From the IMG/VR virus record IMGVR_UViG_3300037478_000449, positions 1 to 64,000 of that record: a stretch of DNA of 64,000 bases; one strand, written 5' to 3'. How positions within the stretch are numbered: the stretch's first letter is position 1; each line of letters opens with the position of its first letter. The notes beneath the pieces are model-generated. The model made no database searches. It had not been told where the DNA came from and was given only the letters and a program-made list of their open reading frames with translations. Positions 1 through 64,000 of the stretch are shown here, piece by piece. Source of the stretch: a virus. The position numbers and the translations under genes were made by a program.

Positions 1-262
1 CGGCGTGGTCGAGCACCCAGCACACCTCGTCCGGGTCCCGACCCACACCGGTGAGCTGCACCCGGGAGTCGGGGGCGGCGATGCTGCCGGTCAGGTTGGC
101 CCGGACCCGCATGGAGGGGATCACCCACACCACGACGTAGGGGAAGCTCAGCTCAGCGTCCGGCCTGGTGACCTTGCCGTAGAACACGTCCCGGCCCGGC
201 AGCGCTGCGGCAACCAGCGTTTCAACAGCGCGGCCGAACAGGCGGGAGATCTCCTCACTCAT
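1..262 (-). CDS. Putative tail terminator/tail completion protein (runs off window)
   Basis: Manually translated MSEEISRLFGRAVETLVAAALPGRDVFYGKV...FPYVVVW...RVQLTGVG. ATGA overlap with the HK97-gp10 gene. Position fits. Confidence 0.6.
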   Translation of the reverse strand, partial: MSEEISRLFGRAVETLVAAALPGRDVFYGKVTRPDAELSFPYVVVWVIPSMRVRANLTGSIAAPDSRVQLTGVGRDPDEVCWVLDHA

Positions 263-675
263 CCCAGCGCCCCGCCCGCGATGTCCTCCAACGCGGCGAG
301 GAACGACGGCTCAACCTCGTCGAACGCCGGCCCGAGAAACGGCCGGGGCGCCATCTTCCAAGTGCCGAACTCCAGGTGCGGGGCGTAGTTCACTTCCGGG
401 CCGACCTCGGCGGCGACCGGCTCGCCGGGCGCCAGGCCAGTCCCCGACAGTGGCGCCAACTTTGACGAGCCGGAGAACGACGTGTTGATCGAGTTCCGCA
501 GGGCGCCGGTGTCCACGGGCGCCCGTAGCTTCGCCCCGCGCTCGACCGCGAAGGCATGCTTACGTACCGCGTCGCGGACCTTCTTCACCGTAGTGAAGCT
601 GGACAGGTCCATGTCCCGGGCCAGGGTGCGGATCTGATCCACCCCGTCCACGCGGAAGTCGGCCACCGTCGGCAC
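259..675 (-). CDS. HK97 gp10-like neck/tail completion protein
   Basis: APVDTGALRNSI...YAPHLEFGTWKMAPRPFLGPA signature. Confidence 0.9.
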   Translation of the reverse strand: MPTVADFRVDGVDQIRTLARDMDLSSFTTVKKVRDAVRKHAFAVERGAKLRAPVDTGALRNSINTSFSGSSKLAPLSGTGLAPGEPVAAEVGPEVNYAPHLEFGTWKMAPRPFLGPAFDEVEPSFLAALEDIAGGALG

Positions 676-678
676 CTC

Positions 679-1146
679 CTACCGGGCGGTCGGTGGGGCG
701 TCCAGCGCGGTCAGGTCCCGCTGCCACAGCAGCGACCCGGGCACGATGTCGTGCACCCACAGCGGCCGGCCGACCAGATGCGGATCACCCATGCCGGCGT
801 CGCGGTAGCCCAGCACCCGCACCTCGTCACCGACCCTCACCTCCACGGCGTCGACCGGGATGGACACGGTGACGCCGCGGATCGTGACCTGCCGGTCACC
901 GATCGACCGGGTCTGTGACGATTCGCGGGGGCGTTGCAGCCTGGCCCAGCCGGTCCACACGGTGGCCGGATCCGTGAAGGTGGTCTGCCCGGTGTCCGGG
1001 TCGAAGCTGGAACCGGCGGCGGTGTGGCGCAGGATCCGCACCTGCGCGGTCATGGCCTGCTCGGCGGTAGGTCGGTGCCGCACATCCCAGCCGCCGGGGA
1101 TCATCTGGTGGCCGGGGAGCCCACCCGCCCCGGGCAACCCGGGCAC
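679..1146 (-). CDS. Head-to-tail stopper (DUF6093-like)
   Basis: FDPDTG...VWTGWARLQ...VSIPVDAVEVRVGDEV. Position after the adaptor. GTG start at 1146 preferred over 1179. Confidence 0.7.
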   Translation of the reverse strand: MPGLPGAGGLPGHQMIPGGWDVRHRPTAEQAMTAQVRILRHTAAGSSFDPDTGQTTFTDPATVWTGWARLQRPRESSQTRSIGDRQVTIRGVTVSIPVDAVEVRVGDEVRVLGYRDAGMGDPHLVGRPLWVHDIVPGSLLWQRDLTALDAPPTAR

Positions 1147-1148
1147 GG

Positions 1149-1799
1149 TCAGACCCCGGTCGGGCGGTAGGCGGCCCACGGGTCATAGTTGACGATCTCC
1201 AGACCCCACGGGGCCTCATCGTCGCCGACCTCGTCATCCTGCCGGCGCAGCTCCCGCGCCCGCTCCCGCAGCTCTTTCGCCACGGCCGGCCCGTCGGTCT
1301 GTAGGTCCAGGGTGCGGATCTTCTTCGACACCAACGCCTCACTGGAGGCGATGGTGTCCAGCGCCTGGGCGGCGGCGCGGCGGACCCGGCCGCCCTCCAT
1401 GTCCAGCAGCGCCTGCACCTGGGCGTCGGACAGCAGCGGCGACACCTCGTCCAGGTCAACGGCGAGCAGCCGCACCCGGCCGATGTCGGTGGCCGGGTCT
1501 ACGGTGATCGGCGGCAGACCGAGCAGTGACCGCTGGACGACGATGCTGCCCTCGACCGCACCGGTGGCGGTGCCGGACGCGGCCAACGCCCACACGTGCC
1601 GGCCCGGGTCGGTGGGGGTGTACGACGCCCGGTACAGGCTTTCGGCGGGGACGGCCGTGACCAGCATCGGGTCGGTGGTCCCGTCCGGGAGTCGCACCTG
1701 GCCGGTCACGGTCGCGTCGGTGACCGGGTCGCCGTCCACGTCCGTCACGGACCAGTCGACTACCAGGGTTGTGCCGGCCCAGTGCGTGGTGGCGGTCAC
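1149..1799 (-). CDS. Head-to-tail adaptor with N-terminal Ig-like domain
   Basis: C-half DIGRVRLL...LLSDAQVQALL...RAAAQALDTIAS is typical of actinophage adaptors. N-half is beta-rich (YRASYTPTDPGRHVW). Confidence 0.75.
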   Translation of the reverse strand: MTATTHWAGTTLVVDWSVTDVDGDPVTDATVTGQVRLPDGTTDPMLVTAVPAESLYRASYTPTDPGRHVWALAASGTATGAVEGSIVVQRSLLGLPPITVDPATDIGRVRLLAVDLDEVSPLLSDAQVQALLDMEGGRVRRAAAQALDTIASSEALVSKKIRTLDLQTDGPAVAKELRERARELRRQDDEVGDDEAPWGLEIVNYDPWAAYRPTGV

Positions 1800-4700
1800 C
1801 GGACACTCACCTCCCGGGTGGTGGAGCGGGCAGACCAGCCGCCGGTGGTGGAGCGGACGGTGACCCGGCCGCGGGCTGCCTGACCAGTCAGCTCCGCCCG
1901 CCCGGCGGTGTGCCCGTGCGCGGTGTCGGCGGCGGTGATCTGGTGCAGTTGCGTCAGAGCGGCCTGGTCGGCGGCGTGGGCGTGGACCGCTGCCGCCACA
2001 GTGACCGTGTGCACCTGCACCAGAGCCGACGAACCCGCGGTGTGGCCGTGCGCGGCGTCGGCCGGGAGCAGTGTGGTGCCACCGGCCAACGTCGGGGAGT
2101 CTGCCGTCTGGCCGTGGCCAGCGTCCGCAGCGGTCAGCTCGTGGACCTGGGTCAGGTCGGGCGGCTCGGCCACCTGCCCGTGGGAGGTGCCGCCGGTGGC
2201 CACCTCGTGGGTCTGGGTAAGCGCAGGCCCTGCGGCGGTGTGCCCGTGGGTGGTGCTGTCCGCGGCGAGGGTCTGCCCGGAGGCCAGCGTCGCCTGGTCG
2301 GCGGCCTGCCCGTGCACGGCGCTGGCCGGTGCCAGCTCATGCACCTGCGCCAGAGCCGGCGCGTCAGCGGTGTGGCCGTGCGCCGAACCGGCCAGGGTCA
2401 GCTGGTGGTCCTGGGTCAGGGCCGCAGGATCAGCGGCGTGGCCGTGGGTGGCGTTGTCGGTGAGCAGGTCCCCGGCGCCGGTCAGGGCCACCTGGTCGGC
2501 GGTGTGGCCATGGGTGGTGTCGCCGCTGGCCAACTGGTGGACCTGGGTCAACGCGGCCGCGTCAACGCCCTGCCCGTGGGCGCCGCTGTCCGGGGTGAGG
2601 GCATGGGCCTGGTCCACCGCGGGCTGGTCAGCCGTGTGTCCGTGGGATGCGCTGGCCGGGGTGAGCTGGTGAACCTGAGCCAGGGCCGGCTGGTCCGCGG
2701 TGTGGCCGTGGCCAGCGTCGGCCGGGACCAACTCGTGTGTCTGGGTGATCGCCGGCTGGTCTGCTGTGTGGCCGTGTGAGCTGTCGGCCGGAGCGACCGC
2801 AACCGCCGCTTCGCCGAACGTGAACCCGGGGATCGGGTCGTCGGTGACCACCGTCGACCCGGCCAGGGCCGTCTGGTCCGCGCCGTTGCCGGCCTGGTCG
2901 TCGACCGCCGTGGTGGTGGCGGCCTGGTCGAACCGCCACAGCGCGGCCGGTGCCGATGACTGCCAGTCGGCGTAGTCCGAGGTCAGCGCCTCCAGCGCCC
3001 CGTCGGACAGGACACTGCCCCAGGCAGCCATTACCCCGTACCGGCCGCGGAAGACCCAGCCGTCCTCCTCCATGAACCGGGTCTGCGCCCGGTCGCATGT
3101 CTGGTCGTCGTTGTCGACCGTGCCAGCGGAGTCGACATGCGTCCACGAGTCGGCGCCTACGGCTAGCACACCCTTGTGGTAGCGGACGGCCGTGGTACCG
3201 GCGGCCTTGGTCCAGGCGACCAGCACCCACCCGTCGGCGGCGGTCCACGACGGACCAGCACCCGGCGACTGGAACTGGCCGCGGAGGTAGTCCATCTGGT
3301 CGGCGTCGGTGTACCGGAAAAACCCGCGGCTGCCGTCCAAACCGGCGGCGAGGTCCAGCACCGCGCCCTGGTCGGCTGGGGTGCCGATCCGCCGGCAGAT
3401 CGCGGCGACCGTGAACGCGCCCTGTAGCAGGGTGGCCAGCCCGCCGGTGCCGATCGCCCAGGTCACGAACTCGGCGGAGGTGAACTCGCGGACCAGGCCG
3501 GTGCCCTGCTCGACCACTACCGCCTGGTCTGCGGCATGGCCGTGCGCGGCGTCGGCAGCGGTTATCTCGTGGGTCTGCGTCAGGGCAGGCTCGGCGGCGG
3601 CATGGGAGTGGGTGGCAGCAGTGGGGGCCAGCTCATGCGCCTGAGCCAGCGCGGGGGAACCGGCCGCATGCCCGTGGCTGGTGCTGTCGGGGGCTAGCGT
3701 GTGGACGGTGCTGACCGTCGGCTGGTCTGCTGTGTGGCCGTGCGCCGCGTCGGCTGGGGCCAGCGTATGGACCTGCGTCAGCGCCGGCTGATCCGCGGTG
3801 TGCCCGTGGGTGGTGTCGGCCGGGGTGACATCGGTGGGTATCGCGACTGCAAGCTCAAAGTCGGCGAACGAGTCAGCCGAGTTGACGTCCACCGACATCG
3901 CCCGGTTGCCGCCGCCGGACGTCTTGCCGAACTCCAGCACCAACGCCAGCCGGTCACCGGCCGCCCACGTCGTAGACAGCACGAACGTAGAGATCTTGAT
4001 ACCGGTGGTGGTCTGAGTGCCGGAGTACGTCGACGTGGCCTGCTCCACGCCGGACGAGTCCAGCCGCACCACCCGCCATCGATACTGAGCGTTAGCCGAG
4101 ATCGTCGCCACGCTCAGCTGAGTGGAGATGGTGGCCGCGCCTACCGCGTCCCCTACGGTGCGCTGCCAGCGGAGCACCTCGGTGAAGCCGCCCGCGCTGA
4201 CGTTTCCGGAACTCAGCGTCGTTGGGGTGCCCTCAGTTTCCGACAGGTCGTACACCGCGCCGCCGGTGCCCAGCTCCGTCTGCGCGTTGCGTAGGAAGTT
4301 GCGCAACGTGACCGCGATGCCGGTGTCCTCGTACTGGAAGTCGAGGTCGGTGGCGTCTGTAGGCGTGCCGACGTTGTAGGACAGCTCGTCGGCCCGGTTG
4401 AGCGTAAAGTCCTCGATGGAGTATGCGGCGTCGGCCTGGTCGAACGCCCACCCGGCGGTCGGGGCCGCGTCCCGCCAGTTGTTGAGGTGGTCTTCCAGCC
4501 CGGCCGCCACGATCTCAGCGTCCCCGAACGTATCCGCGGCCCACGGCAGCTCGTTGGCCCAGACCGCCATGGCGGCCAGGTCGGAACCCGGACCCCAGCC
4601 GAACGTGATGTCGGACGTACTCCAGGTGCCACCGGTCGGAGCTGTCCAGTCGGAGAACGTACCCGCGGTGACGGCGTGGGTCCAACCGCTGACAACGTTC

Positions 4701-5020
4701 AGCAAACTGAACCGGACCTGAGCCGTTCCAGTCACCTTGCGGACTATCAGCGCGTGCCAATCACCAGCGGTGACGGTCGGCCCGTTGCCGCCCGAGCCGC
4801 CGGAGTGCCACTGAACCTTGTTGGCCGTGCTGAGGGCGATCTTCCCGACCTGAGCGCCGGTCGAGTCGTAGGCCGCCAGCAAAGTCCTGTTTGTCGAGTC
4901 GTAGGCAGCCAGCGGCCGGAACAAGAACGCGACCGTGCCGAAGGCGAAGTCGTCAACGCCGCCGAACCCGGCGGCGAAGACAACGTCGTCGTCAGCGTCC
5001 AGCCTCCGGACGGTCGGCAC
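1796..5020 (-). CDS. Large virion fibre/appendage protein with two LamG/ConA-like domains and 22-aa His-rich repeats
   Basis: 1074 aa. Two beta-sandwich-like segments (TVAF...WHALIV...MAVW; FTVAAI...WVLVAW...MAAW...LWRFD) and 19 repeats of LxPADxxHGHTADQPALTQVHx. Confidence 0.7.
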   Translation of the reverse strand: MPTVRRLDADDDVVFAAGFGGVDDFAFGTVAFLFRPLAAYDSTNRTLLAAYDSTGAQVGKIALSTANKVQWHSGGSGGNGPTVTAGDWHALIVRKVTGTAQVRFSLLNVVSGWTHAVTAGTFSDWTAPTGGTWSTSDITFGWGPGSDLAAMAVWANELPWAADTFGDAEIVAAGLEDHLNNWRDAAPTAGWAFDQADAAYSIEDFTLNRADELSYNVGTPTDATDLDFQYEDTGIAVTLRNFLRNAQTELGTGGAVYDLSETEGTPTTLSSGNVSAGGFTEVLRWQRTVGDAVGAATISTQLSVATISANAQYRWRVVRLDSSGVEQATSTYSGTQTTTGIKISTFVLSTTWAAGDRLALVLEFGKTSGGGNRAMSVDVNSADSFADFELAVAIPTDVTPADTTHGHTADQPALTQVHTLAPADAAHGHTADQPTVSTVHTLAPDSTSHGHAAGSPALAQAHELAPTAATHSHAAAEPALTQTHEITAADAAHGHAADQAVVVEQGTGLVREFTSAEFVTWAIGTGGLATLLQGAFTVAAICRRIGTPADQGAVLDLAAGLDGSRGFFRYTDADQMDYLRGQFQSPGAGPSWTAADGWVLVAWTKAAGTTAVRYHKGVLAVGADSWTHVDSAGTVDNDDQTCDRAQTRFMEEDGWVFRGRYGVMAAWGSVLSDGALEALTSDYADWQSSAPAALWRFDQAATTTAVDDQAGNGADQTALAGSTVVTDDPIPGFTFGEAAVAVAPADSSHGHTADQPAITQTHELVPADAGHGHTADQPALAQVHQLTPASASHGHTADQPAVDQAHALTPDSGAHGQGVDAAALTQVHQLASGDTTHGHTADQVALTGAGDLLTDNATHGHAADPAALTQDHQLTLAGSAHGHTADAPALAQVHELAPASAVHGQAADQATLASGQTLAADSTTHGHTAAGPALTQTHEVATGGTSHGQVAEPPDLTQVHELTAADAGHGQTADSPTLAGGTTLLPADAAHGHTAGSSALVQVHTVTVAAAVHAHAADQAALTQLHQITAADTAHGHTAGRAELTGQAARGRVTVRSTTGGWSARSTTREVSVR
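1880..2800 (-). repeat. ~14 tandem degenerate 66-bp coding repeats (HGHTADQ)
   Basis: Recurrent GGTGTGGCCGTG on + strand at 66-bp period. A second block of ~5 lies at ~3520-3835. Confidence 0.85.
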
Positions 5021-5031
5021 AGGTCAGACCC

Positions 5032-5346
5032 CTACCGCAGCGCCTCAACAGCGGGCGCGAAGGAGCGGAAGTTGTTGGCGGTGGCCAAAGCCTCTTCGCC
5101 CAGGTAGATCCGCCGCAGCTGCGCGTACTGGTTGCTCACCGTGCCGACCAGGTTCGCGTCCGGTGCGTCGACCGTGTCGTCGGGGTCAAAGTCGAAGTTC
5201 GCGACCAGTCCCGCGACTCCCTCCGCCTGAAAGAACGCGTCGAACTGTTCGATCTCATCGAACACTTCCCGCAGCCGCACCGAGATCGAGCCGATCTTCG
5301 TGTTGATCTGGGTCTTGTCAAGCAGTGCCTTGAATCCAGCGGCCAT
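5032..5346 (-). CDS. Hypothetical protein (possible fibre-associated)
   Basis: Clean ORF with GAGGAGG RBS. Confidence 0.7.
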   Translation of the reverse strand: MAAGFKALLDKTQINTKIGSISVRLREVFDEIEQFDAFFQAEGVAGLVANFDFDPDDTVDAPDANLVGTVSNQYAQLRRIYLGEEALATANNFRSFAPAVEALR

Positions 5347-5416
5347 CCCATCCTCCTCAGGTGACGGTGATTTTGGTGCGGGGACTTAGGAGACAGGTAT
5401 GCAAACGACGAAGACC

Positions 5417-5812
5417 TTAAGGAGTCGGATCGGCTACCTCCACTGCCCAAGCGCCCACGTTGGCGGTGTTGCCGTTGGTGACGGCTTGACTAGCGCAGGT
5501 AGTGACGTAGCGCAGCAGGTCCGTCGCGCCGCCGGTGGCGAGCACGACGTGCCCCGCGGTCCCGTCCGCCACAACAGACGCGCCGTTCTGCGCGGTCACG
5601 GTGATCTTCCGGCCGGACACGTCCCCGTCGGCGATCACGAAGTCCCCGTTACCATCGCCCGGCGTCAGCTCGATCGGGCCGACCAGGATCGCAGCACCCG
5701 CGCCAAGGTCGGCGTAGTTGCTCGGCTCGTTGTCGGTCACGAACATCTCGTCCGCCAGCGCGATCACGGCCAGCATGCCGTCGATAGTCGCGTTCGGTGC
5801 TGCCTTGCCCAT
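5417..5812 (-). CDS. Small virion structural protein preceding fibre genes
   Basis: Beta-rich acidic 131 aa (DGDVSGRKITV...GTAGHVVL) in the structural operon. Confidence 0.6.
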   Translation of the reverse strand: MGKAAPNATIDGMLAVIALADEMFVTDNEPSNYADLGAGAAILVGPIELTPGDGNGDFVIADGDVSGRKITVTAQNGASVVADGTAGHVVLATGGATDLLRYVTTCASQAVTNGNTANVGAWAVEVADPTP

Positions 5813-5815
5813 GGC

Positions 5816-7333
5816 TCAGATCTCCTCGGATGATGTGGCGTGGCGGATGCTGACCGGGGCGATGGGCACCTCGGCGACGTCGGCAGCTGAGGCGATCGGG
5901 GTGAGTCGGGCTACGACACCCTTGCGCGGCTTGTCCCGCTGCCGTTCGGCGTCCAGGGCCTGCCGTGCCCGGGCCGGGTTGTCGCCGACCCAGGCCAGCA
6001 CGTCGCCGGCGGTACCGTCCGGCACACCGTCCGGGCTGCCGGCCGGTGGCGGGGCTGGTTCGGTGGCCTCCACCGCCGACGGTGACACCACCTCGGCCGG
6101 GGTTTCGGCTGGGCGCTTGGGCCGCGGTGAGGCCAGATCCTCAGGCTCGGCCGGACGCACCCCACGGCGGCGCATCCACGGCGACTGCAAGTGCGCGATC
6201 GCCCCGCGGGTGGTCACATCGGCCACACCCACCACACCGATCGCGGTCTCCGTGGCGCGGAACCGGACCCCGATCGTGGGGACGCTCAACTCCGGGTACT
6301 TGACACTGACAAACTTCACTGTCGTCTCCTCTGGCCGGTCCGGTCTGACCGCGTGCAGCTTCCGTGGTGGTCCGTCCGCCAGCTCTTGCAGCAGTTCGGC
6401 GTGCAGCTTCCCGCCGTGGCCGCGGTGCTCGGCGGGAAGCACCTCAAGCGAGAACTGGTGCTCCCGATCGGTGATCCCGGCCGCGGCGGCGGCCTCGGCG
6501 GCGGCGGCGAACTCGCCCGGGCCGGTGGCGTGCCAGCCAACCGCCTCCCGGTACACCCGGGCCTCCAGGGTGCTGCCCTGCGCCCGGGTCAGGTTCCGCC
6601 GGGCAGTGATCCAGTCGGCGAACACGACCGGAACATCGACGCACCAGGCTTCGTACATGGTGGACCCGCCGTCGCCGAGCACCACGTCCGCGCCCACATA
6701 CTCGGCGAGGGTGGCCTGCTGCTGCGGATGGTGCCGGGGGTGCGGCGCCTCCACGACCAGAAACCGGTCGCAGTCCAGGAGTCCCAGCAGCTCGTCACGG
6801 TGCCACCAGGTGGTGGCCTGCGCCCCCGGTGCCCGCCGGTTCCCCCGCCGGTGGATCTCACTCCCGCCGCCGTGGGTCGGTGCCCACAGCACCCGGATCC
6901 GCCCGTCACGCTCCGGCCACGGGCAGGCGACGTCACCCCGGTGGATCGGGTCCAGCTTCGGATAGCCGACCGTGCGGATCATCGACCGTGGAACGCCTGA
7001 GCGGTGGATCTCCGCCGCCAGCGCCGGTCCGGGTGCGACCACGTGCGTGAACCTCGCGCAGGCTGCGGCGTCCCGGTACGTTTTGCTGGCGATGCCGTGG
7101 GACAGCAGCACCGACGCGTGCTCACCCTGCCACCGGTCGGCCCGGTACCGGCCACGATGGTTCATGTAGGCGTTGACCGCACCCGGCTCCGGCTGGCGGG
7201 CAATCTCCGCCGACCCGGCGGGTAGTGCGTCGAGGATCGGCCGCAGGTACCGGTCGCCCTGCCCGCCGGGGATCAGCCTGTCGGCCGTGGCGTCCCACGA
7301 CGTGGAGTTGGCGCACAGCACGATCTGTCTCAC
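5816..7333 (-). CDS. TagF/TagB-like CDP-glycerol glycerophosphotransferase (GT-B) fused to a capsid-region small protein
   Basis: SHGI..K, VGYPKLD, VLWAPTH, APHPR, ADVVLGDGGSTMYE..VDVPVVF motifs. GTGA overlap with the upstream methyltransferase. Internal GAGGAG+GTG at 6319. Confidence 0.75.
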   Translation of the reverse strand: MRQIVLCANSTSWDATADRLIPGGQGDRYLRPILDALPAGSAEIARQPEPGAVNAYMNHRGRYRADRWQGEHASVLLSHGIASKTYRDAAACARFTHVVAPGPALAAEIHRSGVPRSMIRTVGYPKLDPIHRGDVACPWPERDGRIRVLWAPTHGGGSEIHRRGNRRAPGAQATTWWHRDELLGLLDCDRFLVVEAPHPRHHPQQQATLAEYVGADVVLGDGGSTMYEAWCVDVPVVFADWITARRNLTRAQGSTLEARVYREAVGWHATGPGEFAAAAEAAAAAGITDREHQFSLEVLPAEHRGHGGKLHAELLQELADGPPRKLHAVRPDRPEETTVKFVSVKYPELSVPTIGVRFRATETAIGVVGVADVTTRGAIAHLQSPWMRRRGVRPAEPEDLASPRPKRPAETPAEVVSPSAVEATEPAPPPAGSPDGVPDGTAGDVLAWVGDNPARARQALDAERQRDKPRKGVVARLTPIASAADVAEVPIAPVSIRHATSSEEI

Positions 7334-7959
7334 GGTCGCCGCCGGACGATCAGCACACCCCGCCGGTCGGCATGCTTCGACCAGGCCCGCCGCCGGCCGG
7401 GCCAGTCCCACCCCGGGCTGTCGAGCACCCGGGCAGCACCTGCGGCTACCCCGTACAGCGGGTTGCACACGTCGTGGAGCACCACCACCCCGGCCGGGGC
7501 GATGTGCGGCACCCACGCGGCCAGGTCGGTGGCGACCTCGTCGGCGCCGTGGCCGGCGTCATGCCACAGCAACCCCACCACCGGCCCGCGCCACCCGGCA
7601 GCCACCTCCGCGGCGTAGCCGCGTATCACGGTCAGCTCCGCATCGGTGGCACCGACCCTGGTCATGTGCGCTTGGAACGCCTCCCATGCGGCCACGCCGG
7701 TGCCTTCCACCTGGCCCACGTAGTCACCCGTGCGGGTCTCCCACGGGTCCACGGTGGTCACATGCGCGCCGTGGCCCCGTTGGGCACCGGCGAGCAGCCA
7801 GCCGGTGGACCGGCCCCGGAACGCCCCCAACTCGACGATCGCCTGGTCGGCGGGCACCCGCGCCGCGAGCCGCCGCAGGATCCGGCAGGCGGAGCGTTCG
7901 ACCAGTCCCTGCGCCCGGACACCCGCACGCCAGGTGGTCGCGGCAGCGGTGTCGATCAC
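7330..7959 (-). CDS. Class I SAM-dependent methyltransferase (Methyltransf_24-like)
   Basis: IVELGAFRGRST, TVDPW, LWHDAGH, GVVVLHD. Confidence 0.85.
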   Translation of the reverse strand: MIDTAAATTWRAGVRAQGLVERSACRILRRLAARVPADQAIVELGAFRGRSTGWLLAGAQRGHGAHVTTVDPWETRTGDYVGQVEGTGVAAWEAFQAHMTRVGATDAELTVIRGYAAEVAAGWRGPVVGLLWHDAGHGADEVATDLAAWVPHIAPAGVVVLHDVCNPLYGVAAGAARVLDSPGWDWPGRRRAWSKHADRRGVLIVRRRP

Positions 7960-8138
7960 CGCGCCGCCTTCCGTAGCCGGCCTGGTGCGGGTTCGGTGAC
8001 CAGCCGCTGCCGGCCCACGACCTGCGGCGGGTCCTGGACAAGCCCCGCACGTAGGGTGCGCAGCTCATCCAGGATCGCCGCCAGGTACTGGTCGGTAGAA
8101 CTCGACGGCTCAGGAAGCCGCCGCTGGCCGGAGTCCAC
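7956..8138 (-). CDS. Hypothetical protein
   Basis: Short coupled ORF after the capsid gene. Confidence 0.55.
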   Translation of the reverse strand: MDSGQRRLPEPSSSTDQYLAAILDELRTLRAGLVQDPPQVVGRQRLVTEPAPGRLRKAAR

Positions 8139-8143
8139 CAGGG

Positions 8144-9352
8144 TCAGCTCTCAGACGGCACGCCGGTCGAGGCCACCGCAGACTTCGGGTCCATCCGAGT
8201 CCCGCCCAGCGTGTGCCTCACCTTCCACTCCACGCTGTCGGTGTCGAAGTCGCCGTCCATCGGGTCCACCGCACCCCCACCCACACGGGTCGCGTTCGGG
8301 TGCTTCTGGAACAGCTCCGGGCTCTCGTGTCCGATGAGGAACCCGATCTCCGCCGCCGGCCGGCCCGCGTCCGGGGACGCGAACAGATACCATGCGGTCG
8401 AGCCGGTGGTGGTGTCGACGATCGGCAGCCACGGGTTGACGACCAGCTCCACCGCGTTGCGCATCCAGTTCGTCGCACGCACCTGGTCCGACCCCTGACC
8501 GGTCTGGTTCCCCGGGCCGGATCCGGCCGCGCCGATGATCTCGATCGCGTTGAGGATGTTCCGTGCCGTCACCGCCAGGGACGGCGGGACGACCAGGGTC
8601 GCCGCCTCGACGAAGATCGGCGCGCCGTCGGTGTCCAGCTGCTCACCGAACAGGGTGAACGCGGCCTGCAAGCCGGGAATCGACAGTGCCTCGTCGGTCA
8701 GGTTGGCGTTGCCGGCGGAGAAGTACGGCGACACCGGACCCGTTGCGGCCGCGTACAGGGCGGTGACGAAACGCTCCTCGGTGCGGCGGGCGGCGTTGCC
8801 CAGCCGGCGGGGAATGTCCGCGAACGCGTCCAGGTCGTCGTTGATCAGCGTCTCCCACGCCAGCGGCACCCGCCGGCCGTGCTTACGCACCGCGTACTCG
8901 AACTTGCCGTCGGCCAGCGGCGACGCCGGGTACTCCGACTGCTGCCCAACCTCGTCCAGGACCGCCTCGGAACCGTCCAGAGTGAACCGCTTGACGGTGC
9001 GGAAGTCCCTCACCCGGCCACGGCGTGCCAGCCGGGACCAGTTCACGGGCATCTGCTGGTAGGCGGCCAGCATCTGCCGGTCGATGATGTCGCCGAACAG
9101 CAGCTGGAAGTCGGAGGTGACCATCGCCTCCTGGAAGTTCAACGCGGCCCGCTTGGAGCCCTTGATGACCTGGGTGTACAGGTTGAGCGCTTCGATGAAC
9201 GCCCGCTGGTAGGCGAGGGACGGGCCGTTGCGACGTGCCCGGGCACGCCCGGACACGCTCACACCCTCCCCGCCGTACAGTGCCTGCTGGGACGCCTGCT
9301 CGGCGGTGTACGAGGCCACCTCCGGCAGGGCGTCAAGAACCGTGCTTCGCAT
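8144..9352 (-). CDS. Major capsid protein (Mu gpT-like/HK97 fold)
   Basis: TSDFQLLF, VRDFR, WETLINDDLDAF, LVVPPSL, DFDTDSVEWKVRH. Confidence 0.9.
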   Translation of the reverse strand: MRSTVLDALPEVASYTAEQASQQALYGGEGVSVSGRARARRNGPSLAYQRAFIEALNLYTQVIKGSKRAALNFQEAMVTSDFQLLFGDIIDRQMLAAYQQMPVNWSRLARRGRVRDFRTVKRFTLDGSEAVLDEVGQQSEYPASPLADGKFEYAVRKHGRRVPLAWETLINDDLDAFADIPRRLGNAARRTEERFVTALYAAATGPVSPYFSAGNANLTDEALSIPGLQAAFTLFGEQLDTDGAPIFVEAATLVVPPSLAVTARNILNAIEIIGAAGSGPGNQTGQGSDQVRATNWMRNAVELVVNPWLPIVDTTTGSTAWYLFASPDAGRPAAEIGFLIGHESPELFQKHPNATRVGGGAVDPMDGDFDTDSVEWKVRHTLGGTRMDPKSAVASTGVPSES

Positions 9353-9361
9353 GGTGGCTCC

Positions 9362-9727
9362 TCAGTGTCCGAGCTTGACGGGGATGGTTGCGGTGGCGCC
9401 GTTGTCGACGGCACCCAGGGCGTAGCCGAAGATGACGTTGCCGCTGGCGGAGTTGTTGAGCCCTTCGTCGCCGGCGTCGTAGTAGAGCCGGTCGCCGATG
9501 CCGACCGCGGCGGCTTCCGCCTCCACGGGCAGGTCGTACACGCCGTTGGTCTTCACCGTGATGGTGTCGACACCGGCGCCGTTGGCGTAGATGTCGGTCA
9601 GCGCCACGGCAGGCAGCGCGTCGCCGACCAGCAGCGCGTCGCCGGACTCCGGAGTAGCCGGCTCGGTCACATCGGCCGCGGGGACGGTGAACTGGTCGCC
9701 GTGGTTGAACATCTGGTTGGTAGCCAT
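9362..9727 (-). CDS. Capsid cement/decoration protein (DUF2190-like)
   Basis: SGDALLVG...GVYDLP...GDRLYYD...FGYAL...VKLG. Confidence 0.8.
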   Translation of the reverse strand: MATNQMFNHGDQFTVPAADVTEPATPESGDALLVGDALPAVALTDIYANGAGVDTITVKTNGVYDLPVEAEAAAVGIGDRLYYDAGDEGLNNSASGNVIFGYALGAVDNGATATIPVKLGH

Positions 9728-9728
9728 G

Positions 9729-11492
9729 TCAGCGTCCCTTCGTGGCGAGCTTGGTGGTGGCCTCGTCCAGGCCGATCTCGGTGAACAGGCCGGCGACCTG
9801 CTTGTCGAACTGCTCCCGGGTCATCTGCGTGGTCGGGTCACCTTCGGCGCCCAGCCCGCGGACGGTGCCGACACCCTGCGCCTCCAGCAGCTGCGCCGCG
9901 TGGACCCGCTCGGTGCGGATCGCGGAGGCGACCAGCGCCTCCAACGCGGCGGTGTCGACCTCACCAGCAGCGGTGAGTGGCACCTGGTTGTGCACAGCGG
10001 CGTGGACGCGGGGGGCGATGTGCGTTTGCAGGTGCTCCGGCACCCCCGACTCGGCTGCGGCCAGCAGCCGGTCGACGGTGGTGCGGCCGGCTTCGTTGGC
10101 GCGGTAGCGGCGCATCTCACCGACGGCCTCGGCGGCGCGGGCCTCGGCGGCACGCTGCGCGTTCTGCGCCTCGGTCAGCGCCTCCGCCAGCGAATGGGCG
10201 CGGGTGCGGTACTGGTCACGCTCCTGCGCGACCACCGCCAGCTGCGCTTCGCTAGCCCCGACAGGCGGGGTGGTGCGGGCCTCGCTCACGGTGCCCGCCG
10301 GGTCCGGCGCGCGGGCGCCGTCCTGAGTCTCCGGCATCGGAGTCTCCCTTTCTGTGGTTGGTGCGGTCGGCGGGCTGCCGCCCGCGGTCTGGCCGGCACC
10401 AGCGCTCACCGCTGGTACGTCTGTGGGGGTGTGGCCCAGTAGCCGGTCGAAGCGGGTCAGGTCGGTGACCATCTCCGCCACCGGGATGGGCGTCACGGCG
10501 GGTGCGGCTTCCCCAACCGGATCCGGCTCCTCGGCCGCAGGCTCGGCCGGCACCGGCTCCGGATCGGTGGTCGGCGCCTCAGGCTCGGCGGCGGGCTCGG
10601 CGGGTGCGGTCTCATCCGCAGGCCGCTCAGCCTCCGGCGGCTCGTCGAACAGGTCCCGCTCAAACAGCTGCGGCGCATCCTGCTCGACCCGGGAGGTCCA
10701 CGCAGACAGTGCGTCGCCGATCGCCGCAGACAGTGCGATCCGTTCGTCGCGGGTCAGCCGCCCGTCGCCGTACATCTCATCGCCGAGCTGGGTCAGGGCC
10801 AGGTGGAGCCGGGATTCCAGCCAGGCGCCCACGTTGCGCGCCTCCTCGGCTGGCTGCGGCTGGGCCGACTCCAGCACGGACACCACCTGCCCGCCCGCGG
10901 CCGGCGCCGTCACGAAGTCCACACTTCGGCCCTCGACGATCTCCGACACGACGAACCCCTCCCTGCCTTCGGCCTCACCGCGGTCGCCCAGGATCCAGGA
11001 CCGGATCGACATGCCGATGTGCTCGGCCATGTCGGTCAGCGCTTCGCGCCACGGCTGGAACAGCCGCACCTCGGCCACCAGCGCCTTCCGCTGGTCGTCC
11101 CACCGGGCGGCGGTGGTCATGACCGCGGCCAGGAGCCGCACGCTGCCAGCCGGCCGGGCCTCGTCCTCCTCATCGGTGGCGTGGTCAACAAACGCCTGCG
11201 TGCCGGCGGGGAACGCGGACGGGCCGTCGCGGCGCAGCACCTCAGCCGGGTAGTAGCGGCCGTTCAGGGACCAGCCGGCACGGATGAGCTGGATCAGCAT
11301 CCTGCCCGGCCGGCCGGGACGCGGCGCCTCCACCGTCCCGACCTCGGTGACGGCCTGCCGGGCAGGCGCGGCCACCGATTCGGCGGCCAGCCGCGGGGTG
11401 TGCCACGCGGCAGCATCGTGCATCAGCCGTAGCCCCTTCCGGGTGGGTGCGACCCGGCCGAGCTGGCGGCGGGCGCGGCGGGAGTTGGACAC
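9729..11492 (-). CDS. Capsid maturation protease/scaffold fusion
   Basis: GWSLNGRYYP, FVDHAT, IGMSI, SVDFVTAPAAGG protease motifs followed by an acidic/coiled-coil scaffold. GGAGG + GTG at 11492. Confidence 0.85.
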   Translation of the reverse strand: MSNSRRARRQLGRVAPTRKGLRLMHDAAAWHTPRLAAESVAAPARQAVTEVGTVEAPRPGRPGRMLIQLIRAGWSLNGRYYPAEVLRRDGPSAFPAGTQAFVDHATDEEDEARPAGSVRLLAAVMTTAARWDDQRKALVAEVRLFQPWREALTDMAEHIGMSIRSWILGDRGEAEGREGFVVSEIVEGRSVDFVTAPAAGGQVVSVLESAQPQPAEEARNVGAWLESRLHLALTQLGDEMYGDGRLTRDERIALSAAIGDALSAWTSRVEQDAPQLFERDLFDEPPEAERPADETAPAEPAAEPEAPTTDPEPVPAEPAAEEPDPVGEAAPAVTPIPVAEMVTDLTRFDRLLGHTPTDVPAVSAGAGQTAGGSPPTAPTTERETPMPETQDGARAPDPAGTVSEARTTPPVGASEAQLAVVAQERDQYRTRAHSLAEALTEAQNAQRAAEARAAEAVGEMRRYRANEAGRTTVDRLLAAAESGVPEHLQTHIAPRVHAAVHNQVPLTAAGEVDTAALEALVASAIRTERVHAAQLLEAQGVGTVRGLGAEGDPTTQMTREQFDKQVAGLFTEIGLDEATTKLATKGR

Positions 11493-11582
11493 GGCGGAAC
11501 CTCCCCACGGCAAAAGGGGCATCGCGGCGGTCAGGAAAAGGGGGCAGGCCGCCTACACGGGGTGTGGCGGCGCGGGTGGTGG

Positions 11583-11771
11583 CTACGGCAGGTCGGCTAC
11601 CGCGGCGGCGTGGGCCGCCTCAGCGTCCAGCACCCACTGCCGCAGATCGGCCGGAAGGTCATCGATGGTGGTGGCGGTAACCACGGCCGTGCGGAGACGT
11701 CGACGCGTCGGCAGGTCAGGCAGACCCCACATCATCGCCTGCGCGACCCGGTGGCTCAGCTCCGGACCCAT
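11583..11771 (-). CDS. Small protein downstream of MuF (candidate immunity protein)
   Basis: 62-aa ORF directly after MuF. Role inferred from position only. Confidence 0.5.
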   Translation of the reverse strand: MGPELSHRVAQAMMWGLPDLPTRRRLRTAVVTATTIDDLPADLRQWVLDAEAAHAAAVADLP

Positions 11772-11778
11772 CGCCCCT

Positions 11779-13500
11779 TTACCTCTCCACCACCACAGCG
11801 GTCCGGTTCAGGATCACCCAGTATTCCTCGTTCTCCCGGGTGTGGACCGGAACCCTGTACGCATCGTATCCGTGGGCTGCTGCCCAACGTCCCTGGTCCA
11901 CCAGGGTCTGCTGACCGACGCGGGACGGGCGGAACCCTGCGGCGACCATCTCCCGCTCGATGTCCTCGATGGTGGTGGTCCGCGCGTCCGGGTGCAGCAC
12001 CATCCGCATCACACCGGCCTCGTCGCGTTTGGCGTAGTCCAGCGCGTAGTCCCGGTTGATGGTCGTATAGGTTCCGTTGCCGGCCACACCCAGGCCGGGG
12101 TAGTGGTCGCCGGTCTTGAACGGCTCCACGAACCGGGGTTGGATGCCGCGGTACAGCGGCTGCCGGCCGGCTGCGACCAACGCGTCCATCTCCGCGGCGG
12201 AGACGAGCTGCGGCAGGCCGTTGAACCCGTTGGCCTGCTGGATCTGGCCGAGCACCTGGTCACCCTGGCCGGGGTTGGTACGTAGCCGGGTGTAGCTGAC
12301 CACCTGGCGGTCCAGCGCGGCCAGGTCCAGCTCACCGGTCAGGTCCCGGCCGATGGTCGGCTGGCGCAGCACCGGGGCCGCCGGCCGGCCGGATCTGCGG
12401 AGGGTACGCACCGGGGTCGGCACGTAGGACTGGCGCCAGCCCGGGTTGAGACGGCGGGTGGCCAGGTCCGTCCAGCGGATCTGGCCCGACCGGTACAGGC
12501 CCAGCCGGGCCGGTCCCATGACCGCCAACTTGGACGCTTCGGGTAGGCGGTCGAACAGGGCCTGCGCGTCGACCATGACACTCGGCGGTTCCGGTGCGCT
12601 GATCCCGAGCTCGGCCCAGGAGGCAAGCACCGGGGTGCGGGCGCAGCGGCCCCGCTGGTGGTCGTCGGGGCCGGGGGTCGCGGCGGGGAACTGCTGCCCA
12701 TGCATGCTCCAGCAGCTCGGACAGCAACGTGAATCTAGCTCACTTAGCCACTGCCAGCCGGGCACCACATCCGAGTTAGCCGCATAGATCTGCTGGGAAG
12801 TGGCCCGGTAGGCGTCCAGGATCTCCGTCCGGGAGACCGTCAACGCCCTGGACAGCCCGCCGTTGAACGCACCCTCCACCTGGGCCAGCATGCGGGCGGC
12901 GGCCTCACGCGGGTTAGCACCCACGTCCACGCCGCGGATCAGCTCCCGCCGCATCGCCTCACCAGCGTCGGCGGACAGCGGCAGCAGGTCGGAGGTGATC
13001 TGCCCCTCGGCGCGGCGGCGGATCACCCCCACCGCGTCGGTGCGGATCCGCGACAGCACGGCCAGCCGCAGACTGTCCCGGTCCTGCTCGGCCACCACCA
13101 GCCGGCCGGTGACGTGTCCCAGCAACGCCGCCCGCTCCGTGGTCGGGGCCTGGGATGCGATCAGCCCGGGTTCCCGCTCCACGTCCAGGTCGATGACCCG
13201 CCCCGCCGCTAGGGCCGCTTCCTCGGCGGCGGTCTTCGCCAACCCGGCCAGTGCGGTCTCGGCCCGGTCCAGCGCGGCCATCACCGAGGGCAGGCGGGCG
13301 ATGTCGGTCGGCCACGGCCAGTGGTCGAGCCGCCCAGCCTCGGCCACCAGGTCGGATGCGGCGGTGCGCCACCCGCCGGCCTGGTCGTCCCACGCCCGCA
13401 CCCACGCGGCGGTCAACGTCCGGTCAACCGCGTCGACCTCGACGCCGATGTCGCTGCGTAGCCGGCGGGCGATACGGAGAGTGCCGCGGGTGATCGCCAC
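11779..13500 (-). CDS. MuF-like minor head protein with C-terminal ART-like extension
   Basis: RALTVSRTE, WQWLSELDSRCCPSC..MHG, DHQRGRC MuF motifs. C-term LYRG...GNGTYTT...GYDAY...EEYWVILN. Confidence 0.8.
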   Translation of the reverse strand: MAITRGTLRIARRLRSDIGVEVDAVDRTLTAAWVRAWDDQAGGWRTAASDLVAEAGRLDHWPWPTDIARLPSVMAALDRAETALAGLAKTAAEEAALAAGRVIDLDVEREPGLIASQAPTTERAALLGHVTGRLVVAEQDRDSLRLAVLSRIRTDAVGVIRRRAEGQITSDLLPLSADAGEAMRRELIRGVDVGANPREAAARMLAQVEGAFNGGLSRALTVSRTEILDAYRATSQQIYAANSDVVPGWQWLSELDSRCCPSCWSMHGQQFPAATPGPDDHQRGRCARTPVLASWAELGISAPEPPSVMVDAQALFDRLPEASKLAVMGPARLGLYRSGQIRWTDLATRRLNPGWRQSYVPTPVRTLRRSGRPAAPVLRQPTIGRDLTGELDLAALDRQVVSYTRLRTNPGQGDQVLGQIQQANGFNGLPQLVSAAEMDALVAAGRQPLYRGIQPRFVEPFKTGDHYPGLGVAGNGTYTTINRDYALDYAKRDEAGVMRMVLHPDARTTTIEDIEREMVAAGFRPSRVGQQTLVDQGRWAAAHGYDAYRVPVHTRENEEYWVILNRTAVVVER

Positions 13501-13504
13501 CGGG

Positions 13505-13750
13505 TCACCTCTGCCAGTCGGGGACGAACGCCAGCCCGACTAGCTGTGCGCCGTCCTCCGGGATGGGCGAGCAGCACGCCGGGCAGGGCATGCCTGCGCC
13601 GCAGCCGCACCCCTCAGGATGTTCCCACGGCAGGTGGGGGTGGTTCTCGCAGACGTGGCCGGTGTCGAGGCAGGCGACGCAGCGTAGATGCACGGCTGCG
13701 ACAGCAGTAAGCCCGTAGTTCGCACGATCGGGGAACTTCGGGACCAGCAC
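13505..13750 (-). CDS. Cys-rich hypothetical protein
   Basis: CxxCxDTGHVCENHP...GAGMPCPAC. Start uncertain. Confidence 0.55.
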   Translation of the reverse strand: MLVPKFPDRANYGLTAVAAVHLRCVACLDTGHVCENHPHLPWEHPEGCGCGAGMPCPACCSPIPEDGAQLVGLAFVPDWQR

Positions 13751-13763
13751 TGTTCACCTCACC

Positions 13764-15422
13764 TCAGTCCTCGGGATCTTCTGGCGGCTCGTCGTCCGGC
13801 TCGTCCCCGTCGCCGCCCATCGGACCCGGGCCGGCGCCGGTGGGGTCCCCACCCGACCGGGCCAGGGCAGCGGCCTGACCACCCTGCCCGCCCAGCGGCG
13901 GCGGAAGCGGCCACAAGAATGCGCCGGTGGTGTCGTCGAGCAACTCCTCCACCAGCTCGTCCACATGCTGCACCCCGAGGGCGGTCAGCAGCAGCCGCAG
14001 CACTTCCTCCGGCGGCACCGTGCCAGTGGACGCAGCCTCCACGATCGCCTTCACCAGCACCGCCGGGTCGGTGTCATCCAAATCGGGCCAGGTGATGTCG
14101 ACCGTTGTCGGGGTGTCCCCGGCCAACTCCACCGTCTCCCGGTCGTAGAACGGGTCCCGCACGATCCGGCCCTTCAGCGGGCCGCGGGCCGAGCGGACCG
14201 ACTCGGCGATCACGTAGGTGAGGACGCGGCGCAGCACACCGGCCCACAGGGTGCGGCGTTGCCTCATCGCCAACTCGGTGGGCTGGTCCAACGTTTCGGC
14301 AGTGGCGCGGGCGCCGACGGTGCCCGGGTCGCCCAGCAGCATCGTCACCGGCAGGTCCAGCGCGGCGGCGACCATCGCAGCCAGCGGCCGGCCCGACTCC
14401 GAGTCGATCGTGGCCCCCGACTTGGGGATGGCCTCCAGGATCGCGTCCATGGGATGGACGGCGGTGGCACCCGCGTCCAGCGCCCGGCCGGTGGCCGGGT
14501 CGGTCGGCGGCGGTGCGCCGACCTTCGCCACAGCCTGCTTACGGGCGCTGCCCTTGCTCGTGAGCCGCCACGCGTACCGGGACAGCGACTTGATAACCGT
14601 CGCCCAGTCCTCCAGGAAGATCTTGTACGCCCTGGCCCAGTCGATCGCCGCGTACGCGTCGGGAATGCCCCGGCGCCAGTGCAACGGCCGGTTGACGCTC
14701 ACGTGCAGCACCGGCGCGGACCATTCGATCCGCACCTCGCCCAACACCCGCAGGCGGCGCTTCGGCCGGTAGTCCACGCACGGGTACAGCACCTCCCGGT
14801 GCTGCATCTCCAGGCTGCCGGACAGGTCATGCGACGTCTGCAACCAGCGGCGGCGGTAGTACCACGGCTCCGACGCGTCCTCCGGGTTGCACACCACCTC
14901 GACGATCTCGTCGGCCGGGATGGTGCGGATCTGCACCGCCCCGGTCAACGGCCGGGTGAACAGCACCGCGAACACTTCCCCGTCGGTGCCCAGGGCGTGC
15001 TCCAGCTGGTCCCTGGCCTCCGCGCCGGTGAACGCCCGCTCATTGCCCGGGTCGGACAGAAACGCGTCAACGACAGCCTGCACATCCTGCTCGCCCGGCT
15101 CGCTGCCGTTGGCGCGGGCGGCGATCTCCACACCCTGGCCCCACACGTAGCTGGACCGCAGACTCAGTCCCCGCTTGACCAAGGGATTGACGACGGCGAA
15201 CAGCCGGCATACGGCTCGCAGCTGACGCATGCCCTCGGGAGAGAACTCCTGCTCCGCAAGGGCTACGAACCTGATCCACTCCGGCTCGTGCAGATGCCGT
15301 TCTAGATCGGAAACTGACTCGTGGAGCAGGTTGTTGTTGTCCCGCTCAACGGAAAGCTGCTCGGTGAGCCGCTGGACCTGGCGGCCAAGCGCTGAAGCGC
15401 GGAGCCAGTCGCGAAGGCCCAC
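13764..15422 (-). CDS. Portal protein
   Basis: NPLVKRGLSLRSSYVWG, DGEVF, ATAETLD. Position after terL. GGAGG + GTG at 15422. Confidence 0.9.
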   Translation of the reverse strand: MGLRDWLRASALGRQVQRLTEQLSVERDNNNLLHESVSDLERHLHEPEWIRFVALAEQEFSPEGMRQLRAVCRLFAVVNPLVKRGLSLRSSYVWGQGVEIAARANGSEPGEQDVQAVVDAFLSDPGNERAFTGAEARDQLEHALGTDGEVFAVLFTRPLTGAVQIRTIPADEIVEVVCNPEDASEPWYYRRRWLQTSHDLSGSLEMQHREVLYPCVDYRPKRRLRVLGEVRIEWSAPVLHVSVNRPLHWRRGIPDAYAAIDWARAYKIFLEDWATVIKSLSRYAWRLTSKGSARKQAVAKVGAPPPTDPATGRALDAGATAVHPMDAILEAIPKSGATIDSESGRPLAAMVAAALDLPVTMLLGDPGTVGARATAETLDQPTELAMRQRRTLWAGVLRRVLTYVIAESVRSARGPLKGRIVRDPFYDRETVELAGDTPTTVDITWPDLDDTDPAVLVKAIVEAASTGTVPPEEVLRLLLTALGVQHVDELVEELLDDTTGAFLWPLPPPLGGQGGQAAALARSGGDPTGAGPGPMGGDGDEPDDEPPEDPED

Positions 15423-16186
15423 CGCGGCACCTCCCGGTCCTTCTTGCGAGAGTTGCACCGGGGATGCGAGGGCTGCGTGTTCGCTGCGGTGTGATCGCCA
15501 CCCTTGGATAGCGGCTTGATATGATCAAGGTGCATGCTCGCGAACAGAACCGGTTCAGCGCATAGGCCACAAAGCCCGCCGTCGCGTTCCCATATGGAAA
15601 GCCGGTCGATCGCCTCGACCTTGCCGGTGCTGCCGCGTAGACGCATGCGCCGTTTCGCCGCAAGTGCGCGCACACGCTCAGGGTTTGCGTCGAACCAGGC
15701 TCGGACTATCGCCCGAGCGCGGTCGGGATTCTCTGCTCGCCAGCGGCGGGCTCGTTCAATGCCGAGAGGGTTGCCCCGAGACCGCTCGCGACTCCGCTCA
15801 CGTTCGCGGTCGAGGTTGGCCAGGCGGTAGTCCCTCTGGGCAGCCAGGTACCGTGCCTTGTTCCGCTCGTAGCGTTCGTGGTTGTCTTCGATCCTGGCAG
15901 CACGGTGCCGCAAGTAGTGCTCCCGGTTGTACTCCCGCTCGCACGCCTTGCAGTATGCTCCGAGACCGTCGGGGGCACGCTTGTCCATTCGGAATGGCAT
16001 CTGGTCCGGGCTGCACCCACATCGCGCGCAAGTCCGGGTGCCAGTCCGTTCGCGTAGCATCAGCTTGGTCGGATCACCGTGCGCGCGCCACCGCTCGTAG
16101 TGCTTGGCGCACCAACCGCGCGACCTCGACTGGTTGCCACACCCGGCGATGGAGCAGGGCAATCGCCCTCGTATACCCTTCGGCAT
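15302..16186 (-). CDS. HNH endonuclease with N-terminal zinc-finger motifs
   Basis: RDGGLCGLC...HLDHIKPLSKGGDH...N...HPRCNSRK. 3' end overlaps portal by ~120 nt. Confidence 0.9.
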   Translation of the reverse strand: MPKGIRGRLPCSIAGCGNQSRSRGWCAKHYERWRAHGDPTKLMLRERTGTRTCARCGCSPDQMPFRMDKRAPDGLGAYCKACEREYNREHYLRHRAARIEDNHERYERNKARYLAAQRDYRLANLDRERERSRERSRGNPLGIERARRWRAENPDRARAIVRAWFDANPERVRALAAKRRMRLRGSTGKVEAIDRLSIWERDGGLCGLCAEPVLFASMHLDHIKPLSKGGDHTAANTQPSHPRCNSRKKDREVPRWAFATGSALQRLAARSSGSPSSFPLSGTTTTCSTSQFPI

Positions 16187-16214
16187 GTCGGACCTCTCAA
16201 CAGGTTCGGCCACG

Positions 16215-16243
16215 CCCCGGGGGTGTTACCGCACCCGCCGGGG
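16215..16243 (-). promoter_or_regulatory. Hairpin in the leader of the HNH gene
   Basis: CCCCGG-C-GGGTG-CGGTAA-CACCC-CCGGGG stem-loop in the terL-HNH intergenic region. Confidence 0.5.
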
Positions 16244-16285
16244 TCTGTCGTACTCCGTACCCAGTATCGCACACGGGTGCGACAA

Positions 16286-17773
16286 CTAGTAGCTCGGCCC
16301 GATCCTCACCAGGTCGTCTTCGTCTTCCACCACCTGCTCCGGCGGCGGCGCAGCGGCGGCGGTGAGCATCAGCGTGTCGCCCCTGTCCGGCGAGGGCAGT
16401 CCACGCTTGCGGGCATCGTCCTTCGACTCGATCAACACCTGCCCGCGGGACGTGAACTTGTAGCGGATCGACCCCAACTGGGCGGCCAGCTCGTCATCGT
16501 CCGGGTCTATGTCGAGGTCACCCTGCTCTGCCCTCTCGCGGACCGCCCACCACCACTCCGAGCGGGCATTCGCGAAATGCTCCGGGTCGCGCGCCGACGC
16601 GCCGGACTGCATGTCCAGCACGTTGTGACCCTGCTCCACCAGCTGGTCAACCACGCCGCCGCCGACGCCCACACCGTCGATGCGGGTCTCGTCGACCCGG
16701 TGCTCGCGCTTAGCGGCGATGACCTTGCCGGTGGTCTCCGTCGTGGCCTGCTTGGTGTAGTCGCCCACCACCCGGAACACCGGGCCTCGACGCAGCCCCA
16801 ACACAGTCCTATCGCTCCCGAACCGGGCCACGTCCACACCGAGGATGCTCCACGGGCCGGGCTGGCACTCCCGCTGCTGCGCGGCGAGGATCAGCCCCGG
16901 CGCGATCAGGATGTCCTCACCGATCTCCGGGAACTCGCCCAGCACCTTGGAGACGTACCGAGGCGACTCGACGCCCCACCGGCGGCGCTTGTCCTCCACC
17001 CACTCCGGGTCGAGCAGCAGCGGGCGCAGATCCTCAGGCACTGGCTCGTCGGTGAAGTTCGGCGTGTCGAAAGCGGAGATCCGGATCGTGTTCCAACCCG
17101 AACCCGGCGCGCACACCTTCGCGAACTCAGTCGCCGGGTCGTCCGGGTTACCGATCGCGAGAATCCGGCAGTCCCTGTTGGTGGTGATCGCCTCCACGGC
17201 GGTCCACAACTGCGAGGGCACGCCACAGGCTTCGTCGATGATCACAAGCACGTAGCGGCGGTGGATGCCCTGAAAGCCGTGCTCGTCGGTGTCGGCCGGC
17301 TTGCGCCCCCAGCCGACCAGGGTGCCGTCGTCCAGCTTCCAGTCGTCGCTGAGAAGGATCCGGCCCGGCAGCGGGTCGCCGCGTTCCGCCGCCAGCTTGG
17401 CGGTCTTGCGGATCTCCTCCCACAGGATCGCATGGACCTGCGGGTAACTCGGCGCGGTCGAGACAACGAACGCCTCACCCAACGGGTGGGTGTCAATCCA
17501 CCAAGATCCCAAGCGGGACGCGATGTGGCTCTTGCCCGCATCGTGGCAGCTCTTGACCGAGGTGCGCCGGTTGTCCCGGACCGACTCCGCGATCTGCCGC
17601 TGCTTGGACCACAGGTGCTCACCGAGCCGGTCCCGCACCCACCCGACCGGATCGTCCCGGTAGCGGGCGGCCCGCTGGTCCCGCTCCCGCCGGTCGGCGT
17701 CAGCCTTCTGCTGACGCAGCTCCCGCAGCCGGCGGAGCCGGGCCAACTTCACGCCCGCCAAGCTCTCGCTCAA
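16286..17773 (-). CDS. terL: Terminase large subunit
   Basis: KSCHDAGKS Walker A, VIIDEA Walker B, IGNP, LGVDVARFGSD, SPDRGD nuclease motifs. Start approximate. Confidence 0.95.
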   Translation of the reverse strand: MSESLAGVKLARLRRLRELRQQKADADRRERDQRAARYRDDPVGWVRDRLGEHLWSKQRQIAESVRDNRRTSVKSCHDAGKSHIASRLGSWWIDTHPLGEAFVVSTAPSYPQVHAILWEEIRKTAKLAAERGDPLPGRILLSDDWKLDDGTLVGWGRKPADTDEHGFQGIHRRYVLVIIDEACGVPSQLWTAVEAITTNRDCRILAIGNPDDPATEFAKVCAPGSGWNTIRISAFDTPNFTDEPVPEDLRPLLLDPEWVEDKRRRWGVESPRYVSKVLGEFPEIGEDILIAPGLILAAQQRECQPGPWSILGVDVARFGSDRTVLGLRRGPVFRVVGDYTKQATTETTGKVIAAKREHRVDETRIDGVGVGGGVVDQLVEQGHNVLDMQSGASARDPEHFANARSEWWWAVRERAEQGDLDIDPDDDELAAQLGSIRYKFTSRGQVLIESKDDARKRGLPSPDRGDTLMLTAAAAPPPEQVVEDEDDLVRIGPSY

Positions 17774-18269
17774 GCTCGGCGATGGCCTGGTCGATGCGGT
17801 CAAGGGTCATCACCTCGACCTTGGCCGGAGCGTCCAACCCAAGAAGCTTGGACCTCCGCTCCATGATCTTCAGCAGCCGGTCAATCGCCTGCAACACGGG
17901 GGCGTCGTCAGCGACCGGGACCTTCTCGCCGTCCTTGTCGATCGTGACGACCTTGCCGTTGGACACGGTGACGTGCTCGGCGTGGAGCACCTTGACCGCC
18001 TCAAGCCACAGGCTGTCGAGTCGGATCAGCTCCATCTGGCGTAGCTCATCGGCCGGCTCCCTGACCTCACGGGTCAGCGCCGCCTCGATGGCCTTCCGCG
18101 CGTCCGACCGGTCGTTGTAGCCGAGCCGCCCAGCGATTGCCTGATAGGTGTTCCCCTCGGCGCGAAGCCGTACCGCTTCGGCGTCACGTTTGCCGGTGTC
18201 GGCGCGTTTCACGTACCGGCCCCGGCCGTCCCGGCCGGTACGTGTGTGGGAGCGGTCTGACGTGGGCAT
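17700..18269 (-). CDS. terS: Terminase small subunit
   Basis: N-terminal HTH (GNTYQAIAGRLGY), AIDRLLKIMERRSKLLGLDAP. Immediately upstream of terL. Confidence 0.8.
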   Translation of the reverse strand: MPTSDRSHTRTGRDGRGRYVKRADTGKRDAEAVRLRAEGNTYQAIAGRLGYNDRSDARKAIEAALTREVREPADELRQMELIRLDSLWLEAVKVLHAEHVTVSNGKVVTIDKDGEKVPVADDAPVLQAIDRLLKIMERRSKLLGLDAPAKVEVMTLDRIDQAIAELERELGGREVGPAPPAAGAASAEG

Positions 18270-18278
18270 GGGCGTCTG

Positions 18279-18434
18279 TCACCGCCTCCCGGTGCGTCGA
18301 GTTTGGAGCGCTTCACTGAGCAGTGCCCGGATCAGAGTTGACCGGTCGACACCTTCCCGCGTGGCCAGCCGGTCGAGCTCGGCGACGCCTTCCCAGGAGA
18401 GCTTTACGCAGACGGTGCGGCGACCTGACTTCAT
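18279..18434 (-). CDS. Ribbon-helix-helix (CopG-like) regulator, not in ORF track
   Basis: Manually translated MKSGRRTVCVKLSWEGVAELDRLATREGVDRSTLIRALLSEAL. Confidence 0.75.
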   Translation of the reverse strand: MKSGRRTVCVKLSWEGVAELDRLATREGVDRSTLIRALLSEALQTRRTGRR

Positions 18435-18655
18435 CGGGACATTGTCGCAGCCCAGCCCGTATTACGGTCAGCAGCTTCCGGCGACGGTGGGGGAGTGGAG
18501 GCGGCCCGCAGCAGCCCTCAAAGGGGGGGTTGCGGGGGGAGGAGGGGGGCCGGGGGCCGCCGGACTGTGGGGGATGTGAGAGGGTGCGGCTTACCGGTCA
18601 GAGGCGCCGACAGGGGGCGCGGGACACACGGGTGCCGTTGGCGGAAGCGTAACTG

Positions 18656-19024
18656 TCACGTCCGAGGATGGTCAACTCGGGGCCTGCGGCGGCGTGTCTC
18701 CTGTACCGCCTTCAGGTCGGCGAGCTGGTAGCGCCAGCCGTGGCGGGTCCTCTCACCAGGCAGACGGCCGGCCAGGCGCAGCCGGCGGATGTTGGCGGTG
18801 GACGTGCACAGCCAGTCGGCGGCCTGCGCCGGGGTGAGCAGCATGTGCTCATCCACAGTCACCACCTGGGGGACGGCCCAGGTTTCGCCGAACTGGACGG
18901 CGGTGGCGTCGGCGGTGTCGCACAGGTCCGTCGACAGGGACCGCAGATGCGCCCGGTACATGTGGGCGACGCGGCGGGCGCGAGTCAGCGGCGCCTCACC
19001 GGGGAACGGCCACCGGCCGGCCAT
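18656..19024 (-). CDS. MerR/Xis-type HTH DNA-binding protein
   Basis: LLTPAQAADWL...IRRLRLAGRL...WRYQLADL. Confidence 0.7.
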   Translation of the reverse strand: MAGRWPFPGEAPLTRARRVAHMYRAHLRSLSTDLCDTADATAVQFGETWAVPQVVTVDEHMLLTPAQAADWLCTSTANIRRLRLAGRLPGERTRHGWRYQLADLKAVQETRRRRPRVDHPRT

Positions 19025-19935
19025 CACACGCCCTGCCAGACCACTAGCCGCATCATCCGCTCGTACTCGTCGTAGGGCCGCCACGCGTCGCACGCGTCGC
19101 ACCACACCCGGGGATCGTCACCACGCTGCCGGGGCTGGTGCTGCCGCAGTGTGCCGTCGCGTAGGCAGCCGTGGCAGGCGCCGGGGAGCTTCCGCACCGG
19201 GGAGGTGAGGCCGACCACCGACCGGGCCAGGTAGTGCAGCCTGCGCAGATGCGCGATGCCGCCGGCGCCGGTGGGGGAGCACACCTCCGTGGTAGTGGCC
19301 ACGCCGTGGTGTTCCGGCCCGTGGAGCACCATCCGCGGCAGGTCGTCATCCGCGCCGGCCCAGGGGTATTCGGCCATGTCCGTCTGGCCTACCCGGGCCA
19401 GTCTGCCCAGCCGGGGAGCGATCACCGTGCACGCGGTTTGCACCGCCCGGCCCTCCCGCACCCCGGCCGTCACCTCGTCGGATAGCCGGTCCAACTCCCG
19501 CACCACCGGCTCCCACGCTGTCGCCGTCTGCCAGATGGTCCGCTGCAGCACCAGCACGAACTCGCGCAGCGGCAGCGGATGCTCACCCCGGTCCCGCTTG
19601 CCCGGCTGGCCGTCGGACCACTGCGACAGCGGCTTGGGTAGCCACTGCTCCAGAGCCGCGTAGTCACCCGGCAGGGCACGCACGTCCCGTTCGGCGACGC
19701 GTAGGCAGTCGGGGCACAGCGGCACCGACGGATCAGCAAGCAGCGTCGCACGTCGCTTGGCCAGGTCGTACTCGGCGCACCGGTCACCGGCCGCGCACCG
19801 GCGAGACGCCACCAGGCCGCAGCCTTCCGACCCGCACCCACCCGGCACCGAGCACGGGGCGAACGGGCCGGTGTGGCAGGCACACGACGCCGGGCAGGCG
19901 GACGTGACGGTGGGGGTGGGGGTGGCAGCCGGCAT
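19024..19935 (-). CDS. Cys-rich phage protein (possible late regulator)
   Basis: Several CxxC pairs. Last early gene block before terS. Confidence 0.55.
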   Translation of the reverse strand: MPAATPTPTVTSACPASCACHTGPFAPCSVPGGCGSEGCGLVASRRCAAGDRCAEYDLAKRRATLLADPSVPLCPDCLRVAERDVRALPGDYAALEQWLPKPLSQWSDGQPGKRDRGEHPLPLREFVLVLQRTIWQTATAWEPVVRELDRLSDEVTAGVREGRAVQTACTVIAPRLGRLARVGQTDMAEYPWAGADDDLPRMVLHGPEHHGVATTTEVCSPTGAGGIAHLRRLHYLARSVVGLTSPVRKLPGACHGCLRDGTLRQHQPRQRGDDPRVWCDACDAWRPYDEYERMMRLVVWQGV

Positions 19936-20637
19936 GGTCGGGTCTCCTCCGCGGGCAGCTCGCTACGATTAGCGGTGAGCTGCCACCACGGGGGACGCGG
20001 GGGCGGTCGTACGCGGACGGCCCGGGGGATAGGAGTACCCCGGGCCGCCACGCTTGCAGGCAGACTACAGGCCGGCTGGTGGGCGGTTCTCGCAGCTCAC
20101 ACGGCGTGTCGGTGGCGTCCCGCCTGTCGGGCGCACAGCGCGCAGTGTGTGGTTTCGGCGCGGTACGGGTTGGTCGCCTCCACCTGCCGCTCGACCTCGC
20201 GCCAGGACCTCGGCAGCGACGCGGCGTACCGGCCGACCTGCGCCCCTGGCACGCCGTACACGGCCCGGAGGTCCCGCTGCACCCGCGCGGCCTGCCGCCG
20301 GGCCGCCTCGGCGCGCTGGTCAGCCTCGGTGGCGGCCCGGCGGCGCTCGGCCGCCAAGTCCAGCTCCGGCGGGGGAGGCACGGCGGTCCCGGCGAGCCAG
20401 GACACCCGCCAGCACAGCTCAGCCGGAGACGGGACAGTCACTCCGCACTCCAGCCCGGCTCCATCAGGTCCACGAACCCCACCCACCGCCAACCTCCATC
20501 CGCCGGAACCATGATGCTCAGGTTCCCGACCCGGTTGCGGACCAGCCGCCCGTCGGGAAACCGTTCCGCAACCTGCCGCAGCACCTCGGCCAACTCCGCA
20601 GGCGACGAACTCGGCCCCATGCGGTCAACCACGTAGC

Positions 20638-21117
20638 TCACTGTGACCCCCACTTTTCCTGGTACCCGTCGCGGCTGGCGTACGCCATGGCAAGGTGCTG
20701 GACCGTCGGGCAGGGCCAGCGAACCGTTCCGTCGCCACAGGCGTCACAGGCAGGGCTTCCATCGTCGGTGTAGACGTAGCTACGGCCTCCGGTGTGCACG
20801 TCCAGGATCGCCCGGTGGGCTGCTACCCGACGCAGCACCGAGGCGGGGTCGTTCCGGGCGATGTGCTCAGCCTCAGCGATGCACCCGCGTGCATCCTCCG
20901 GGCAGCCATCGGCCTCATCTGCGCAGCGCCACACAGCGGGCTCGATCTCCCGTCGCCACTGCACGTCGCTGCCAACCTCGGTGCGTACACCCGGGCCGAA
21001 GTCGCCATTGGTGACCGCCGTCCACCGGTCGCCGCACCCCTTAGCCCGGCGGGCCTGCGCCTCATCGTTGTCGATCTGGGCGGCCAGCCACACCAGCATC
21101 CCGTCAGGCTGTCCCAT
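20638..21117 (-). CDS. DUF6221-like protein
   Basis: WLAAQIDNDE...AEHIARNDPASVLRRVAAHRAILD...WPCPTVQHLA..Y. Confidence 0.7.
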   Translation of the reverse strand: MGQPDGMLVWLAAQIDNDEAQARRAKGCGDRWTAVTNGDFGPGVRTEVGSDVQWRREIEPAVWRCADEADGCPEDARGCIAEAEHIARNDPASVLRRVAAHRAILDVHTGGRSYVYTDDGSPACDACGDGTVRWPCPTVQHLAMAYASRDGYQEKWGSQ

Positions 21118-21424
21118 CGTCGCCCCTCCCGTCGCAGCCGGTCGTCCGGCTGCCGAGCACCGGCCAGCGCCGAACCAACCGCGACAGCACTGGATGCGCC
21201 GTCCACCCGGCGCCGAGAACAGCGGCCGGCAGCACCAGACCGCCGTAGGCCCACCACGTCCACCGCGGCGCGTCGGCCAGCAGCCACCCGCCAGCCGCCA
21301 CCGCCGACACCATCACAGCCCCGCACACCACCCCGTGGGTGTACAGCAGGCAGCGGGGGACCGCCTCCCACTCGGCGGGCCGATCCCGGTCGGGCCGCAT
21401 CAGTCGCCCACCCCGCACCGGCAC
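21104..21424 (-). CDS. Small membrane protein
   Basis: Two hydrophobic segments. Confidence 0.5.
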   Translation of the reverse strand: MPVRGGRLMRPDRDRPAEWEAVPRCLLYTHGVVCGAVMVSAVAAGGWLLADAPRWTWWAYGGLVLPAAVLGAGWTAHPVLSRLVRRWPVLGSRTTGCDGRGDDGTA

Positions 21425-21659
21425 GGCTCATCCGGATCACCGCACCAGTAGGCGTGAGAGTCCGGAACCTGAACCGGCTCGGTCGGGCACCGGTCGCCCG
21501 GGGCGTGTCCGCCGCGGGCCAGGAACACCGCCCGCTGGGCCTCGGTCAGGCCGTCCCGGTCCGCGTGCGCCTCCAACTGCTCGCCGAGATGGGTCAGCAA
21601 GGGCGCCCACGCTTGCGGGCTACAGCAGGTTCGGGTCTGGTCAGACTGCATGGATACTC

Positions 21660-21712
21660 CCCTAATGTTCGATAATAACCGTTATGTCAAGTTGTGGCGT
21701 TTCGTCCCGATT
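21660..21712 (-). promoter_or_regulatory. AT-rich leftward promoter/operator region
   Basis: TTGACA on minus strand (21685-21690) abutting the palindrome ATAACCGTTAT. No clear -10. Confidence 0.45.
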
Positions 21713-23012
21713 AGGCACCCGCCCAACCATGCTCGGTGTACCGGCCCTCAGTGACCACCGCCAGCATCCGCGCCGCCGACCAGCCGCGCTCAGCGGCGGC
21801 GGCCAGGGCGCGCTCGTACATTGCCTCATCGGCGCACACAGCCCGTAGCGCCACCCGGTCGGACTCGGCCTGCGCCGCAGCAGCGACCGCCCGACGGACC
21901 CCCGCCGGCAGTACCCCGAACGCGGCGACTGCCCCGGCGCCGGAGCGGACGATCTGCTCGCCAACCCTACGGATCGCGGTCACGGTCCCGTCCCGGTCGG
22001 CCGGCCCAGTTACCACGCTGCCGTCCGGGCGTACCTCCGACACCTCCAACTCGGTGACCTCCGACCGGTCAGAACCAGCAGCCGACCAGCGGACCTGGAT
22101 CCGATCGCCCTGCCGGAGCCGATCGGCCGGTCCCATAACCCTCCGCAGCTCCGGCCAGTCCACCCGGCGAGTCTCGTCCACCCACGTCGCGGTCGGGTGC
22201 GCCACATAAGGCGTCAGGTCAATACCGCCTGCTAGCTCCGCCAGGGTAGGCGCCTCCGATTCGGCCGGCGGGTCGGGCATCCAGAACACGGTCCCCGCGG
22301 CGCGCGGGTCCACCCGGCCGTCCAGGACCGCCCACTCACCTTCCTCAGCCTCGTAAGCCTCGGCGAGCTGCCGGGCAAGCCGGTTGAATCCCTCGGCTGC
22401 CTGACTGACGCTGGCACCGAACGCTGACGCGAACTCAGCGAACGCGTCAACGGCCGGTTCCGGGTCGAGCCGGCGCCGGTCGCCCAGCTCCCGCTCCAAC
22501 CGGTACCACACCCGATCGCGGCCCTCCCACTCACGCACCACCTCGGCGGAAACGTCCACGCCGACGAACCGGTGCCCGTCGTCCAGACGGAACCACCACT
22601 GGTCGCTACCCGCACGGCGGTAGGTGCGGCGGGTGAAGCTCCCTCGCTCCTCGATCTGCACCAACTCCAGGCCGCTGTCGTCGAAGGCGGTCACCAGGTC
22701 CGGGCGCCAGCGGGCGGCGTGCGGACCACCCAGCCACGGCGCGTCGGTGTCCGGGCCACGGTGGGTCGGCTCGCAGTCCGGTGAGCAGTACGTCGAACCC
22801 AGCCGCGGGTCGGCGCCGCACGGACACCGGCCGTCGATCGCCGCATCCACCCGGCCCAGGGTGCCGGCCGCGCTAGGCGGCGGCCCGGCAGCCTGCTCGC
22901 GCAACTGCTCCTGCACCATCGCCCCCACATCTAGCGGTGGCTCCGCCAGCTCGGCCTGCACGTGCCGCGAGATCGGTATCCGCCACTGGCTGTCACCCGG
23001 CACCGTCACCAC
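21711..23012 (-). CDS. Mosaic hypothetical protein
   Basis: 433-aa ORF with CPCG...YCSPDC motif. Confidence 0.6.
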   Translation of the reverse strand: MVTVPGDSQWRIPISRHVQAELAEPPLDVGAMVQEQLREQAAGPPPSAAGTLGRVDAAIDGRCPCGADPRLGSTYCSPDCEPTHRGPDTDAPWLGGPHAARWRPDLVTAFDDSGLELVQIEERGSFTRRTYRRAGSDQWWFRLDDGHRFVGVDVSAEVVREWEGRDRVWYRLERELGDRRRLDPEPAVDAFAEFASAFGASVSQAAEGFNRLARQLAEAYEAEEGEWAVLDGRVDPRAAGTVFWMPDPPAESEAPTLAELAGGIDLTPYVAHPTATWVDETRRVDWPELRRVMGPADRLRQGDRIQVRWSAAGSDRSEVTELEVSEVRPDGSVVTGPADRDGTVTAIRRVGEQIVRSGAGAVAAFGVLPAGVRRAVAAAAQAESDRVALRAVCADEAMYERALAAAAERGWSAARMLAVVTEGRYTEHGWAGA

Positions 23013-23424
23013 TCCCCTGCCCCTCCCCGCCGATCTTGTCGTCCAGTACCACCGGGATCACCTTCAGGTGCGGGTAGTTCATAGCTAGCTCCGTCAGCGG
23101 GTTGACCCGGGTATGGTCCTCCGCAGCCAGTGGCGACACCACCAGGAACTCCCCGTAGGTGGCCGCTTGGCCGGCCAGCCAAGCGAGTACGTCCGCCTCG
23201 CCGTCGAAGCTCTCCGGCACCGGCACGCCAGCGAGCTTCGGATGCTGGCGCAGCAGCTCCGGCCGGCACTCCTCCGCCGCCCTCGGAAGCTGGTGCGTGA
23301 ACAGCGTGTCGCCAGTCATGAAGTCCAGCAAGGCGTGAACCGCACCGATGTGGCCCGGCGCCACCAGCCGGCCGGTGGTCACGGACAGAACGTCACCCAG
23401 GTGGAACTTGCGAGTATCAGCCAC
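22993..23424 (-). CDS. Conserved phage hypothetical protein
   Basis: FHLGDVLSVTTGRL...FMTGDTLFTHQLPR. Confidence 0.65.
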   Translation of the reverse strand: MADTRKFHLGDVLSVTTGRLVAPGHIGAVHALLDFMTGDTLFTHQLPRAAEECRPELLRQHPKLAGVPVPESFDGEADVLAWLAGQAATYGEFLVVSPLAAEDHTRVNPLTELAMNYPHLKVIPVVLDDKIGGEGQGSGDGAG

Positions 23425-23957
23425 GGGTCTCCCCCCTTCAGCAGCGCGGCGAACTGGGCAAAATGGGCCGCCCATTCCGCCTCATCCCAGAACCATCGGT
23501 AGTACGCCTGCCGCTCGGCGGCACGGAGCAGGATCGGCGGCTGGCCGAGCCACATCTGGTGGAGCCAAAACAGCAGCCGGCCTACTCGGCCATTGCCGTC
23601 AATGAATGGGTGCATGCGCTCGAACCGGACGTGCATCGCCCGCGGGTCCCGCTCCGACCATGTGTGCATGTCCCGCAGCCAGTCGGCCAGCAGCCCGGGC
23701 ACCTGCTCCGGCGGCGGGCACACCCGGCCGCCCACCCGCACCCCCACCGTCCGCAGCACCCCCGCGTGCTGGCCGAGCTGGTCAGCGGTGACCCCCCAGT
23801 GGCAGGCCAGCACCGTCTCCAGATCAAGCACCCGGGCCGCCGACAGCTCGATCCAGGCTTGCTCACTGGTGGCGTCCGCCGCCGGGTCGTCGATGCCCTC
23901 GATCAGGTTCGACTCCCGGATGTGCTCGCGGGTCAGCCCGCCCGACATCTCACCCAT
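23379..23957 (-). CDS. Fic-domain protein (AMPylase)
   Basis: HPFIDGNGRVGR catalytic motif. N-terminal SNLIEG inhibitory motif. Confidence 0.92.
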   Translation of the reverse strand: MGEMSGGLTREHIRESNLIEGIDDPAADATSEQAWIELSAARVLDLETVLACHWGVTADQLGQHAGVLRTVGVRVGGRVCPPPEQVPGLLADWLRDMHTWSERDPRAMHVRFERMHPFIDGNGRVGRLLFWLHQMWLGQPPILLRAAERQAYYRWFWDEAEWAAHFAQFAALLKGGDPWLILASSTWVTFCP

Positions 23958-24310
23958 CCCCGGGCACCTCCTCTACCGGTCCGGTGACGATCAGCCGGCG
24001 CACCAGCCGCGACACCACGACGTTGCCCTCGATCTCCGCCTGCGCAGCCAGTACATCCTCCGCGGCGTCGTGGGTGCCGCGAAAGTCCACGTACGTCCGG
24101 CCGTCCGGCCAGACCATCTCCACCCCGTACTCCCACCGCCAGCCGATAGCGCCGAGCTGCGCGTTCACGGCCTCCACCGCTAGGGCGGCCAACTCCGGAG
24201 TGTCCATCCGGCCGATGTCCCGCCCGGCCGGGTTGTCCGGGGTCATGGCGTACAGGTTGCGGGGGACCTTGCTGCCGACCCGCCACCGCTCCCCCGGCTC
24301 GGGCGTGTGC

Positions 24311-24559
24311 TCAACCACTGTCCACCGCCTCCCCGGTGGCTCCGGTGACCTCCCGCAGGGTTTTGAGCTGCCGCGCCCGTAGCTCCATCTGGGCGTGGCC
24401 TTCCGGGGTGGCCCAGATGCCGCCCCGCTCGACCAGCCCAGCCGCCGCCGGGTCGCCGCAGCCGCCCCGGTCGGGGCGGTGGGCGTCGAATCCGGCCAGG
24501 TTGCGGAAGGTACGCCCGCAGACCGAGCAGCGGCAGCGGGAGCCGACCAGCTCACCCAC
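24311..24559 (-). CDS. FDxHR-type zinc-binding phage protein
   Basis: CSVCGRTFRNLAGFDAHR. Confidence 0.65.
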   Translation of the reverse strand: MGELVGSRCRCSVCGRTFRNLAGFDAHRPDRGGCGDPAAAGLVERGGIWATPEGHAQMELRARQLKTLREVTGATGEAVDSG

Positions 24560-26361
24560 TGTCCACCACCTCTCCGGTCACTCGCGGGCGGACCTTGCCG
24601 ACGTAGCCGCCATGCGCCACCGGCGGCGGCTCGTACCGCGTCCCGGTGACGAACCCGACCGCCCCGGACGGCTTATCCGGCTCGGCACCGGCGGTGTGGT
24701 CCCACAGCTCGCGGACGGTCCGGGCCAGCGGCTCCAGCTCGCCGTCGTGGTCGACGATGATGTGCCGACCGCCGGCGTTGATCTCGACCCGGCTCACGGC
24801 GTCTCCCCACTGGCTCCGGTGACCTCCCGGACGATCCGGGCAGCGTCGTCGCGGCCTTCCACCCAGCCGGACCACCACGCGGGGATGGCTGGCGACGGGT
24901 CCGGGCCTGGGTTCTCCTCGACCGCCCGGGCGGCGTCCTCACCGGCCTGAGCCCGGACCCGGGCATCGTGGGCGGGCAGCACCGCCCGCTGCAGCTCCCG
25001 CCAGACGTGCAGCGAATGGAGCCGGCCCAAGTCGCCCGTGTCAACACCCCAGCCGCAGATGCAACTACCGATGTCGCGGCGCTGGTGGGTGATGAGCGTC
25101 TTCACCGCGCCGAAGTCGACACCGCCCCATGTCCCGATGGCCGGGTCGGCGTCGGTGAACGGCTCAGCCGACATCGGTCTCCCCCTTCGTAGCGCGAGCC
25201 CGAACGGTGGCGCAGGGCCACGTCTCGCCGCAGCCCTCGTAGATCCGGCGGCCGGAAGACCATCCGCAGTACAGCACCCCGTCATCGCTGAACGGCTTGT
25301 GGACCACCGGCGGGTGCGCCGTGCACTCCGGGCGGACCATGACCCCAGCGGTGGGGCAGGTGCAGCCGGGTTCGGTGGTCTTGCGCCAGCCGGCGGCGGC
25401 CAGCGCGTCCAGCACCGCCACCGCCACGCCCGGGATGGGCTTGGACAAGGTGCTCTCCAGCGTCGCGGCCAGCAGCTCCACGGTGGCCGGGTCGTAGTCA
25501 GCCATGGTCATCCCCCTTCGCTTGCAGCACCCACTCATCCATAGCCGGCGTCACCAGCCCGCCGGTCACCTCGGGGCGGAAGCGCAGATCCCACACCGGC
25601 GGCCCGGACGGGCCGCTCGGGCCGATGGGCCAGACTTGGGCCAGGTCCCGCAGCGGCAGGGCGTGGTCCAGCAGGATCGCCACGGCGTGCCAGGCGGCAC
25701 CGGGCGAGCCGACGATCCGCACGGTCGGGTATGGGTAGCAGTGGCCGGGACTGGCGTCACACGACTCCACCAGGCCGACACCCAGCGGAGCGCCGCATCG
25801 CTGTAGCAGGTCCACTACGTGCGCGATGCCCAGGTCTAGCGGGCACTCCGGCGCGATCCGGCGGGCGGTCATGAGCGCCCGCGCCCTGGCCTGGTCGTGG
25901 TCAGCCGGCGGCATCTCGCACCTCCATGGCGATGGCGGCACCATCCTCGATGCTGGCGCCCGGGTCGGCCCGGCCGCGTGCAATCAGCCGCGCGGCGATC
26001 TCCTCGGCCACCTCCCGGCGGCAGTCCCGACACGGGCCGGCCAACTCGGTGGGGCGGCGGACCGGCAGCGCCGGCGGGGGCGGCGCCGGCGGCAGCATGG
26101 TCTCGATCCGCTGGCCGCGGTCGTAGCGGTCAGGCATCGGGCACCTCCCCGTCGTCCGCGCTGTGAGCGCGCCACCACCGGTCCACCAAGCGCATCATGA
26201 GCAGCCCGGCAGCGGTCGGCATCGCTATCACGATCACCAACGCCGCCGGCCAGGGCAGAAGCAACACCACTAGCCACATCAGCGCCACGACCGCTGCCCC
26301 GCCGCCGGCTACGGCGAGGGCGAACTCCTGAAGGTCGAGGTCGTCCATCGTCGGCCGCCGC

Positions 26362-26796
26362 TCAGGCATCGCGCACCTCCGGCTCGGGTGGGGCGGCGGA
26401 CAGCCGGCCGTGGTCGGACAGCAGCGACCGCCACGGTTTGACGCACAGGGTCGGGTGCCACACCCCCGGTGCCTGCCGTACCAGCCGCCAGTGGCCGGGC
26501 ACGTCCCGCTCCCACCGGCAGCCGTGCCCGTCGTCCACCGCGACCACCTCCGGGCCGGGCTCGGCCGGGAACTCCCACGTGGTCGGGGCGGCGGCCATGC
26601 TGGACTGCTCCCTGTCGCGGATCCAGGCGGCGAGCGTCAGCATCTCGGCGCGTGACGCCACCACCTCAAACGGCCGGCGCCACCGGCCCCGGTACACGCA
26701 GACGTACCCCTCGGCGCCGGCCGCGTTGTAGTCGAGGCCATGGGACCGGATCGAGCGCCACTGCAGCGGCAGCCATCGCCACAACCAGTCAGGCAT
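26362..26796 (-). CDS. Hypothetical protein
   Basis: MPDWLWRWL... coupled to the upstream ORF. Confidence 0.5.
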   Translation of the reverse strand: MPDWLWRWLPLQWRSIRSHGLDYNAAGAEGYVCVYRGRWRRPFEVVASRAEMLTLAAWIRDREQSSMAAAPTTWEFPAEPGPEVVAVDDGHGCRWERDVPGHWRLVRQAPGVWHPTLCVKPWRSLLSDHGRLSAAPPEPEVRDA

Positions 26797-28948
26797 CGCT
26801 GGGCTCCTCTCCGCCGGCTGGGGCCGGCTCCGGGCTGCCGGCCGGGCGGCGGTCGATCGCCTCCACCCACGCCACCGCAACCGCAGCGACTTGGATCAGC
26901 TCTACCCTCAGCCGAGCGGAGCCAGCCTCAGCGAACGCCTCCGCGACCTCTTCAGCCAGGATGTCTCGCCAGTTGTCCTCTGCCGGCCCGTTGGCCTTGC
27001 ACGCGGCCCTCAGCCGGGCGGCGGTGTGGCGGTCGCCGACGCGAGCGGTGCCGTCAAGGTGATCCGGCTGGCCCCACTTTGCGCTCTGCCTAGCGCGCTC
27101 CGCGGCAATCTCACCGAGCACGCCGACCGTGGCGCTAGCCATCGTCGCCACCTCCGCGTCGGGGGCCGGCTCCGGGCTGCCGGGGACGGGGCGGGTGCCG
27201 GCGCGGATCTCGCCCGCCCTGCCCAAGACCCACTGCGGCACGTTGATGCGACCGGACAGCCGGCGTATCTCCGTGGCGAGCCAGGCGCCGAAGTCGGCGG
27301 CGGCGTCCCGGCGGGCGGTGGCCAGCTGCTCGGCGTAGCTGTCGGCGACGGTGCGCGCCTCAGCCGCTTGCAGCCGCGTCCGGTCGACCTCCTCGCGGGC
27401 GGCGAGCAGATCGTCCTTCACCGTCTCCAGCGCGTCGGACATCCGCATCCCAAACTCGTGCTTCTGCTCGGCCTGCCGGATCGCCTCAGCCCGGGAGCAG
27501 CCGTCCCAGCCGGGCTGACCTTCCTCGCCCACCAGCCGCTCCAGCCGGTCGCACTCGCTACGGGCGCCGACCAGCTCCTCCTCCAACCGGGCCACCTCAC
27601 GCTGGGCCTGGTCGCGCTGCACCTCGAAGCGGCAGCCCTCATCCGCCCACGCCAGGGCGGTCTTGGTGAATCGGGCCAGGTCGGCGGACACCACGGCCAG
27701 CCTGGCGCGTGCCTCGGACAGCTCGCTGTCCAGCCGCTCGGCCGTCTCCATCCAACGGTGGTTCCGCTTGTCGCGGGTGTCCCACAGGTCTTTTCGGTCG
27801 GCCTTGGCGTTCTCCAGCTCGGCGGTGAGCCGGGCCAGCTCGCCGCGGGCGGCGTCACGCTCGGCCAACGCATCGTAGAGCTGGGTGGAGCGGGTATCCA
27901 GCGCCCCGACGTGCAGGTCCCGGTCGGCGAGCACTGCGCGGACCTGCCGGCCGATGTCCGGGTCCCGGGTCTCCGCCGGGCCGGTCTCCAGCCACTCGGC
28001 GAACTCCAGCAACGGCCGGCGTGCCCAGCCGTCACCGGCCAGGCCGCCGGCCGACTCCGCGCTTGCATTTGCCGGCCCGGATTGTAAGTCCGTGCCGGCG
28101 TAGGAGGCCAGCGGTGGCAGCCCGCACGCCTCGATCTCCGCGTCGGTCAGCCACTCCAGCGCGCCGGTGCGGTGCCGACGGTCCGGGTCATCGTGCGGGC
28201 GGTGGCCCTGGTACAGCTCGCACTGCCCATGCGCCGGGTGGGTGGCCGGGCAGCGACGCTGGTCATCCGGGGCGGGCTCGCCGAGCGCGTCCCACGCGGC
28301 GATGAGTGCCAGGTCTGCGCCATCCGCCCACAGCGCCGGGTCGTCACCGTCACAGCACGCGCGCCGCCACTGCCCCAACGCGTCCAGCACCCGGGCGACG
28401 GACGGGTCCACCAGCAGCACCTCACGCACCGGGCCGCGGTCCACGTCGAGCATCTCCCGAGACATCGCGTACGGCCCACGTAGCCACCACCCACCCGGCT
28501 TCCCGTGGTCCGGCTCCCAGACGCGGCCGTGGCGGTCCAGCAGCGCCCGGCCCAGGATGGCCGGGCCGGTGGGCTCCGGGGTGGGGCCGGCGGCTGCGGT
28601 GGCGTCTCCGGCCGGCTGGGCGGGCGCGGCGGGCGGCTCCGGCTGGTCGGCCCACTGGCCGGGCATCCCCGCGGCAATCGAGTTGACCACGCCGAGCAGC
28701 TCGCTCTCCGCCTGGCGGTAGCCGAGCTCGCGCATACGGCGTGCGGCGTCGCGGTACGCGGCGGCCCACACACTGCGGCGGTTGGTGTCCCACTCCTCCG
28801 CCGGGGCCAGTACCATCCGGCGACCTGGGCGCCGCATCGACGGCAAGGTGATGTCCAGCTCGTCCGGCTCCGGCGTCTCGACCGGCTGGCCGGCTCGCGG
28901 GCCGGACGCGTGCGTGGCCGGCTGGGGGGTCGGGTCGGTGGCGGTCAT
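26789..28948 (-). CDS. Large mosaic coiled-coil protein with C-terminal MazG-like NTP-pyrophosphatase domain
   Basis: Heptad-rich middle. C-term EIAAERARQ..KWG...WRDILAEEVAEA...ELIQVAAVAVAWVEAIDRR. Confidence 0.65.
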   Translation of the reverse strand: MTATDPTPQPATHASGPRAGQPVETPEPDELDITLPSMRRPGRRMVLAPAEEWDTNRRSVWAAAYRDAARRMRELGYRQAESELLGVVNSIAAGMPGQWADQPEPPAAPAQPAGDATAAAGPTPEPTGPAILGRALLDRHGRVWEPDHGKPGGWWLRGPYAMSREMLDVDRGPVREVLLVDPSVARVLDALGQWRRACCDGDDPALWADGADLALIAAWDALGEPAPDDQRRCPATHPAHGQCELYQGHRPHDDPDRRHRTGALEWLTDAEIEACGLPPLASYAGTDLQSGPANASAESAGGLAGDGWARRPLLEFAEWLETGPAETRDPDIGRQVRAVLADRDLHVGALDTRSTQLYDALAERDAARGELARLTAELENAKADRKDLWDTRDKRNHRWMETAERLDSELSEARARLAVVSADLARFTKTALAWADEGCRFEVQRDQAQREVARLEEELVGARSECDRLERLVGEEGQPGWDGCSRAEAIRQAEQKHEFGMRMSDALETVKDDLLAAREEVDRTRLQAAEARTVADSYAEQLATARRDAAADFGAWLATEIRRLSGRINVPQWVLGRAGEIRAGTRPVPGSPEPAPDAEVATMASATVGVLGEIAAERARQSAKWGQPDHLDGTARVGDRHTAARLRAACKANGPAEDNWRDILAEEVAEAFAEAGSARLRVELIQVAAVAVAWVEAIDRRPAGSPEPAPAGGEEPSDA

Positions 28949-30108
28949 CGTGGGGTCTCCTCAAACTCCAGCTCAATGCGGCCACGTGCGTCTCTCCTCG
29001 CGCCGACGACGGTCACCTGCCTGCCCGCCCAATTCTGGATCTTCCCCAGCAGGATCCGCTCGGCCTCGGCGTCCACCCACGCCGCGATCTTCGCCCACGC
29101 TTCATCCGCCGGTAGCAGTTGCCGGCACCTGCCGCACCAGACCACAAGCGGTGCGTTGGCCTGATACCGGTTGTTGTTCTCGTCGTCGAAGGACGTCTTA
29201 GGCCATCCGTGTTTCGCGTGGCTCACGGCTGGGCCTCCTCTCGGGTGGTGGTGGCTCCGCACCGGCACTCGCAGGTGCCGGGTCGGCGCAGGGCTGGGTC
29301 GTCTTGGTGGTCGGGCACCCGGGCGCAGGTGTGGTGGGTGTTTGTGGCTATCCCGGGGATGTCGTCCGCCCAGCGGTAGCCGCACAGCTCGGCGGTGGTG
29401 GCGGTCATCGGCGCCGGTCCCGGTCATCCTCGCCACCGTTGCCGGGGCGGGAGCCGTCGCGGATGTGCGCAGCGCCCAGCTCGGCCAAGCCCAGCCACAG
29501 CTCATCGAATAGGTCAAGGTTCGCCTCGACGCTGGCCAGCGAATCCTTGATCCGCGCCAGGGCGCTCGACGTGGCAGCGGCGACCGCGCACCACCGGCAG
29601 TCAGGGTCGGCGTCGACGTGCCCGGCATGCACGGCAGCCTCGTGCGACAGCCGGCTTAGTCGTTCGGTGAGCGGCGGCGGGTCGGGTGGCCTGTGGGTGG
29701 TCATCGTGGGTCCTCTCGGTTAGTTTCATCCGGCAGTCCGCACTGGCCGAGGTGGTGCCGCCGACGGCGGACCAACTCACCATCCACGGCAACTCCCATC
29801 GACACCGGCCAGCCGATGGGGCAGCGGCACACCGCCGCCGGGTTGGCCGCCGGCTTGCCACGGCGGCGGGTACGGTCAGCCAACGTCTTCTCCCAACTCG
29901 TGCCCCTCGGCCGCCAATCCGTCCACCTCAGTCACCAGGCGCACCGAGTGAACCGCCTGCGCGTTCACCAGCAGAATCGGCGCCTGCTCCGCCCGCCCAC
30001 GCCAGAACCGGTACACCAGCGGACCTCCGCCGGCGCGCCCGCCGCACTCCCCCATGCCATCGCACTCCAGCACCTCAGCCGGCTTGTCAATCCAGTCGAT
30101 CTGGTACT

Positions 30109-30327
30109 TCACTGTTCCTCCTCGTCGATCTTCATCAGTTCAGCGAGCCCGTCCAGCACGGGCACCCCTCCCCCACCGGTCCTCACCGGTGCCCTCACCC
30201 GCGGTTTTGGTGCGAGCACCAGCCCGAGCCGGGAAGCGCACACCCTGCCCAATCCGACGGCGCACCACCGCGGGTCGGACAACACACGACGGCAGCGGTT
30301 GCACCGAGTCAGGGTGTTGGCGGCCAT
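30109..30327 (-). CDS. DUF6011-like zinc-ribbon protein
   Basis: CNRCRRVLSDP...GLGRVCA. Confidence 0.7.
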   Translation of the reverse strand: MAANTLTRCNRCRRVLSDPRWCAVGLGRVCASRLGLVLAPKPRVRAPVRTGGGGVPVLDGLAELMKIDEEEQ

Positions 30328-30330
30328 GGC

Positions 30331-30810
30331 TCACCGTTCGCCTGTCCCGGGCAACAGGGCCGGCATCTCACCTCGGCCGTACGCGGCCTCTAGCTGCGGC
30401 GCGGCCCACTCCCCAACCGTCGCCCCACTGGGCAAGAGCACATGGGCCAAGAACTCCTCTTCGATCGTGGAAACCTGGGCTGCGACGGCTTCCAACTTGG
30501 CCTTGATCACCAATGCCAAGGCTCGCCACCGCTGCCGCACCGCCCGGTCGTACTCCGCCCGGGCCGCACTATCAGGCCTCGCCCTTCCGGTCGGCGTCTT
30601 GGTGAACTCCCGCCCGCGGCGGTCCGGCATCGGCAGCCGGAACCGCACCCGGCGGGTACCGCGCGGAGTACCGATCTCGAACATGATCGTCGCGGTGCCG
30701 TTGTCCCAGCCGTACGCGAACGCGGTCGCCCCGTAGCGCTCCAGGGTCCGCTCGATCTCGTCGCGGCTGCGGGCGCTAGGCACCTCGGTCCGCTCGGCGT
30801 ACCGGCTCAC
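30331..30810 (-). CDS. Conserved phage hypothetical protein
   Basis: YAERTEVP..SRDEIERTLERYGA...WRALALVIKAKLEAV...EEEFLA. Confidence 0.7.
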   Translation of the reverse strand: MSRYAERTEVPSARSRDEIERTLERYGATAFAYGWDNGTATIMFEIGTPRGTRRVRFRLPMPDRRGREFTKTPTGRARPDSAARAEYDRAVRQRWRALALVIKAKLEAVAAQVSTIEEEFLAHVLLPSGATVGEWAAPQLEAAYGRGEMPALLPGTGER

Positions 30811-31396
30811 TGTTCGCTCACCCATCCCTCGTAGCAGCCGTGGATGCACGCCCCCGTCCCGTCGCAGGGATGGCAGCGCACCACATCGTCATCGCCTCCG
30901 GTGCCGTCACAGTCCAGACACCGCCCGGTACCGGCGCACCAGGTGCACTTCCACCCGCACGGACCCTCATGCCCGGCCCCGTCGGGGGTGTCCAGGGCAC
31001 AGCAGCCCCAGTCCTCCACCGACTCCGCCGGACCCTGGCCGGGTACCGGATGCTGCACGCTCATGCCGCCTCGCTCCCTTCGCTGCGGCGCCAGTAGCGC
31101 GGCGACACGGGGCACAGCTGGCACGCCCTCACGTACCGCTGGCCCCGCCAGTCGGGGGCGTGCTGGCCGCAGCACTTCCCGGGTGGGGCGTTCGGATCAG
31201 CGGCGGTCGCCCGCAGCTCCGCCAGATCAACTCCACGCATCGGCTTCCACCTCTCGCATCAAAGTCGTGTCCCTGCTATCGACCGGTGCCGCGACGGGCT
31301 CGACAGCCGGGCAGTCCGGGCAGCCGCACGGCACCCCCGGTTCGCACCCCACTCGGACTAGGAAGTCGTTGGCCAGCCACGTCTCACAGACCACCA

Positions 31397-33010
31397 TCAC
31401 GCCCCTCCCCCATCCGGAACGCCGAGCGCCCACTTCCACGGCCAGTCATGCGGATCGCCGTAGGTCAGGAACCCCGGCCAGTTCCGGTCATCCCGGCCGC
31501 CCCGCCACGGCACCACCTCAACGTCGATCGGACGGCCACCGATCATGCGCGGCGGGTCGCCGGCCGGCCGAATCCCGAGGCCAAACTCAGGCCAGCGCAG
31601 CAGCAAGCTGGACCCAGCGGGACGGACCTGCCGCTTTAGGCCAGACTCGCCATGCCCGGCGTGTGCCTCGGTGACCAGCGCGCAGTCCACGGCGGTCCGC
31701 ACCCGGTCGAGAACGGCAACGACCCTCCGGGCCGGCAGCTCGTCGTTCATGTTTGCGTTATGGAGCCGGTAGAACGGGCCGATGAACAGCACGTCCGGCC
31801 GGTGGGCGGTGACCCGTTCCATGAGCCAGTTCTCCCACTCGTCACGGGTCAGGTCGACGCCCTCAGGCTTGTGGATCAGGCGTAGACCACCGCCCGGGAC
31901 CCGGTGCTGGTGCTTGATCGACGCTGCCGCTAGTGGACGAAACTTGCGCCGTGACTGGCGGACCGAGTTTTCGCAGTCAATGAACAGCACCCGGTGCGGA
32001 CGGCACTCGCCGTGCCGGTGCCAGTAGAACGGGTGCAGCCCGGCGGCGATCATCACCGCCATCTGCCGTGCGACCATGCTCTTGCCCAGACCCTCGAACC
32101 CGGTCAGGATCAACCGGTCTCCCCGTTCCAGAATGTCCGGAACGATCCAGTCGTACGCCTCGTCTGGGGTGGCGATGAACTCCCACAGGTCTGGCGCCAA
32201 GTCGGGCTTGGCCTCTTCCTCGCTGGAAAAGGTCTGCTCCAGCTCGGCGAGGCTGTGTCCCGCAGCAACGTGGTCTGTCGCGTCCTTGCCCGCCTTGGCC
32301 TCGACGATGTAGACCGCGCCCACCAACCCGAGCAGCGCGTCGCGGACCTTCCTGGCGTGCGCCCGGCCCGGGTCGTCCCGGTCGGCGACGATCGTCACCA
32401 CCGCCGCGCCCTTCAGCATGTCGCTGTATTCGTCCCGCCACTTGCCGGCGCCGCCCGGGTTGCAGGTGGCGACCAGGCCGTGCCGCTCCAGCGTGTGGAC
32501 GTCCTTCTCTCCCTCGCACAGGTACACCTCGCGGCCCTCAGCGACCGCCGCCAGCACTCGCGGCAAGCGGTACAGGACGCGTCGGATATCGCCGAGCTTC
32601 CACGCCCAACCGCCCTTGGCCGACGGGTCCGGGACCCGCTGGCGGAAGTCTTTGTTTGCGGTACGGCACACCTGAAACAGCAGCTCGCCGTTCTCGTCGC
32701 GGTAGTCGTAGACCGCGACCGCCGGACCGGCGGGTGTCCAGTCGTCGCTGCCGTTGCTGGACTGGTCACGCGGTTTGGACAGGTCTTCCCAGGTCAGGCC
32801 GAGCGCGGTTAGCACGTCCCGCGGGTCGCAGCCGGCCTGGCAGTGGAACACCACCGGGTGCTTCTCGCCGGGGCCGATGGTCAGGCTCGCGGTGTGGTCT
32901 TCGTGGGCCGGACACCGGACCACGAAGCCAGCCCCGGACCGGCGGACCGAGTGAAACTTCGGGAGGACGATCTCCCGTAGCGGGTCAGCGGGGATCAATT
33001 GTCCCACCAC
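31397..33010 (-). CDS. DNA primase-helicase (Zn finger + Toprim + AAA_25/RecA-like)
   Basis: CPAHED...HCQAGC; LCEGEKD, ADRDDPG; GFEGLGKS Walker A. Confidence 0.9.
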   Translation of the reverse strand: MVGQLIPADPLREIVLPKFHSVRRSGAGFVVRCPAHEDHTASLTIGPGEKHPVVFHCQAGCDPRDVLTALGLTWEDLSKPRDQSSNGSDDWTPAGPAVAVYDYRDENGELLFQVCRTANKDFRQRVPDPSAKGGWAWKLGDIRRVLYRLPRVLAAVAEGREVYLCEGEKDVHTLERHGLVATCNPGGAGKWRDEYSDMLKGAAVVTIVADRDDPGRAHARKVRDALLGLVGAVYIVEAKAGKDATDHVAAGHSLAELEQTFSSEEEAKPDLAPDLWEFIATPDEAYDWIVPDILERGDRLILTGFEGLGKSMVARQMAVMIAAGLHPFYWHRHGECRPHRVLFIDCENSVRQSRRKFRPLAAASIKHQHRVPGGGLRLIHKPEGVDLTRDEWENWLMERVTAHRPDVLFIGPFYRLHNANMNDELPARRVVAVLDRVRTAVDCALVTEAHAGHGESGLKRQVRPAGSSLLLRWPEFGLGIRPAGDPPRMIGGRPIDVEVVPWRGGRDDRNWPGFLTYGDPHDWPWKWALGVPDGGGA

Positions 33011-33936
33011 CCGGATTCATCGGGGGCCGTGGCGGGAGCCGGTTCGTCGGCCCACCGCTCGCCGTTGATCCAGCCCTGCGCCATCTTGACCTTCGAGGGC
33101 TCGGTCTGCTCGCGGCGCATCCTCTGGGCGTAGCGGGCAGCGCCTGCGATCATCACGTCCGGGTCGATCTTCTTCTTCACGACCGCGGCCACGAACGCCT
33201 TGCGGGCGTCCGCCTTGCCATCTCTGCGCGGGAAGGCGGTCCAGAACTCGACCCACTTCGGATCTTCGTCGCTGCCTACCGCCGGTGCCTTGATCGGCTG
33301 GCCGTCGAGCAGTAGGCCGCCGGCTTCGACGTGGCCTGGTGGAGATGTATTGGGGGAAGGGGATTCGGGGATCGGGGAGTCACTACTCCCTCTCCGTACC
33401 ACTCCCCGTTCCCCGGGAGTGCCGGTCGAAGGGTTCCCGGAAGGGGTGGCGGAAGGGTTCGGCCGCCCCTCCGGGTAGGGGTTCCCTATGGCCTCAAGCA
33501 TCTGGGCGATGATCGGCCCGGAGTCTTTCGGCATCTCCAGCTTCTGGATCCGCCGCAGCTCCTCGGCGAGCACGAAGCGGATCGACCGACTACGAACGGT
33601 CGGCAACGTGTCGGCGGCTGACCGCAGTACGTTGGGCTGCCGGAACACCTTGTCCCGCCTGATCAGCGCCCTGACCAACAGCTCCTCGGTGTCGAAGTCC
33701 AGAACCACCTTCTCCGCCGCTGCCAGCTCGTCCAGGTCCGCCAATACTTCGGCCTCAGTCAGGTCAGCCGCGGCGCTGGCCCACCGCCGCATCCGCAGCC
33801 CGAGCACGCCCGTGTGCGCCAAGTCCGGCTGCGACAGGAGGAAGAAGTACGTCCCCTGCGCCCGCCGGGTCAGCCCGGTGAAGTCCGAGTCAACGTCCCA
33901 GATGTCCACGGTGATCCGTGCCTCGCTACGTGCCAC
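32995..33936 (-). CDS. Phage replication initiator/replisome organiser
   Basis: MARSEARITVDIW..DF..L N-terminus, FWTAFPRRDGKADARKAF, GWINGERW. Contains internal repeats. Sits upstream of the helicase. Confidence 0.75.
   Translation of the reverse strand: MARSEARITVDIWDVDSDFTGLTRRAQGTYFFLLSQPDLAHTGVLGLRMRRWASAAADLTEAEVLADLDELAAAEKVVLDFDTEELLVRALIRRDKVFRQPNVLRSAADTLPTVRSRSIRFVLAEELRRIQKLEMPKDSGPIIAQMLEAIGNPYPEGRPNPSATPSGNPSTGTPGERGVVRRGSSDSPIPESPSPNTSPPGHVEAGGLLLDGQPIKAPAVGSDEDPKWVEFWTAFPRRDGKADARKAFVAAVVKKKIDPDVMIAGAARYAQRMRREQTEPSKVKMAQGWINGERWADEPAPATAPDESGWWDN
33429..33486. repeat. Iteron-like GGAAGGG repeats inside the initiator gene (putative ori)
   Basis: AAGGGTTCCCGGAAGGGGTGGCGGAAGGGTTC at 33429-33460, ~12-bp period. 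Confidence 0.65.
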
Positions 33937-33963
33937 TTGCTCTCCTGTGCGGACGGTTGCGAT

Positions 33964-34007
33964 AAGGGTTCCCGGAAGGGGTGGCGGAAGGGTTCCCGGA
34001 AGGGTTT
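33964..34007. repeat. Second iteron cluster upstream of the initiator gene
   Basis: Exact 32-bp copy (33964-33995) of 33429-33460 plus an extra unit. Confidence 0.7.
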
Positions 34008-34605
34008 ACGCTGCTGGCGCCTCCCCGTGCTCGAACCGTGCGCCGCGGGCCGCGCGATAGGCGGCCAGGATGACCGGGTAGTTGCCACTCCGTAGTCGGC
34101 CGTCCGCTATACGCGGGCAGCCGCACTCGACCAGTCCGCCTCTGCCGTAGGGCTGGATATCGAAGTGGCGTCCGGTCGGGCAGGCACACCAGGCAAGGTG
34201 CCAGTTTCCGATGATGACGATTCCCGGGTCGTGCCAGGACTTGGCCCGGGGCGGTCCCTCCCGGTCGACCGTTGCCGGGTCCGGTATCGGTCCGATCAGC
34301 ATGGCCGCCTTGTCGTGGTCCCACTCGGTTGCGATCTCCCCCGCGAAGTCCTCCCACCGCCTGACGCCCTCCGGGTCATGCGCGCCCGCATTCGCAGGCT
34401 TGATCTCCAGCCATAGCCCGAGGTCCGCCAAGTAGTAGTCGGGCAGGTAGGGCCGCCGCTCCCGGCCAACAAGGAAACCCTGCGGCTCGTACTCCCACTT
34501 CAGTTCGAGTGCGTCAAAGAAGACAGCCCAACGCGCCTCTTGGCGAGACCGGAACCGGCATCCGCCGTACGAGGTTTGGATGGCGCGCCCTGCCGTCAGG
34601 CTCAC
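34006..34605 (-). CDS. PD-(D/E)xK nuclease-like protein
   Basis: FRSRQEARWAVFFD...WEYEP...YLPDY...LEIKP. Confidence 0.8.
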   Translation of the reverse strand: MSLTAGRAIQTSYGGCRFRSRQEARWAVFFDALELKWEYEPQGFLVGRERRPYLPDYYLADLGLWLEIKPANAGAHDPEGVRRWEDFAGEIATEWDHDKAAMLIGPIPDPATVDREGPPRAKSWHDPGIVIIGNWHLAWCACPTGRHFDIQPYGRGGLVECGCPRIADGRLRSGNYPVILAAYRAARGARFEHGEAPAA

Positions 34606-34769
34606 CGGTCTTCCTCTTCGCCTGGCAGTTCGTCTCCGGGCATCTCCATGAGCACCCGCCGTCGACGTTCCCGAGCGGCCTCGTCGTCCTGAGGCGTAAG
34701 CGGGTCAGGCGGTGGTGTCGCCTTCGGGCGGTACCGCTCTTCCACCAGATCTGAGATCAGGTCTTTCAT
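34602..34769 (-). CDS. Small hypothetical protein
   Basis: Manually translated MKDLISDLVEERYRPK..., coupled to the downstream gene. Confidence 0.45.
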   Translation of the reverse strand: MKDLISDLVEERYRPKATPPPDPLTPQDDEAARERRRRVLMEMPGDELPGEEEDR

Positions 34770-34929
34770 CAAGTCCCCCGATATGGTTGTCGCATTGCCC
34801 TGTGCAAGTTACACTCAGCGTAGCCGTTGACCTTGCGGTCAACTGTACAGGAAGGCTACCAGAGTGACGGCCACTCCCGCACCAGCCCAGACAGACGTTC
34901 GGCCACATAGCTGGCCGTACACTCCGACC

Positions 34930-35136
34930 ATGGCCAGACGGAGGATGCTCGGGGTCCAAGAGGCCCGGGCGCAGTTCTCGGCCCGGATCGACGCGGCCGA
35001 AACTGACGGGGAACACACGATCCTGCTCCGGCGCAGCCGGCCGGCCGCAGTCATCGTGCCCGCCGAGTGGTACCAGCGCGTCAGTGCGCTGGCAGGTGAG
35101 CCATGGGAGGACTGGGTACCGCCCGACGGGTCCTGA
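34930..35136 (+). CDS. Phd/YefM-like antitoxin-fold DNA-binding protein (orphan)
   Basis: GVQEARAQFSARID...TILLRRSRPAAVIVPAEWY. TACACT 6 nt before ATG (leaderless). Confidence 0.8.
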   Translation: MARRRMLGVQEARAQFSARIDAAETDGEHTILLRRSRPAAVIVPAEWYQRVSALAGEPWEDWVPPDGS

Positions 35137-35144
35137 CCGGCCCA

Positions 35145-35633
35145 TTACGCCACCCCCGCCCGGGTGGTGCGGACGCCCTTGGGCCGCTCCGCCGGATCGT
35201 CAATGTCGTCCCACGCCCACGCCGTGGCCCAGCCGTACCGTGCCGCGACCGTCCGCGCGTGCGTAGCAGTCCTGCCCGCCGGTGGCGGTAGGGCGGTCAG
35301 CTGGTCGAACAGCGCAGCGACCTGGCCGGCGGTGCGGCGGAGCACACCGCGGGTGCGGACCGCCCGGGCGAGCTGGCGCAGCCACGCCTCCGTGCAGCCC
35401 AGCCGCCGGGCCAACTCGGCGAACGGGTGGCCGTATGCGACCAGCGCCTGAACCCGGCGGGACGTGCCCGTAGCGTCGACCAGCGCCGGCACGCCCCGGC
35501 CCTCACGGTGCCGTTTGGCGCGGATCCGCTCAGCGTCACGGCAGGGTAGGCAGTGGCAGCGCCAGTACCGGTACCGGCGGGCGGTGCCGTGCGGCGGCGG
35601 GGGGCGTCTACGCCGCCGCGGCGAGTCGGGCAT
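35145..35633 (-). CDS. HTH/zinc-binding phage protein
   Basis: HGT..Y...CHCLPC and ALVAYGHPFAELARRLG. Confidence 0.6.
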   Translation of the reverse strand: MPDSPRRRRRPPPPHGTARRYRYWRCHCLPCRDAERIRAKRHREGRGVPALVDATGTSRRVQALVAYGHPFAELARRLGCTEAWLRQLARAVRTRGVLRRTAGQVAALFDQLTALPPPAGRTATHARTVAARYGWATAWAWDDIDDPAERPKGVRTTRAGVA

Positions 35634-36277
35634 GGCCGGTCACCTCCTCCTCCACAAGCTCGGGGTGTGCGGTCGAGTAGTGCGCGTCGAGTGCGGCCAG
35701 TGCGGCGTCCAGGTCGCCCCGGCCGCGGGCGGCCGGCACAGGCTGCCACCGCCGGTACGCCCGGCAGCCGGGTTCGCCGCAGCGCCACCGGGGACGGACC
35801 GGTTCACGCACCGGTGGTCACCTCCTGCCGGTCGCTGCGGGCGTGCCGCGGCTCGTAGCCCAGCCCGGGGTCCAGCTCCTGGCACGCCTCGCACAGCAGC
35901 TCGCCGTGGGCGAAGTGCCGCTGCCGGGCGGCTGGGGTGCCACACGGCTGTAGGTCGTTCGGGCCGGGACGCTCAGCCACCCTCGGCCCCCTCGCCCCCG
36001 TTGGTCTCGGGCATGGTCGCCACCAACCCGGCCGCGGTCTGCCGCACCACCGCACCCTGCCCAGAACACGGCGGCTGCCGCGCCGGGTCACGCCGATGCC
36101 ACGGCACCACCTCCCCGTACAACCCGGTCAGCGCAATACGCCGGTTACACACCGGGCAGCGCACCGTGGGCACCTCTGGGATCAGGCTCCCCACCACGTC
36201 ACACCCCTTCCCCTCTCCCACGCCAGACCGGCTCGCCCACCGGCACGGGTGTCAGCCGCGCCGGAGAGCCAGCCGCC

Positions 36278-36844
36278 CTAGCCGACGTTCTCGATCGTGG
36301 CCACGCCAAGCGGCTCGACATCCTGTCGAGGAAGCGGCTCCTCGTACACCAAGGCGCTGATGCCGTTGCCGACGGTGTACTCCATGTAGGAGCCGGACAC
36401 GGCGTCCTTGCCGTAGTAGGCGTTGCACTGGCCGCCGGAGTAATACACCCCGTCCATCGCCGGAGCCGGCACCTGGAACTGGGTGCTATTGCCGTCGCCG
36501 GGCCGGTCCTCCCACCGGTACGTAGGCGTCAGGCTGGCGCAGTAGCTGACCGGCAGGCCCTCGAAGATGAAGTACCCGACCATCTGCCCATTGCTGGCCA
36601 GCAGGTAGACGTAGCTCAGCTTGCCGGGCTCCTGCCCCCACGTCTCTAGCCAGAAGTTGATCGTCTCCCGGGTGCTTGAGTATCCGGCCGACTGCGCCGG
36701 CTGTGCAGCGGCCAGACGCTCGTAGTTCGACTGCTGCCGGCCGGACTCCTGCTCCTGGGCCGATGGCCCCCCGTCGCAACTGCTAGCGCCGAGCAGTACG
36801 AGCGCGGCGCCGGCGGCGGTGATGGTGATCAGCTTGCGGTGCAT
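36278..36844 (-). CDS. Lipoprotein
   Basis: Signal peptide ending LLGASSC. Confidence 0.7.
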   Translation of the reverse strand: MHRKLITITAAGAALVLLGASSCDGGPSAQEQESGRQQSNYERLAAAQPAQSAGYSSTRETINFWLETWGQEPGKLSYVYLLASNGQMVGYFIFEGLPVSYCASLTPTYRWEDRPGDGNSTQFQVPAPAMDGVYYSGGQCNAYYGKDAVSGSYMEYTVGNGISALVYEEPLPRQDVEPLGVATIENVG

Positions 36845-37311
36845 GCGGTCTCCTTGTTGTCGACGTGCAACTCGGCAGGCAGGTCCGCATCCCGGAACTG
36901 CCCGCTGGTGTAGTCCTTGCTGGCCTCACTGTTGTACTGCCGGATCTTCCCGTCGCGTTGCGCCTGGTTAGCCGTGATCGCGCCCTGGATCTGCTCAGCG
37001 CGGCTCTGTGACGGGTCTCCGTCCAGCTCGGTTCGAAGCGCCCGGATCGTGTCCTCATGACCCTGGATCGACGCGCACAGGTCGAAGAAGTATTCGTAGG
37101 CGCTGATCCGGTTGTCGGCGTTGGCCTTGATCTGCTCCAGCGCTGCGGTCTCCCCCCGGAAGTCGGCGGTGCTGCGCTGGAACATGCCCCACCCGAAGAT
37201 GGCCATCGACCCGACCAGGATGGCCACGGTCAAGGCGACCGCCGCGCCGCCGATCACCCACCAGGTTCCGGTGGCGATCTGCCGCGCGGACGGCCTCTCG
37301 AACTCGTACAC
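36829..37311 (-). CDS. Membrane-anchored coiled-coil protein
   Basis: N-terminal TM helix then helical region. Overlaps the lipoprotein gene. Confidence 0.65.
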   Translation of the reverse strand: MYEFERPSARQIATGTWWVIGGAAVALTVAILVGSMAIFGWGMFQRSTADFRGETAALEQIKANADNRISAYEYFFDLCASIQGHEDTIRALRTELDGDPSQSRAEQIQGAITANQAQRDGKIRQYNSEASKDYTSGQFRDADLPAELHVDNKETACTAS

Positions 37312-37314
37312 GTG

Positions 37315-37842
37315 CTACCCCTCTTCCTCTCGTTGCTGGGTCTCCCCAAGTTGGGTGGCCACCCGGGTGGCCACGTCCGGCGGCAGCATCCACGGCACCC
37401 CCTGCTGGCCCCGGCAGTACACCGGCTCCGGCAGGTGCACGATGTTGTCCAGCACCAGATGCCAGGCCAGCACCTGCCGCCGGCTGGTGCTGTAGTAGCG
37501 GTCGCCACACGGCAGGCAGCAGGTGCCCACGTCCGGCTGAACCTGGTGGCAGTCGACCAGCGTGGCCACCTTCACCACGGCCCCCACCGGCTGGCCAATC
37601 CGAACCCTGCTGCCCCACATGGCCGCGACCCGCAGGTCCCGGTCCGCTGCCGCGTCCGCGACCCTCGCCGCGTGCAGCGCCAGCCGCCCCCGGTACCGGA
37701 CATGCCGGCCGCGGTTCTCGACCTGTTTGAACCCGTGGGCTATGCAGTCGATCCAGGGCCGGCGGATTGTGATCGCCGGGAACCGGTCCGGCACGCCAAG
37801 CCGGACGCCCGCCGGCTGTACCAACGTGGCGGCCCGACTCAC
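37315..37842 (-). CDS. ASCH domain protein
   Basis: AITIRRPWIDCIAHGFKQVENR...YRGRLALHA. Confidence 0.85.
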   Translation of the reverse strand: MSRAATLVQPAGVRLGVPDRFPAITIRRPWIDCIAHGFKQVENRGRHVRYRGRLALHAARVADAAADRDLRVAAMWGSRVRIGQPVGAVVKVATLVDCHQVQPDVGTCCLPCGDRYYSTSRRQVLAWHLVLDNIVHLPEPVYCRGQQGVPWMLPPDVATRVATQLGETQQREEEG

Positions 37843-38318
37843 CGCGCCCACCCGGCCGACTCGGCGGCATCCATCGCCTCTAGCGCGGCGTCGATGTCCG
37901 CGGCCAGCTCGTCAGCGAGCGCGTTCGGGGCCGACCCGCTAAGCTCGCCCAGCCGGCGCCGCGCGGACTCCACGATCCCGGCTAGCGTCTCGGCCCGCAT
38001 CACGTCGTCGAAGGTGGCCACCTGCTCGGTGACGTGGGAGCACCACTGCCCTTCCGGCGGGTCTTCGTCTTCGCAGTCCCCTTCGCAGCAAGCCTCCGGC
38101 CCGCGCAGGTAGGACGCCGGCGCCAGTCGCTCCACTTCGTCGGCCAGGGCGGGGGCGTCCCCGGCGGACGCTGCCGCCGCCTCCAGCAGACCCATCGGGT
38201 CCTCATAGGGGAGCCCGGCGTACAGACCCTCACCCTGTCGTAGCCGCCACGCCTCCACCGCTGGCGCCGCGTCCAACGCCCGGCCCCGCATCTGTTGTAG
38301 CTCGGCCGCGTCGATCAC
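37839..38318 (-). CDS. Hypothetical protein
   Basis: Coupled ORF. Confidence 0.55.
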   Translation of the reverse strand: MIDAAELQQMRGRALDAAPAVEAWRLRQGEGLYAGLPYEDPMGLLEAAAASAGDAPALADEVERLAPASYLRGPEACCEGDCEDEDPPEGQWCSHVTEQVATFDDVMRAETLAGIVESARRRLGELSGSAPNALADELAADIDAALEAMDAAESAGWAR

Positions 38319-38525
38319 CCCGCCACCTCCCCGGCTACGGCTGGCGCACCATGCGCCAGCGCCTCCACCACCCGCTCGGCCACATGCCGCCGGTGCACGT
38401 CCCCAAGGTGATCCGGCGACAGCAGCTCACCGAGCCGGTCGCCACACGCGCACTGGGCGCGTAGCCCCCAAAAGGTCTCCACGGTCTCGCCCCGCGAGTG
38501 CAGCAGCAGCACTCCGGCGACCAGC

Positions 38526-39428
38526 TCAGCCGACACGGGACACCTCCCGCGGGTACTCGCGGACCTGGAGATCCGGCGGGAACGCCTCGATGTCGTGGTG
38601 GTTGCGTCCCCAGTGGGAGCCCAACTGCTTGACGAACAGGGCCGTCCCGGCGCCCTGGCACTGATCAGCCAGCGAGCGCACCCAGTCCAGCTTCATCGGC
38701 CGGGCGCCCGGCCCGGACTCGCCGCCCGCGATCAGCCAGTCAACGCCGGTCAGATCGAGCGACGGCAGCGGACCCAGCAGCGGCTCGGCGGAGATGAACC
38801 GGACCGCTGCCGGCGTCCCGCGCAGCCGCCCGGCGCGGCGACAGTGTCCGTCGTCCTCAATCGACGTCCCGATCCACGCGTTCGGCAGCGGCCACTTCAT
38901 GCGGTGGTACAGCCCGGACTCCAGCCCCGGCACGTACGTCGGGCTGTGCGGCGTAGCGGCCCACTCCATCTCGGACCGGAAGTGGACACCCGGTACATGT
39001 CCGGCGTCGCACCGGCACTCGTCGGTGAGCATCCGCGCCAGCCGCTCCGGCCGCTTCGTGAGGATCTGGTAGGTGTGCTGCGGCGTCGCGGCCATCACCG
39101 CGAACACCCGGGCCACGAACTCGCGCGGCACGCGGGCGTGCCCCAGGTCACTCATGCTGTTGACGAACACGGTGCGTGGCTTCCGCCACCGCAGCGGCTT
39201 CGGCAAGGTGCCCGGGTGAAGTGCCAGCCCAAACCCCGGCCCGGAGGTGCGCGGGTCACCGTCCGTCTGGTACTTCGGCGAGCCCATCGCCTTTAGCCGC
39301 TTCGCCAGCGTGAGCGCATAGCAGTTGTCGCACCCTGCCGAAATACGGTCACAGCCGGTCGCGGGGTTCCACGTCTCGCCCTTCGTTCCTGGGCGGTGCG
39401 TCCACTCGATCGCGGTGCCGTCAGCCAC
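38526..39428 (-). CDS. DUF5131 (phage Gp37/Gp68) radical-SAM-like protein
   Basis: IEWT...TWNPATGCDRISAGCDNCYA, FVNSMSDL, ISAEPLLG, GGESGPGARP. Confidence 0.9.
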   Translation of the reverse strand: MADGTAIEWTHRPGTKGETWNPATGCDRISAGCDNCYALTLAKRLKAMGSPKYQTDGDPRTSGPGFGLALHPGTLPKPLRWRKPRTVFVNSMSDLGHARVPREFVARVFAVMAATPQHTYQILTKRPERLARMLTDECRCDAGHVPGVHFRSEMEWAATPHSPTYVPGLESGLYHRMKWPLPNAWIGTSIEDDGHCRRAGRLRGTPAAVRFISAEPLLGPLPSLDLTGVDWLIAGGESGPGARPMKLDWVRSLADQCQGAGTALFVKQLGSHWGRNHHDIEAFPPDLQVREYPREVSRVG

Positions 39429-40601
39429 GGCGGTTCCTCCCCGCCACGCACCCGCATCCGTACCGCATCTGTTGCCAGAACTCGTCACCCAGCTCGGCGT
39501 GGACAGCCAGCCGGGCGGTAACTCCCCGCTTGCCGGCGGCGGCCCGGTCCCGGGCGCGCGGGTAGAACTCGCGCCACGCCTGGTCTTCGGTCGCGAACAC
39601 CTCCCTCGACGGGCCGGCGGACAGATCGGCGACCAGCACCCCGAACGGATGCCCGCAGCTGTGGGAGAACACCCAGTCGCACGCGGCCAACGGCACCACC
39701 TGCCCGTCCACCTCCACATGCAGCTCAGCCACGGCCGTCCACCTCCTCCACAGTCGGCATGTCTGGCGTCTCGACGTACTCGATCCGCACCACGAGCCGG
39801 CCGCCTACGGCGGCGATGGTGACCGCACCCGGCGGCACCTCCGCCTGCGGGTGGTCGGCGGCGATCTGCCGGTAGTCGGACAGGGCCTGATGCAGTGCCG
39901 TGATCGCGTCTACGGCGTCGGCCACCGCCGGACCGGACACCGTGACGACGTGCCGCTCGGTCCGCTCCCACTGCTCACCCACGGCGGGCCTCCCGTTCCT
40001 GCCAGCGGTCTACCCTCGCGGTCCGGGTCTGGCGCCGGAGCATGACCTCGCGGGCCAGCCACACCCCGACCGCGACCGGGGCCATCCCCAGCACCGTCAG
40101 CGAGTAGGGCAGCGCCAGGCCCGGCTCGTGCTGCCAGTCGGCCAGCACGCCGAGCAGCAGCATTCCCGGCCATGCCAGCCACGGCACCGCGGCGGACACC
40201 ACCCGCCCGGCAGGGCCGACACCGGGTGTGGCGTCGGGGATCAGCAGCCGGGACAGCACGCTGCGGCCGGTCACCGGGCCACCGCCCCGGCATACTTCGC
40301 CACGGCCGCTTCCAGTTCCCCGACCGCAACCCGGCCCGGCCGATAGTCCTTGGCGTGCCCGCGGGGCGCCTCAGTGATCACACCCGCAGCGTCGAACCGG
40401 AAGTACGCGTACCGGTCAAGCGAACCCCCGTAAGTACCCGGGACGGACGACACCAGCACCCGGGCGAAGTAGCCCTCATCGCCGTCGTCCCGGCCTACTG
40501 CCGGATGCGTACCCATGACCGGTGGCAGCGGCACCAGCCGGAACCGCTGCTCGATCTCCGCGAACTGGATCACCCGCGCCGGCTTCGTCTTCGCTGCCAT
40601 A

Positions 40602-41111
40602 TCAGCTCTCCTCGCTTCCGTCGTTGCTCTGGTTCGGACGGCGGCTTGACCAGCCCCCGTCGTTGCGCAGGAAGACCAGCCCGTGCAGCGCGTGCGCCAT
40701 CGGAACCTGCTCGGGGTCCTGCCCGCGGCGCAGCATCCATCCGGCCTTGCGGGCAGCGGCCGGCGCGGAGTGGATCAGCCCGTGATCTCCGGCAGTCCCA
40801 TGCCCGCACGTAGTCACCAGATTGGATGGCCGGTTGTCCCCGCCCTGGCTCCGCCGGAGCCGGTGGTGGATCGACCAGTCCACGCTCCGGGTGCCGTGCG
40901 CCGCTCCGCCGCACACCACGCAGGAGTACCCATCACGCTGGAGTACCGCGTCCACGGTGGCCTGGTCCGGGCCGGTCTGCACCGGCCGCGCCCGCGGCTT
41001 CGGTGGACTGACGACTGGGCTGGCGAAGGTGGACGACGGGAACCGCTGCCCGGCCGCGGCTAGCGCCGCGCGCCGCTTGCCGCTCATCGGCTGAATCCCG
41101 ATACGGCGCAT
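40602..41111 (-). CDS. HNH endonuclease
   Basis: RDGYSCVVCG...IHHRLRRSQGG...NLVTTC. Confidence 0.85.
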   Translation of the reverse strand: MRRIGIQPMSGKRRAALAAAGQRFPSSTFASPVVSPPKPRARPVQTGPDQATVDAVLQRDGYSCVVCGGAAHGTRSVDWSIHHRLRRSQGGDNRPSNLVTTCGHGTAGDHGLIHSAPAAARKAGWMLRRGQDPEQVPMAHALHGLVFLRNDGGWSSRRPNQSNDGSEES

Positions 41112-42289
41112 CAGTGCTCACCCGCCTTAGGCTTGCCGCGCTGGGCAGCCCGCTTCCGGCGGACATCGGTCCAACGGTCAACCCGTACCAGCGGCGCGGC
41201 CACGTCCTCCACGGGCGGCCGATGGGCTTCGGACAAGTCGTACAGGTCCAGCAGCCGGTTGAACGAGCCCTTGTAGTCGGGCATGTCCCGCCGCGCCGGG
41301 CGGATCACGTAGTCGCCGTACTCCCCGGCCTTGATCCCGTCCAGCAGCACCTCGGCGGCCTTCTTCGCCCGCTTCCCGTCCCGCTCCGCAGCCCGCGCGG
41401 CGACCACCTGCTCGGCCGCCCACGCGATCGTCGGATCAGCCGGCTCCACGCCGAGCACGGTGTACGACTCCGGGGACCGGCCGGCCTGCTGCGCGGCGTC
41501 GGTGTTCCAGCAGTGCGCCCGGGCCGGGCACAGCCGGCACCGCCAGTCCACCGCCGGCCCGTCGCCGTCCCGCGGCGGCACCACACCCAGGTCGAGCATG
41601 GTCGCCAGTTCCACCAGCCGGTCCAGCGCCGCCCGGGCCGCGGCCGGGTCGTACGGGCGGCGGAAGTGTTCCTCCGCGCCGTTGTCCCGGTTGACCACGA
41701 TGATCCGGACCGTGCGCACCGGCATTCCCATGTCGTCCAGGGCGTAGCCGTAGATCATCACCTGGTCCCACGCGGCCGGCGCTGGCCCTTCGTCGCCGTA
41801 CGCCTCCCACTTGCGGACACCGGCGGTCTTGTCGTCGGTGACCTCCCCGAGCACCGGGTCGTACTCGTCGACCCGGGCGGGCTTGTCCAGCCCCGGCACC
41901 GATAGCTCAAACTCGTACCGGCGCCACGGGTAGTAGAGGGACCGCACGGCCGCCGCTTTCTCGTGGATCAGCGACCCGAGCGCCGCCTGCCGCCGGTACT
42001 GCTGCGGCTCCGGCTGATACCCGTCCGGGGGCTGCTCCCGGTACCACACCTGCCGGCGGCAGGCTCCCGCGTCGGAGACCCGCGGCCCGCTGGCCCCCGA
42101 GGGGGTGTAGTCGGCGTCGATGTAGTCGGCGATGTCGTCCATGACCTGCCGGTCGGCCGATGCGAGCGCTTGTTCGGCCAGCTCCCGGGCTGCGGCCGGG
42201 GCGTCCGCCACCAGCTCCCCGGCGGCGATCCGCGCAGCGGCCCACGTCACCTCATCAAGGACAGAGCGGTCGGGCAGCACGGCGGTCAC
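41111..42289 (-). CDS. Cas4/RecE-like PD-(D/E)xK exonuclease
   Basis: SDAGACRRQ, GSLIHE, D...DDKT, QVMIY, CRLCP...C. Paired with RecT. Confidence 0.8.
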   Translation of the reverse strand: MTAVLPDRSVLDEVTWAAARIAAGELVADAPAAARELAEQALASADRQVMDDIADYIDADYTPSGASGPRVSDAGACRRQVWYREQPPDGYQPEPQQYRRQAALGSLIHEKAAAVRSLYYPWRRYEFELSVPGLDKPARVDEYDPVLGEVTDDKTAGVRKWEAYGDEGPAPAAWDQVMIYGYALDDMGMPVRTVRIIVVNRDNGAEEHFRRPYDPAAARAALDRLVELATMLDLGVVPPRDGDGPAVDWRCRLCPARAHCWNTDAAQQAGRSPESYTVLGVEPADPTIAWAAEQVVAARAAERDGKRAKKAAEVLLDGIKAGEYGDYVIRPARRDMPDYKGSFNRLLDLYDLSEAHRPPVEDVAAPLVRVDRWTDVRRKRAAQRGKPKAGEH

Positions 42290-43434
42290 TCGGCCACCGC
42301 CTCGGCCGGTGGGCCGTCCGGGACCGCCGGACCACGGCCGAACAGGTCCTCGCACGTCCCGGCGGCCGGAGCCCGCTGATACCGGTCGGCCTCGGCGTCC
42401 CGCTTCTGCTCCCGCAACGCGGCGATCACGTACGGCCGAATGGCATGCACGTGCGCAGCCAGCTCATCCGGCATCGCGTCGGCGATCACCCGGCCGCCGC
42501 GGGAAGCGGACCACCGCTCGCTCAGTTGCTCGGGGGTCCTGCCCAGCACCTCCGCCTGCTCTTCCAACTCCGCGAACAGCAACACCCGGGCGTCTTCCCC
42601 GAGCGTCGGCTCCGCCGCGACCTCGACCACTTCGGCGTCGACCGTCTCCGGCTGCCGGCTCGCGTCACCGTGGGCCGCGGCGTACGCCTCACGCCGCTTG
42701 GCCGCGGAAGGGTCTTCGCCTCGCTCCCGGTCCCGGTCGAACTCCTCTGGTGCGTAGAACCCGCCGAACCGCTGCGGGAACGCGGCCCGCCACGCCTGCG
42801 CCTCCGCGCACTTGGCGGTCATCACCGTCGGCTTGCCCCCGTCGGCCGCGGTGCGCCAGTTCCCGGACGGGAGGCGTCGGCCGGTCTTCACCTTCTTCTG
42901 CTGCGCCGGGTCCCACTTCCACTCGTCAGCGATGACCACGTACTCGTCGTAGAGCGCCACCGCGTACACCGGCGCGTCGAACCCGGCACGCAGGATGCCC
43001 ACCTTCGCCGCGTACGGAGCCCGGTCCCGTTGCGGCCAGACTTCCCGCCACTGCCCATCCTCGCCGCAGAACAGCGGCGTGGTCCGGCCCCGGTACTCGC
43101 CGGTCGACTCGCCACGCTTGCGGAACCCGTCGATCCCGACGTGCCGCACGTACTTGTTGCCCGGGTAGCGCATCAGGTACGCCTCACGCTGCCACGGGTC
43201 CAGCCCGCGTTCCTGGCACTCCATCAGGAACACGGCGACCTGCCTCGGGTCCCAATCCGCCTCGATCCCCAGCGGCCCCAGCAGCACCATCTGGCCCTCG
43301 TTGAGAGCACGCTGGTCCGGCTTGAACGTCAGGGTCACACCGGAAACCTGCGTCGGGATGGTGATACTCCCGGCCTCAGCGTCGTACGACGCCACCTCCC
43401 GGCCGTTCGCCCGAACGGCTACGTCCTTGCTCAT
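42286..43434 (-). CDS. RecT/Bet single-strand annealing recombinase
   Basis: GLDPWQREAY, VGIDGFR, MTAKCAEAQAWRAAFP...YAPEE. Confidence 0.9.
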   Translation of the reverse strand: MSKDVAVRANGREVASYDAEAGSITIPTQVSGVTLTFKPDQRALNEGQMVLLGPLGIEADWDPRQVAVFLMECQERGLDPWQREAYLMRYPGNKYVRHVGIDGFRKRGESTGEYRGRTTPLFCGEDGQWREVWPQRDRAPYAAKVGILRAGFDAPVYAVALYDEYVVIADEWKWDPAQQKKVKTGRRLPSGNWRTAADGGKPTVMTAKCAEAQAWRAAFPQRFGGFYAPEEFDRDRERGEDPSAAKRREAYAAAHGDASRQPETVDAEVVEVAAEPTLGEDARVLLFAELEEQAEVLGRTPEQLSERWSASRGGRVIADAMPDELAAHVHAIRPYVIAALREQKRDAEADRYQRAPAAGTCEDLFGRGPAVPDGPPAEAVAE

Positions 43435-44117
43435 CGCCCCTCCGTTCCCAACGCGATCCGGGTCGCAGCCGCCAACGTGTGGCTACCTGGGTGGTCCGGG
43501 TGCTGCCAGTCGTTCTGGTTCCGGCCACGGGTCCAGCCGTTGGCCATCAGGTGCAGCCGCCGCTGGGTCGGGTTCGTCGCCCGGACCCACTGCTCCGTCC
43601 TGTTCACAGCTGGTCCTCTCGCCGCTTCCACGCGGCCTCATCGGCGCACTCGGCCCGGTCCTCATCGGTCAGTTCGGAGGCCGGCCCCAGGTCCGGGTCC
43701 CGCACCGACCGGCCGTCCGACCCGTACACCCACCCGGTCCGCTCGCACACGGTCCGCCCGTCCGGCTGCTGCCGGGCGGTGCCGCCGCAACCCAGACCCG
43801 GGCACTGCACCCGCACCACCAGCTGCCCGGCGTACCGGTCGACCATGGCCGCGTTCGTCCGGTCCAGCACAGCTCAGCCCTCCCCGTCGGTCGCATCGGC
43901 ACGCCCGGCCAGGTGCCGGTAGGCGCAGTCGTACTTCTCGCCCTGCGGCTCAAGCAGGTGGAGCCGCCGCTCTACCTCCCGCTCGACTTCGGCCCAGTCG
44001 CGCTCGCCGATGTCCGGGTAGTCCTCCCACTGGGGAGGGTTGCGGCGGACGGCGGCGGCGATGGCATGGCGGGCAACGTCCCGGACCGCCAGTTCAGTCA
44101 TGGTCGGGCTGGTCATC

Positions 44118-44501
44118 TCAGCGCACCTCCTCGGGCTGGACCTGCTGGGCGTTGCGGCGCAGAGCCCGCCGGTACGCGTCGGCCACCTCCGCCGGCACCA
44201 CGGTCAGCAGCAGCTCATCGGCCTGTAGCTCCGCCAGCTCCGGGTCGGTGTTGATCGCGTCCAGCTCGGCGACCACGTCGGCAACCACGTCGGCGACAGC
44301 CACCGGCGCGACGGGCTGCTCTACCGGGATGTCGACCAGCTCGGCGGCCAGTGCCGCGATCAGCCGGGCAACCTTGCCCCGGTCCAGCAGCACCCGGGTG
44401 GTCTCACCGAACGCGCTCCCGGTCGCCAGCACGGTGCAAGCCGGGTAACGGCTGTCGCGGGTGACGTGGACCTGGGTGGTGCCGTGCCGGATGGTGGTCA
44501 T
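44118..44501 (-). CDS. Hypothetical protein
   Basis: ORF with GAGGAGG RBS. Confidence 0.55.
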   Translation of the reverse strand: MTTIRHGTTQVHVTRDSRYPACTVLATGSAFGETTRVLLDRGKVARLIAALAAELVDIPVEQPVAPVAVADVVADVVAELDAINTDPELAELQADELLLTVVPAEVADAYRRALRRNAQQVQPEEVR

Positions 44502-44845
44502 GGGGGTCCTCCTCAGAACGGCAGGGCGGGCTGGGCGGGCTGGCCGGAGGCGACCAGGGCGAACGGGTCGACAGCGGCGTAGGCGGACTCGCGCGGCTGG
44601 TGCTGCCGCGCGCTGCGGCGGGAGTCGCGGCGCTGCTCAAACCGAGCCCGCCGCCGCTCCCGGTCCCGCCGGTCCCGGTCCGCTCCGGTGCTGGTGGTGG
44701 ACGTCTTCACGCTCACTACTGTAGCATCTGCTATAGGACTTGCATAGGGCAGTCCCCTAGTAGATACCCGAGTAGGTACCAAGTGACAGCCATTGCTATA
44801 GCAGGTGCACCCGAAAGTCCTAGTGCGGAGCGGTACGATCCGCTC

Positions 44846-45034
44846 ATGGCGACCAAGACCGAGCTGATGGGCATCGAGGCGGCGCGGCTCCCGCTCGGGA
44901 AGCGGTCCGCCCTCGCGAAGGAGGAGGGCGTGCACACCGTGCTGACCCGCTTCGGCCAGCCGGAGACCGCGCTCGTGCCGATGGAGTGGTACCGGCGAGC
45001 CCGGGAAGCCCTCGGCGAGCCCACGGACCTGTAG
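44846..45034 (+). CDS. Second Phd/YefM-like protein
   Basis: MGIEAARLPLG...HTVLTRFGQPETALVPMEWY. TACGAT 6 nt before ATG. Confidence 0.7.
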   Translation: MATKTELMGIEAARLPLGKRSALAKEEGVHTVLTRFGQPETALVPMEWYRRAREALGEPTDL

Positions 45035-45430
45035 ATGCAAGAGGACGCTACGCCCTGGGATGACCTTCGCCAGCGGTTCAGGAAGCCATGGGGCTGGTCC
45101 GGGGTCTACTGGCTGTTCGACCGCTCCGGCCGGCTGCTGTACATCGGCGCAGCCGAGAACCCGTACTACCGCTGGAAGCACCACGCCAAGCACAAGTCGT
45201 GGTGGCCAGACGTTGACCACTCTCGGACCGAGGTCGAATGGGTTCGAGGCTATCGAGAGGTTCGAGAGGTCGAGCGTGCAGCGATCAGGCGGGACAACCC
45301 GCTCTACAACGTCGCAGACGCACAGACGCGTATCCGACTCACCGAGGAGTTCCGCCTCCTCGTCAGGCAAGCTGGTGGCCAGGAAGCCGTCGAAGACCTG
45401 CTGCGGAGGCACCTCGACATTGCGGCGTAG
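45035..45430 (+). CDS. GIY-YIG nuclease
   Basis: GVYWLFD...LLYIG...R...E.AAI...PLYN. Confidence 0.85.
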   Translation: MQEDATPWDDLRQRFRKPWGWSGVYWLFDRSGRLLYIGAAENPYYRWKHHAKHKSWWPDVDHSRTEVEWVRGYREVREVERAAIRRDNPLYNVADAQTRIRLTEEFRLLVRQAGGQEAVEDLLRRHLDIAA

Positions 45431-45514
45431 CGCCCGGCTACGCGCTCTGGCGCGGTGGCGTTCGCCTTCCCGCTGCGCCTTGGTCGGCTGGCGTGGGTCG
45501 GTCCGGGTGGCCAT

Positions 45515-46291
45515 CTATCCCACCCCCGCGAACAGGTCGAGGGCTGGTTGCCGGGGCCGGGTGGACACCATCTCCAGCAGCCGGTCCCGCCATGCCCGGG
45601 CGAAGGTGAGACAGTTCGCCTCGGTCTTGTGGCCCGGCCCGCAGCCGGGCACGTGCCGGCCGCGGAAGCTCCACGCCATCGAGTCGGCCGACCCCAGGTC
45701 GGCCGCATACGCGGCCAGCCCCTCGACCTTCACCCCGAACCCATGCAACCGCAGCCCCTGCCGGGCCAGGGTGGACACGATCAGCCCAATCTCCCCGGTT
45801 CCCTGCCGGCGGCACACCGACCCAAGCCCCACCACCGGCTCCCGGGTCAGGTCCACCCCAGCAGCGGCGAACAGGTCCACCGACCGCAGGTAGTCACCGA
45901 GCTGCCAGCCCTGTACCACAGGCACGAACGGCAGGTCAGGCGCGAGGTCCCGCAGCCGCAGGTACGACTCCACGGTCTGCGCCTGGTGTTCGACGACAGT
46001 CAGGCCGGTCTTGGCGACGATCCACGGCTCACACATGTGATCTTGCGGGCTGGCCCACTCCAGACGGCCGATCTCGTCCCGGTACCGCCGGACCGCAGCG
46101 GCGTACTGCTCTGGTGTGGTGCGCCATTCGCCGTAGGTCGACAACTCGGTGAAGCCGCCCGAGTCCAGCGCCCACGGCACACGCGCCCGCGGCAGCGACC
46201 GCCGACGGACGAGGCGCCGGTGTGACACGAACAGCGGGAAGTCCACCAGCTCCAGCCAGTGCGGCATGTGGGCTCCGAGCCAGAAGCGCAT
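45515..46291 (-). CDS. dpdA: DpdA/TGT-like deazaguanine transglycosylase
   Basis: LDSGGF, PQDHMCEP, PVVQG, GLGSVC, LHGFG, SADSMAW are TGT-fold motifs. TGATG overlap with VUT. Confidence 0.75.
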   Translation of the reverse strand: MRFWLGAHMPHWLELVDFPLFVSHRRLVRRRSLPRARVPWALDSGGFTELSTYGEWRTTPEQYAAAVRRYRDEIGRLEWASPQDHMCEPWIVAKTGLTVVEHQAQTVESYLRLRDLAPDLPFVPVVQGWQLGDYLRSVDLFAAAGVDLTREPVVGLGSVCRRQGTGEIGLIVSTLARQGLRLHGFGVKVEGLAAYAADLGSADSMAWSFRGRHVPGCGPGHKTEANCLTFARAWRDRLLEMVSTRPRQPALDLFAGVG

Positions 46292-46821
46292 CAGGTCACC
46301 GCCTGCCGGACCCGGCGCGGCCACCGGACCGCGGCCAGCAGCGCGACCGCGGCGAGGGTCATCCACGCCTTGCCGACGATCTGGCCGGGCAGGAACGCGA
46401 GCGAGCCGAACGCCAGCAGGAGGAAGATCACCGAATCGGCGACCAGCCCGACCGCGTTGGACGCCAGTACGGCGGCATACCAGCGGCGGCGGCGCAACGG
46501 TGAGTAGACGGCCATGTCCGCCAACTCGCTCGCCCCGAACGCCACGGCGGAGGCGACCACCAGGGCCGGTGGAGCCACCAGCGCCGAGCACCCTGCCCCG
46601 GCGGCGATCGCGGCGAGCACCACCCACCGGCCGCCGAACTCGTGCAGCACGTCCCGCAGGGTGAACGCGAGCCCGGCGAAGTAGACCCCGGCCGGGGCCA
46701 TCAGCCCGAACCCGACCGGTACCGCGCCGAACCGGACGATCGCCCAGTTGGCGGCGAACACTGTGCTGACGAAGCCGACCGCGGCCAGCAGTGCGGCGGT
46801 CCGGGTGGTTGGGGTGCTCAC
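46291..46821 (-). CDS. VUT/YhhQ family queuosine-precursor transporter
   Basis: Multi-TM. AANW...APAGVY..GLAFTLRD..HE, SELAD..VY, ASN.VG...DSVIF...AF, GQIVGK. Confidence 0.85.
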   Translation of the reverse strand: MSTPTTRTAALLAAVGFVSTVFAANWAIVRFGAVPVGFGLMAPAGVYFAGLAFTLRDVLHEFGGRWVVLAAIAAGAGCSALVAPPALVVASAVAFGASELADMAVYSPLRRRRWYAAVLASNAVGLVADSVIFLLLAFGSLAFLPGQIVGKAWMTLAAVALLAAVRWPRRVRQAVT

Positions 46822-47963
46822 CGACCCACCCCCGCGAACAGGTCCGGCTGGTCGAACTTGGCAACGGAATCGGCGGCCGGTTCCGGTACGGACTCGGCTG
46901 GCCAGGCGAAGTCCGGCAACGGGAACGCCGCCCCAGGCAGGTCCGCGAGTTGTGGGTGCAGCCGGTCATACTCAGCCTTGCCGATCTTGCCGATCAGCAG
47001 TGAGTCCCCCACTGCCACCCGTGGCACCAGGTGTCGGGGGATGCGGTCCAGCCGCAACGGCCCCCGGATCAGGCCGGCCTGGTGGGCGAGGTGGCCTAGG
47101 TACACGGTCGTCCGCAGCCGGGCCACGGCCGCGGTGAGCGGGTCCAGCTCTACCCCATCCACACCGCCAGCGATGCGCCGCAGCGCCTCAGCCGGCGGCA
47201 ACACCGGGCCACCGGTCGCGGACTTGCCGCCGCGGACCTGCCGCGGCGGCATCTCCCCGGTGGTGTACCACTGCCACAGGTAGTCGGCGGCGCGGATCAG
47301 GAAGTGGCCGGTGCCGGCGGTCGGGTCGCACAGGGTCAGCGGCTCGCCAGTGAACTCATTGGCCGCTGGCACGAGGGTCCGGTCCAGGATGAAGTCGCAC
47401 ACCCACCACGGGGTCTGCACCAGCGCGTTGCCGCTGCGCCGGCCATCGGACAGTGCCTGCAACAGGTCCCCGACCAGCCAGCCGGTGATGGACCCTGGTC
47501 CCTTGTCCACGTCGTAGGCCAGCGGCGGCGCGTCACCGGCCCACCAGTCCGCCAGTGCCTGCACCGCCGCATCCGACGGGGTGCCGTCTCGCAGGTTGCT
47601 GTACCTCGGGTGCAGCAGCCACTGGGTGGCCGGATGCACACACAGCCCGCCGAATGCCTGCGCCAGCCGCACTACCGGGGTCGGCTGGTCGGTGAACCGG
47701 CCGGGCATTCCGTGTAGCCCCTTGCGCAGCCACACGTCCACCAGCCCGTGATCCTCGGCCCACGCCACAACCGTGGACAGGTAGACCCAGGTCGCGGCGA
47801 CCTGCCGTCGCCGGTCGCGAGCCTCCGCGCGAGTCCCCGCTGCTGCCTCAACGCGCATCGAGTCGGCCAGCACGTCAACGTGGCAGTGCAGGGCGCGGAT
47901 CAGCGGCTTGGTGAACCGGGTGTCGTCTACCGGGTTACCGGCTCGGGTAGCAGCGGTAGCCAC
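46818..47963 (-). CDS. Truncated PglX-like (BREX-2) adenine methyltransferase homologue
   Basis: GDLLQALS, ALVQTPWWVCDFILDRTL, DPTAGTGHFL, GVELDP..AAVARLR, GDSL. No NPPY motif before the stop. Confidence 0.7.
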   Translation of the reverse strand: MATAATRAGNPVDDTRFTKPLIRALHCHVDVLADSMRVEAAAGTRAEARDRRRQVAATWVYLSTVVAWAEDHGLVDVWLRKGLHGMPGRFTDQPTPVVRLAQAFGGLCVHPATQWLLHPRYSNLRDGTPSDAAVQALADWWAGDAPPLAYDVDKGPGSITGWLVGDLLQALSDGRRSGNALVQTPWWVCDFILDRTLVPAANEFTGEPLTLCDPTAGTGHFLIRAADYLWQWYTTGEMPPRQVRGGKSATGGPVLPPAEALRRIAGGVDGVELDPLTAAVARLRTTVYLGHLAHQAGLIRGPLRLDRIPRHLVPRVAVGDSLLIGKIGKAEYDRLHPQLADLPGAAFPLPDFAWPAESVPEPAADSVAKFDQPDLFAGVGR

Positions 47964-47985
47964 CTATCCCACCCCCCGGTCCGGG

Positions 47986-48450
47986 TCAGCGGCCACGGCG
48001 ACCACCCTGCCTCCGTGCCACACGTTCCTCGGCCCGCCGCTCAGCCCGGTTCGCCGACCGGTGCATCGCCGCCATGTCGCCGCGTTCCGCCTCGGTCAAG
48101 GTGATCGGCGGCGCGTCGCAGCCCGGTTCCCAGCGCTGCCCTACCAGCCGCCACCGGCACCCGTCCCGGTCGTCTGACAGGGACACCGGACGCTGGCACC
48201 GGCACGTAGCACTGGACAGCATCCGCTCCGCCAGCGCCAGCGCGGCAGCCGACGGGGACCGGTGCCGGTCGGCGATGATCCGCGCCCCCCGGTACTTCGC
48301 CGCCGCGTACCAGGTGGTCTGCCCGCAGTTGTGGCCGTCCGGTGCGCCGGGCACGTGGGGGCAGTCCCACCCGATCTCGCTCTCGGTTGCCCCGGCCCGG
48401 CCCACCAGGTCCACGCAGGCGATCACCGTGTCGGTGTACGTGTCAGCCAT
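47986..48450 (-). CDS. Hypothetical protein
   Basis: MADTYTD... Cys-containing ORF. Confidence 0.55.
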   Translation of the reverse strand: MADTYTDTVIACVDLVGRAGATESEIGWDCPHVPGAPDGHNCGQTTWYAAAKYRGARIIADRHRSPSAAALALAERMLSSATCRCQRPVSLSDDRDGCRWRLVGQRWEPGCDAPPITLTEAERGDMAAMHRSANRAERRAEERVARRQGGRRGR

Positions 48451-48901
48451 CCTGCGCCTCCCCGTCGGCCGGCTCCAGCTCCTCGTACAGGTCGACCAAG
48501 CGCACAAGGTCCGTCAGGTGATCGTCGGCGTCGACGTTCAGCGGTTCCCGCCGTAGCGCGTAGCGGAGCGTTTGCGCCGCCGCCACAATCGTCTCGGCGA
48601 CCTGCAACCGTTGCTGCTGCTCCGGCGTTGCCGGAGCACCGTTGGTCTCGTGGTGGGCGATGACCTTCCGGCAGACCAGCGCCAGCGCAGCTGCCGAGGC
48701 CAGGTAGCAGTGGATCGCCTCAGCCGTGACGAATGGGTCACCGCCACGCTCGAACCGGACGGTGGCGGTCGCCGACTGCCTATGGCCCTGGACGCTGCCG
48801 ACCGTGTAGCCACCGGTCTTCGCCTCGAATCCCTCCAGGTCGGCCAGGATCTTCCGGCAGCCCTCTACATCGGCCGCTGTCAGCGTGTAGCGGTCAGCCA
48901 C
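48443..48901 (-). CDS. Hypothetical protein
   Basis: Coupled ORF with GAGGAGG RBS. Confidence 0.6.
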   Translation of the reverse strand: MADRYTLTAADVEGCRKILADLEGFEAKTGGYTVGSVQGHRQSATATVRFERGGDPFVTAEAIHCYLASAAALALVCRKVIAHHETNGAPATPEQQQRLQVAETIVAAAQTLRYALRREPLNVDADDHLTDLVRLVDLYEELEPADGEAQDG

Positions 48902-49341
48902 GGTCGTCTCCTCCTCTGCGGATAGTCGGCCACCAGCCGGCCGGGCTGGTCAGGGCGTTGCGGAGCCGGTCGGCCGGCGGGCGGCAGGCACCGGTGTGCG
49001 GCCGGCGTCGGCGGCCCCGGTAGCGGGGCAGCTCCACCGTGTCCGGGGTGAACAGCGGGTCGCCCTGGTCGTCCTGGTCGGCCCGGTGCTGCCGGTGGTC
49101 GGCCCACGCCCAGGCACCGACCGCGAACAGGCCCGTGGTGAGCACACACACGGCGGACAGGACCACCCACAGCATCACCGGCCCACCCCCGCCGGTTGGC
49201 GGGGGCAGCACATCTCCGCGGCCTGCCGCATCCCGCCCCGGCCCATCCGCCACATCCGGTGCCCCAACACCCGGCCGCCGCGGCCAGTCGGCGCCGGTCC
49301 GCCGCACTCCGGGCACTCAACCGTGGGCAGGGTCGCGGCGG

Positions 49342-50427
49342 TCAAGGGGTGCACCCTTGCCACGGGATCGCGGGTGCCGGGGTGTGCGAGGGCGGGGTCA
49401 GCGCTCGCCGCATCAACGCCAGTTGCCGGCCCCAGGTGGCGCCGGTCCGCTGCGCCACCAGCCATCGTGCCTGCAAGCGGGCCGTCTCACGCTCAGCGGC
49501 CAGCCGCCGGTGGACCTCCCCCTCCAGCCAGCCCTGCCCGTTGCCGGCCTCGTGCTGGCCGTGCCGCCAGCGGGCCAGATACAGAGCGGCCCACCCGCGT
49601 ACGGTCTCCCACCGGGCACCGGCCGCGCCGCGTACGGCCCGGCCCAGCCGGGCCATGCCGAGCCCGGCGAGCACCAGCCCGGCGAGCAGCGGCAGCGGCA
49701 GCACCCCCACGGCGCAGGTGGCCAGTGCCCAGCCGGCGGTGGCCAGCCGGGCGGTGACCGTAGGCCGGGTGTCGGCCCGACCCGCCGCAGTCTGGGCCAG
49801 CGCCTGAGCGGCCAGCCGCAGCAGCGGCCGGGGCATCACCCCCAGCTCCCACGCCGCCGGCTGGGTCGCCGGTCCCCACTCGTAGCGGGCTCCGAGCACC
49901 GCCGCGTACCGGGCCGGCTCCGGGGCGGGTGGCGGTGCGGGTGGGGTGGGGCCGTCCGGCGGACCGTCGTCACCGTCCGGACCGTCACCGTCCGGCCCGT
50001 CGTCGTCGGTCGGGAGAACGTCGTATGCGCCATCGTCGGGAGTTCGAGGCCCTCCCGCTGGCCTAATCAGGGTCACAGCGTCGGCCCGGATCTGGTCCAG
50101 GTCACCCAACGCCCGGTCCAGCAGCGGCGACCGGCGGACCGTAGCATCCGCGGCCGGCACAGCGGGCATCACCGCCGTAGCCCGCGGCTCAACCATCTCC
50201 GGCACTGCCGGTGGTGGCCACAGGCTGGCCGGTCCGACCGGCACCCTACCCACCACCGCCGGCCGGGCAGGTGGGGTGAACTCGTCCAACCGCACCCGGC
50301 CGCCCGGCTGGCGGCCGGTCCGGGCGGCCGCCCAGCCAGCGGCCCAGCACACCACCGACACCAGCAGCACCGCTCCGGCGAACACCAGCCACGGCGCGGT
50401 CACCGGCTGCGTCACAAACTCCCACAC
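49342..50427 (-). CDS. Membrane protein with Pro/Asp-rich linker
   Basis: N-terminal TM, DGPDGD repeats, second hydrophobic hairpin. Confidence 0.55.
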   Translation of the reverse strand: MWEFVTQPVTAPWLVFAGAVLLVSVVCWAAGWAAARTGRQPGGRVRLDEFTPPARPAVVGRVPVGPASLWPPPAVPEMVEPRATAVMPAVPAADATVRRSPLLDRALGDLDQIRADAVTLIRPAGGPRTPDDGAYDVLPTDDDGPDGDGPDGDDGPPDGPTPPAPPPAPEPARYAAVLGARYEWGPATQPAAWELGVMPRPLLRLAAQALAQTAAGRADTRPTVTARLATAGWALATCAVGVLPLPLLAGLVLAGLGMARLGRAVRGAAGARWETVRGWAALYLARWRHGQHEAGNGQGWLEGEVHRRLAAERETARLQARWLVAQRTGATWGRQLALMRRALTPPSHTPAPAIPWQGCTP

Positions 50428-50709
50428 GGTCCTACTCCTCTCCGGGAACCAGGTACAGGTCGGCGGCGGCGAGCTGCCGGCCGTGTTCGGCCACGCCGCC
50501 CAGCTGGGCGCCGATCGAGGCGAACTCGGCGGCGACGAACGCCGCCGACGGGCGGGGTCGGGCGACCCGGGCCAACGCCCGGGTCACGTCCGCCCACTGC
50601 GCATCCGTGTCCGGGTCGGGCTCGGCCAGCCGGGCGAACACCCGCGTCCAGTCGACCTTCCGGGCGGCCCGCCGTGCCCGGACCCGCCGGGCAACACAGC
50701 CCACCACGC

Positions 50710-51384
50710 TCACCGGTCCCACCGGCCCACCCGCAGCTCGGCCACAAACCCGGCCCAGTCGGCAGGCTCGGCAGGCGACACCACCCCCGGCCGAGTGCTG
50801 GACTCGCTCTGGCGGGACCTCGCGCGATGGCGCGCCCGAGCTACACCCGCGCCCCGCCGGACGTTCACTGAACCCGTGACTGGTTCCAGGTGGTCAGGGT
50901 TAACGCAGGCACGGTTGCGGCAGACGTGATCGAGTTCAAGGTCGGCGGGTATCGCGCCCACCAAGTGCTGCCAGCTCCACCGGTGCGCCAGTGCGGCCGA
51001 GACGTTCGGGTCGTTGCTGTAGCGGTACGAGCCGTAGCCGCCATCTGTGCGTGCGCCGGTCCAGACCCAGCAGTCAGCGACATCGACCCGCGCCCAGAAA
51101 CGCTCCTCGGCCGGTTGCCCTGCCAGGTGCAGACGGACGTTCGCGTCAGCATCCCCACGCCGCTTCCATCGCTGGTAGTGCATGTTGCAGTAAGTCCTCG
51201 CGTACTGCGGCCGGTCGCAAGGGTCCACGGTGCACGGGGCTGGCGGCCGTCGGGACGATTCGCGGATAGTCCAGACAACAGTCGGGTCCCCGTTCTTGCG
51301 CCAGCGTGAGTAGTGGGTGATGCACAAGCCCCGCGCCCGGGAAGGCTGGAGGCAGGCAGCCTCCGATGGAACACGGCGCATCAC
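50710..51384 (-). CDS. HNH endonuclease (HNH_3-like), 5' end frameshifted
   Basis: CWVWTG...GYG...AHRWSW...LDHVCRNRACVNPDHLEPVT..N. Confidence 0.85.
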   Translation of the reverse strand: MMRRVPSEAACLQPSRARGLCITHYSRWRKNGDPTVVWTIRESSRRPPAPCTVDPCDRPQYARTYCNMHYQRWKRRGDADANVRLHLAGQPAEERFWARVDVADCWVWTGARTDGGYGSYRYSNDPNVSAALAHRWSWQHLVGAIPADLELDHVCRNRACVNPDHLEPVTGSVNVRRGAGVARARHRARSRQSESSTRPGVVSPAEPADWAGFVAELRVGRWDR

Positions 51385-51526
51385 CTATGCCGGCGGCTCG
51401 CCGGGCCTTGACCTTCTCCCACGTGGTGACTTCCATCCCCCGCCTCCCTGTCCTTTCTGGTCCGGTCGTCCAGCCCCGTCCACCCGCACCCCCCGGCGGC
51501 GGGTGGGCGAGACTCGACGGCCGGGC

Positions 51527-52450
51527 CTACTCGGCCAGTCCGCCCAGCAGCGCGTTGCGGCGACGCCGCTGCCACCACATCGGCAGCACCACCGCGGCGG
51601 TCCCCAGCGCCACCAGCCCGCCGCCGACCGCCGCAGCGGTCTGCACCGGGGAGCCGGTCACCGGCAGCGACTCGCTACCGTCTGCCGAACCGCCGCCACC
51701 CGGAGCGCCAGGCTCACCCGGGTCACCCGGTTCGCCGGGGCAGCCGTTAACCGGGTTCACAACCAGCTCCCACTGCGTGGTCGCGTCGCCCGGGAAGGCG
51801 TAGCCCGGTGCCGGGCTCGCCGTCACCGGGTAGGTGCCAGGTGGAACCGGCCCGGACGTGGCGTCGTAGACCACCCCGTCCTGGGTCGGGATCACCAGCT
51901 CGCCCGCGTCCGTTCCGGTGGCGCACTCGAACTGGGCAACGCTCGGCTCCTCCGGGGTGACACAGCCGGCCACCCGGAACGCCTTCCACTGCCCCTCGCC
52001 GATGAACGGGTTGCCGTCCAGCTGCTCCGGCCCGAACACGGTCCACTCGAACCCGCCAACCTCCGCCCCGTAGGCGTTGATCGCCACCTTGAACGCGTCG
52101 TTGGTCAGCCCGCCGTCGGTGGCCGGATGCCCGACCCACAACGGGTAGTCCAAGTCCCGCTCGCCGCCGCCGAACAGACGCCACTGCACCACCGTCGGCG
52201 CGTCGAACGGGCCGACCTCCACCGACGCGCCCAGCGACTCCGACACCGCCGTCTGCCCGTTGGCGGACGCGACGATGAACGCCTCGACCTCGGTGCTGAT
52301 CTTCACCGGCCCGCACGGTGCGTACGTCCGGTCGATCTGCACTGGCTGCCGGACCATCTCCTGCGCCTGCGCCGGGCTGCCGCCGAGCAGCAGCCCGGTT
52401 CCCGCCAGTGCCAGCACCGCTACGGCACCGGCCAGTCTCTTGTAGGTCAC
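51527..52450 (-). CDS. Secreted LPxTG sortase-anchored surface protein
   Basis: Signal peptide ...PAQAQ; LPVTG + TM helix + RRRR tail. Confidence 0.8.
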   Translation of the reverse strand: MTYKRLAGAVAVLALAGTGLLLGGSPAQAQEMVRQPVQIDRTYAPCGPVKISTEVEAFIVASANGQTAVSESLGASVEVGPFDAPTVVQWRLFGGGERDLDYPLWVGHPATDGGLTNDAFKVAINAYGAEVGGFEWTVFGPEQLDGNPFIGEGQWKAFRVAGCVTPEEPSVAQFECATGTDAGELVIPTQDGVVYDATSGPVPPGTYPVTASPAPGYAFPGDATTQWELVVNPVNGCPGEPGDPGEPGAPGGGGSADGSESLPVTGSPVQTAAAVGGGLVALGTAAVVLPMWWQRRRRNALLGGLAE

Positions 52451-52466
52451 TACCTCATCCCTTCGT

Positions 52467-52492
52467 CCCCGCCGGCGCGGTGCCGGCGGAAG
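52467..52492 (-). terminator. GC-rich hairpin closing tract 5
   Basis: CCGCCGGC-ACCGC-GCCGGCGG immediately 3' of the repeat tract. Confidence 0.5.
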
Positions 52493-52577
52493 TTTCCGCG
52501 CCTTGCCAAGCCACGCCCGACCTGGCCACACATCGGCTCGCCCGGCCACGCCTGGCCGTACCGCGCCATGCAGCGCA
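52493..52577 (-). ncRNA. GGY-NN pentamer tract 5 (17 units), putative guide RNA
   Basis: TGCGC TGCAT GGCGC GGTAC GGCCA GGCGT GGCCG GGCGA GCCGA TGTGT GGCCA GGTCG GGCGT GGCTT GGCAA GGCGC GGAAA. Starts 1 nt after the ParB stop. Confidence 0.7.
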
Positions 52578-52578
52578 T

Positions 52579-53256
52579 CTAGGCGGCCGCCTCAAGCTCG
52601 CCGAACCGGCCGGTCAGCAGCGCCTGGACTTCCCGCAGCGCGGTAACGGTCGCCTCGTCAGTCCAGTCGCACACGTCACCTTCGATCGCCTGAATGATCT
52701 GCTCGGCGTGGAAACGCACTGACCAGCCCGAGGAACGGCGGTTGGCGCGTTCCTGCCGTTCGGTCAGCCGCTGGCCGGCGAGGTGCCGCAGCGGGCGCTT
52801 GATCGGCAGCGGCTTCCCGTCGTGGTCGTAGGCGGTCTTCGCGGCCTTTAGCTTCCCGAGCACGTCCACGTCGACCGCGAGCGCGCCTGCGATCCGGTCC
52901 ACGTCCAAGCCAAGCTCGGTGCCGATCTGCACGCAGCGGGACCGGTCGAACGGGTTCAGCTTCACGCCATGGCGGGCGTTGCGCCGCATGGCGTCCTCGA
53001 ACAGTTCCGCGTCCGACTCGTAGTCGACCAGCTCCACGGCGATGACCGCCTCGGTGTCACGCCGCAGGTACGCCGCAACCCGGTGGAAGCCGTCCACCAC
53101 CCGAAGCGTGGACCGCTCAGCCACCACCGGCGGGGGTTCCTCCCCGGCGTCTAGCGAGTTGGCGATCCCCCTGACGTTCACGTCGTCCAGGTGGTGCCTG
53201 GGGTACAGCTTGTAGTCCAGAACCAGCTTGGCCGCTGGGATCTGCTTCGTTCTCAC
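52579..53256 (-). CDS. ParB/Srx N-terminal-domain protein
   Basis: YPR...PPVV...VVDGFHRVAA...NARHG..L. Confidence 0.85.
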   Translation of the reverse strand: MRTKQIPAAKLVLDYKLYPRHHLDDVNVRGIANSLDAGEEPPPVVAERSTLRVVDGFHRVAAYLRRDTEAVIAVELVDYESDAELFEDAMRRNARHGVKLNPFDRSRCVQIGTELGLDVDRIAGALAVDVDVLGKLKAAKTAYDHDGKPLPIKRPLRHLAGQRLTERQERANRRSSGWSVRFHAEQIIQAIEGDVCDWTDEATVTALREVQALLTGRFGELEAAA

Positions 53257-53350
53257 GTGCTCACGCCTTCCACTTGTAGGTGTCCTTGCCCTGCCACACC
53301 CCGCCGTGCGACGCCGTGGGTCGCCCGGCCAAGCCCCGCCATGTCTTGCG

Positions 53351-53393
53351 TGGGCGCCGAGGGCTCGAACCTCGGGTGCCTGCCGGTCGCCCA
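53351..53393 (-). ncRNA. tRNA-like mini-structure 3
   Basis: TGGGCG...CCGAGG-TTCGAGC-CCTCGG-CGCCCA: acceptor-like stem plus T-arm, no anticodon arm. Confidence 0.7.
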
Positions 53394-53475
53394 AACCCTT
53401 GCGCTGCCCCGCGTTGCCCGGCCGGGCCTCGCCATGCCCAGCAGCGCCTCGCATCGCCGCGACGTGCCGCGAACG

Positions 53476-53518
53476 TGAGCGCCGCAGGAGTCGAACCTGC
53501 GATACGACCGTCCGCCCG
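53476..53518 (-). ncRNA. tRNA-like mini-structure 2
   Basis: GGGCG-GACGGTCGTAT-CGCAGG-TTCGACT-CCTGCG-G-CGCTC. Confidence 0.7.
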
Positions 53519-53605
53519 GTTTGCCCTCGCCTTGCCACGCCGTGCCAGGCCCTGCGCAGCCGAGCCGAGCCTCGCCCCGCACAGCCCTGCCGCGCCTGGG
53601 TTCGG

Positions 53606-53649
53606 CGAGCGCCAGGGGAGTCGAACCCCCGGTTACGACCATCCGCTCA
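53606..53649 (-). ncRNA. tRNA-like mini-structure 1
   Basis: TGAGCG-GATGGTCGTAA-CCGGGGG-TTCGACT-CCCCTGG-CGCTCG. Confidence 0.7.
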
Positions 53650-53759
53650 ACCATCGGCCTACTCCTCGCCTCGCCAAACCCCGCCCAGCCATGCCGCACC
53701 TGGCGTCGCCGCACCGGGCTAGGCCGGGCCGCGCCGGGCCAAGACTCGTTTGGTGTGCC

Positions 53760-54296
53760 TCATGGCAGGACCTTGAACCGTCCGAAGGGGCCAGACTTCT
53801 CCGGTCGGTAATCACCGACACCAACGGTCCGGCCGCCGATCTCCAGCAGCTCCCGAACCTGCTTCTCCGGTATGAAGTCCGTGTCCACCTCAAACCTCAC
53901 CGTCGCCGCCCACTCGGGCACCTTCGCCCGGCTCCGGGTCACCCCGTTTCGCTGGACGACCGCCCGCCGGGTGTCGATCTCGTATTCCTTGACCGGCTCA
54001 CCGTTGAGGATCAGCAGCGTCTGCTCATCGGCTGCGAACACCGCACCCTTGATGACCGACGTAGCAGCCGTCTTGCCGATCCGCCGGCCCTTCGCCGCCG
54101 ACACCAGGCAGCCACGGAACGCCTCCGACGGCAGGAACAGCTGCCCCGTAGCGCTGCGGTACACCGACCGCTCAGCCTCAACCTCGGCCGTTGGGATGTT
54201 CTTCCTCCCGAGCTTGTCCGACGGTGCCTGCATCCCAGCCGGGTTGTTCATCAGGACCGGCTTGATGCTCTGAATCTCGATCTCGATCAGTTCCAC
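53760..54296 (-). CDS. Stand-alone Cas7/RAMP-like protein
   Basis: N-terminal beta strand + PVLM, LFLPSEAFRGCL (cf. RAMP IPGSSxKG), C-terminal Gly-rich loop GVGDYRPEKSGPFGRFKV. Strong RBS. Confidence 0.7.
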   Translation of the reverse strand: MELIEIEIQSIKPVLMNNPAGMQAPSDKLGRKNIPTAEVEAERSVYRSATGQLFLPSEAFRGCLVSAAKGRRIGKTAATSVIKGAVFAADEQTLLILNGEPVKEYEIDTRRAVVQRNGVTRSRAKVPEWAATVRFEVDTDFIPEKQVRELLEIGGRTVGVGDYRPEKSGPFGRFKVLP

Positions 54297-54729
54297 CTAG
54301 ATCCCCTCCTCCGTTGCCTTGCCCCCGCACGTCGTCTCCGTCGGCCAGCACCCACCGGCGCACAGCCGCCCCTCAGTCACAGCCACCGCCGCCGGGCTGG
54401 TCGGGAACTCGACCAGCCCCGCCCCGCACACCGCCCGCACCGGCCAGCCGGGTACCCGCTGGTGAGCGGTAGCCCCCCACCCGGTGTGATCTGTCCACAC
54501 CGGAGCCCTCTCCGGCAGGTCCGACAGGTGCCGCACCGGAGGCGCCGGATGCAGGCGTCGCAGCTCCGCCGCGGTCACGTCCGCCACCACCGCAGCGCCG
54601 CAAGCCGGGCCAAAGCCCGCCGCCGATGCGCCGGTGAATGGGCCAGCAGCCGGGAAGTGGCCACCAGCCGGGCGTGGATGACCGCATCCCGCCGGGCCTG
54701 CGCCTCAGGAGACAACCGCCGCCGGCCGG

Positions 54730-57228
54730 TCACCGGGACACCTCGCCCAGGTCGAACAGGGTCGGCATCGACAGATTGGCCTCGGTCGCCTGGAGATACT
54801 TCACGCCATCCAGGAAGTAGCCCGGATTCAGCTCCACGGCTCGACCCTGCCGACCAAGCCGCAGCGCACGAACTGGCACCGTGAACAGCCCACCGAACGG
54901 GTCGAAGACCATCTCGCCCTCGTTGCTGTACCGGCGGATCAGCCGGTCAACGATGTCGAACTGCAACGGGCAGACGTGAAGCGCCTGTGCCCGGCGGGAC
55001 TGCTCGGTGTTTAGGGTCAGCATCCGGTTCACGTCGTGCCACACGTCCGGGTGGTGCGACCCGGGAGCGAGCGCCATGAACGTCGCCGGCAGCGCCCCCC
55101 GGCCTTCTAGCGCCTCGCCGATGCGGACGTGCGCCTCGTAGTCGTACACCTGCCGCAGGGTCTGCTCGGTGAACAGCCGGGACATCTGATCTGGCGGCAA
55201 CGCGGCCAGCTCGTCCGGGGTCAGGTACCGCTCGCCCGAGGAGCGCCAGAACGCATGCGCGTCTACCTGCCACCGGGAGCGGGTGTAGTCGTCCTTGGAC
55301 TTGGCAACCGGCACGTCTGCGTAGCCGCGGGTCCGGTCAGTCTGCGGCTTGTGGAACAGCAGGACGTACTCCGGGGAGCCGGCTCCCATCTTCGTCGCGT
55401 CCTTGCACTGCTCCGACCAGCCGAGCCGGTACGTCTGGTTGTTCTCCCGCACCACGTCCGTGACGACGGTGATCATGCCGAGGTAGTCGAAGCCGTGCCG
55501 GATGCCGTGGGCGATCGCCTCGGCGTGGAAGGGGGAGACGGTAGGGACTCCGGCGCCGGTGACGTTGCCGAACAGGATGCGGTCCTTGACGTGGCAGCAG
55601 TAGATGCGCCCGGGCCGTAGCACTCTCAGCAGCTCCGGCGTCAGGAAGTCCATCTGCGCCCAGAAGTGGCCGTTGTCGTCGGTGTGGCCGAAGTCCTCGT
55701 ACTGCGGGGTGTACTCGTAGTGGTTGGCGAACGGGATCGACGTGACGATCAGGTCGACCGACTCAGGCGCCATCGCCTTGGTTTCCAGTACGCAATCGTT
55801 GTTGGCGACCAGCCAACCCTTTCCGGCGGCCTCGATCCGGTCGACGCCGATCGAGCGGGTCAACGCCTGCGTGATGCCCTGCTGGTCAAGGCCGAACTCG
55901 CGAATGACCTCGGTCATGGTGCCGGTCAGCTCCTCGTGCTGTGCCCACTTGCGCCGCAGCGTGCGGACGACTTCGCGCTCCGATTCGGCGTGGATGATGT
56001 CGATGCGCACCCGCTTTGTTTGCAGGAAGCGGTGGATGCGGTGGACCGCCTGAATGAAGTCGTTGAACGAGAACGTGATCCCGACGAAGACCGCCCGGTG
56101 GCAGTGCCGCTGAAAGTTGCACCCGGAGCCGGACAGTTCCGGCTTCGTGGCTAGTAGCCGAAACCGCCCGTCGGAGAAGTCGATGATCCGCTGCTCCCGG
56201 ATGTCCAGGTCCAGCGACCCGTACACCTCCACAGCCTCCGGCAGCGCCCGCTTGATCGCCCGACGCTCATCCTCCAGGTCGTGCCACAGGATGAAGTGGT
56301 CACCCGGGGATGCGGCTACGATCTCAGCCGCCATCGCCACCCGCGCGTCCAGCGTGGACCGTTTCTCCCGAGCCGCGTCGGTCACACCCAGCGCGGCGCC
56401 CCGGAACAAGTGCCCCTGTCCGTCGCGGTCAACCGGTGCGTCTGAGTGGTCCACCGGAATCTCGTGATACATGACCTCGATGTCCGGCAGGTCGTATCCG
56501 GTGTCGTCGTATCCGAGGTCGCTCGGCTTCTGGAGGAACACGGCCCACGTGTTGAGCCACAGCCAGAACTCCCGCTGCTTGTGCGGGTAGAGCGTGAGGT
56601 GGTTGGCCTTGGTGGAGTCCCGCTGGAAGAACCGGGTCAGCGCCTGACCGGTGTCCATGATCCCGAGATAGCCGGCGTAGTGGATCAGCTCTTTATGCCG
56701 GTTCGGGCTTGGCGTGGCGGTGGCCAGGAACCGGTACTTAACCTCGTCGAACAGGGTCAGAAACGTCTGGTACGTCTTGGACCCGAACGAACGTAGCACC
56801 GACGCCTCGTCCAGGCTCACCGCGTCGAACAGGTTGGGGTCTAGCCGGCCGTCCCGCACCGACTCGTAGTTGGTCAGGTACAGACCCGGCCCGTCGACCT
56901 CAGCGGTCCAGCGGACGAACGACACGCCCATGTCGACCAGCGGGGCGTCCCTGGCGAACTCCTGCCGTACGCCGAGCGGGCAGACGATCAGCGCACGCCC
57001 GCCAGTCCTTGCAAGGATCAGCCGCATGATCTCCAGCTGTATGACGCTCTTGCCGAGCCCGAACGCGGCGAAGACAGCACGCCGGCCGCCGCGCACGGCC
57101 CAGCGCACGATCGCCCGCTGGTGCAGCATCAAGGCCGGGTGAACGTCAGCCTCGTTGACCTCGAATCCGTACGTCTGGCTGAAGTCGACCTTGGCGGCCA
57201 GGAAATCGGTGTAGCTGTTCGCGCTCAC
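54730..57228 (-). CDS. SNF2-like helicase fused to a beta-class N4/N6 DNA methyltransferase
   Basis: FGLGKS, LDEAS, ATATPSPN, QAVHRIHRF; then DLIVTSIPF and VFDPFGG. Confidence 0.9.
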   Translation of the reverse strand: MSANSYTDFLAAKVDFSQTYGFEVNEADVHPALMLHQRAIVRWAVRGGRRAVFAAFGLGKSVIQLEIMRLILARTGGRALIVCPLGVRQEFARDAPLVDMGVSFVRWTAEVDGPGLYLTNYESVRDGRLDPNLFDAVSLDEASVLRSFGSKTYQTFLTLFDEVKYRFLATATPSPNRHKELIHYAGYLGIMDTGQALTRFFQRDSTKANHLTLYPHKQREFWLWLNTWAVFLQKPSDLGYDDTGYDLPDIEVMYHEIPVDHSDAPVDRDGQGHLFRGAALGVTDAAREKRSTLDARVAMAAEIVAASPGDHFILWHDLEDERRAIKRALPEAVEVYGSLDLDIREQRIIDFSDGRFRLLATKPELSGSGCNFQRHCHRAVFVGITFSFNDFIQAVHRIHRFLQTKRVRIDIIHAESEREVVRTLRRKWAQHEELTGTMTEVIREFGLDQQGITQALTRSIGVDRIEAAGKGWLVANNDCVLETKAMAPESVDLIVTSIPFANHYEYTPQYEDFGHTDDNGHFWAQMDFLTPELLRVLRPGRIYCCHVKDRILFGNVTGAGVPTVSPFHAEAIAHGIRHGFDYLGMITVVTDVVRENNQTYRLGWSEQCKDATKMGAGSPEYVLLFHKPQTDRTRGYADVPVAKSKDDYTRSRWQVDAHAFWRSSGERYLTPDELAALPPDQMSRLFTEQTLRQVYDYEAHVRIGEALEGRGALPATFMALAPGSHHPDVWHDVNRMLTLNTEQSRRAQALHVCPLQFDIVDRLIRRYSNEGEMVFDPFGGLFTVPVRALRLGRQGRAVELNPGYFLDGVKYLQATEANLSMPTLFDLGEVSR

Positions 57229-58110
57229 CGGGGCACCCCGCCCGGGTCTGTCCCGCCGGGTTCCCGGCCCAGCAGCCGGTCCAGCCACACCACGTCGTCC
57301 ACGGCCTCCACCGCCAGCGGCTCGCCGAGCACGTCGACCAGGTGGGCGGCGGCCCGCTTGCCGGATGCCTCATCCGGGTAGGCCAGGTAGTGCCGCACCG
57401 GCCCAGCAGCGGGCAGGGTGTGCACGTCCCAAACGAGGCTCACCGGACCCGCCCCCTCTGCCGCCGACGCAGCTCCTGCTCCCAGTCGTAGGTGGTGTTC
57501 CGGTCGGCCAGCCGTGCCGCGTCGATGGCCTGCCGCAGCCGGGTGTCCTGGTCGCGGCGCCGCTGCCGGGCGGCCCGGCGGGGGTGGGGCAGGTGCAGCC
57601 TCACCGGACCCGCCTCCTGCCGTGGTAGATGGCCACACCGGTTACCAGCGCCCCGGCTGGGATCACCGCGGCGGTGGGGGAGTCCGGGCCTGGGGTGGTG
57701 GCCACGTGGACCAGCCGGGTGAGCCGGTCCGGTGTGCAGCAGCCCGGGTCACCGGCCGGTGCCAGACACACCCGGCACGGCGGGCTGGGCTGCCGGCACG
57801 GGCTGCAGGTGTCGGCGGTGGTCCACTCTCCGCAGGTGCACAGCCGCACCCTGGTCGCCGTCGCCGCGGTCACGACCCGGCTCCGATCCCGGCGACCAGG
57901 CGCCGCAGCTTCCCCCGCGCCTTGCCCCGGTGCTCCACGACATAGACCAGGTGACCGGAGCCGGCCAACTTGACCTCCCACCGCTTGTCGGCGACGCGGC
58001 GGCGGGCGAACGCCACACACCGGCCGGTCTCCCAGTGACGGACGTAGATCGCCCGGTCCCACTCCACCCACCGGTACTCAGCGGCGGGCTCGGTCCCGGC
58101 CCGGTCCAGC

Positions 58111-58308
58111 TCAGCCAGCATCGGGACCACCACCCTCCACCGCGGCAAGCACATCGGACAGCCGAAACCGCAGGTGCCCGCCCGGGGTTCGGATCGACGG
58201 CAGCCGGCCCGCAGCAGCCCAGCGGGCGACCGTCTTCGAATCGACGCGCAGCCAGTCGGCGACCTCGCCCGGCTTGAGCAGCCGCCCGTCCAGCAGCTCC
58301 GGGCTCAC
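58111..58308 (-). CDS. BldC/Xis-family HTH protein
   Basis: LLKPGEVADWLRVDSKTVARWAAAGRLPSIRTPGGHLRFR. Confidence 0.85.
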   Translation of the reverse strand: MSPELLDGRLLKPGEVADWLRVDSKTVARWAAAGRLPSIRTPGGHLRFRLSDVLAAVEGGGPDAG

Positions 58309-58654
58309 CGGGGACCACCAACCTGTGCGGCCCGGCCGGCAGCGGCCAACGTCTCAGCCAGCACCGTCGTGTACCGGTCGGCCAGGTAGGCGGCCCACAC
58401 GGTGCGGTCGTCCAGTCCGGTCTCTACCGGCCGCCGCCAACCGACCTGCCGGGCGACACCACCCAGGTCCGGGCCGTGGACCCGTTCCCGGTCCGGGTCC
58501 GGCGGCACATCCCCCACCGGTGCGGCGTACCGGTCGGCGCCCTCACCGGCCACCCGGTCGGCGTTCTGCCAGCTACCCGGCCCGCCGGCCAGCCGCTGGC
58601 GGAGCGTGCCCTGCGGGTGGCCGGCCGGCGTGGTGCCGCTCACCGGACGCCGGG

Positions 58655-59308
58655 TCATGACGGCACCTCCGGCTCCCACGAATGGGTAAAGCCACCCTTC
58701 CGGCCGGCGGCGTAGTGCTGCGAGTACGACAGGCCGCATCCCTTGCACCGGCGGGCATCTGGCTGCCAGTCGCCGTGACCGCCGGGGTGGTACCGAGGCC
58801 GGCCGCACAACTCGTCCAGCGCCTGGTAGTCCCCGTCCGGGGTGTCCACGTACCGCTGCATCGCGCACGCCGGCCGGGTCCAGTCCGGGGCGTGCCAGAC
58901 CAGCTCCGACGATGCGCCGTAACCCAGCGACGCCACCACGTGGTCCGGATACACGGCCATGTGCGTCTTCCACGGAAAGCGGCTCGCGTCGATGCCCGCA
59001 GCGTTGGCTGGCTCGGCAAGCTCCAGGCAGGGGCCGTAGTCCACCGCCAGGCTCACGTAGCCCCTGGGCAGTGCCTTGCTGATCCGCTCCGCCAGCAGCC
59101 CGACGAACCGTTGCGCCTGCCCGGCGGTGACCGGGTGCTGGTCGGCGAGCAGACCCGCCAGCATCCCAGCCATCCCCATTTGTTGCCGCTCTTTCGGCGA
59201 GCCTGTGTTGCCGATGGCGTCGAACGTGGGTGCGCCGATCTGCTGCGCCCACCAGGTTGCGGCGGCCTCAGCGGCGGTGCTGGCCTGTACCAGCTCCCGG
59301 CCGCTCAC
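58655..59308 (-). CDS. Hypothetical protein
   Basis: 217-aa ORF (LAVDYGP...FPWKT). Confidence 0.6.
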   Translation of the reverse strand: MSGRELVQASTAAEAAATWWAQQIGAPTFDAIGNTGSPKERQQMGMAGMLAGLLADQHPVTAGQAQRFVGLLAERISKALPRGYVSLAVDYGPCLELAEPANAAGIDASRFPWKTHMAVYPDHVVASLGYGASSELVWHAPDWTRPACAMQRYVDTPDGDYQALDELCGRPRYHPGGHGDWQPDARRCKGCGLSYSQHYAAGRKGGFTHSWEPEVPS

Positions 59309-60065
59309 CGCTCGACCCGCTGCACGTACCGGCCGGCCGCCAGCAGCACCGCCACCAACCCGCCGACAGCCGCGGCTGCTGTCGCCGGTTCCGATATGAT
59401 CGCCAGGAACATCTGAGATCGACTCCTTCCAAGTGTGTGGATCTCGGTCTGTTCAGCGCCTCGTCGCTAACCCGGCGGGGCGCGTCCACGTCTGCGTCTG
59501 CTGGTCCGGAACCCGGGTCAGCAGCACCGTCTGGGAGTCCCGCCCGTGCTCACGCCATGCCCCAGCGGGCGGCGCGGTGTGTGACGTGGCACGGGCGGGA
59601 CGTAGGGGGGTGGCCGCCGCCCTCACCAGCGGCGGCCACCCAACCCGGCGAGGCGCGTGTACCAGCGCGCCGTCAAGCCGGGAGACTGCGGCGGGCCGGC
59701 CAGACCGGGGGTAGACCCGGCCGGCCCGCGGTGTGGTGGCAGCTCCACCCCCGCCGGTCAGAGCTGCCACCACACGCTGACGCCGGAACCTGGACGCCCG
59801 GCGGAGCACCCACACCAGCAACGCCAGCCCGGCGGTGAGCGCCATGTAGCCGGCGATGAGCAGCGCGGCGGTGTAGGGGGTGCCGGCCAGGGTGACGGTC
59901 ATCCCGCCCACCCCCACAACGCGGCGAGAACGAGCCCTGCCGGAACCCCGACGAGAGTGCCGACACGCAGCCCCCACGCCAGATCGTCAACCAGCCGACC
60001 AGCGCCGGTGACCCAAACCGCCAGGCTCAGGCGGGCGGACAGGAAGCGGCGGGCGGCTGCGGTCA

Positions 60066-60341
60066 TCACGATGGCCTCGCGTTCTCGGCGATGTAGGCCA
60101 GCAACTCCGGCACGGGGTGGAACCACTCGCCATGAGACCGGGCGGCAACGAACCGCCGGTGAAGCGCTGTCTCGTGTTCCTGTCCCACGCCAGCGATGAC
60201 CCCGATTACGCGGAGCTGAACAGGCGAGCCGGTCTGCATCGAGTCCAGGCGACTGCGGACGCGGCGACCCTCGCGGTCGGCACGTACCAGGTGTGACCTC
60301 AGGTCTTTGATTTCGATCGTGCGCTGCTCGGCCAGGGTCAC
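60066..60341 (-). CDS. Partial T5orf172/MUG113-like (GIY-YIG) protein
   Basis: RL..MQTGSP..L...E..LHRRF....GEWF. N-terminal VY/KIG strands absent. Confidence 0.6.
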   Translation of the reverse strand: MTLAEQRTIEIKDLRSHLVRADREGRRVRSRLDSMQTGSPVQLRVIGVIAGVGQEHETALHRRFVAARSHGEWFHPVPELLAYIAENARPS

Positions 60342-60528
60342 GCTGCGGCCCTCCGGTCCGGGGCAGTGCGGGACTGGGCAGCCGGGGCAAGCTCCGGCTC
60401 GGCGTTGGCTGGCACAAGGTCCGCGAGGGTCAGGCCTTGCCGGGCCAGCGAGGCGCGGACGATCCGGGCGGCGAGCTGGAGCTGGAGCGGATCGGCGAAG
60501 CAGCCCGGCCGCGCGCCGTTCGGGGCGG

Positions 60529-60786
60529 TCATGCCGCGACTCCGTCGCGCTTGCGCTCCAGCACCGAGACCGGGCAGTTGAGTGCTTCCGCCAGCAGGAT
60601 CAGCAGCCGGGGAGTGGCGTTGCGACTCCCCGCTTCGATCTCCGACATGTGCGAGGCGGAGATCCCGATCGCCTGGGCGAGTGCAGCCTGGGTCCAGCCT
60701 TTGGCCTGCCGCGCCCAGGTCACGGCCTCGGGGTCGTGATCGAGGGGGGTTTTCGGCGGCTTTCTCGACTGCTTCGCTCGCGTCAC
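60529..60786 (-). CDS. Cro-like XRE HTH regulator
   Basis: ARQAKGWTQAALAQAIGISASHMSEIEAG. Confidence 0.9.
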   Translation of the reverse strand: MTRAKQSRKPPKTPLDHDPEAVTWARQAKGWTQAALAQAIGISASHMSEIEAGSRNATPRLLILLAEALNCPVSVLERKRDGVAA

Positions 60787-60949
60787 CTCATCACGGTAGG
60801 TGCGAAGTAGTGCGCAGTGCAAGCCCTGGTGCCTGTGATTCACAACTTCGTGCGAAGTTCACCCGAACGGATGTCCTACCGCGGATGATCGGCGGGTTCA
60901 TCGGCCCCATCCGCTAGCCATAGAGCGCCGTAGGTGCGAAGATGTGCGA
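60787..60949. promoter_or_regulatory. Immunity switch region with operator repeats
   Basis: GTAGGTGCGAAG at 60796 and 60930; palindrome AACTTCG-TG-CGAAGTT at 60844-60859. Lies between divergent HTH genes. Confidence 0.7.
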
Positions 60950-61405
60950 ATGATCGACCGGAGCGGCCGGACACCGGAGGGCGAGTTGATCTACCGCCTA
61001 CGCAAGGCGAACCGGCCAGGTGTAGGCGTTCGGGCGATCGCGCCAGAGGCGGACCTGTCCGAGGGCCGATGGCGCCAGATCGAGTCCGGGTACCAATCCG
61101 TCGGCGGGCAGAAGATCGCCGTAAGCGCACCCGCCGCCACGCTGGCCCGGATGGCTGCCGCCGTTGGCGGAACGCCCACAGACTTGGTCAACGTAGGCCG
61201 CGCCGACGCCGCCGACGAGCTGCGGAAGCTACCCGACCCGCCGCGTAGCGAGGCTGAGCGGCTGATCCTCGGCGCGCCTATCTCCAGCCGGGCGAAGAAG
61301 CTGGTCCTCCAGCGGTACCGCAGGAGGTTGGAGGAAGGAAACCGCGCAGCGCTGGAGTACGTACGGGAACAGCTCGACCTGCTCCGCAGCGAGGAAACCG
61401 GCTAG
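60950..61405 (+). CDS. CI-like immunity repressor
   Basis: GVRAIAPEADLSEGRWRQIESG HTH. Divergent from cro, next to the integrase. Confidence 0.8.
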   Translation: MIDRSGRTPEGELIYRLRKANRPGVGVRAIAPEADLSEGRWRQIESGYQSVGGQKIAVSAPAATLARMAAAVGGTPTDLVNVGRADAADELRKLPDPPRSEAERLILGAPISSRAKKLVLQRYRRRLEEGNRAALEYVREQLDLLRSEETG

Positions 61406-62853
61406 GCCGTCCGCCAGTCGATCCTGACCCGGGACAGGTCCACCCCCCGGTAGGGCGGGGTAGCCCGGCCGATGGTCACCCTCGTGACGAACCGGCGGAC
61501 CATCTCCCGCCGCTCATCCAGTGTCATCCCCGCCCACACCCGGGGGTCGGTGAGCACGGCCGGGTCGGCATCACCCAGCGGTGGCGGGATGTCGACCAGC
61601 TCGCCCCGCAGCTCGGCCTCCTGCGCGGCCAGGCCGTCGCGGGCCGTGCGCCATTCTTCGTCGGTCAACTCCCGCGCCCAGCGGGCCGCCAGCTCGCGCC
61701 GCTTGCGGCCGAGCCGTTCCAGCTCGGCGCCGATGGTCTCCCGCCGCTCGGAATGCTCGTCGACTGCGACCGCGGCAACGAAGGCCGGGGTGGCGAGCTG
61801 GCGCATCAGCGTGGCGAGAACGTGCGCCTCGGCCGGCACGGCGGCGATGCCCACGCAGCCCTTTCCGCCGTGCCGCGGTTTCATCGAGCACACCAGGTAG
61901 GGCACCGACTGGCCGCGGCGGAGCTGTTTGAGCGTGCCGATGATCTCCGCGTCGCACTCCCCGCACCGGGCAAGGCCACCGGTGAGCAGGTAGCGACGCG
62001 CGGCCCGCCGGCCGGGGGCGGGAACCGCGTACAACCCGCCGCGGGCATCGGCAACAACCCGGGCGGCGCCGAGCCGGTCGCGGCACGCCTGCCACGTCGA
62101 CTCGTCCAGGATCGCCGGCCAGTTCCCGCGGCCGACGATCCGCCCCTGGTGAAGCCGCTGGCCGGCTACGGCCGGGGTGGTCACCATCGAGCGGATGGTG
62201 GTGGTGGTCAGGGTGCCGCCGCGCGAGCCCCGGACCCCGTTGCTGGCCAGGTGTCGGACGATCGAGGTGAGCGACCAGCCGGCCAGTACCTTCTCCGCCA
62301 CTCCGCGGATGATCATGGCCTGTTCGGGCACGATCTCGTACGTCTTCCCGCCGCGTTCGTCCACCGCGTGCCGCAGCCCGTACGGGATGGACGGCGGCGG
62401 CTGGCCGGCTGCGGCGTTGGCGTCAAGGCGGTCCTTGATCCGCTGCCGCAGCCGGCGAATCTCACCCGCGGATATGACGGCCTTGATTCCGGCTACGTCA
62501 TCGTTGACCCGCAACACCCCGTCGCGTCGGGTGTGGACCTCGACAACGCCGACGATCAGCAGCTCGGCGGCGAGGATGAACCAGTCGATCTCGATGCGCT
62601 CCAGCCGGCTCTGCTCGATCGTCCACATCTGCGCGACCTGGCCGGAGCGGATCTGTTCCCGCAGCGCCAGGTACCGGGGCCGGGGGCCGCCGGACGCCGC
62701 GCTGAACCCAGGGTCGGCGTACACGACCACCGGCAGGTCGGGCCAGTGCGCAGCGGCGTACTCCCGTCCGTACTGCTCCTGGACCGGTATGCCCTCGTAC
62801 AGGCTGTCCGGCCGGGGTGAGAGCCTGAGGTACAGCGCGGCGTGTCTGGCCAT
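61402..62853 (-). CDS. int: Large serine recombinase (integrase)
   Basis: LYLRLS catalytic Ser, RPRY, SRLER, PYG, LLTGGLARCGEC zinc ribbon, coiled coil. Confidence 0.93.
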   Translation of the reverse strand: MARHAALYLRLSPRPDSLYEGIPVQEQYGREYAAAHWPDLPVVVYADPGFSAASGGPRPRYLALREQIRSGQVAQMWTIEQSRLERIEIDWFILAAELLIVGVVEVHTRRDGVLRVNDDVAGIKAVISAGEIRRLRQRIKDRLDANAAAGQPPPSIPYGLRHAVDERGGKTYEIVPEQAMIIRGVAEKVLAGWSLTSIVRHLASNGVRGSRGGTLTTTTIRSMVTTPAVAGQRLHQGRIVGRGNWPAILDESTWQACRDRLGAARVVADARGGLYAVPAPGRRAARRYLLTGGLARCGECDAEIIGTLKQLRRGQSVPYLVCSMKPRHGGKGCVGIAAVPAEAHVLATLMRQLATPAFVAAVAVDEHSERRETIGAELERLGRKRRELAARWARELTDEEWRTARDGLAAQEAELRGELVDIPPPLGDADPAVLTDPRVWAGMTLDERREMVRRFVTRVTIGRATPPYRGVDLSRVRIDWRTA

Positions 62854-62911
62854 GGGGCGAGACTACGGTCCCGCTTGCGCCTTTACAAGACGCGTCCACC
62901 CAGGCTTGACG

Positions 62912-63340
62912 CTAGGTAGCAAGCGGGTTCCGTTCCCGCCCGGACCCGTTCAGCGCCACCACGTTCCCGTCGCCGAGTGTCCGCCCGGCCAGGCCATCGG
63001 CGTACCCGGCCAGGTACCGGTCGTCATACTCCGCAGGCTCGCTCGCCTTCGCGGCGCAGGCCCGCCCCACCAGCTTGGCTTCTGCCCGGTCGATCCGCCC
63101 GCCCAGCTCCCCGGTGATGATCCGGCAGGCCGCACCTGCGATCCAGGCGAGCATCATCGCGCAGCCGGACACGGACATCAGCACCTTGATCAACCCGCGG
63201 CCGGTGCCCCACTCCAGCGTGACAGCCAGCGGGTAGGCGACCAGGCTGAGCGCCAGCAGGCCGGCGGACGCGGCACCGATGATGATCAGCCACCGGTAGG
63301 TGGTCCACATCGACTGGTCGCTGTCGGTGTTGCTGGGCAT
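62912..63340 (-). CDS. Membrane protein
   Basis: Two TM helices. Confidence 0.6.
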   Translation of the reverse strand: MPSNTDSDQSMWTTYRWLIIIGAASAGLLALSLVAYPLAVTLEWGTGRGLIKVLMSVSGCAMMLAWIAGAACRIITGELGGRIDRAEAKLVGRACAAKASEPAEYDDRYLAGYADGLAGRTLGDGNVVALNGSGRERNPLAT

Positions 63341-63498
63341 GCATCCCTCCCGGGCCTGGGTGGCGGGGGTGGGTGGCCTCGCCTCACGTGGTCAGACCGT
63401 CACCGTACCGGGACCGGTCCGGACCGTCCACCCCCGGACATGGGATCTGCCGGCCGATCTGCCGCCTAGGCGTGCCGGACCGCACCGGCTGTGCGACG

Positions 63499-63996
63499 AT
63501 GGGCGGCATGGGACCGGCCGGACCGGGCAACCTACCCGGGTGGATACGTCACCGCCGTCTGGAGCGTGGCCTGTCCATCCGGACAGCGGCCCGCGACGCG
63601 CGGGTGCGGCGGGCGACGTGGGGGGCGTGGGAGCGGCGGACCGGGTGGGCGGTGCCGTCCGATCTGATGCGTCCGCGGATCGAGCGGGTGCTGCGGTGGC
63701 GGCCTGGGTCGGTGGCGGTGATCCTCGCCGGTGGCGCACCGGCGCCGCTGCCTGACCCGGACCCGTCTGAGTGGACAGACCCGGACACCGGAGAGGACTA
63801 CTCCGCGGACCGGGTGGCGCGGGAGCTGTGGGCGCTGCGGCACGCGTTCGGCGAGGCGGAGCGTGGCCGGCTCGGGCCAGCCGAGGCGGATCGGATGGGC
63901 CGGGAACTGGCACGGCGGCACATCGCCTTGCACCGGGCAGACCGGGCGATGCGGCCCGCCCGGGCACGAGTTGCGCACACCAGGCAGGTGACCTAG
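63499..63996 (+). CDS. XRE-family HTH protein
   Basis: IRHRRLERGLSIRTAARDARVRRATWGAWE...IERVLRWRPGS. Confidence 0.8.
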   Translation: MGGMGPAGPGNLPGWIRHRRLERGLSIRTAARDARVRRATWGAWERRTGWAVPSDLMRPRIERVLRWRPGSVAVILAGGAPAPLPDPDPSEWTDPDTGEDYSADRVARELWALRHAFGEAERGRLGPAEADRMGRELARRHIALHRADRAMRPARARVAHTRQVT

Positions 63997-64000
63997 CGTG

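What the first reader, a model, noticed from the sequence alone, without database searches (positions are those of the whole stretch)
46818..47963. Phage-encoded truncated PglX (BREX-2) homologue lacking the catalytic motif: possible anti-BREX decoy
Seen: QVAATWV...WAEDHGLV, GDLLQALS, ALVQTPWWVCDFILDRTL, DPTAGTGHFL and GDSL in order, then a clean stop ~60 aa later. There is no NPPY motif or target-recognition domain, and the gene is coupled (GTGA) to the next one. Knowledge (recalled): these motifs match the N-terminal part of actinomycete PglX, which is normally >1000 aa. Inference: a dominant-negative mimic of the Pgl/BREX complex, a SAM sponge, or a repurposed methyltransferase working with DpdA.
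Basis: partly seen in the sequence, partly recalled or inferred. Interest (0 to 1): 0.75.

Follow-up and report, generated by a model that had tools for sequence, protein, structure and literature searches.

The report
Clamp-tethered half-PglX phage protein
A temperate actinomycete phage carries a conserved 381-residue copy of only the front third of the BREX-2/Pgl defence methyltransferase PglX, which cannot methylate DNA but ends in a peptide that looks like a sliding-clamp anchor; it is a plausible, untested inhibitor of that defence.

Summary
Window 46818-47963 (-) encodes a 381-aa protein with every quoted motif, no NPPY, no recognition domain, and a GTGA overlap with the next gene. The record is a complete 100-kb IMG/VR virus. 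Its nearest known family is BREX-2 PglX: homology covers the N-terminal helical bundle and methyltransferase motifs X, I, II and III, and stops at GDSLL.

It is not a unique or decaying truncation. At least 205 homologues of about 340-390 aa occur in actinomycete prophages, viral contigs and integrative-element-like islands. SAM-binding residues are invariant, dN/dS is 0.21-0.28, and the AlphaFold model is confident. The family has no Pfam or PHROG entry.

New here:
- 49 of 120 homologues end in a QLDLF-type beta-clamp-binding motif (0.6 expected). The window's tail, QPDLFAGVG, is repeated in the co-transcribed DpdA through an identical 20-nt stretch.
- Longer relatives form a graded series towards a full catalytic core.
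- The tail tracks phage context, not element context.
- Linkage to DpdA/YhhQ is not conserved.

The decoy idea remains plausible but unproven (about 0.4). SAM sponge and DpdA partner are unlikely. This scan noted the same family before on other genomes.

The parts
46818..47963 (-). Gene for the 381-aa half-PglX protein (P0001)
   Evidence: ORF and translation. NCBIfam BREX_2_MTaseX E 1.8e-32. AF2 model pLDDT 88.8, pTM 0.88.
47484..47936 (-). N-terminal helical bundle (about res 10-160), homologous to the PglX/HsdM N-terminal bundle
   Evidence: Helices 15-35, 45-71, 96-106 and 131-142 in the model. VIA alignment to PglX 8q56/8c45: Z 12.2-12.6, about 311 residues, model 10-380 against PglX 1-590. 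The PglX profile match starts at res 41.
46995..47477 (-). SAM-binding half of a gamma-class N6-adenine methyltransferase fold (res 163-323), with motifs X (QTP 183-185), I (DPTAGTG 213-219), II (VELD 271-274) and III (GDSL 319-322); only strands b1-b3 are present
   Evidence: 37% identity to a real BREX-2 PglX over 163-323. Invariant D213, G217, T218, G219, D274 and D320 in 43 homologues. Three strands only in the model.
46917..46994 (-). Family-specific conserved segment (res 324-349, EYxxLHPxLADLPGAxF) that takes the place of motif IV (NPPY)
   Evidence: Y332, H336, P337 and L339 are invariant or nearly so. Relatives with 42-49% identity carry NPPY here instead.
46821..46916 (-). Disordered C-terminal tail (res 350-381)
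   Evidence: pLDDT 46-71 in this stretch. Length and sequence vary among homologues.
46836..46850 (-). QPDLF (res 372-376), a beta-sliding-clamp-binding-like motif (consensus QL[SD]LF, from general knowledge)
   Evidence: 49 of 120 homologues carry the motif in their last 30 residues, against 0.6 expected from shuffles (maximum 4); 28 are exact QLDLF; only 1 has it in the body. Complex model with S. coelicolor DnaN: weak support, 0.60 against best control 0.15.
46825..46844 (-). 20-nt stretch GACCTGTTCGCGGGGGTGGG encoding DLFAGVG; first copy
   Evidence: Two exact copies in the window, 0.04 expected.
45519..45538 (-). Second copy of the same 20-nt stretch, at the 3' end of dpdA
46291..46821 (-). 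YhhQ/Vut_1-like queuosine-precursor transporter gene, translationally coupled (GTGA) to the half-PglX gene
   Evidence: Pfam Vut_1 E 9.4e-10, TIGR00697 E 2.7e-8. Overlap read.
45515..46291 (-). DpdA (DNA 7-deazaguanine transglycosylase) gene, coupled (TGATG) to the transporter gene; the protein ends QPALDLFAGVG
   Evidence: Pfam PF23859 E 6e-86. Start read; tail.

Best explanation
P0001 is a non-catalytic derivative of the BREX-2/Pgl methyltransferase PglX that is carried by mobile elements. It keeps the N-terminal helical bundle and the SAM-binding half of the fold (motifs X, I, II, III). It lacks the adenine-binding motif IV, the rest of the catalytic core and the DNA-recognition domain, so it can neither methylate nor read DNA (shown by sequence and model). 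A disordered tail ends in a clamp-binding-type peptide. This peptide should dock the protein on the host beta clamp and so concentrate it on replicating phage DNA (inferred; supported by motif enrichment and a weak complex model). There the PglX-like surface most likely competes with host PglX for its partners (PglZ, PglY or PglW) or otherwise blocks assembly of a Pgl/BREX-2 complex on phage DNA. That would make it a dominant-negative decoy (inferred, untested). In this phage it is co-translated with a preQ0/preQ1 transporter and DpdA, forming a three-gene counter-defence operon.
For: Homology and truncation point:
- NCBIfam and PADLOC PglX are the best hits, covering profile positions about 45-327 only.
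- In a search of 1.84 billion representatives, the next hits after the family's own clusters (some short hits lie among them) are mostly 1150-1320-aa proteins matched at their residues about 50-325.
- A real PglX has NPPY 48 residues beyond the shared GDSLL.

A real, selected family:
- At least 205 homologues of 340-390 aa at 50-78% identity.
- 34 invariant columns, including all SAM-contacting motifs.
- dN/dS 0.21-0.28 at dS 0.16-0.45.
- AF2 pLDDT 88.8, with a conserved segment in place of motif IV.

Mobile-element restriction:
- Prophage replication modules with YqaJ, RusA, WhiB, DnaB and a phage DnaN.
- Islands with DUF4192, DprA-like, ComM-like, M23 peptidase and integrase genes.
- IMG/VR contigs.

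Clamp tail:
- 49 of 120 tails carry the motif against 0.6 expected.
- By my reading of the tails against the neighbourhoods, the tail is present in at least 11 of 14 phage-context loci and in 0 of 11 element-context loci.
- Complex prediction gave weak support: score 0.60, best control 0.15. That mark was reached by 58 of 80 solved complexes and 2 of 110 mismatched pairs. At 0.60 or under it was reached by only 7 of those 80 and by both mismatches. Runs share at least 36% of contacts; partner pLDDT is at least 42. Clamp-peptide complexes are solved, so the pass may come from memory, and the clamp used was a stand-in from S. coelicolor.

Decoy logic:
- The BrxX/PglX N-terminal bundle has no known function and has been proposed as the interface to other BREX components (PMC12839542).
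- BREX defence needs SAM-bound BrxX (abstracts listed).
- Carriers of the family more often hold a real PglX: 8 of 14 against 62 of 287, p 0.005.

Neighbourhood:
- DpdA, YhhQ, a ParB-like gene, and an 852-aa protein with a DNA methylase domain that matches a PHROG annotated as DNA helicase.
Against: No experiment or model here shows binding to any Pgl/BREX protein.

The co-occurrence with host PglX weakens in genomes at least 95% complete: 5-6 of 11 against 89 of 390, p 0.14 or 0.025. It is not corrected for phylogeny or genome size.

Real PglX has no clamp motif, so it is unclear why a decoy should sit on the clamp.

The element-borne half of the family lacks the tail.

The window's motif is QPDLF, not canonical QLDLF, and the complex result is only weak.

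The phage's host is unknown, so whether it meets BREX-2 is unknown.

Strict conservation of the SAM pocket is not required by a simple decoy.
Confidence: 0.4

Rival explanations
1. A replication-fork accessory unrelated to BREX. The protein is a clamp-tethered, SAM-binding adaptor or sensor. It might couple phage replication to late transcription, or regulate a phage or host DNA-modifying enzyme. Its PglX ancestry would then be only historical.
For: Clamp-type tail. Placement inside replication modules, next to a phage-encoded DnaN in L082, L083 and L085. The invariant SAM pocket suggests ligand sensing. Phages are known to use the clamp for late transcription (Mu MuC preprint listed; T4 gp45 from general knowledge). 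Longer relatives with a complete catalytic core but no recognition domain also carry the tail. This suggests an ancestral clamp-guided methylase rather than a decoy.
Against: The tail-less half of the family sits in non-phage elements, so the shared core function cannot depend on the clamp. No DNA-binding or transcription domain is detectable.
Confidence: 0.3
2. A partner of DpdA in 7-deazaguanine DNA modification, for example a targeting or scaffolding subunit, as DpdB is for bacterial DpdA. It would be brought to the same clamp by the shared tail.
For: Translational coupling of P0001, YhhQ and DpdA. Identical 20-nt 3' ends encode DLFAGVG in both proteins. 25 of 120 actinobacterial DpdA homologues carry a strict QLDLF-type tail, and others end in looser forms such as QQLTLG.
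Against: DpdA/YhhQ lie within 8 kb in only one other distinct locus (L019 = L089) of about 33. DpdA is present in 2 of 10 other viral records that carry the family. Some 400 mycobacteriophages have this DpdA type, yet no phage record in the collection holds a P0001 homologue.
Confidence: 0.1
3. One half of a split methyltransferase that becomes active by pairing with a separately encoded catalytic and recognition half.
For: The SAM-binding motifs are intact.
Against: The downstream and upstream genes differ between loci, and no neighbour with NPPY recurs. The window's only other methylase is an N6_N4 (PF01555) enzyme with its own complete domain. A conserved family-specific segment replaces motif IV.
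Confidence: 0.05
4. A SAM sponge that lowers free SAM to disable SAM-dependent defences, or a decaying gene remnant with no function.
For: The SAM pocket is conserved. SAM depletion is a known anti-BREX route (T3 SAMase preprint listed).
Against: Stoichiometric sequestration by a 381-aa protein is implausible (inference). It would explain neither the conserved N-terminal bundle nor the clamp tail. A remnant is excluded by dN/dS 0.21-0.28, at least 205 homologues and a confident fold.
Confidence: 0.05

Closest known systems
PglX (BrxX) of BREX type 2 / Pgl (NCBIfam NF033451; PADLOC PDLC02529; type-1 structures 8C45, 8Q56, 9EWZ)
   Same: N-terminal helical bundle plus motifs X, I, II and III of the gamma-class N6-adenine methyltransferase. 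37% identity over res 163-323. Profile match to positions 45-322. VIA Z 12.2-12.6 over about 311 residues.
   Different: 381 aa against about 1,200. It has no motif IV (NPPY), no motifs V-VIII, no recognition domain, no helical spacer and no C-terminal region. It scores 112 bits against the 400-bit family cut-off. It is carried by phages and other mobile elements, not in a pglWXYZ locus. It has a clamp-binding-like tail that the real PglX examined lacks.
Known anti-BREX proteins: T7 Ocr (DNA mimic that binds BrxX), T3 SAM lyase, ICP1 OrbA (the last recalled from memory)
   Same: If the decoy reading is right, they share the purpose: a phage protein that disables BREX. Ocr and the SAM lyase both act through the BrxX/SAM node (papers listed).
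   Different: No sequence or fold relation. Those act by DNA mimicry, SAM cleavage or BrxC binding. This one would act by mimicking part of the defence's own subunit. None is known for BREX-2/Pgl in the papers I searched.
Clamp-binding-motif proteins (QL[SD]LF clients of DnaN; the eukaryotic DNMT1-PCNA link; phage Mu MuC and T4 gp33/gp55 on the clamp)
   Same: A short C-terminal peptide after a disordered linker that matches the bacterial consensus. The modelled complex with DnaN gave weak support.
   Different: Binding has not been measured. The globular cargo, a half methyltransferase, has no precedent among clamp clients that I know of (memory).
TRD-less PglX-like methylases of Streptomyces linear plasmids and viral contigs ('group B', about 445 aa), and NPPY-retaining short relatives ('group A-prime', about 390 aa)
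   Same: The same N-terminal bundle and motifs I-III, at 30% and 42-49% identity. Some end in the same QxxLF tail.
   Different: Group B keeps the whole catalytic core (NPPY and the motif VI-VIII region). Group A-prime keeps NPPY and stops about 45 residues later. The window's family stops before NPPY.

Membership tests
BREX-2 PglX (NF033451 equivalog) | Whole-protein score at or above the curated cut-off of 400 bits over a profile of about 1185 positions | tested here: not met
   112.1 bits, covering profile positions 45-322 only.
BREX-2 PglX (NF033451 equivalog) | Catalytic motif IV (NPPY) and a complete gamma-class methyltransferase core | tested here: not met
   No [ND]PP[YFW] in the protein. 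The model has strands b1-b3 only. A real PglX has NPPY 48 residues after GDSLL.
BREX-2 PglX (NF033451 equivalog) | Target-recognition domain and C-terminal region | tested here: not met
   The protein ends at residue 381, and the last 32 residues are disordered.
BREX-2 PglX (NF033451 equivalog) | Encoded in a pglW/X/Y/Z (BREX-2) locus | tested here: not met
   The virus record's only match to the PglX profile is this gene. No neighbour scanned against PADLOC matched a BREX-2 component; other neighbours are YhhQ-like, DpdA, HNH and ParB-like genes.
BREX-2 PglX (NF033451 equivalog) | N-terminal helical bundle and SAM-binding motifs X, I, II, III homologous to PglX | tested here: met
Beta-clamp (DnaN) client proteins | An accessible peptide matching QL[SD]LF or a close variant | tested here: met
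   QPDLF at residues 372-376 in a disordered tail. 49 of 120 homologues have the motif against 0.6 expected.
Beta-clamp (DnaN) client proteins | Physical binding to the hydrophobic cleft of DnaN | tested here: inconclusive
   Weak support only: 0.60 against best control 0.15. The clamp was a stand-in and the pass may come from memory of solved complexes.
Anti-BREX / anti-Pgl proteins (functional class) | Relief of BREX/Pgl restriction, or block of PglX methylation, on expression | not testable with these tools
   Needs phage plating and methylome assays.
Anti-BREX / anti-Pgl proteins (functional class) | Carried by mobile elements of hosts that have the defence | tested here: inconclusive
   The family is found only in mobile-element contexts. 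Host PglX occurs in 8 of 14 carriers against 62 of 287 others (p 0.005). In genomes at least 95% complete it is 5-6 of 11 against 89 of 390 (p 0.14 or 0.025).
Dpd / phage 7-deazaguanine modification module | Conserved co-occurrence with DpdA | tested here: not met
   Adjacent in the window and in L019/L089 only. DpdA is present in 2 of 10 other viral records.

The most novel reading that the evidence does not exclude
Actinomycete phages and integrative elements carry a family of counter-defence proteins made from the defence's own methyltransferase. The family keeps PglX's partner-binding bundle and SAM-bound half-fold, has lost catalysis and DNA reading, and in phages has gained a sliding-clamp anchor. 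It would poison Pgl/BREX-2 at the replication fork. This would be the first anti-BREX-2/Pgl protein. With the clamp-type tails on actinophage DpdA, it would also be evidence that phage DNA-modification and counter-defence factors ride the host clamp.
Probability: 0.3. Interest if true: 0.85.

Novelty: new variant of a known kind. Interest (0 to 1): 0.6.

Why it matters
How BREX and Pgl stop phages is still unknown, and no inhibitor of the type-2 (Pgl) system was found in the papers I searched. A natural, conserved fragment of PglX that keeps only the N-terminal bundle and the SAM half would mark which part of PglX talks to the rest of the system. It would give a ready tool to dissect that contact. 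The clamp-type tail, shared with DpdA in the same operon and common on actinobacterial DpdA, points to replication-coupled delivery of phage DNA-modification and counter-defence proteins, which has not been described. There is also a practical point: defence-finder tools will call this gene PglX (PADLOC E 9e-31), so prophage copies can be mistaken for defence genes.

Tried and rejected
- Frameshifted full-length PglX. I first suspected that the overlapping 484-aa and 333-aa minus-strand ORFs were the missing C-terminal parts. Pfam shows the 484-aa frame holds DpdA in its last 260 residues, and the true genes are YhhQ-like and DpdA.
- Homologues in cultured phages. Neither megablast of the region nor tblastn of P0001 found anything among 50,697 phage records.
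- Homologues on plasmids. Only the 30%-identity TRD-less methylases of Streptomyces linear plasmids and true PglX appeared, not the short family.
- Pfam and PHROGs give no family for P0001.
- A sequence search of PDB matches only motifs X and I of LlaGI, CamA and PglX, at E 0.006-0.04.
- A conserved neighbour that could supply the missing catalytic half: none recurs.
- A phage-encoded DnaN in this record: none, so the complex test used S. coelicolor DnaN as a stand-in.
Genomic contexts therefore come from the search for related loci and the genome search only.
- The literature searches found no description of truncated phage PglX, an anti-Pgl protein or clamp-tethered DpdA.
- The tally includes one unpublished genome (G203). 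It counts as a non-carrier without a PglX over the cut-off, and no other claim rests on it.
Full report
**1. What is there**

Window 46818-47963 (-) is a GTG-started ORF of 381 codons. The stop comes 59 residues after GDSL, and no NPPY-like motif occurs anywhere in the protein. The stop overlaps the start of the next gene as GTGA.

That next gene is a YhhQ/Vut_1-like queuosine-precursor transporter. It in turn overlaps (TGATG) a DpdA gene at 45515-46291. The three genes form one translationally coupled unit.

The window belongs to a 100,218-bp IMG/VR virus record rated 100% complete. Almost all genes lie on the minus strand. They include capsid, Mu-F-like, primase-helicase, RecT, PD-(D/E)XK, HNH, a large methylase and a serine integrase. 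'Phage-encoded' is therefore right.

**2. Relation to PglX**

- NCBIfam's BREX-2 PglX model is the best hit: E 1.8e-32, covering profile positions 45-322 of 1185 only, at 112 bits against a 400-bit cut-off.
- PADLOC agrees: PglX E 9e-31, positions 57-327.
- A real 1174-aa BREX-2 PglX from a Plantactinospora genome aligns at 37% identity over residues 163-323. The alignment ends exactly at GDSLL. In that enzyme NPPY follows 48 residues later.
- In a profile search of 1.84 billion representatives, the hits that follow the family's own clusters (some short hits lie among them) are mostly 1150-1320-aa proteins matched at their residues about 50-325.
- The AlphaFold model is confident (pLDDT 88.8, pTM 0.88). 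It shows a helical N-domain, only three Rossmann strands, a short conserved segment, and a disordered tail from about residue 350.
- Structural neighbours are gamma-class N6-adenine methylases with N-terminal helical domains. They include PglX/BrxX (Z 12.2-12.6, about 311 aligned residues), MmeI, DrdV and HsdM.

The protein is therefore the N-terminal bundle plus the SAM-binding half (motifs X, I, II, III) of a PglX-like enzyme. It cannot be a member of the PglX equivalog family.

**3. Not a one-off**

- At least 205 homologues of about 340-390 aa at 50-78% identity exist, from Micromonospora, Streptosporangium, Glycomyces, Streptomyces and metagenomes.
- 34 columns are invariant, including D213, G217, T218, G219, D274 and D320.
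- Close pairs give dN/dS 0.21-0.28 at dS 0.16-0.45.
- The family has no Pfam or PHROG entry, and no relative among 50,697 deposited phage genomes.

**4. Where the family lives**

Loci from genomes and IMG/VR fall into two settings.

- Prophage replication modules, with YqaJ, RusA, WhiB, DnaB, DUF5131, and in L082, L083 and L085 a phage-encoded DnaN upstream of the gene in the same module.
- A non-phage island in Micromonosporaceae, with DUF4192, DprA-like, ComM-like, M23 peptidase, prepilin peptidase, a large tyrosine integrase and an amidoligase. I read this as an integrative, probably conjugative, element. That reading is not verified.

DpdA and YhhQ accompany the gene only in the window and in one Streptomyces qinglanensis prophage (L019 = L089). 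DpdA occurs in 2 of 10 other viral records that carry the family. The link to 7-deazaguanine modification is therefore local, not a property of the family.

**5. The tail**

- 49 of 120 homologues carry Q[LP..][DS..][LF][FL] within their last 30 residues, and 28 are exact QLDLF. Shuffled tails give 0.6 on average (maximum 4). Only one protein has the motif elsewhere.
- This matches the bacterial beta-clamp-binding consensus QL[SD]LF (general knowledge). The window protein ends FDQPDLFAGVGR.
- Reading the tails against the neighbourhoods, the tail is present in at least 11 of 14 phage-context loci and in none of 11 element-context loci. The latter end in ...PGAAFPLxDFxWP... instead.
- A complex model of residues 335-381 with S. 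coelicolor DnaN gave weak support: 0.60 against a best control of 0.15. By the tool's calibration, such a weak pass is more often wrong than right unless the guess was likely beforehand. Clamp-peptide complexes are solved, and the clamp was a stand-in.
- The DpdA of the same operon ends QPALDLFAGVG. The two genes share an identical 20-nt 3' stretch, GACCTGTTCGCGGGGGTGGG: two copies, 0.04 expected. No other high-GC3 ORF of the window ends this way; dpdA was excluded by that scan's filter, and its matching tail was read directly.
- Of 120 actinobacterial DpdA homologues, 25 carry a strict QLDLF-type tail and others end in looser forms (QQLTLG, QLSLP). The L019 DpdA has QLSLL. Mycobacteriophage KiSi DpdA ends ELTLFDVA.

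**6. A graded series**

- Relatives at 42-49% identity (L021, L022, L090, L091) keep NPPY and stop about 45 residues later, again with QLDLF.
- Relatives at about 30% identity are about 445 aa. They occur in Streptomyces, often as tandem pairs on linear plasmids, and in some viral contigs. They keep the whole catalytic core but have no recognition domain. Some end in QxxLF.
- I do not infer a direction of evolution without a rooted tree. The series does show what is always kept: the bundle, the SAM half and, in phages, the tail.

**7. Function**

Shown: the protein cannot methylate or recognise DNA, it is under selection, and it is specific to mobile elements.

Inferred: it binds SAM, and in phages it binds the clamp.

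The decoy idea fits several points.

- The family is restricted to the phylum where BREX-2 occurs.
- The retained bundle has been proposed as the interface to other BREX components (PMC12839542).
- BREX defence depends on SAM-bound BrxX (abstracts listed).
- The window's neighbours are DNA-modification and likely counter-defence genes.

A co-occurrence test in one actinomycete family gave host PglX in 8 of 14 carriers against 62 of 287 non-carriers (p 0.005). Restricted to genomes at least 95% complete, it is 5-6 of 11 against 89 of 390 (p 0.14 or 0.025). The test is uncorrected for phylogeny, so I count it as suggestive only.

Three points argue against the decoy idea. Real PglX has no clamp motif. 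Nothing here shows binding to a Pgl protein. The host of this phage is unknown.

I give the decoy mechanism about 0.4, a BREX-independent fork-accessory role about 0.3, a DpdA partner about 0.1, and split enzyme, SAM sponge or remnant about 0.1 together.

**8. Novelty**

No paper found describes this family, an anti-Pgl protein or clamp-tethered DpdA. Earlier notes of this scan reached the same 'clamp-tethered half-PglX' reading on other genomes. I had reached it independently.

New in this report:
- the tail shared with DpdA, including the identical 20-nt stretch;
- the QLDLF-type tails found on a sizeable share of actinobacterial DpdA homologues;
- the split between phage and element contexts in whether the tail is present;
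- the graded series of longer relatives;
- the co-occurrence numbers.

I class the protein as a new variant of a known kind.

Noticed in passing
window 45515-46291 (-), and proteins P0122-P0241: Actinobacterial and actinophage DpdA proteins often end in a clamp-binding-type peptide. 25 of 120 carry a strict QLDLF-type motif, and others end in looser forms such as QQLTLG or QLSLP. This suggests that 7-deazaguanine insertion is coupled to the replication clamp. I found no paper describing it.
   Followed up: partly
window 44600-45430 (+): Two plus-strand ORFs are inserted between dpdA and the next minus-strand gene. One is a GIY-YIG-type endonuclease (45035-45430; PHROG 'endonuclease', E 7e-14). 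The other is an upstream ORF of unknown function. This looks like a homing-endonuclease or moron insertion.
   Followed up: partly
window 52579-57288 (-): A ParB-like gene (52579-53538) lies near an 852-aa protein (54730-57288) that matches phrog_16 (annotated DNA helicase) and ends in an N6_N4 DNA methylase domain. It may be a further DNA-modification or counter-restriction gene of the phage.
   Followed up: no
L034:1-16753 and the syntenic loci L027, L031, L036, L039, L044, L047, L054 and others; plasmid hits H31-H38: A conserved Streptomyces island, often on giant linear plasmids, carries two tandem TRD-less PglX-like methylases (about 453 and 436 aa). They are flanked by an ADP-ribosylglycohydrolase-phosphatase, a GNAT, another N6 methylase and a DUF4007 protein. 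Its function is unknown. A variant island (L051, L053) holds one such methylase and a DpdA about 7 kb downstream.
   Followed up: partly
L082:3211-4503, L083:5943-7082, L085:6269-7540: Phage-encoded DnaN (all three beta-clamp domains) lies upstream of the half-PglX gene in the same replication module, in three viral contigs.
   Followed up: partly
L021, L022, L090, L091 (match at about 8001-9180): Short relatives (about 390 aa) keep NPPY but end about 45 residues later with a QLDLF tail. They are a second kind of truncated PglX-like protein, whose catalytic status is unclear.
   Followed up: partly
window 47964-47980 and 45515-45530 (-): The same G-rich junction GGGGGTGGGATAG precedes the start of the half-PglX gene and ends dpdA, directly before the next ATG. 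The AGVG tail residues are therefore encoded by what also looks like a ribosome-binding and coupling signal.
   Followed up: no

Follow-up and report, generated by a model that had tools for sequence, protein, structure and literature searches.

The minus strand of this phage genome carries a complete VIPR (Viral Interference Programmable Repeat) system, composed of a small Cas7-like protein and five GGY-NN guide RNAs. The window, i.e. the whole stretch of DNA that was analyzed, comprises 64,000 nucleotides of an IMG/VR virus record (IMGVR_UViG_3300037478_000449, positions 1 to 64,000). The record is CheckV-complete, 100,218 bp in length, and contains 36 tRNA genes; the host group of the phage is the high-GC actinomycetes. 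Every feature of the locus is on the minus strand: the vipr gene, all guide tracts, tRNA-like folds referred to here as mini-tRNAs, and a ParB-like gene. The mini-tRNA folds between guides and the ParB-like partner gene are the unusual points of the locus. The full reading, an actinomycete-phage VIPR locus with guides cut at mini-tRNAs and a ParB-like DNA-binding partner, is given a probability of about 85%. VIPR systems were first published in 2026 (bioRxiv 10.64898/2026.04.26.720920, 10.64898/2026.04.26.720927, 10.64898/2026.10.15.759431). The first-pass annotation gave the name correctly, but the system itself is not novel because these preprints describe the kind. The text of the VIPR-related papers, as far as searched, mentions neither mini-tRNA separators nor a ParB-fold accessory gene.

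The vipr gene (53760..54296) encodes 178 amino acids, has a GC3 of 0.84 and begins with a GTG codon that abuts the stop of the upstream ORF. The protein matches phrog_4652, and a single-sequence phmmer search identified the SUSP1 Vipr protein (PDB accession number 36pp) with an E value of 0.0027. A profile of 53 Vipr homologues matched the same PDB entry over the full length (positions 1–182 versus 1–190) with an E value of 7.1e-22, and the closest relatives exhibit 87% and 82% sequence identity. A Pfam search yielded no match. Judged by these sequence homologies, the protein is a member of the Vipr family. The AlphaFold2 model has a pLDDT of 93.5, and Foldseek ranks Csm3/Cas7 subunits from type III and type VII complexes highest among its PDB matches (E ~ 5e-6, TM ~ 0.5), which upholds the RAMP/Cas7-like assignment previously made from sequence motifs. 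The predicted structure adopts a single-RRM RAMP fold with a glycine-rich loop (motif GVGDYRPE..GPFGRF; invariant Gly155, Gly159, Asp162, Arg164 and Gly172), and the Arg-rich β-hairpin 106–126 would correspond to the thumb. By its modeled fold, the vipr product is a RAMP. The viral locus is minimal: as had been proposed, neither a CRISPR-like tandem array nor Cas1, the cas family that was searched for specifically, was found, and the combination of repeat-spacer array and cas1/cas2 module that defines CRISPR-Cas does not describe it.

Four guide tracts follow vipr and a fifth lies beyond the ParB-like gene, each keeping a single fixed 5-nt phase. The vrRNA1 tract (53661..53740) contains 16 units, 13 of them GGY, and ends in GGAGT; the vrRNA2 tract (53522..53596) contains 15 units, 12 GGY, and ends in GGGCA; the vrRNA3 tract (53394..53473) contains 16 units, 9 GGY with the others NGY or NNY, and ends in GGGTT. 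The vrRNA4 tract (53281..53350; 14 units, 9 GGY, terminal GGACA) extends into the ribosome binding site (GGAAGG) of the ParB-like gene. The vrRNA5 tract (52493..52577) is the longest, with 17 units, 12 GGY, and a terminal GGAAA. Past it, a GC-rich hairpin read from the sequence (52469..52489; 8-bp stem CCGCCGGC/GCCGGCGG, 5-nt loop, no U run) may mark the 3' boundary of the locus or act as its terminator; a consensus terminator scan made no call at this hairpin. The tracts span 14–17 units, or 11–15 when trimmed to the core bounded by GGY units, and are intergenic tandem GGY/NN (YNNGG) arrays on the same strand beside vipr, as are the ~ 9–16 units of VIPR guides. The first-pass description of the array held in its phase, its tract lengths and its GG(A/G) endings, and its 55 GGC or GGT units were recovered as 55 of 73 non-terminal units, whereas its total of 77 units became 78 (73 non-terminal and 5 terminal) once the boundaries were redrawn. 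The terminal GGR unit (GGA or GGG) is the sole 3' feature common to all five guides.

Within the units, position 2 is G in 68 of the 73 non-terminal cases, and position 3 is C or T in all 73, with a pyrimidine background of 0.49 on that strand. The entropies of positions 4 and 5 are 1.84 and 1.99 bits, so that the NN positions are near-random; the earlier statements on a pyrimidine third position and on free fourth and fifth positions thus stand. In the whole window, at least 7 in-phase GGY of 12 occur only in the five tracts and at 49694-49600, all on the minus strand, with a plus-strand maximum of 6 of 12, and the full 100-kb genome contains no further tract with more than 5 GGY. It might be argued that the 5-nt periodicity arises incidentally from base composition or from coding sequence, for example from the 153-residue ORF that runs through the array, given that this stretch of high-GC DNA accommodates ORFs of 153 and 319 residues. 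We consider this explanation negligible. Codon structure is incompatible with a 5-nt phase, block shuffles fall short of the observed in-phase GGY scores (5 to 8 versus 8 to 10 for the tracts), the third position is invariably a pyrimidine, and the architecture recurs in unrelated sequence at many loci. Same-strand GGY-NN tracts adjoin vipr homologues in 55 of 66 loci and opposite-strand tracts in one, in keeping with the adjacency that the first-pass annotation had put forward for checking.

Guides 1 to 4 are set apart by three mini-tRNAs that resemble an acceptor/T-arm stack. Mini-tRNA 1 (53606..53649) comprises an acceptor-like stem of 5–6 bp, an 11-nt connector containing GG, a 7-bp T stem with the loop TTCGACT, and a discriminator G. 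Mini-tRNA 2 (53477..53517) has the stem GGGCG/CGCTC, a 7-bp T stem, the loop TTCGACT and a discriminator A at position 53476. Mini-tRNA 3 (53351..53393) has the stem TGGGCG/CGCCCA, a 6-bp T stem and the loop TTCGAGC. These minihelices are absent from the first-pass annotation. In the separators, a T arm carrying the consensus loop stacks on an acceptor stem (5 + 6–7 bp), but the D arm, the anticodon arm and a 7-bp acceptor stem are missing, a connector of 9–12 nt taking their place; lacking a complete cloverleaf, they are classified as tRNA-like rather than as tRNAs. ARAGORN detected no tRNA in the window, and Rfam contains no family matching the separators even at E ≤ 1. None of the 36 tRNAs of the phage qualifies as a parent, the likeness being confined to the T loop, and the folding energies of single mini-tRNAs are no better than those of shuffled sequences (z from 0.4 to − 1.0).

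The evidence for the mini-tRNA structure is comparative. Five founding copies exhibit compensatory changes in 9 of 12 pairs. A search of IMG/VR with a DNA pattern combining the T loop and GGY-NN units returned 71 loci, of which 58 have a minihelix adjoining a tract and 52 a Vipr homologue. A covariance model assigns 146 elements to the family, from about 55 viral loci, and the T loop GTTCRANYC and the connector GG hardly vary among them. In this family 93.4% of the alignment cells are paired compared with 63.8% in shuffles, although the pair counts are inflated because the alignment (A5) was fitted to the covariance model. The covariation score of 0.762 compares with 0.173 for shuffled alignments, is reached by none of 500 shuffles, and exceeds that of slid controls (at most 0.12). 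In other loci the arrays mostly alternate tract, mini-tRNA and tract, and in other viral contigs GGY-NN tracts begin 4 to 30 nt after genuine tRNA genes.

The 12-bp stack, T loop, GG elbow and discriminator A are the features that RNase P and RNase Z read in tRNA substrates, and the mini-tRNAs are probably cutting signals for these two enzymes. Alternatively, the elements could be structured 3' tails of the guides, a counterpart of the SUSP1 pseudoknot kept on the mature vrRNA and capping or nucleating the Vipr filament, with the VIPR reading otherwise unchanged. In published vrRNAs the filament is indeed capped by a structured 3' tail, which is conserved (bioRxiv 10.64898/2026.04.26.720920, 10.64898/2026.04.26.720927), every mini-tRNA is located 3' of a tract, and roughly a third of the arrays in other loci end in one. 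Nonetheless, a mini-tRNA follows three guides here and is missing after guides 4 and 5; no mini-tRNA follows the last guide of related loci L021 and L077, nor that of about two thirds of the arrays, the guides of close relatives bear unrelated short tails, and genuine full tRNAs occupy the same position elsewhere. The conserved features, moreover, are those that tRNA-processing enzymes recognize. The tail explanation is therefore unlikely, though it deserves some weight: a 3' cap role is kept in consideration because guides 4 and 5 lack a mini-tRNA and about a third of the arrays end in one.

The ParB-like gene (52579..53256, GTG start at 53256) encodes 225 amino acids comprising a ParB N-terminal domain and a helical DNA-binding part, with the motif DGFHR. 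The protein matches phrog_1033 (E = 1.6e-9). Pfam yielded no match for it and weak ParB_N matches for 3 of 39 family members. A fold search was required because the PDB profile search with the family gave no sequence match; the AlphaFold2 model (pLDDT 95.9) retrieved pNOB8 ParB-N, Noc, ParB and KorB in Foldseek. The gene adjoins vipr in 23 related loci, and the order vipr, tracts, ParB-like gene recurs in L008, L070, L071, L072 and L077. This ParB/Noc/KorB-fold gene is the conserved accessory gene of the present Vipr subclade, and the locus thus has, as VIPR loci do, an accessory gene (vap) next to vipr with a predicted action on DNA. KorB acts as a co-repressor of transcription; since the protein has DGFHR in place of GERRxR, the classical ParB CTP motif, a clamp action like that of KorB is only a guess. 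The position of a ParB-fold gene inside the array brings up the idea that the tracts act as DNA, as a centromere-like binding array for this protein in phage partition or replication. This idea is very improbable, since the tract strand is tied to that of vipr (55 loci versus one), tracts adjoin vipr in about 120 loci without a ParB-like gene, and the intervening tRNA-like folds bear compensatory changes that are sensible for RNA only. Moreover, the tracts of homologous systems are reported to be transcribed and to co-purify with Vipr (bioRxiv 10.64898/2026.04.26.720920, 10.64898/2026.04.26.720927).

The proposed mechanism builds on what the analysis established: how Vipr is related and folded, how the guide tracts are organized and conserved beside vipr, that the mini-tRNAs are structured and covary, and that a gene with a ParB fold is linked to the subclade. 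Ribonucleoprotein formation, the 1-nt-skip code and silencing are adopted from the literature on homologues and would apply here by analogy. In SUSP1 and Pseudomonas fulva, Vipr protomers are described as polymerizing on GGY/NN RNA and presenting the NN to DNA (bioRxiv 10.64898/2026.04.26.720920, 10.64898/2026.04.26.720927, 10.64898/2026.10.15.759431). That work, together with fold, homology and tract linkage, lends support to the original proposal of an RNA-guided Cas7-like protein gripping GGY and presenting NN. A single minus-strand operon transcript would extend from vipr across the first four guide tracts and the ParB-like gene to the fifth tract. Host RNase P would cut on the 5' side and RNase Z on the 3' side of the mini-tRNAs, with their 12-bp acceptor/T-arm stack, canonical T loop and D-loop-like GG, presumably releasing separate vrRNAs. 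Vipr protomers would then polymerize along each vrRNA, gripping GGY and exposing the NN pairs, and the filament would read double-stranded DNA as xNN, skipping one base per unit. By analogy with the published systems, it would block transcription of a rival, probably a mobile element; silencing of competitors is a role adopted from the VIPR papers. The ParB-like protein would be a vap-type DNA-binding partner that may strengthen or spread silencing.

Targets of the five guides were sought under the published 1-nt-skip (xNN) rule in the phage itself, IMG/VR, GTDB genomes, the hosts of related prophages and related loci, and no credible one emerged. In the phage's own genome, searched with skips of 0 to 3, only the guides' own DNA at skip 3 rose above shuffled-guide controls; in otherwise having no self-match above controls the five guides agree with published VIPR guides. 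In IMG/VR, the 10-unit sub-patterns nearest the 3' end gave no match for any of the five guides. The same sub-patterns of guides 1, 3 and 5 were run against GTDB genomes, with no match for guides 1 and 3; guide 5 gave 4 matches in unrelated MAGs, one in a sigma-factor gene, with the rest of the guide at chance level. Five actinomycete genomes with related prophages were searched with the full guides, up to 3 mismatches being allowed, and 301 sampled Actinomycetes genomes with guide 1. The sole match, of guide 4 to a Nonomuraea ABC-permease gene (19 of 22), was judged to be chance. All retrieved related loci, taken as targets, showed nothing above controls.

The main value of the locus is the confirmation and extension of a known kind of system. 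It is a complete example from an actinophage, links one Vipr subclade with a ParB-fold accessory partner, and documents a large covarying separator family (146 copies in about 55 viral loci). The mini-tRNAs offer an explanation, open to direct test, of how VIPR transcripts with several guides are cut, and, if RNase P and RNase Z do cut them, compact multi-guide VIPR arrays could function in any host without a dedicated nuclease. A broader proposal stands at about even odds: that host tRNA-processing machinery matures VIPR guide arrays in many phages, with mini-tRNAs or, in some phages, genuine tRNA genes as punctuation, that guide arrays and phage tRNA clusters have a common origin or expression logic, and that in the present subclade a Vipr-recruited ParB-like protein might spread silencing along the target DNA. 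The searched text of the VIPR-related papers contains no such proposal.

Among known systems, the closest is the type II reference VIPR of Escherichia phage SUSP1 and the P. fulva prophage (bioRxiv 10.64898/2026.04.26.720920, 10.64898/2026.04.26.720927), which shares a homologous Vipr (the profile match to PDB entry 36pp), same-strand guides that adjoin the gene and have 11 to 16 GGY/NN units, and a minimal viral locus without cas genes and with one accessory gene. However, identity to Felixounavirus (SUSP1-type) Vipr proteins is only about 24%, the host is an actinomycete, a common pseudoknot tail is absent and mini-tRNAs come after three of the guides, and the ParB-fold gene has no similarity to the 146-residue gene that follows vipr in phage wV8. 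In type I and type V VIPR, hammerhead ribozymes are interspersed in the vrRNA arrays (bioRxiv 10.64898/2026.04.26.720920, fig. S19 legend). These arrays likewise contain a structured RNA module between guides that is able to free them from one transcript, whereas the module here is a predicted tRNA mimic dependent on host enzymes and not a self-cleaving ribozyme; no Rfam hammerhead was detected at the gathering threshold in the whole window or at E ≤ 1 in 52400-53800. The CRISPR type III Csm3/Cmr4 and type VII Cas7 proteins have in common with Vipr the RRM/RAMP fold, the glycine-rich loop and, by analogy, polymerization on guide RNA with a fixed period. They differ in sequence (~ 10–15% identity) and in period (6 nt versus 5 nt here), and the guide information of the present locus, which has no CRISPR array or Cas1, is interleaved with scaffold. 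The ParB-like protein shares the N-terminal domain and helical DNA-binding domain fold of the CTP-dependent DNA clamps ParB, Noc and KorB, but DGFHR replaces GERRxR, as in ParB-like nuclease/sulfiredoxin relatives, and Pfam ParB_N is not matched. In engineered polycistronic tRNA-gRNA arrays and in the tRNA-miRNA (TMER) genes of murine gammaherpesvirus 68, tRNA or tRNA-like units let RNase P and RNase Z release adjacent small RNAs. The mini-tRNA separators are a natural counterpart of such engineered tRNA-guide arrays for multiplex genome editing, and differ from these precursors in that they occur naturally in phages, retain only an acceptor/T-arm minihelix joined by a short connector with GG, and lie in a VIPR guide array.

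The window's parent record is a 100,218-bp IMG/VR virus rated complete. Prophages of Glycomyces, Micromonospora and Nonomuraea encode proteins 65-71% identical to its major capsid protein, a similarity that makes a filamentous actinomycete the probable host; no close cultured relative of the capsid protein was found. The 178-aa vipr ORF (54296..53760) and the five GGY-NN tracts all lie on the minus strand, and the GTG start codon of vipr follows the preceding ORF's stop codon without a gap. An 852-aa fusion of an SNF2-type helicase and a DNA methyltransferase is encoded upstream (54730-57288, minus strand; phrog_16, phrog_67). Two genes lie downstream: one encodes a secreted protein that bears an LPVTG sortase-like motif and matches no family (51527-52450, minus strand), the other an HNH endonuclease (50710-51384, minus strand). 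Searches for Cas1 and for a CRISPR-like array were both empty, in agreement with the first-pass annotation.

That annotation had also called the 178-aa product RAMP/Cas7-like, which the structural comparisons bear out. The protein has no Pfam match, and its PHROGs family, phrog_4652, is of unknown function. The top single-sequence match among solved structures is PDB entry 36pp, 'SUSP1 Vipr protein' (E=0.0027), with the G-loop GVGDYRPEKSGPFGRF aligned to GVGDWRPR..FGRF. A search of 5.8 billion proteins returned 110 relatives, nearly all unnamed and metagenomic, and a profile built from 53 relatives matched 36pp over its full length with E=7.1e-22. AlphaFold2 gives a confident model (pLDDT 93.5, pTM 0.87), the closest folds to which are Csm3, Cmr and type VII Cas7 subunits, with E of ~5e-6, TM of ~0.5 and 9-15% identity. 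Given the profile match and the Csm3/Cas7-like fold, the protein is a Vipr-family RAMP.

The comparison covered 146 fetched loci that encode relatives, 7 of them from genomes, 59 from IMG/VR and 80 from metagenomes; homologues at 24-31% identity occur in cultured phages of Gordonia, Mycobacterium, Pseudomonas and the Felixounavirus group. The association of gene and tracts recurs among the fetched loci, contrary to the lack of adjacent tracts that the first reading had named as a refutation. Of the first 66 loci, 55 have same-strand GGY-NN tracts that directly adjoin the vipr homologue and 1 has them on the opposite strand; the close relatives L068-L072 and L008 share the architecture seen here. 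Gordonia phage Pipp (L159:3117-3332) and Mycobacterium phage Mattes (L161:1595-1796) carry vipr homologues with GGY-NN tracts and no mini-tRNAs. The Pipp tracts are covered by gp43, a CDS annotated as 'hypothetical protein' that probably represents a guide array mistaken for a gene, and Mattes has four back-to-back, staggered-looking tracts upstream of gp52. Both phages would make handy laboratory systems.

Guide tracts 1 to 4 (53740-53661, 53596-53522, 53473-53394 and 53350-53281) run in strict 5-nt phase 3' of vipr, and tract 5 (52577-52493) follows the ParB-like gene next to the array; all are on the minus strand. The unit counts made from the sequence at first reading proved essentially exact. 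Among the 73 non-terminal units of the five tracts, 55 begin with GGC or GGT, 68 have G at position 2 and all 73 have a pyrimidine at position 3, against a background of 0.49; the terminal unit of every tract is GGA or GGG. The NN positions vary almost freely, close to what had been claimed, with entropies of 1.84 bits at position 4 and 1.99 bits at position 5. A window-wide scan found at least 7 in-phase GGY in 12 units only on the minus strand, at 49694-49600 and in the five tracts; maxima were 8 to 10 in the tracts, 6 on the plus strand and 5 to 8 in shuffles. No additional tracts were found in the full 100-kb genome. The sixth run (49620-49664, minus strand), 2.8 kb downstream of guide 5, has 8 GGY in 9 units, or 9 of 12 when scanned more widely, and has neither a GGR end nor a tail. 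It lies inside a 361-aa ORF (50427..49342) with coding-like GC3 of 0.85-0.93 and the peptide ..GLGMARLGRAVRGAAG.., and could be either a solo guide embedded in this gene or a chance run in a gene rich in Gly, Ala and Leu.

Guides 1 to 4 are separated by three minus-strand tRNA-like minihelices, here termed mini-tRNAs, at 53649-53606, 53517-53477 and 53393-53351. In each, an acceptor-like stem of 5-6 bp is joined by a connector of 10-12 nt to a T stem of 6-7 bp with a TTCGAnY loop; the acceptor stem's 3' strand and a discriminator base complete the element. ARAGORN called none of the three, nor did Rfam even at E<=1. The same element separates the guides of loci L021 and L077, and across these five copies 9 of the 12 pairs carry compensatory changes. 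A covariance model trained on these copies found none besides them in the first 147 loci. A search at the DNA level for T loops with GGY-NN units behind them matched 71 IMG/VR loci, where a rough estimate expects ~8; a minihelix adjoins the tract in 58 of them, a Vipr homologue is encoded nearby in 52, and only 11 matches fall inside genuine tRNAs. After the pattern search, the covariance model identified 146 elements at E<=0.01. In their alignment, with the caveat that it was fitted to the model, 93.4% of cells are paired compared with 63.8% in shuffles, double-change cells number 381 compared with 93, and the covariation score of 0.762, reached by 0 of 500 shuffles, compares with 0.173, with slid controls at <=0.12. 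Mini-tRNA punctuation proves widespread. The T-loop consensus keeps G53, T54, T55, C56, R57, A58 and C61, the connector GG is nearly invariant (118-119 of 122 copies) and the discriminator is mostly A. The phage itself has 36 tRNA genes in one minus-strand cluster at 65.6-69.6 kb of the full record (65633-69562), with no evident mini-tRNA parent and no GGY-NN tracts among them; the ARAGORN spans end in CCA for 10 of the 36 and lack it in 26.

The smallest substrate that RNase P, RNase Z and the CCA-adding enzyme accept is the 12-bp acceptor/T stack. A GG at the connector site can mimic G18-G19 of the D loop, whose docking on the T loop creates the elbow recognized by RNase P. The usual array order is tract, mini-tRNA, tract, and the final tract lacks a mini-tRNA in about two-thirds of arrays. 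On several other IMG/VR contigs complete tRNA genes are followed 4-30 nt on, on the same strand, by GGY-NN tracts (L197:2500-4231, L184:2533-11322, L208:4498-10141, L231:11060-12030 and L195:1502-1660). These tracts, of 10-17 units, lie inside phage tRNA clusters, often behind tRNA-Arg, Leu or Val; no Vipr homologue was found near them in the fetched stretches, and they may be solo guides matured through tRNA processing. The array alternation, the structure and the full-tRNA cases together favour a role of the mini-tRNAs as punctuation, at which tRNA-processing enzymes would cut the guide transcript. The closest fetched relatives (L069:1690-2300 and L070:1755-2100) have short direct-repeat tails between guides instead of mini-tRNAs, for example GGGCACGTCCCCGTCCTCATTCTTTC, present three times in L070; the type of separator therefore changes quickly within one Vipr/ParB subclade.

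The 225-aa product of the gene at 53256..52579 (minus strand) matches the PHROG 'ParB-like partition protein' with E=1.6e-9. Its confident AlphaFold2 model (pLDDT 95.9) resembles pNOB8 ParB-N, Noc, ParB and KorB over ~140-155 residues in a fold search, and its motif is DGFHR, not GERRxR. The protein has 48 relatives, whose identities parallel those of Vipr. The gene adjoins vipr in 23 of the 146 loci, usually 35-370 nt downstream, the space between being occupied by guides. It is present at every fetched locus with a Vipr at least 39% identical to this one, save two contigs that end <=265 nt from vipr, and is mostly absent below 39%. Because of this linkage, it is the accessory gene of this Vipr subclade. 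The 146-aa gene located after vipr in wV8, a phage of the SUSP1 type, is unrelated to it. An inverted repeat within the ParB-like gene, CAGCCGCTG..CAGCGGCT (52761-52819), matched a microRNA family of Rfam weakly and below threshold, almost certainly by chance.

Targets were sought on both strands by the published rule, with each GGY replaced by one wildcard. The guides have no self-target in their own genome, in agreement with the published finding, and no credible target was found in IMG/VR, GTDB genomes, five genomes with related prophages or all fetched loci, nor, for guide 1 only, in 301 sampled Actinomycetes genomes. A 19/22 match of guide 4 in an ABC-permease gene and four 20/20 sub-pattern matches of guide 5 in unrelated MAGs are at chance level. 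One of these four guide 5 matches (L236:2510-2538) falls in a sigma-70-family gene of an uncultured bacterium, before ..ERERQVIELRYGL... There the guide's 3' ten units, which spell R-E/D-E/D-V-Q/H-R-V-L/F-N/K-A, agree exactly; the match was treated as chance because the other four units agree only at chance level. A sigma-factor gene of a rival actinophage would be a plausible kind of target. Since this phage's community is sparsely sampled and the exact ten-unit filter is strict, the lack of targets is no evidence against function.

VIPR, the name given at first reading, is real and recent. Published vrRNAs carry 9-16 YNNGG repeats, end in a structured 3' tail and co-purify with the Vipr protein; DNA is recognized by a 1-nt-skip (xNN) rule, repression is programmable, and the targets lie in rival phages and satellites (bioRxiv 10.64898/2026.04.26.720920). 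The same work describes seven types, accessory genes vap1-6, and simple, staggered, hammerhead-interspersed and single arrays. Filament structures have been solved and the R-loop has been shown to grow from the 3' end (bioRxiv 10.64898/2026.04.26.720927), and competition with a satellite has been reported (bioRxiv 10.64898/2026.10.15.759431). The original observation stands confirmed, and its RNA-guided reading is supported. The system described here is a member of the VIPR family; its kind is therefore already published. The words tRNA, tRNA-like and ParB are absent from the text of these three preprints and of 10.64898/2026.10.21.760802; figures in any of the four might show such features. 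Compared with the VIPR systems described in those texts, the present one differs in its mini-tRNA punctuation and its ParB-fold accessory gene.
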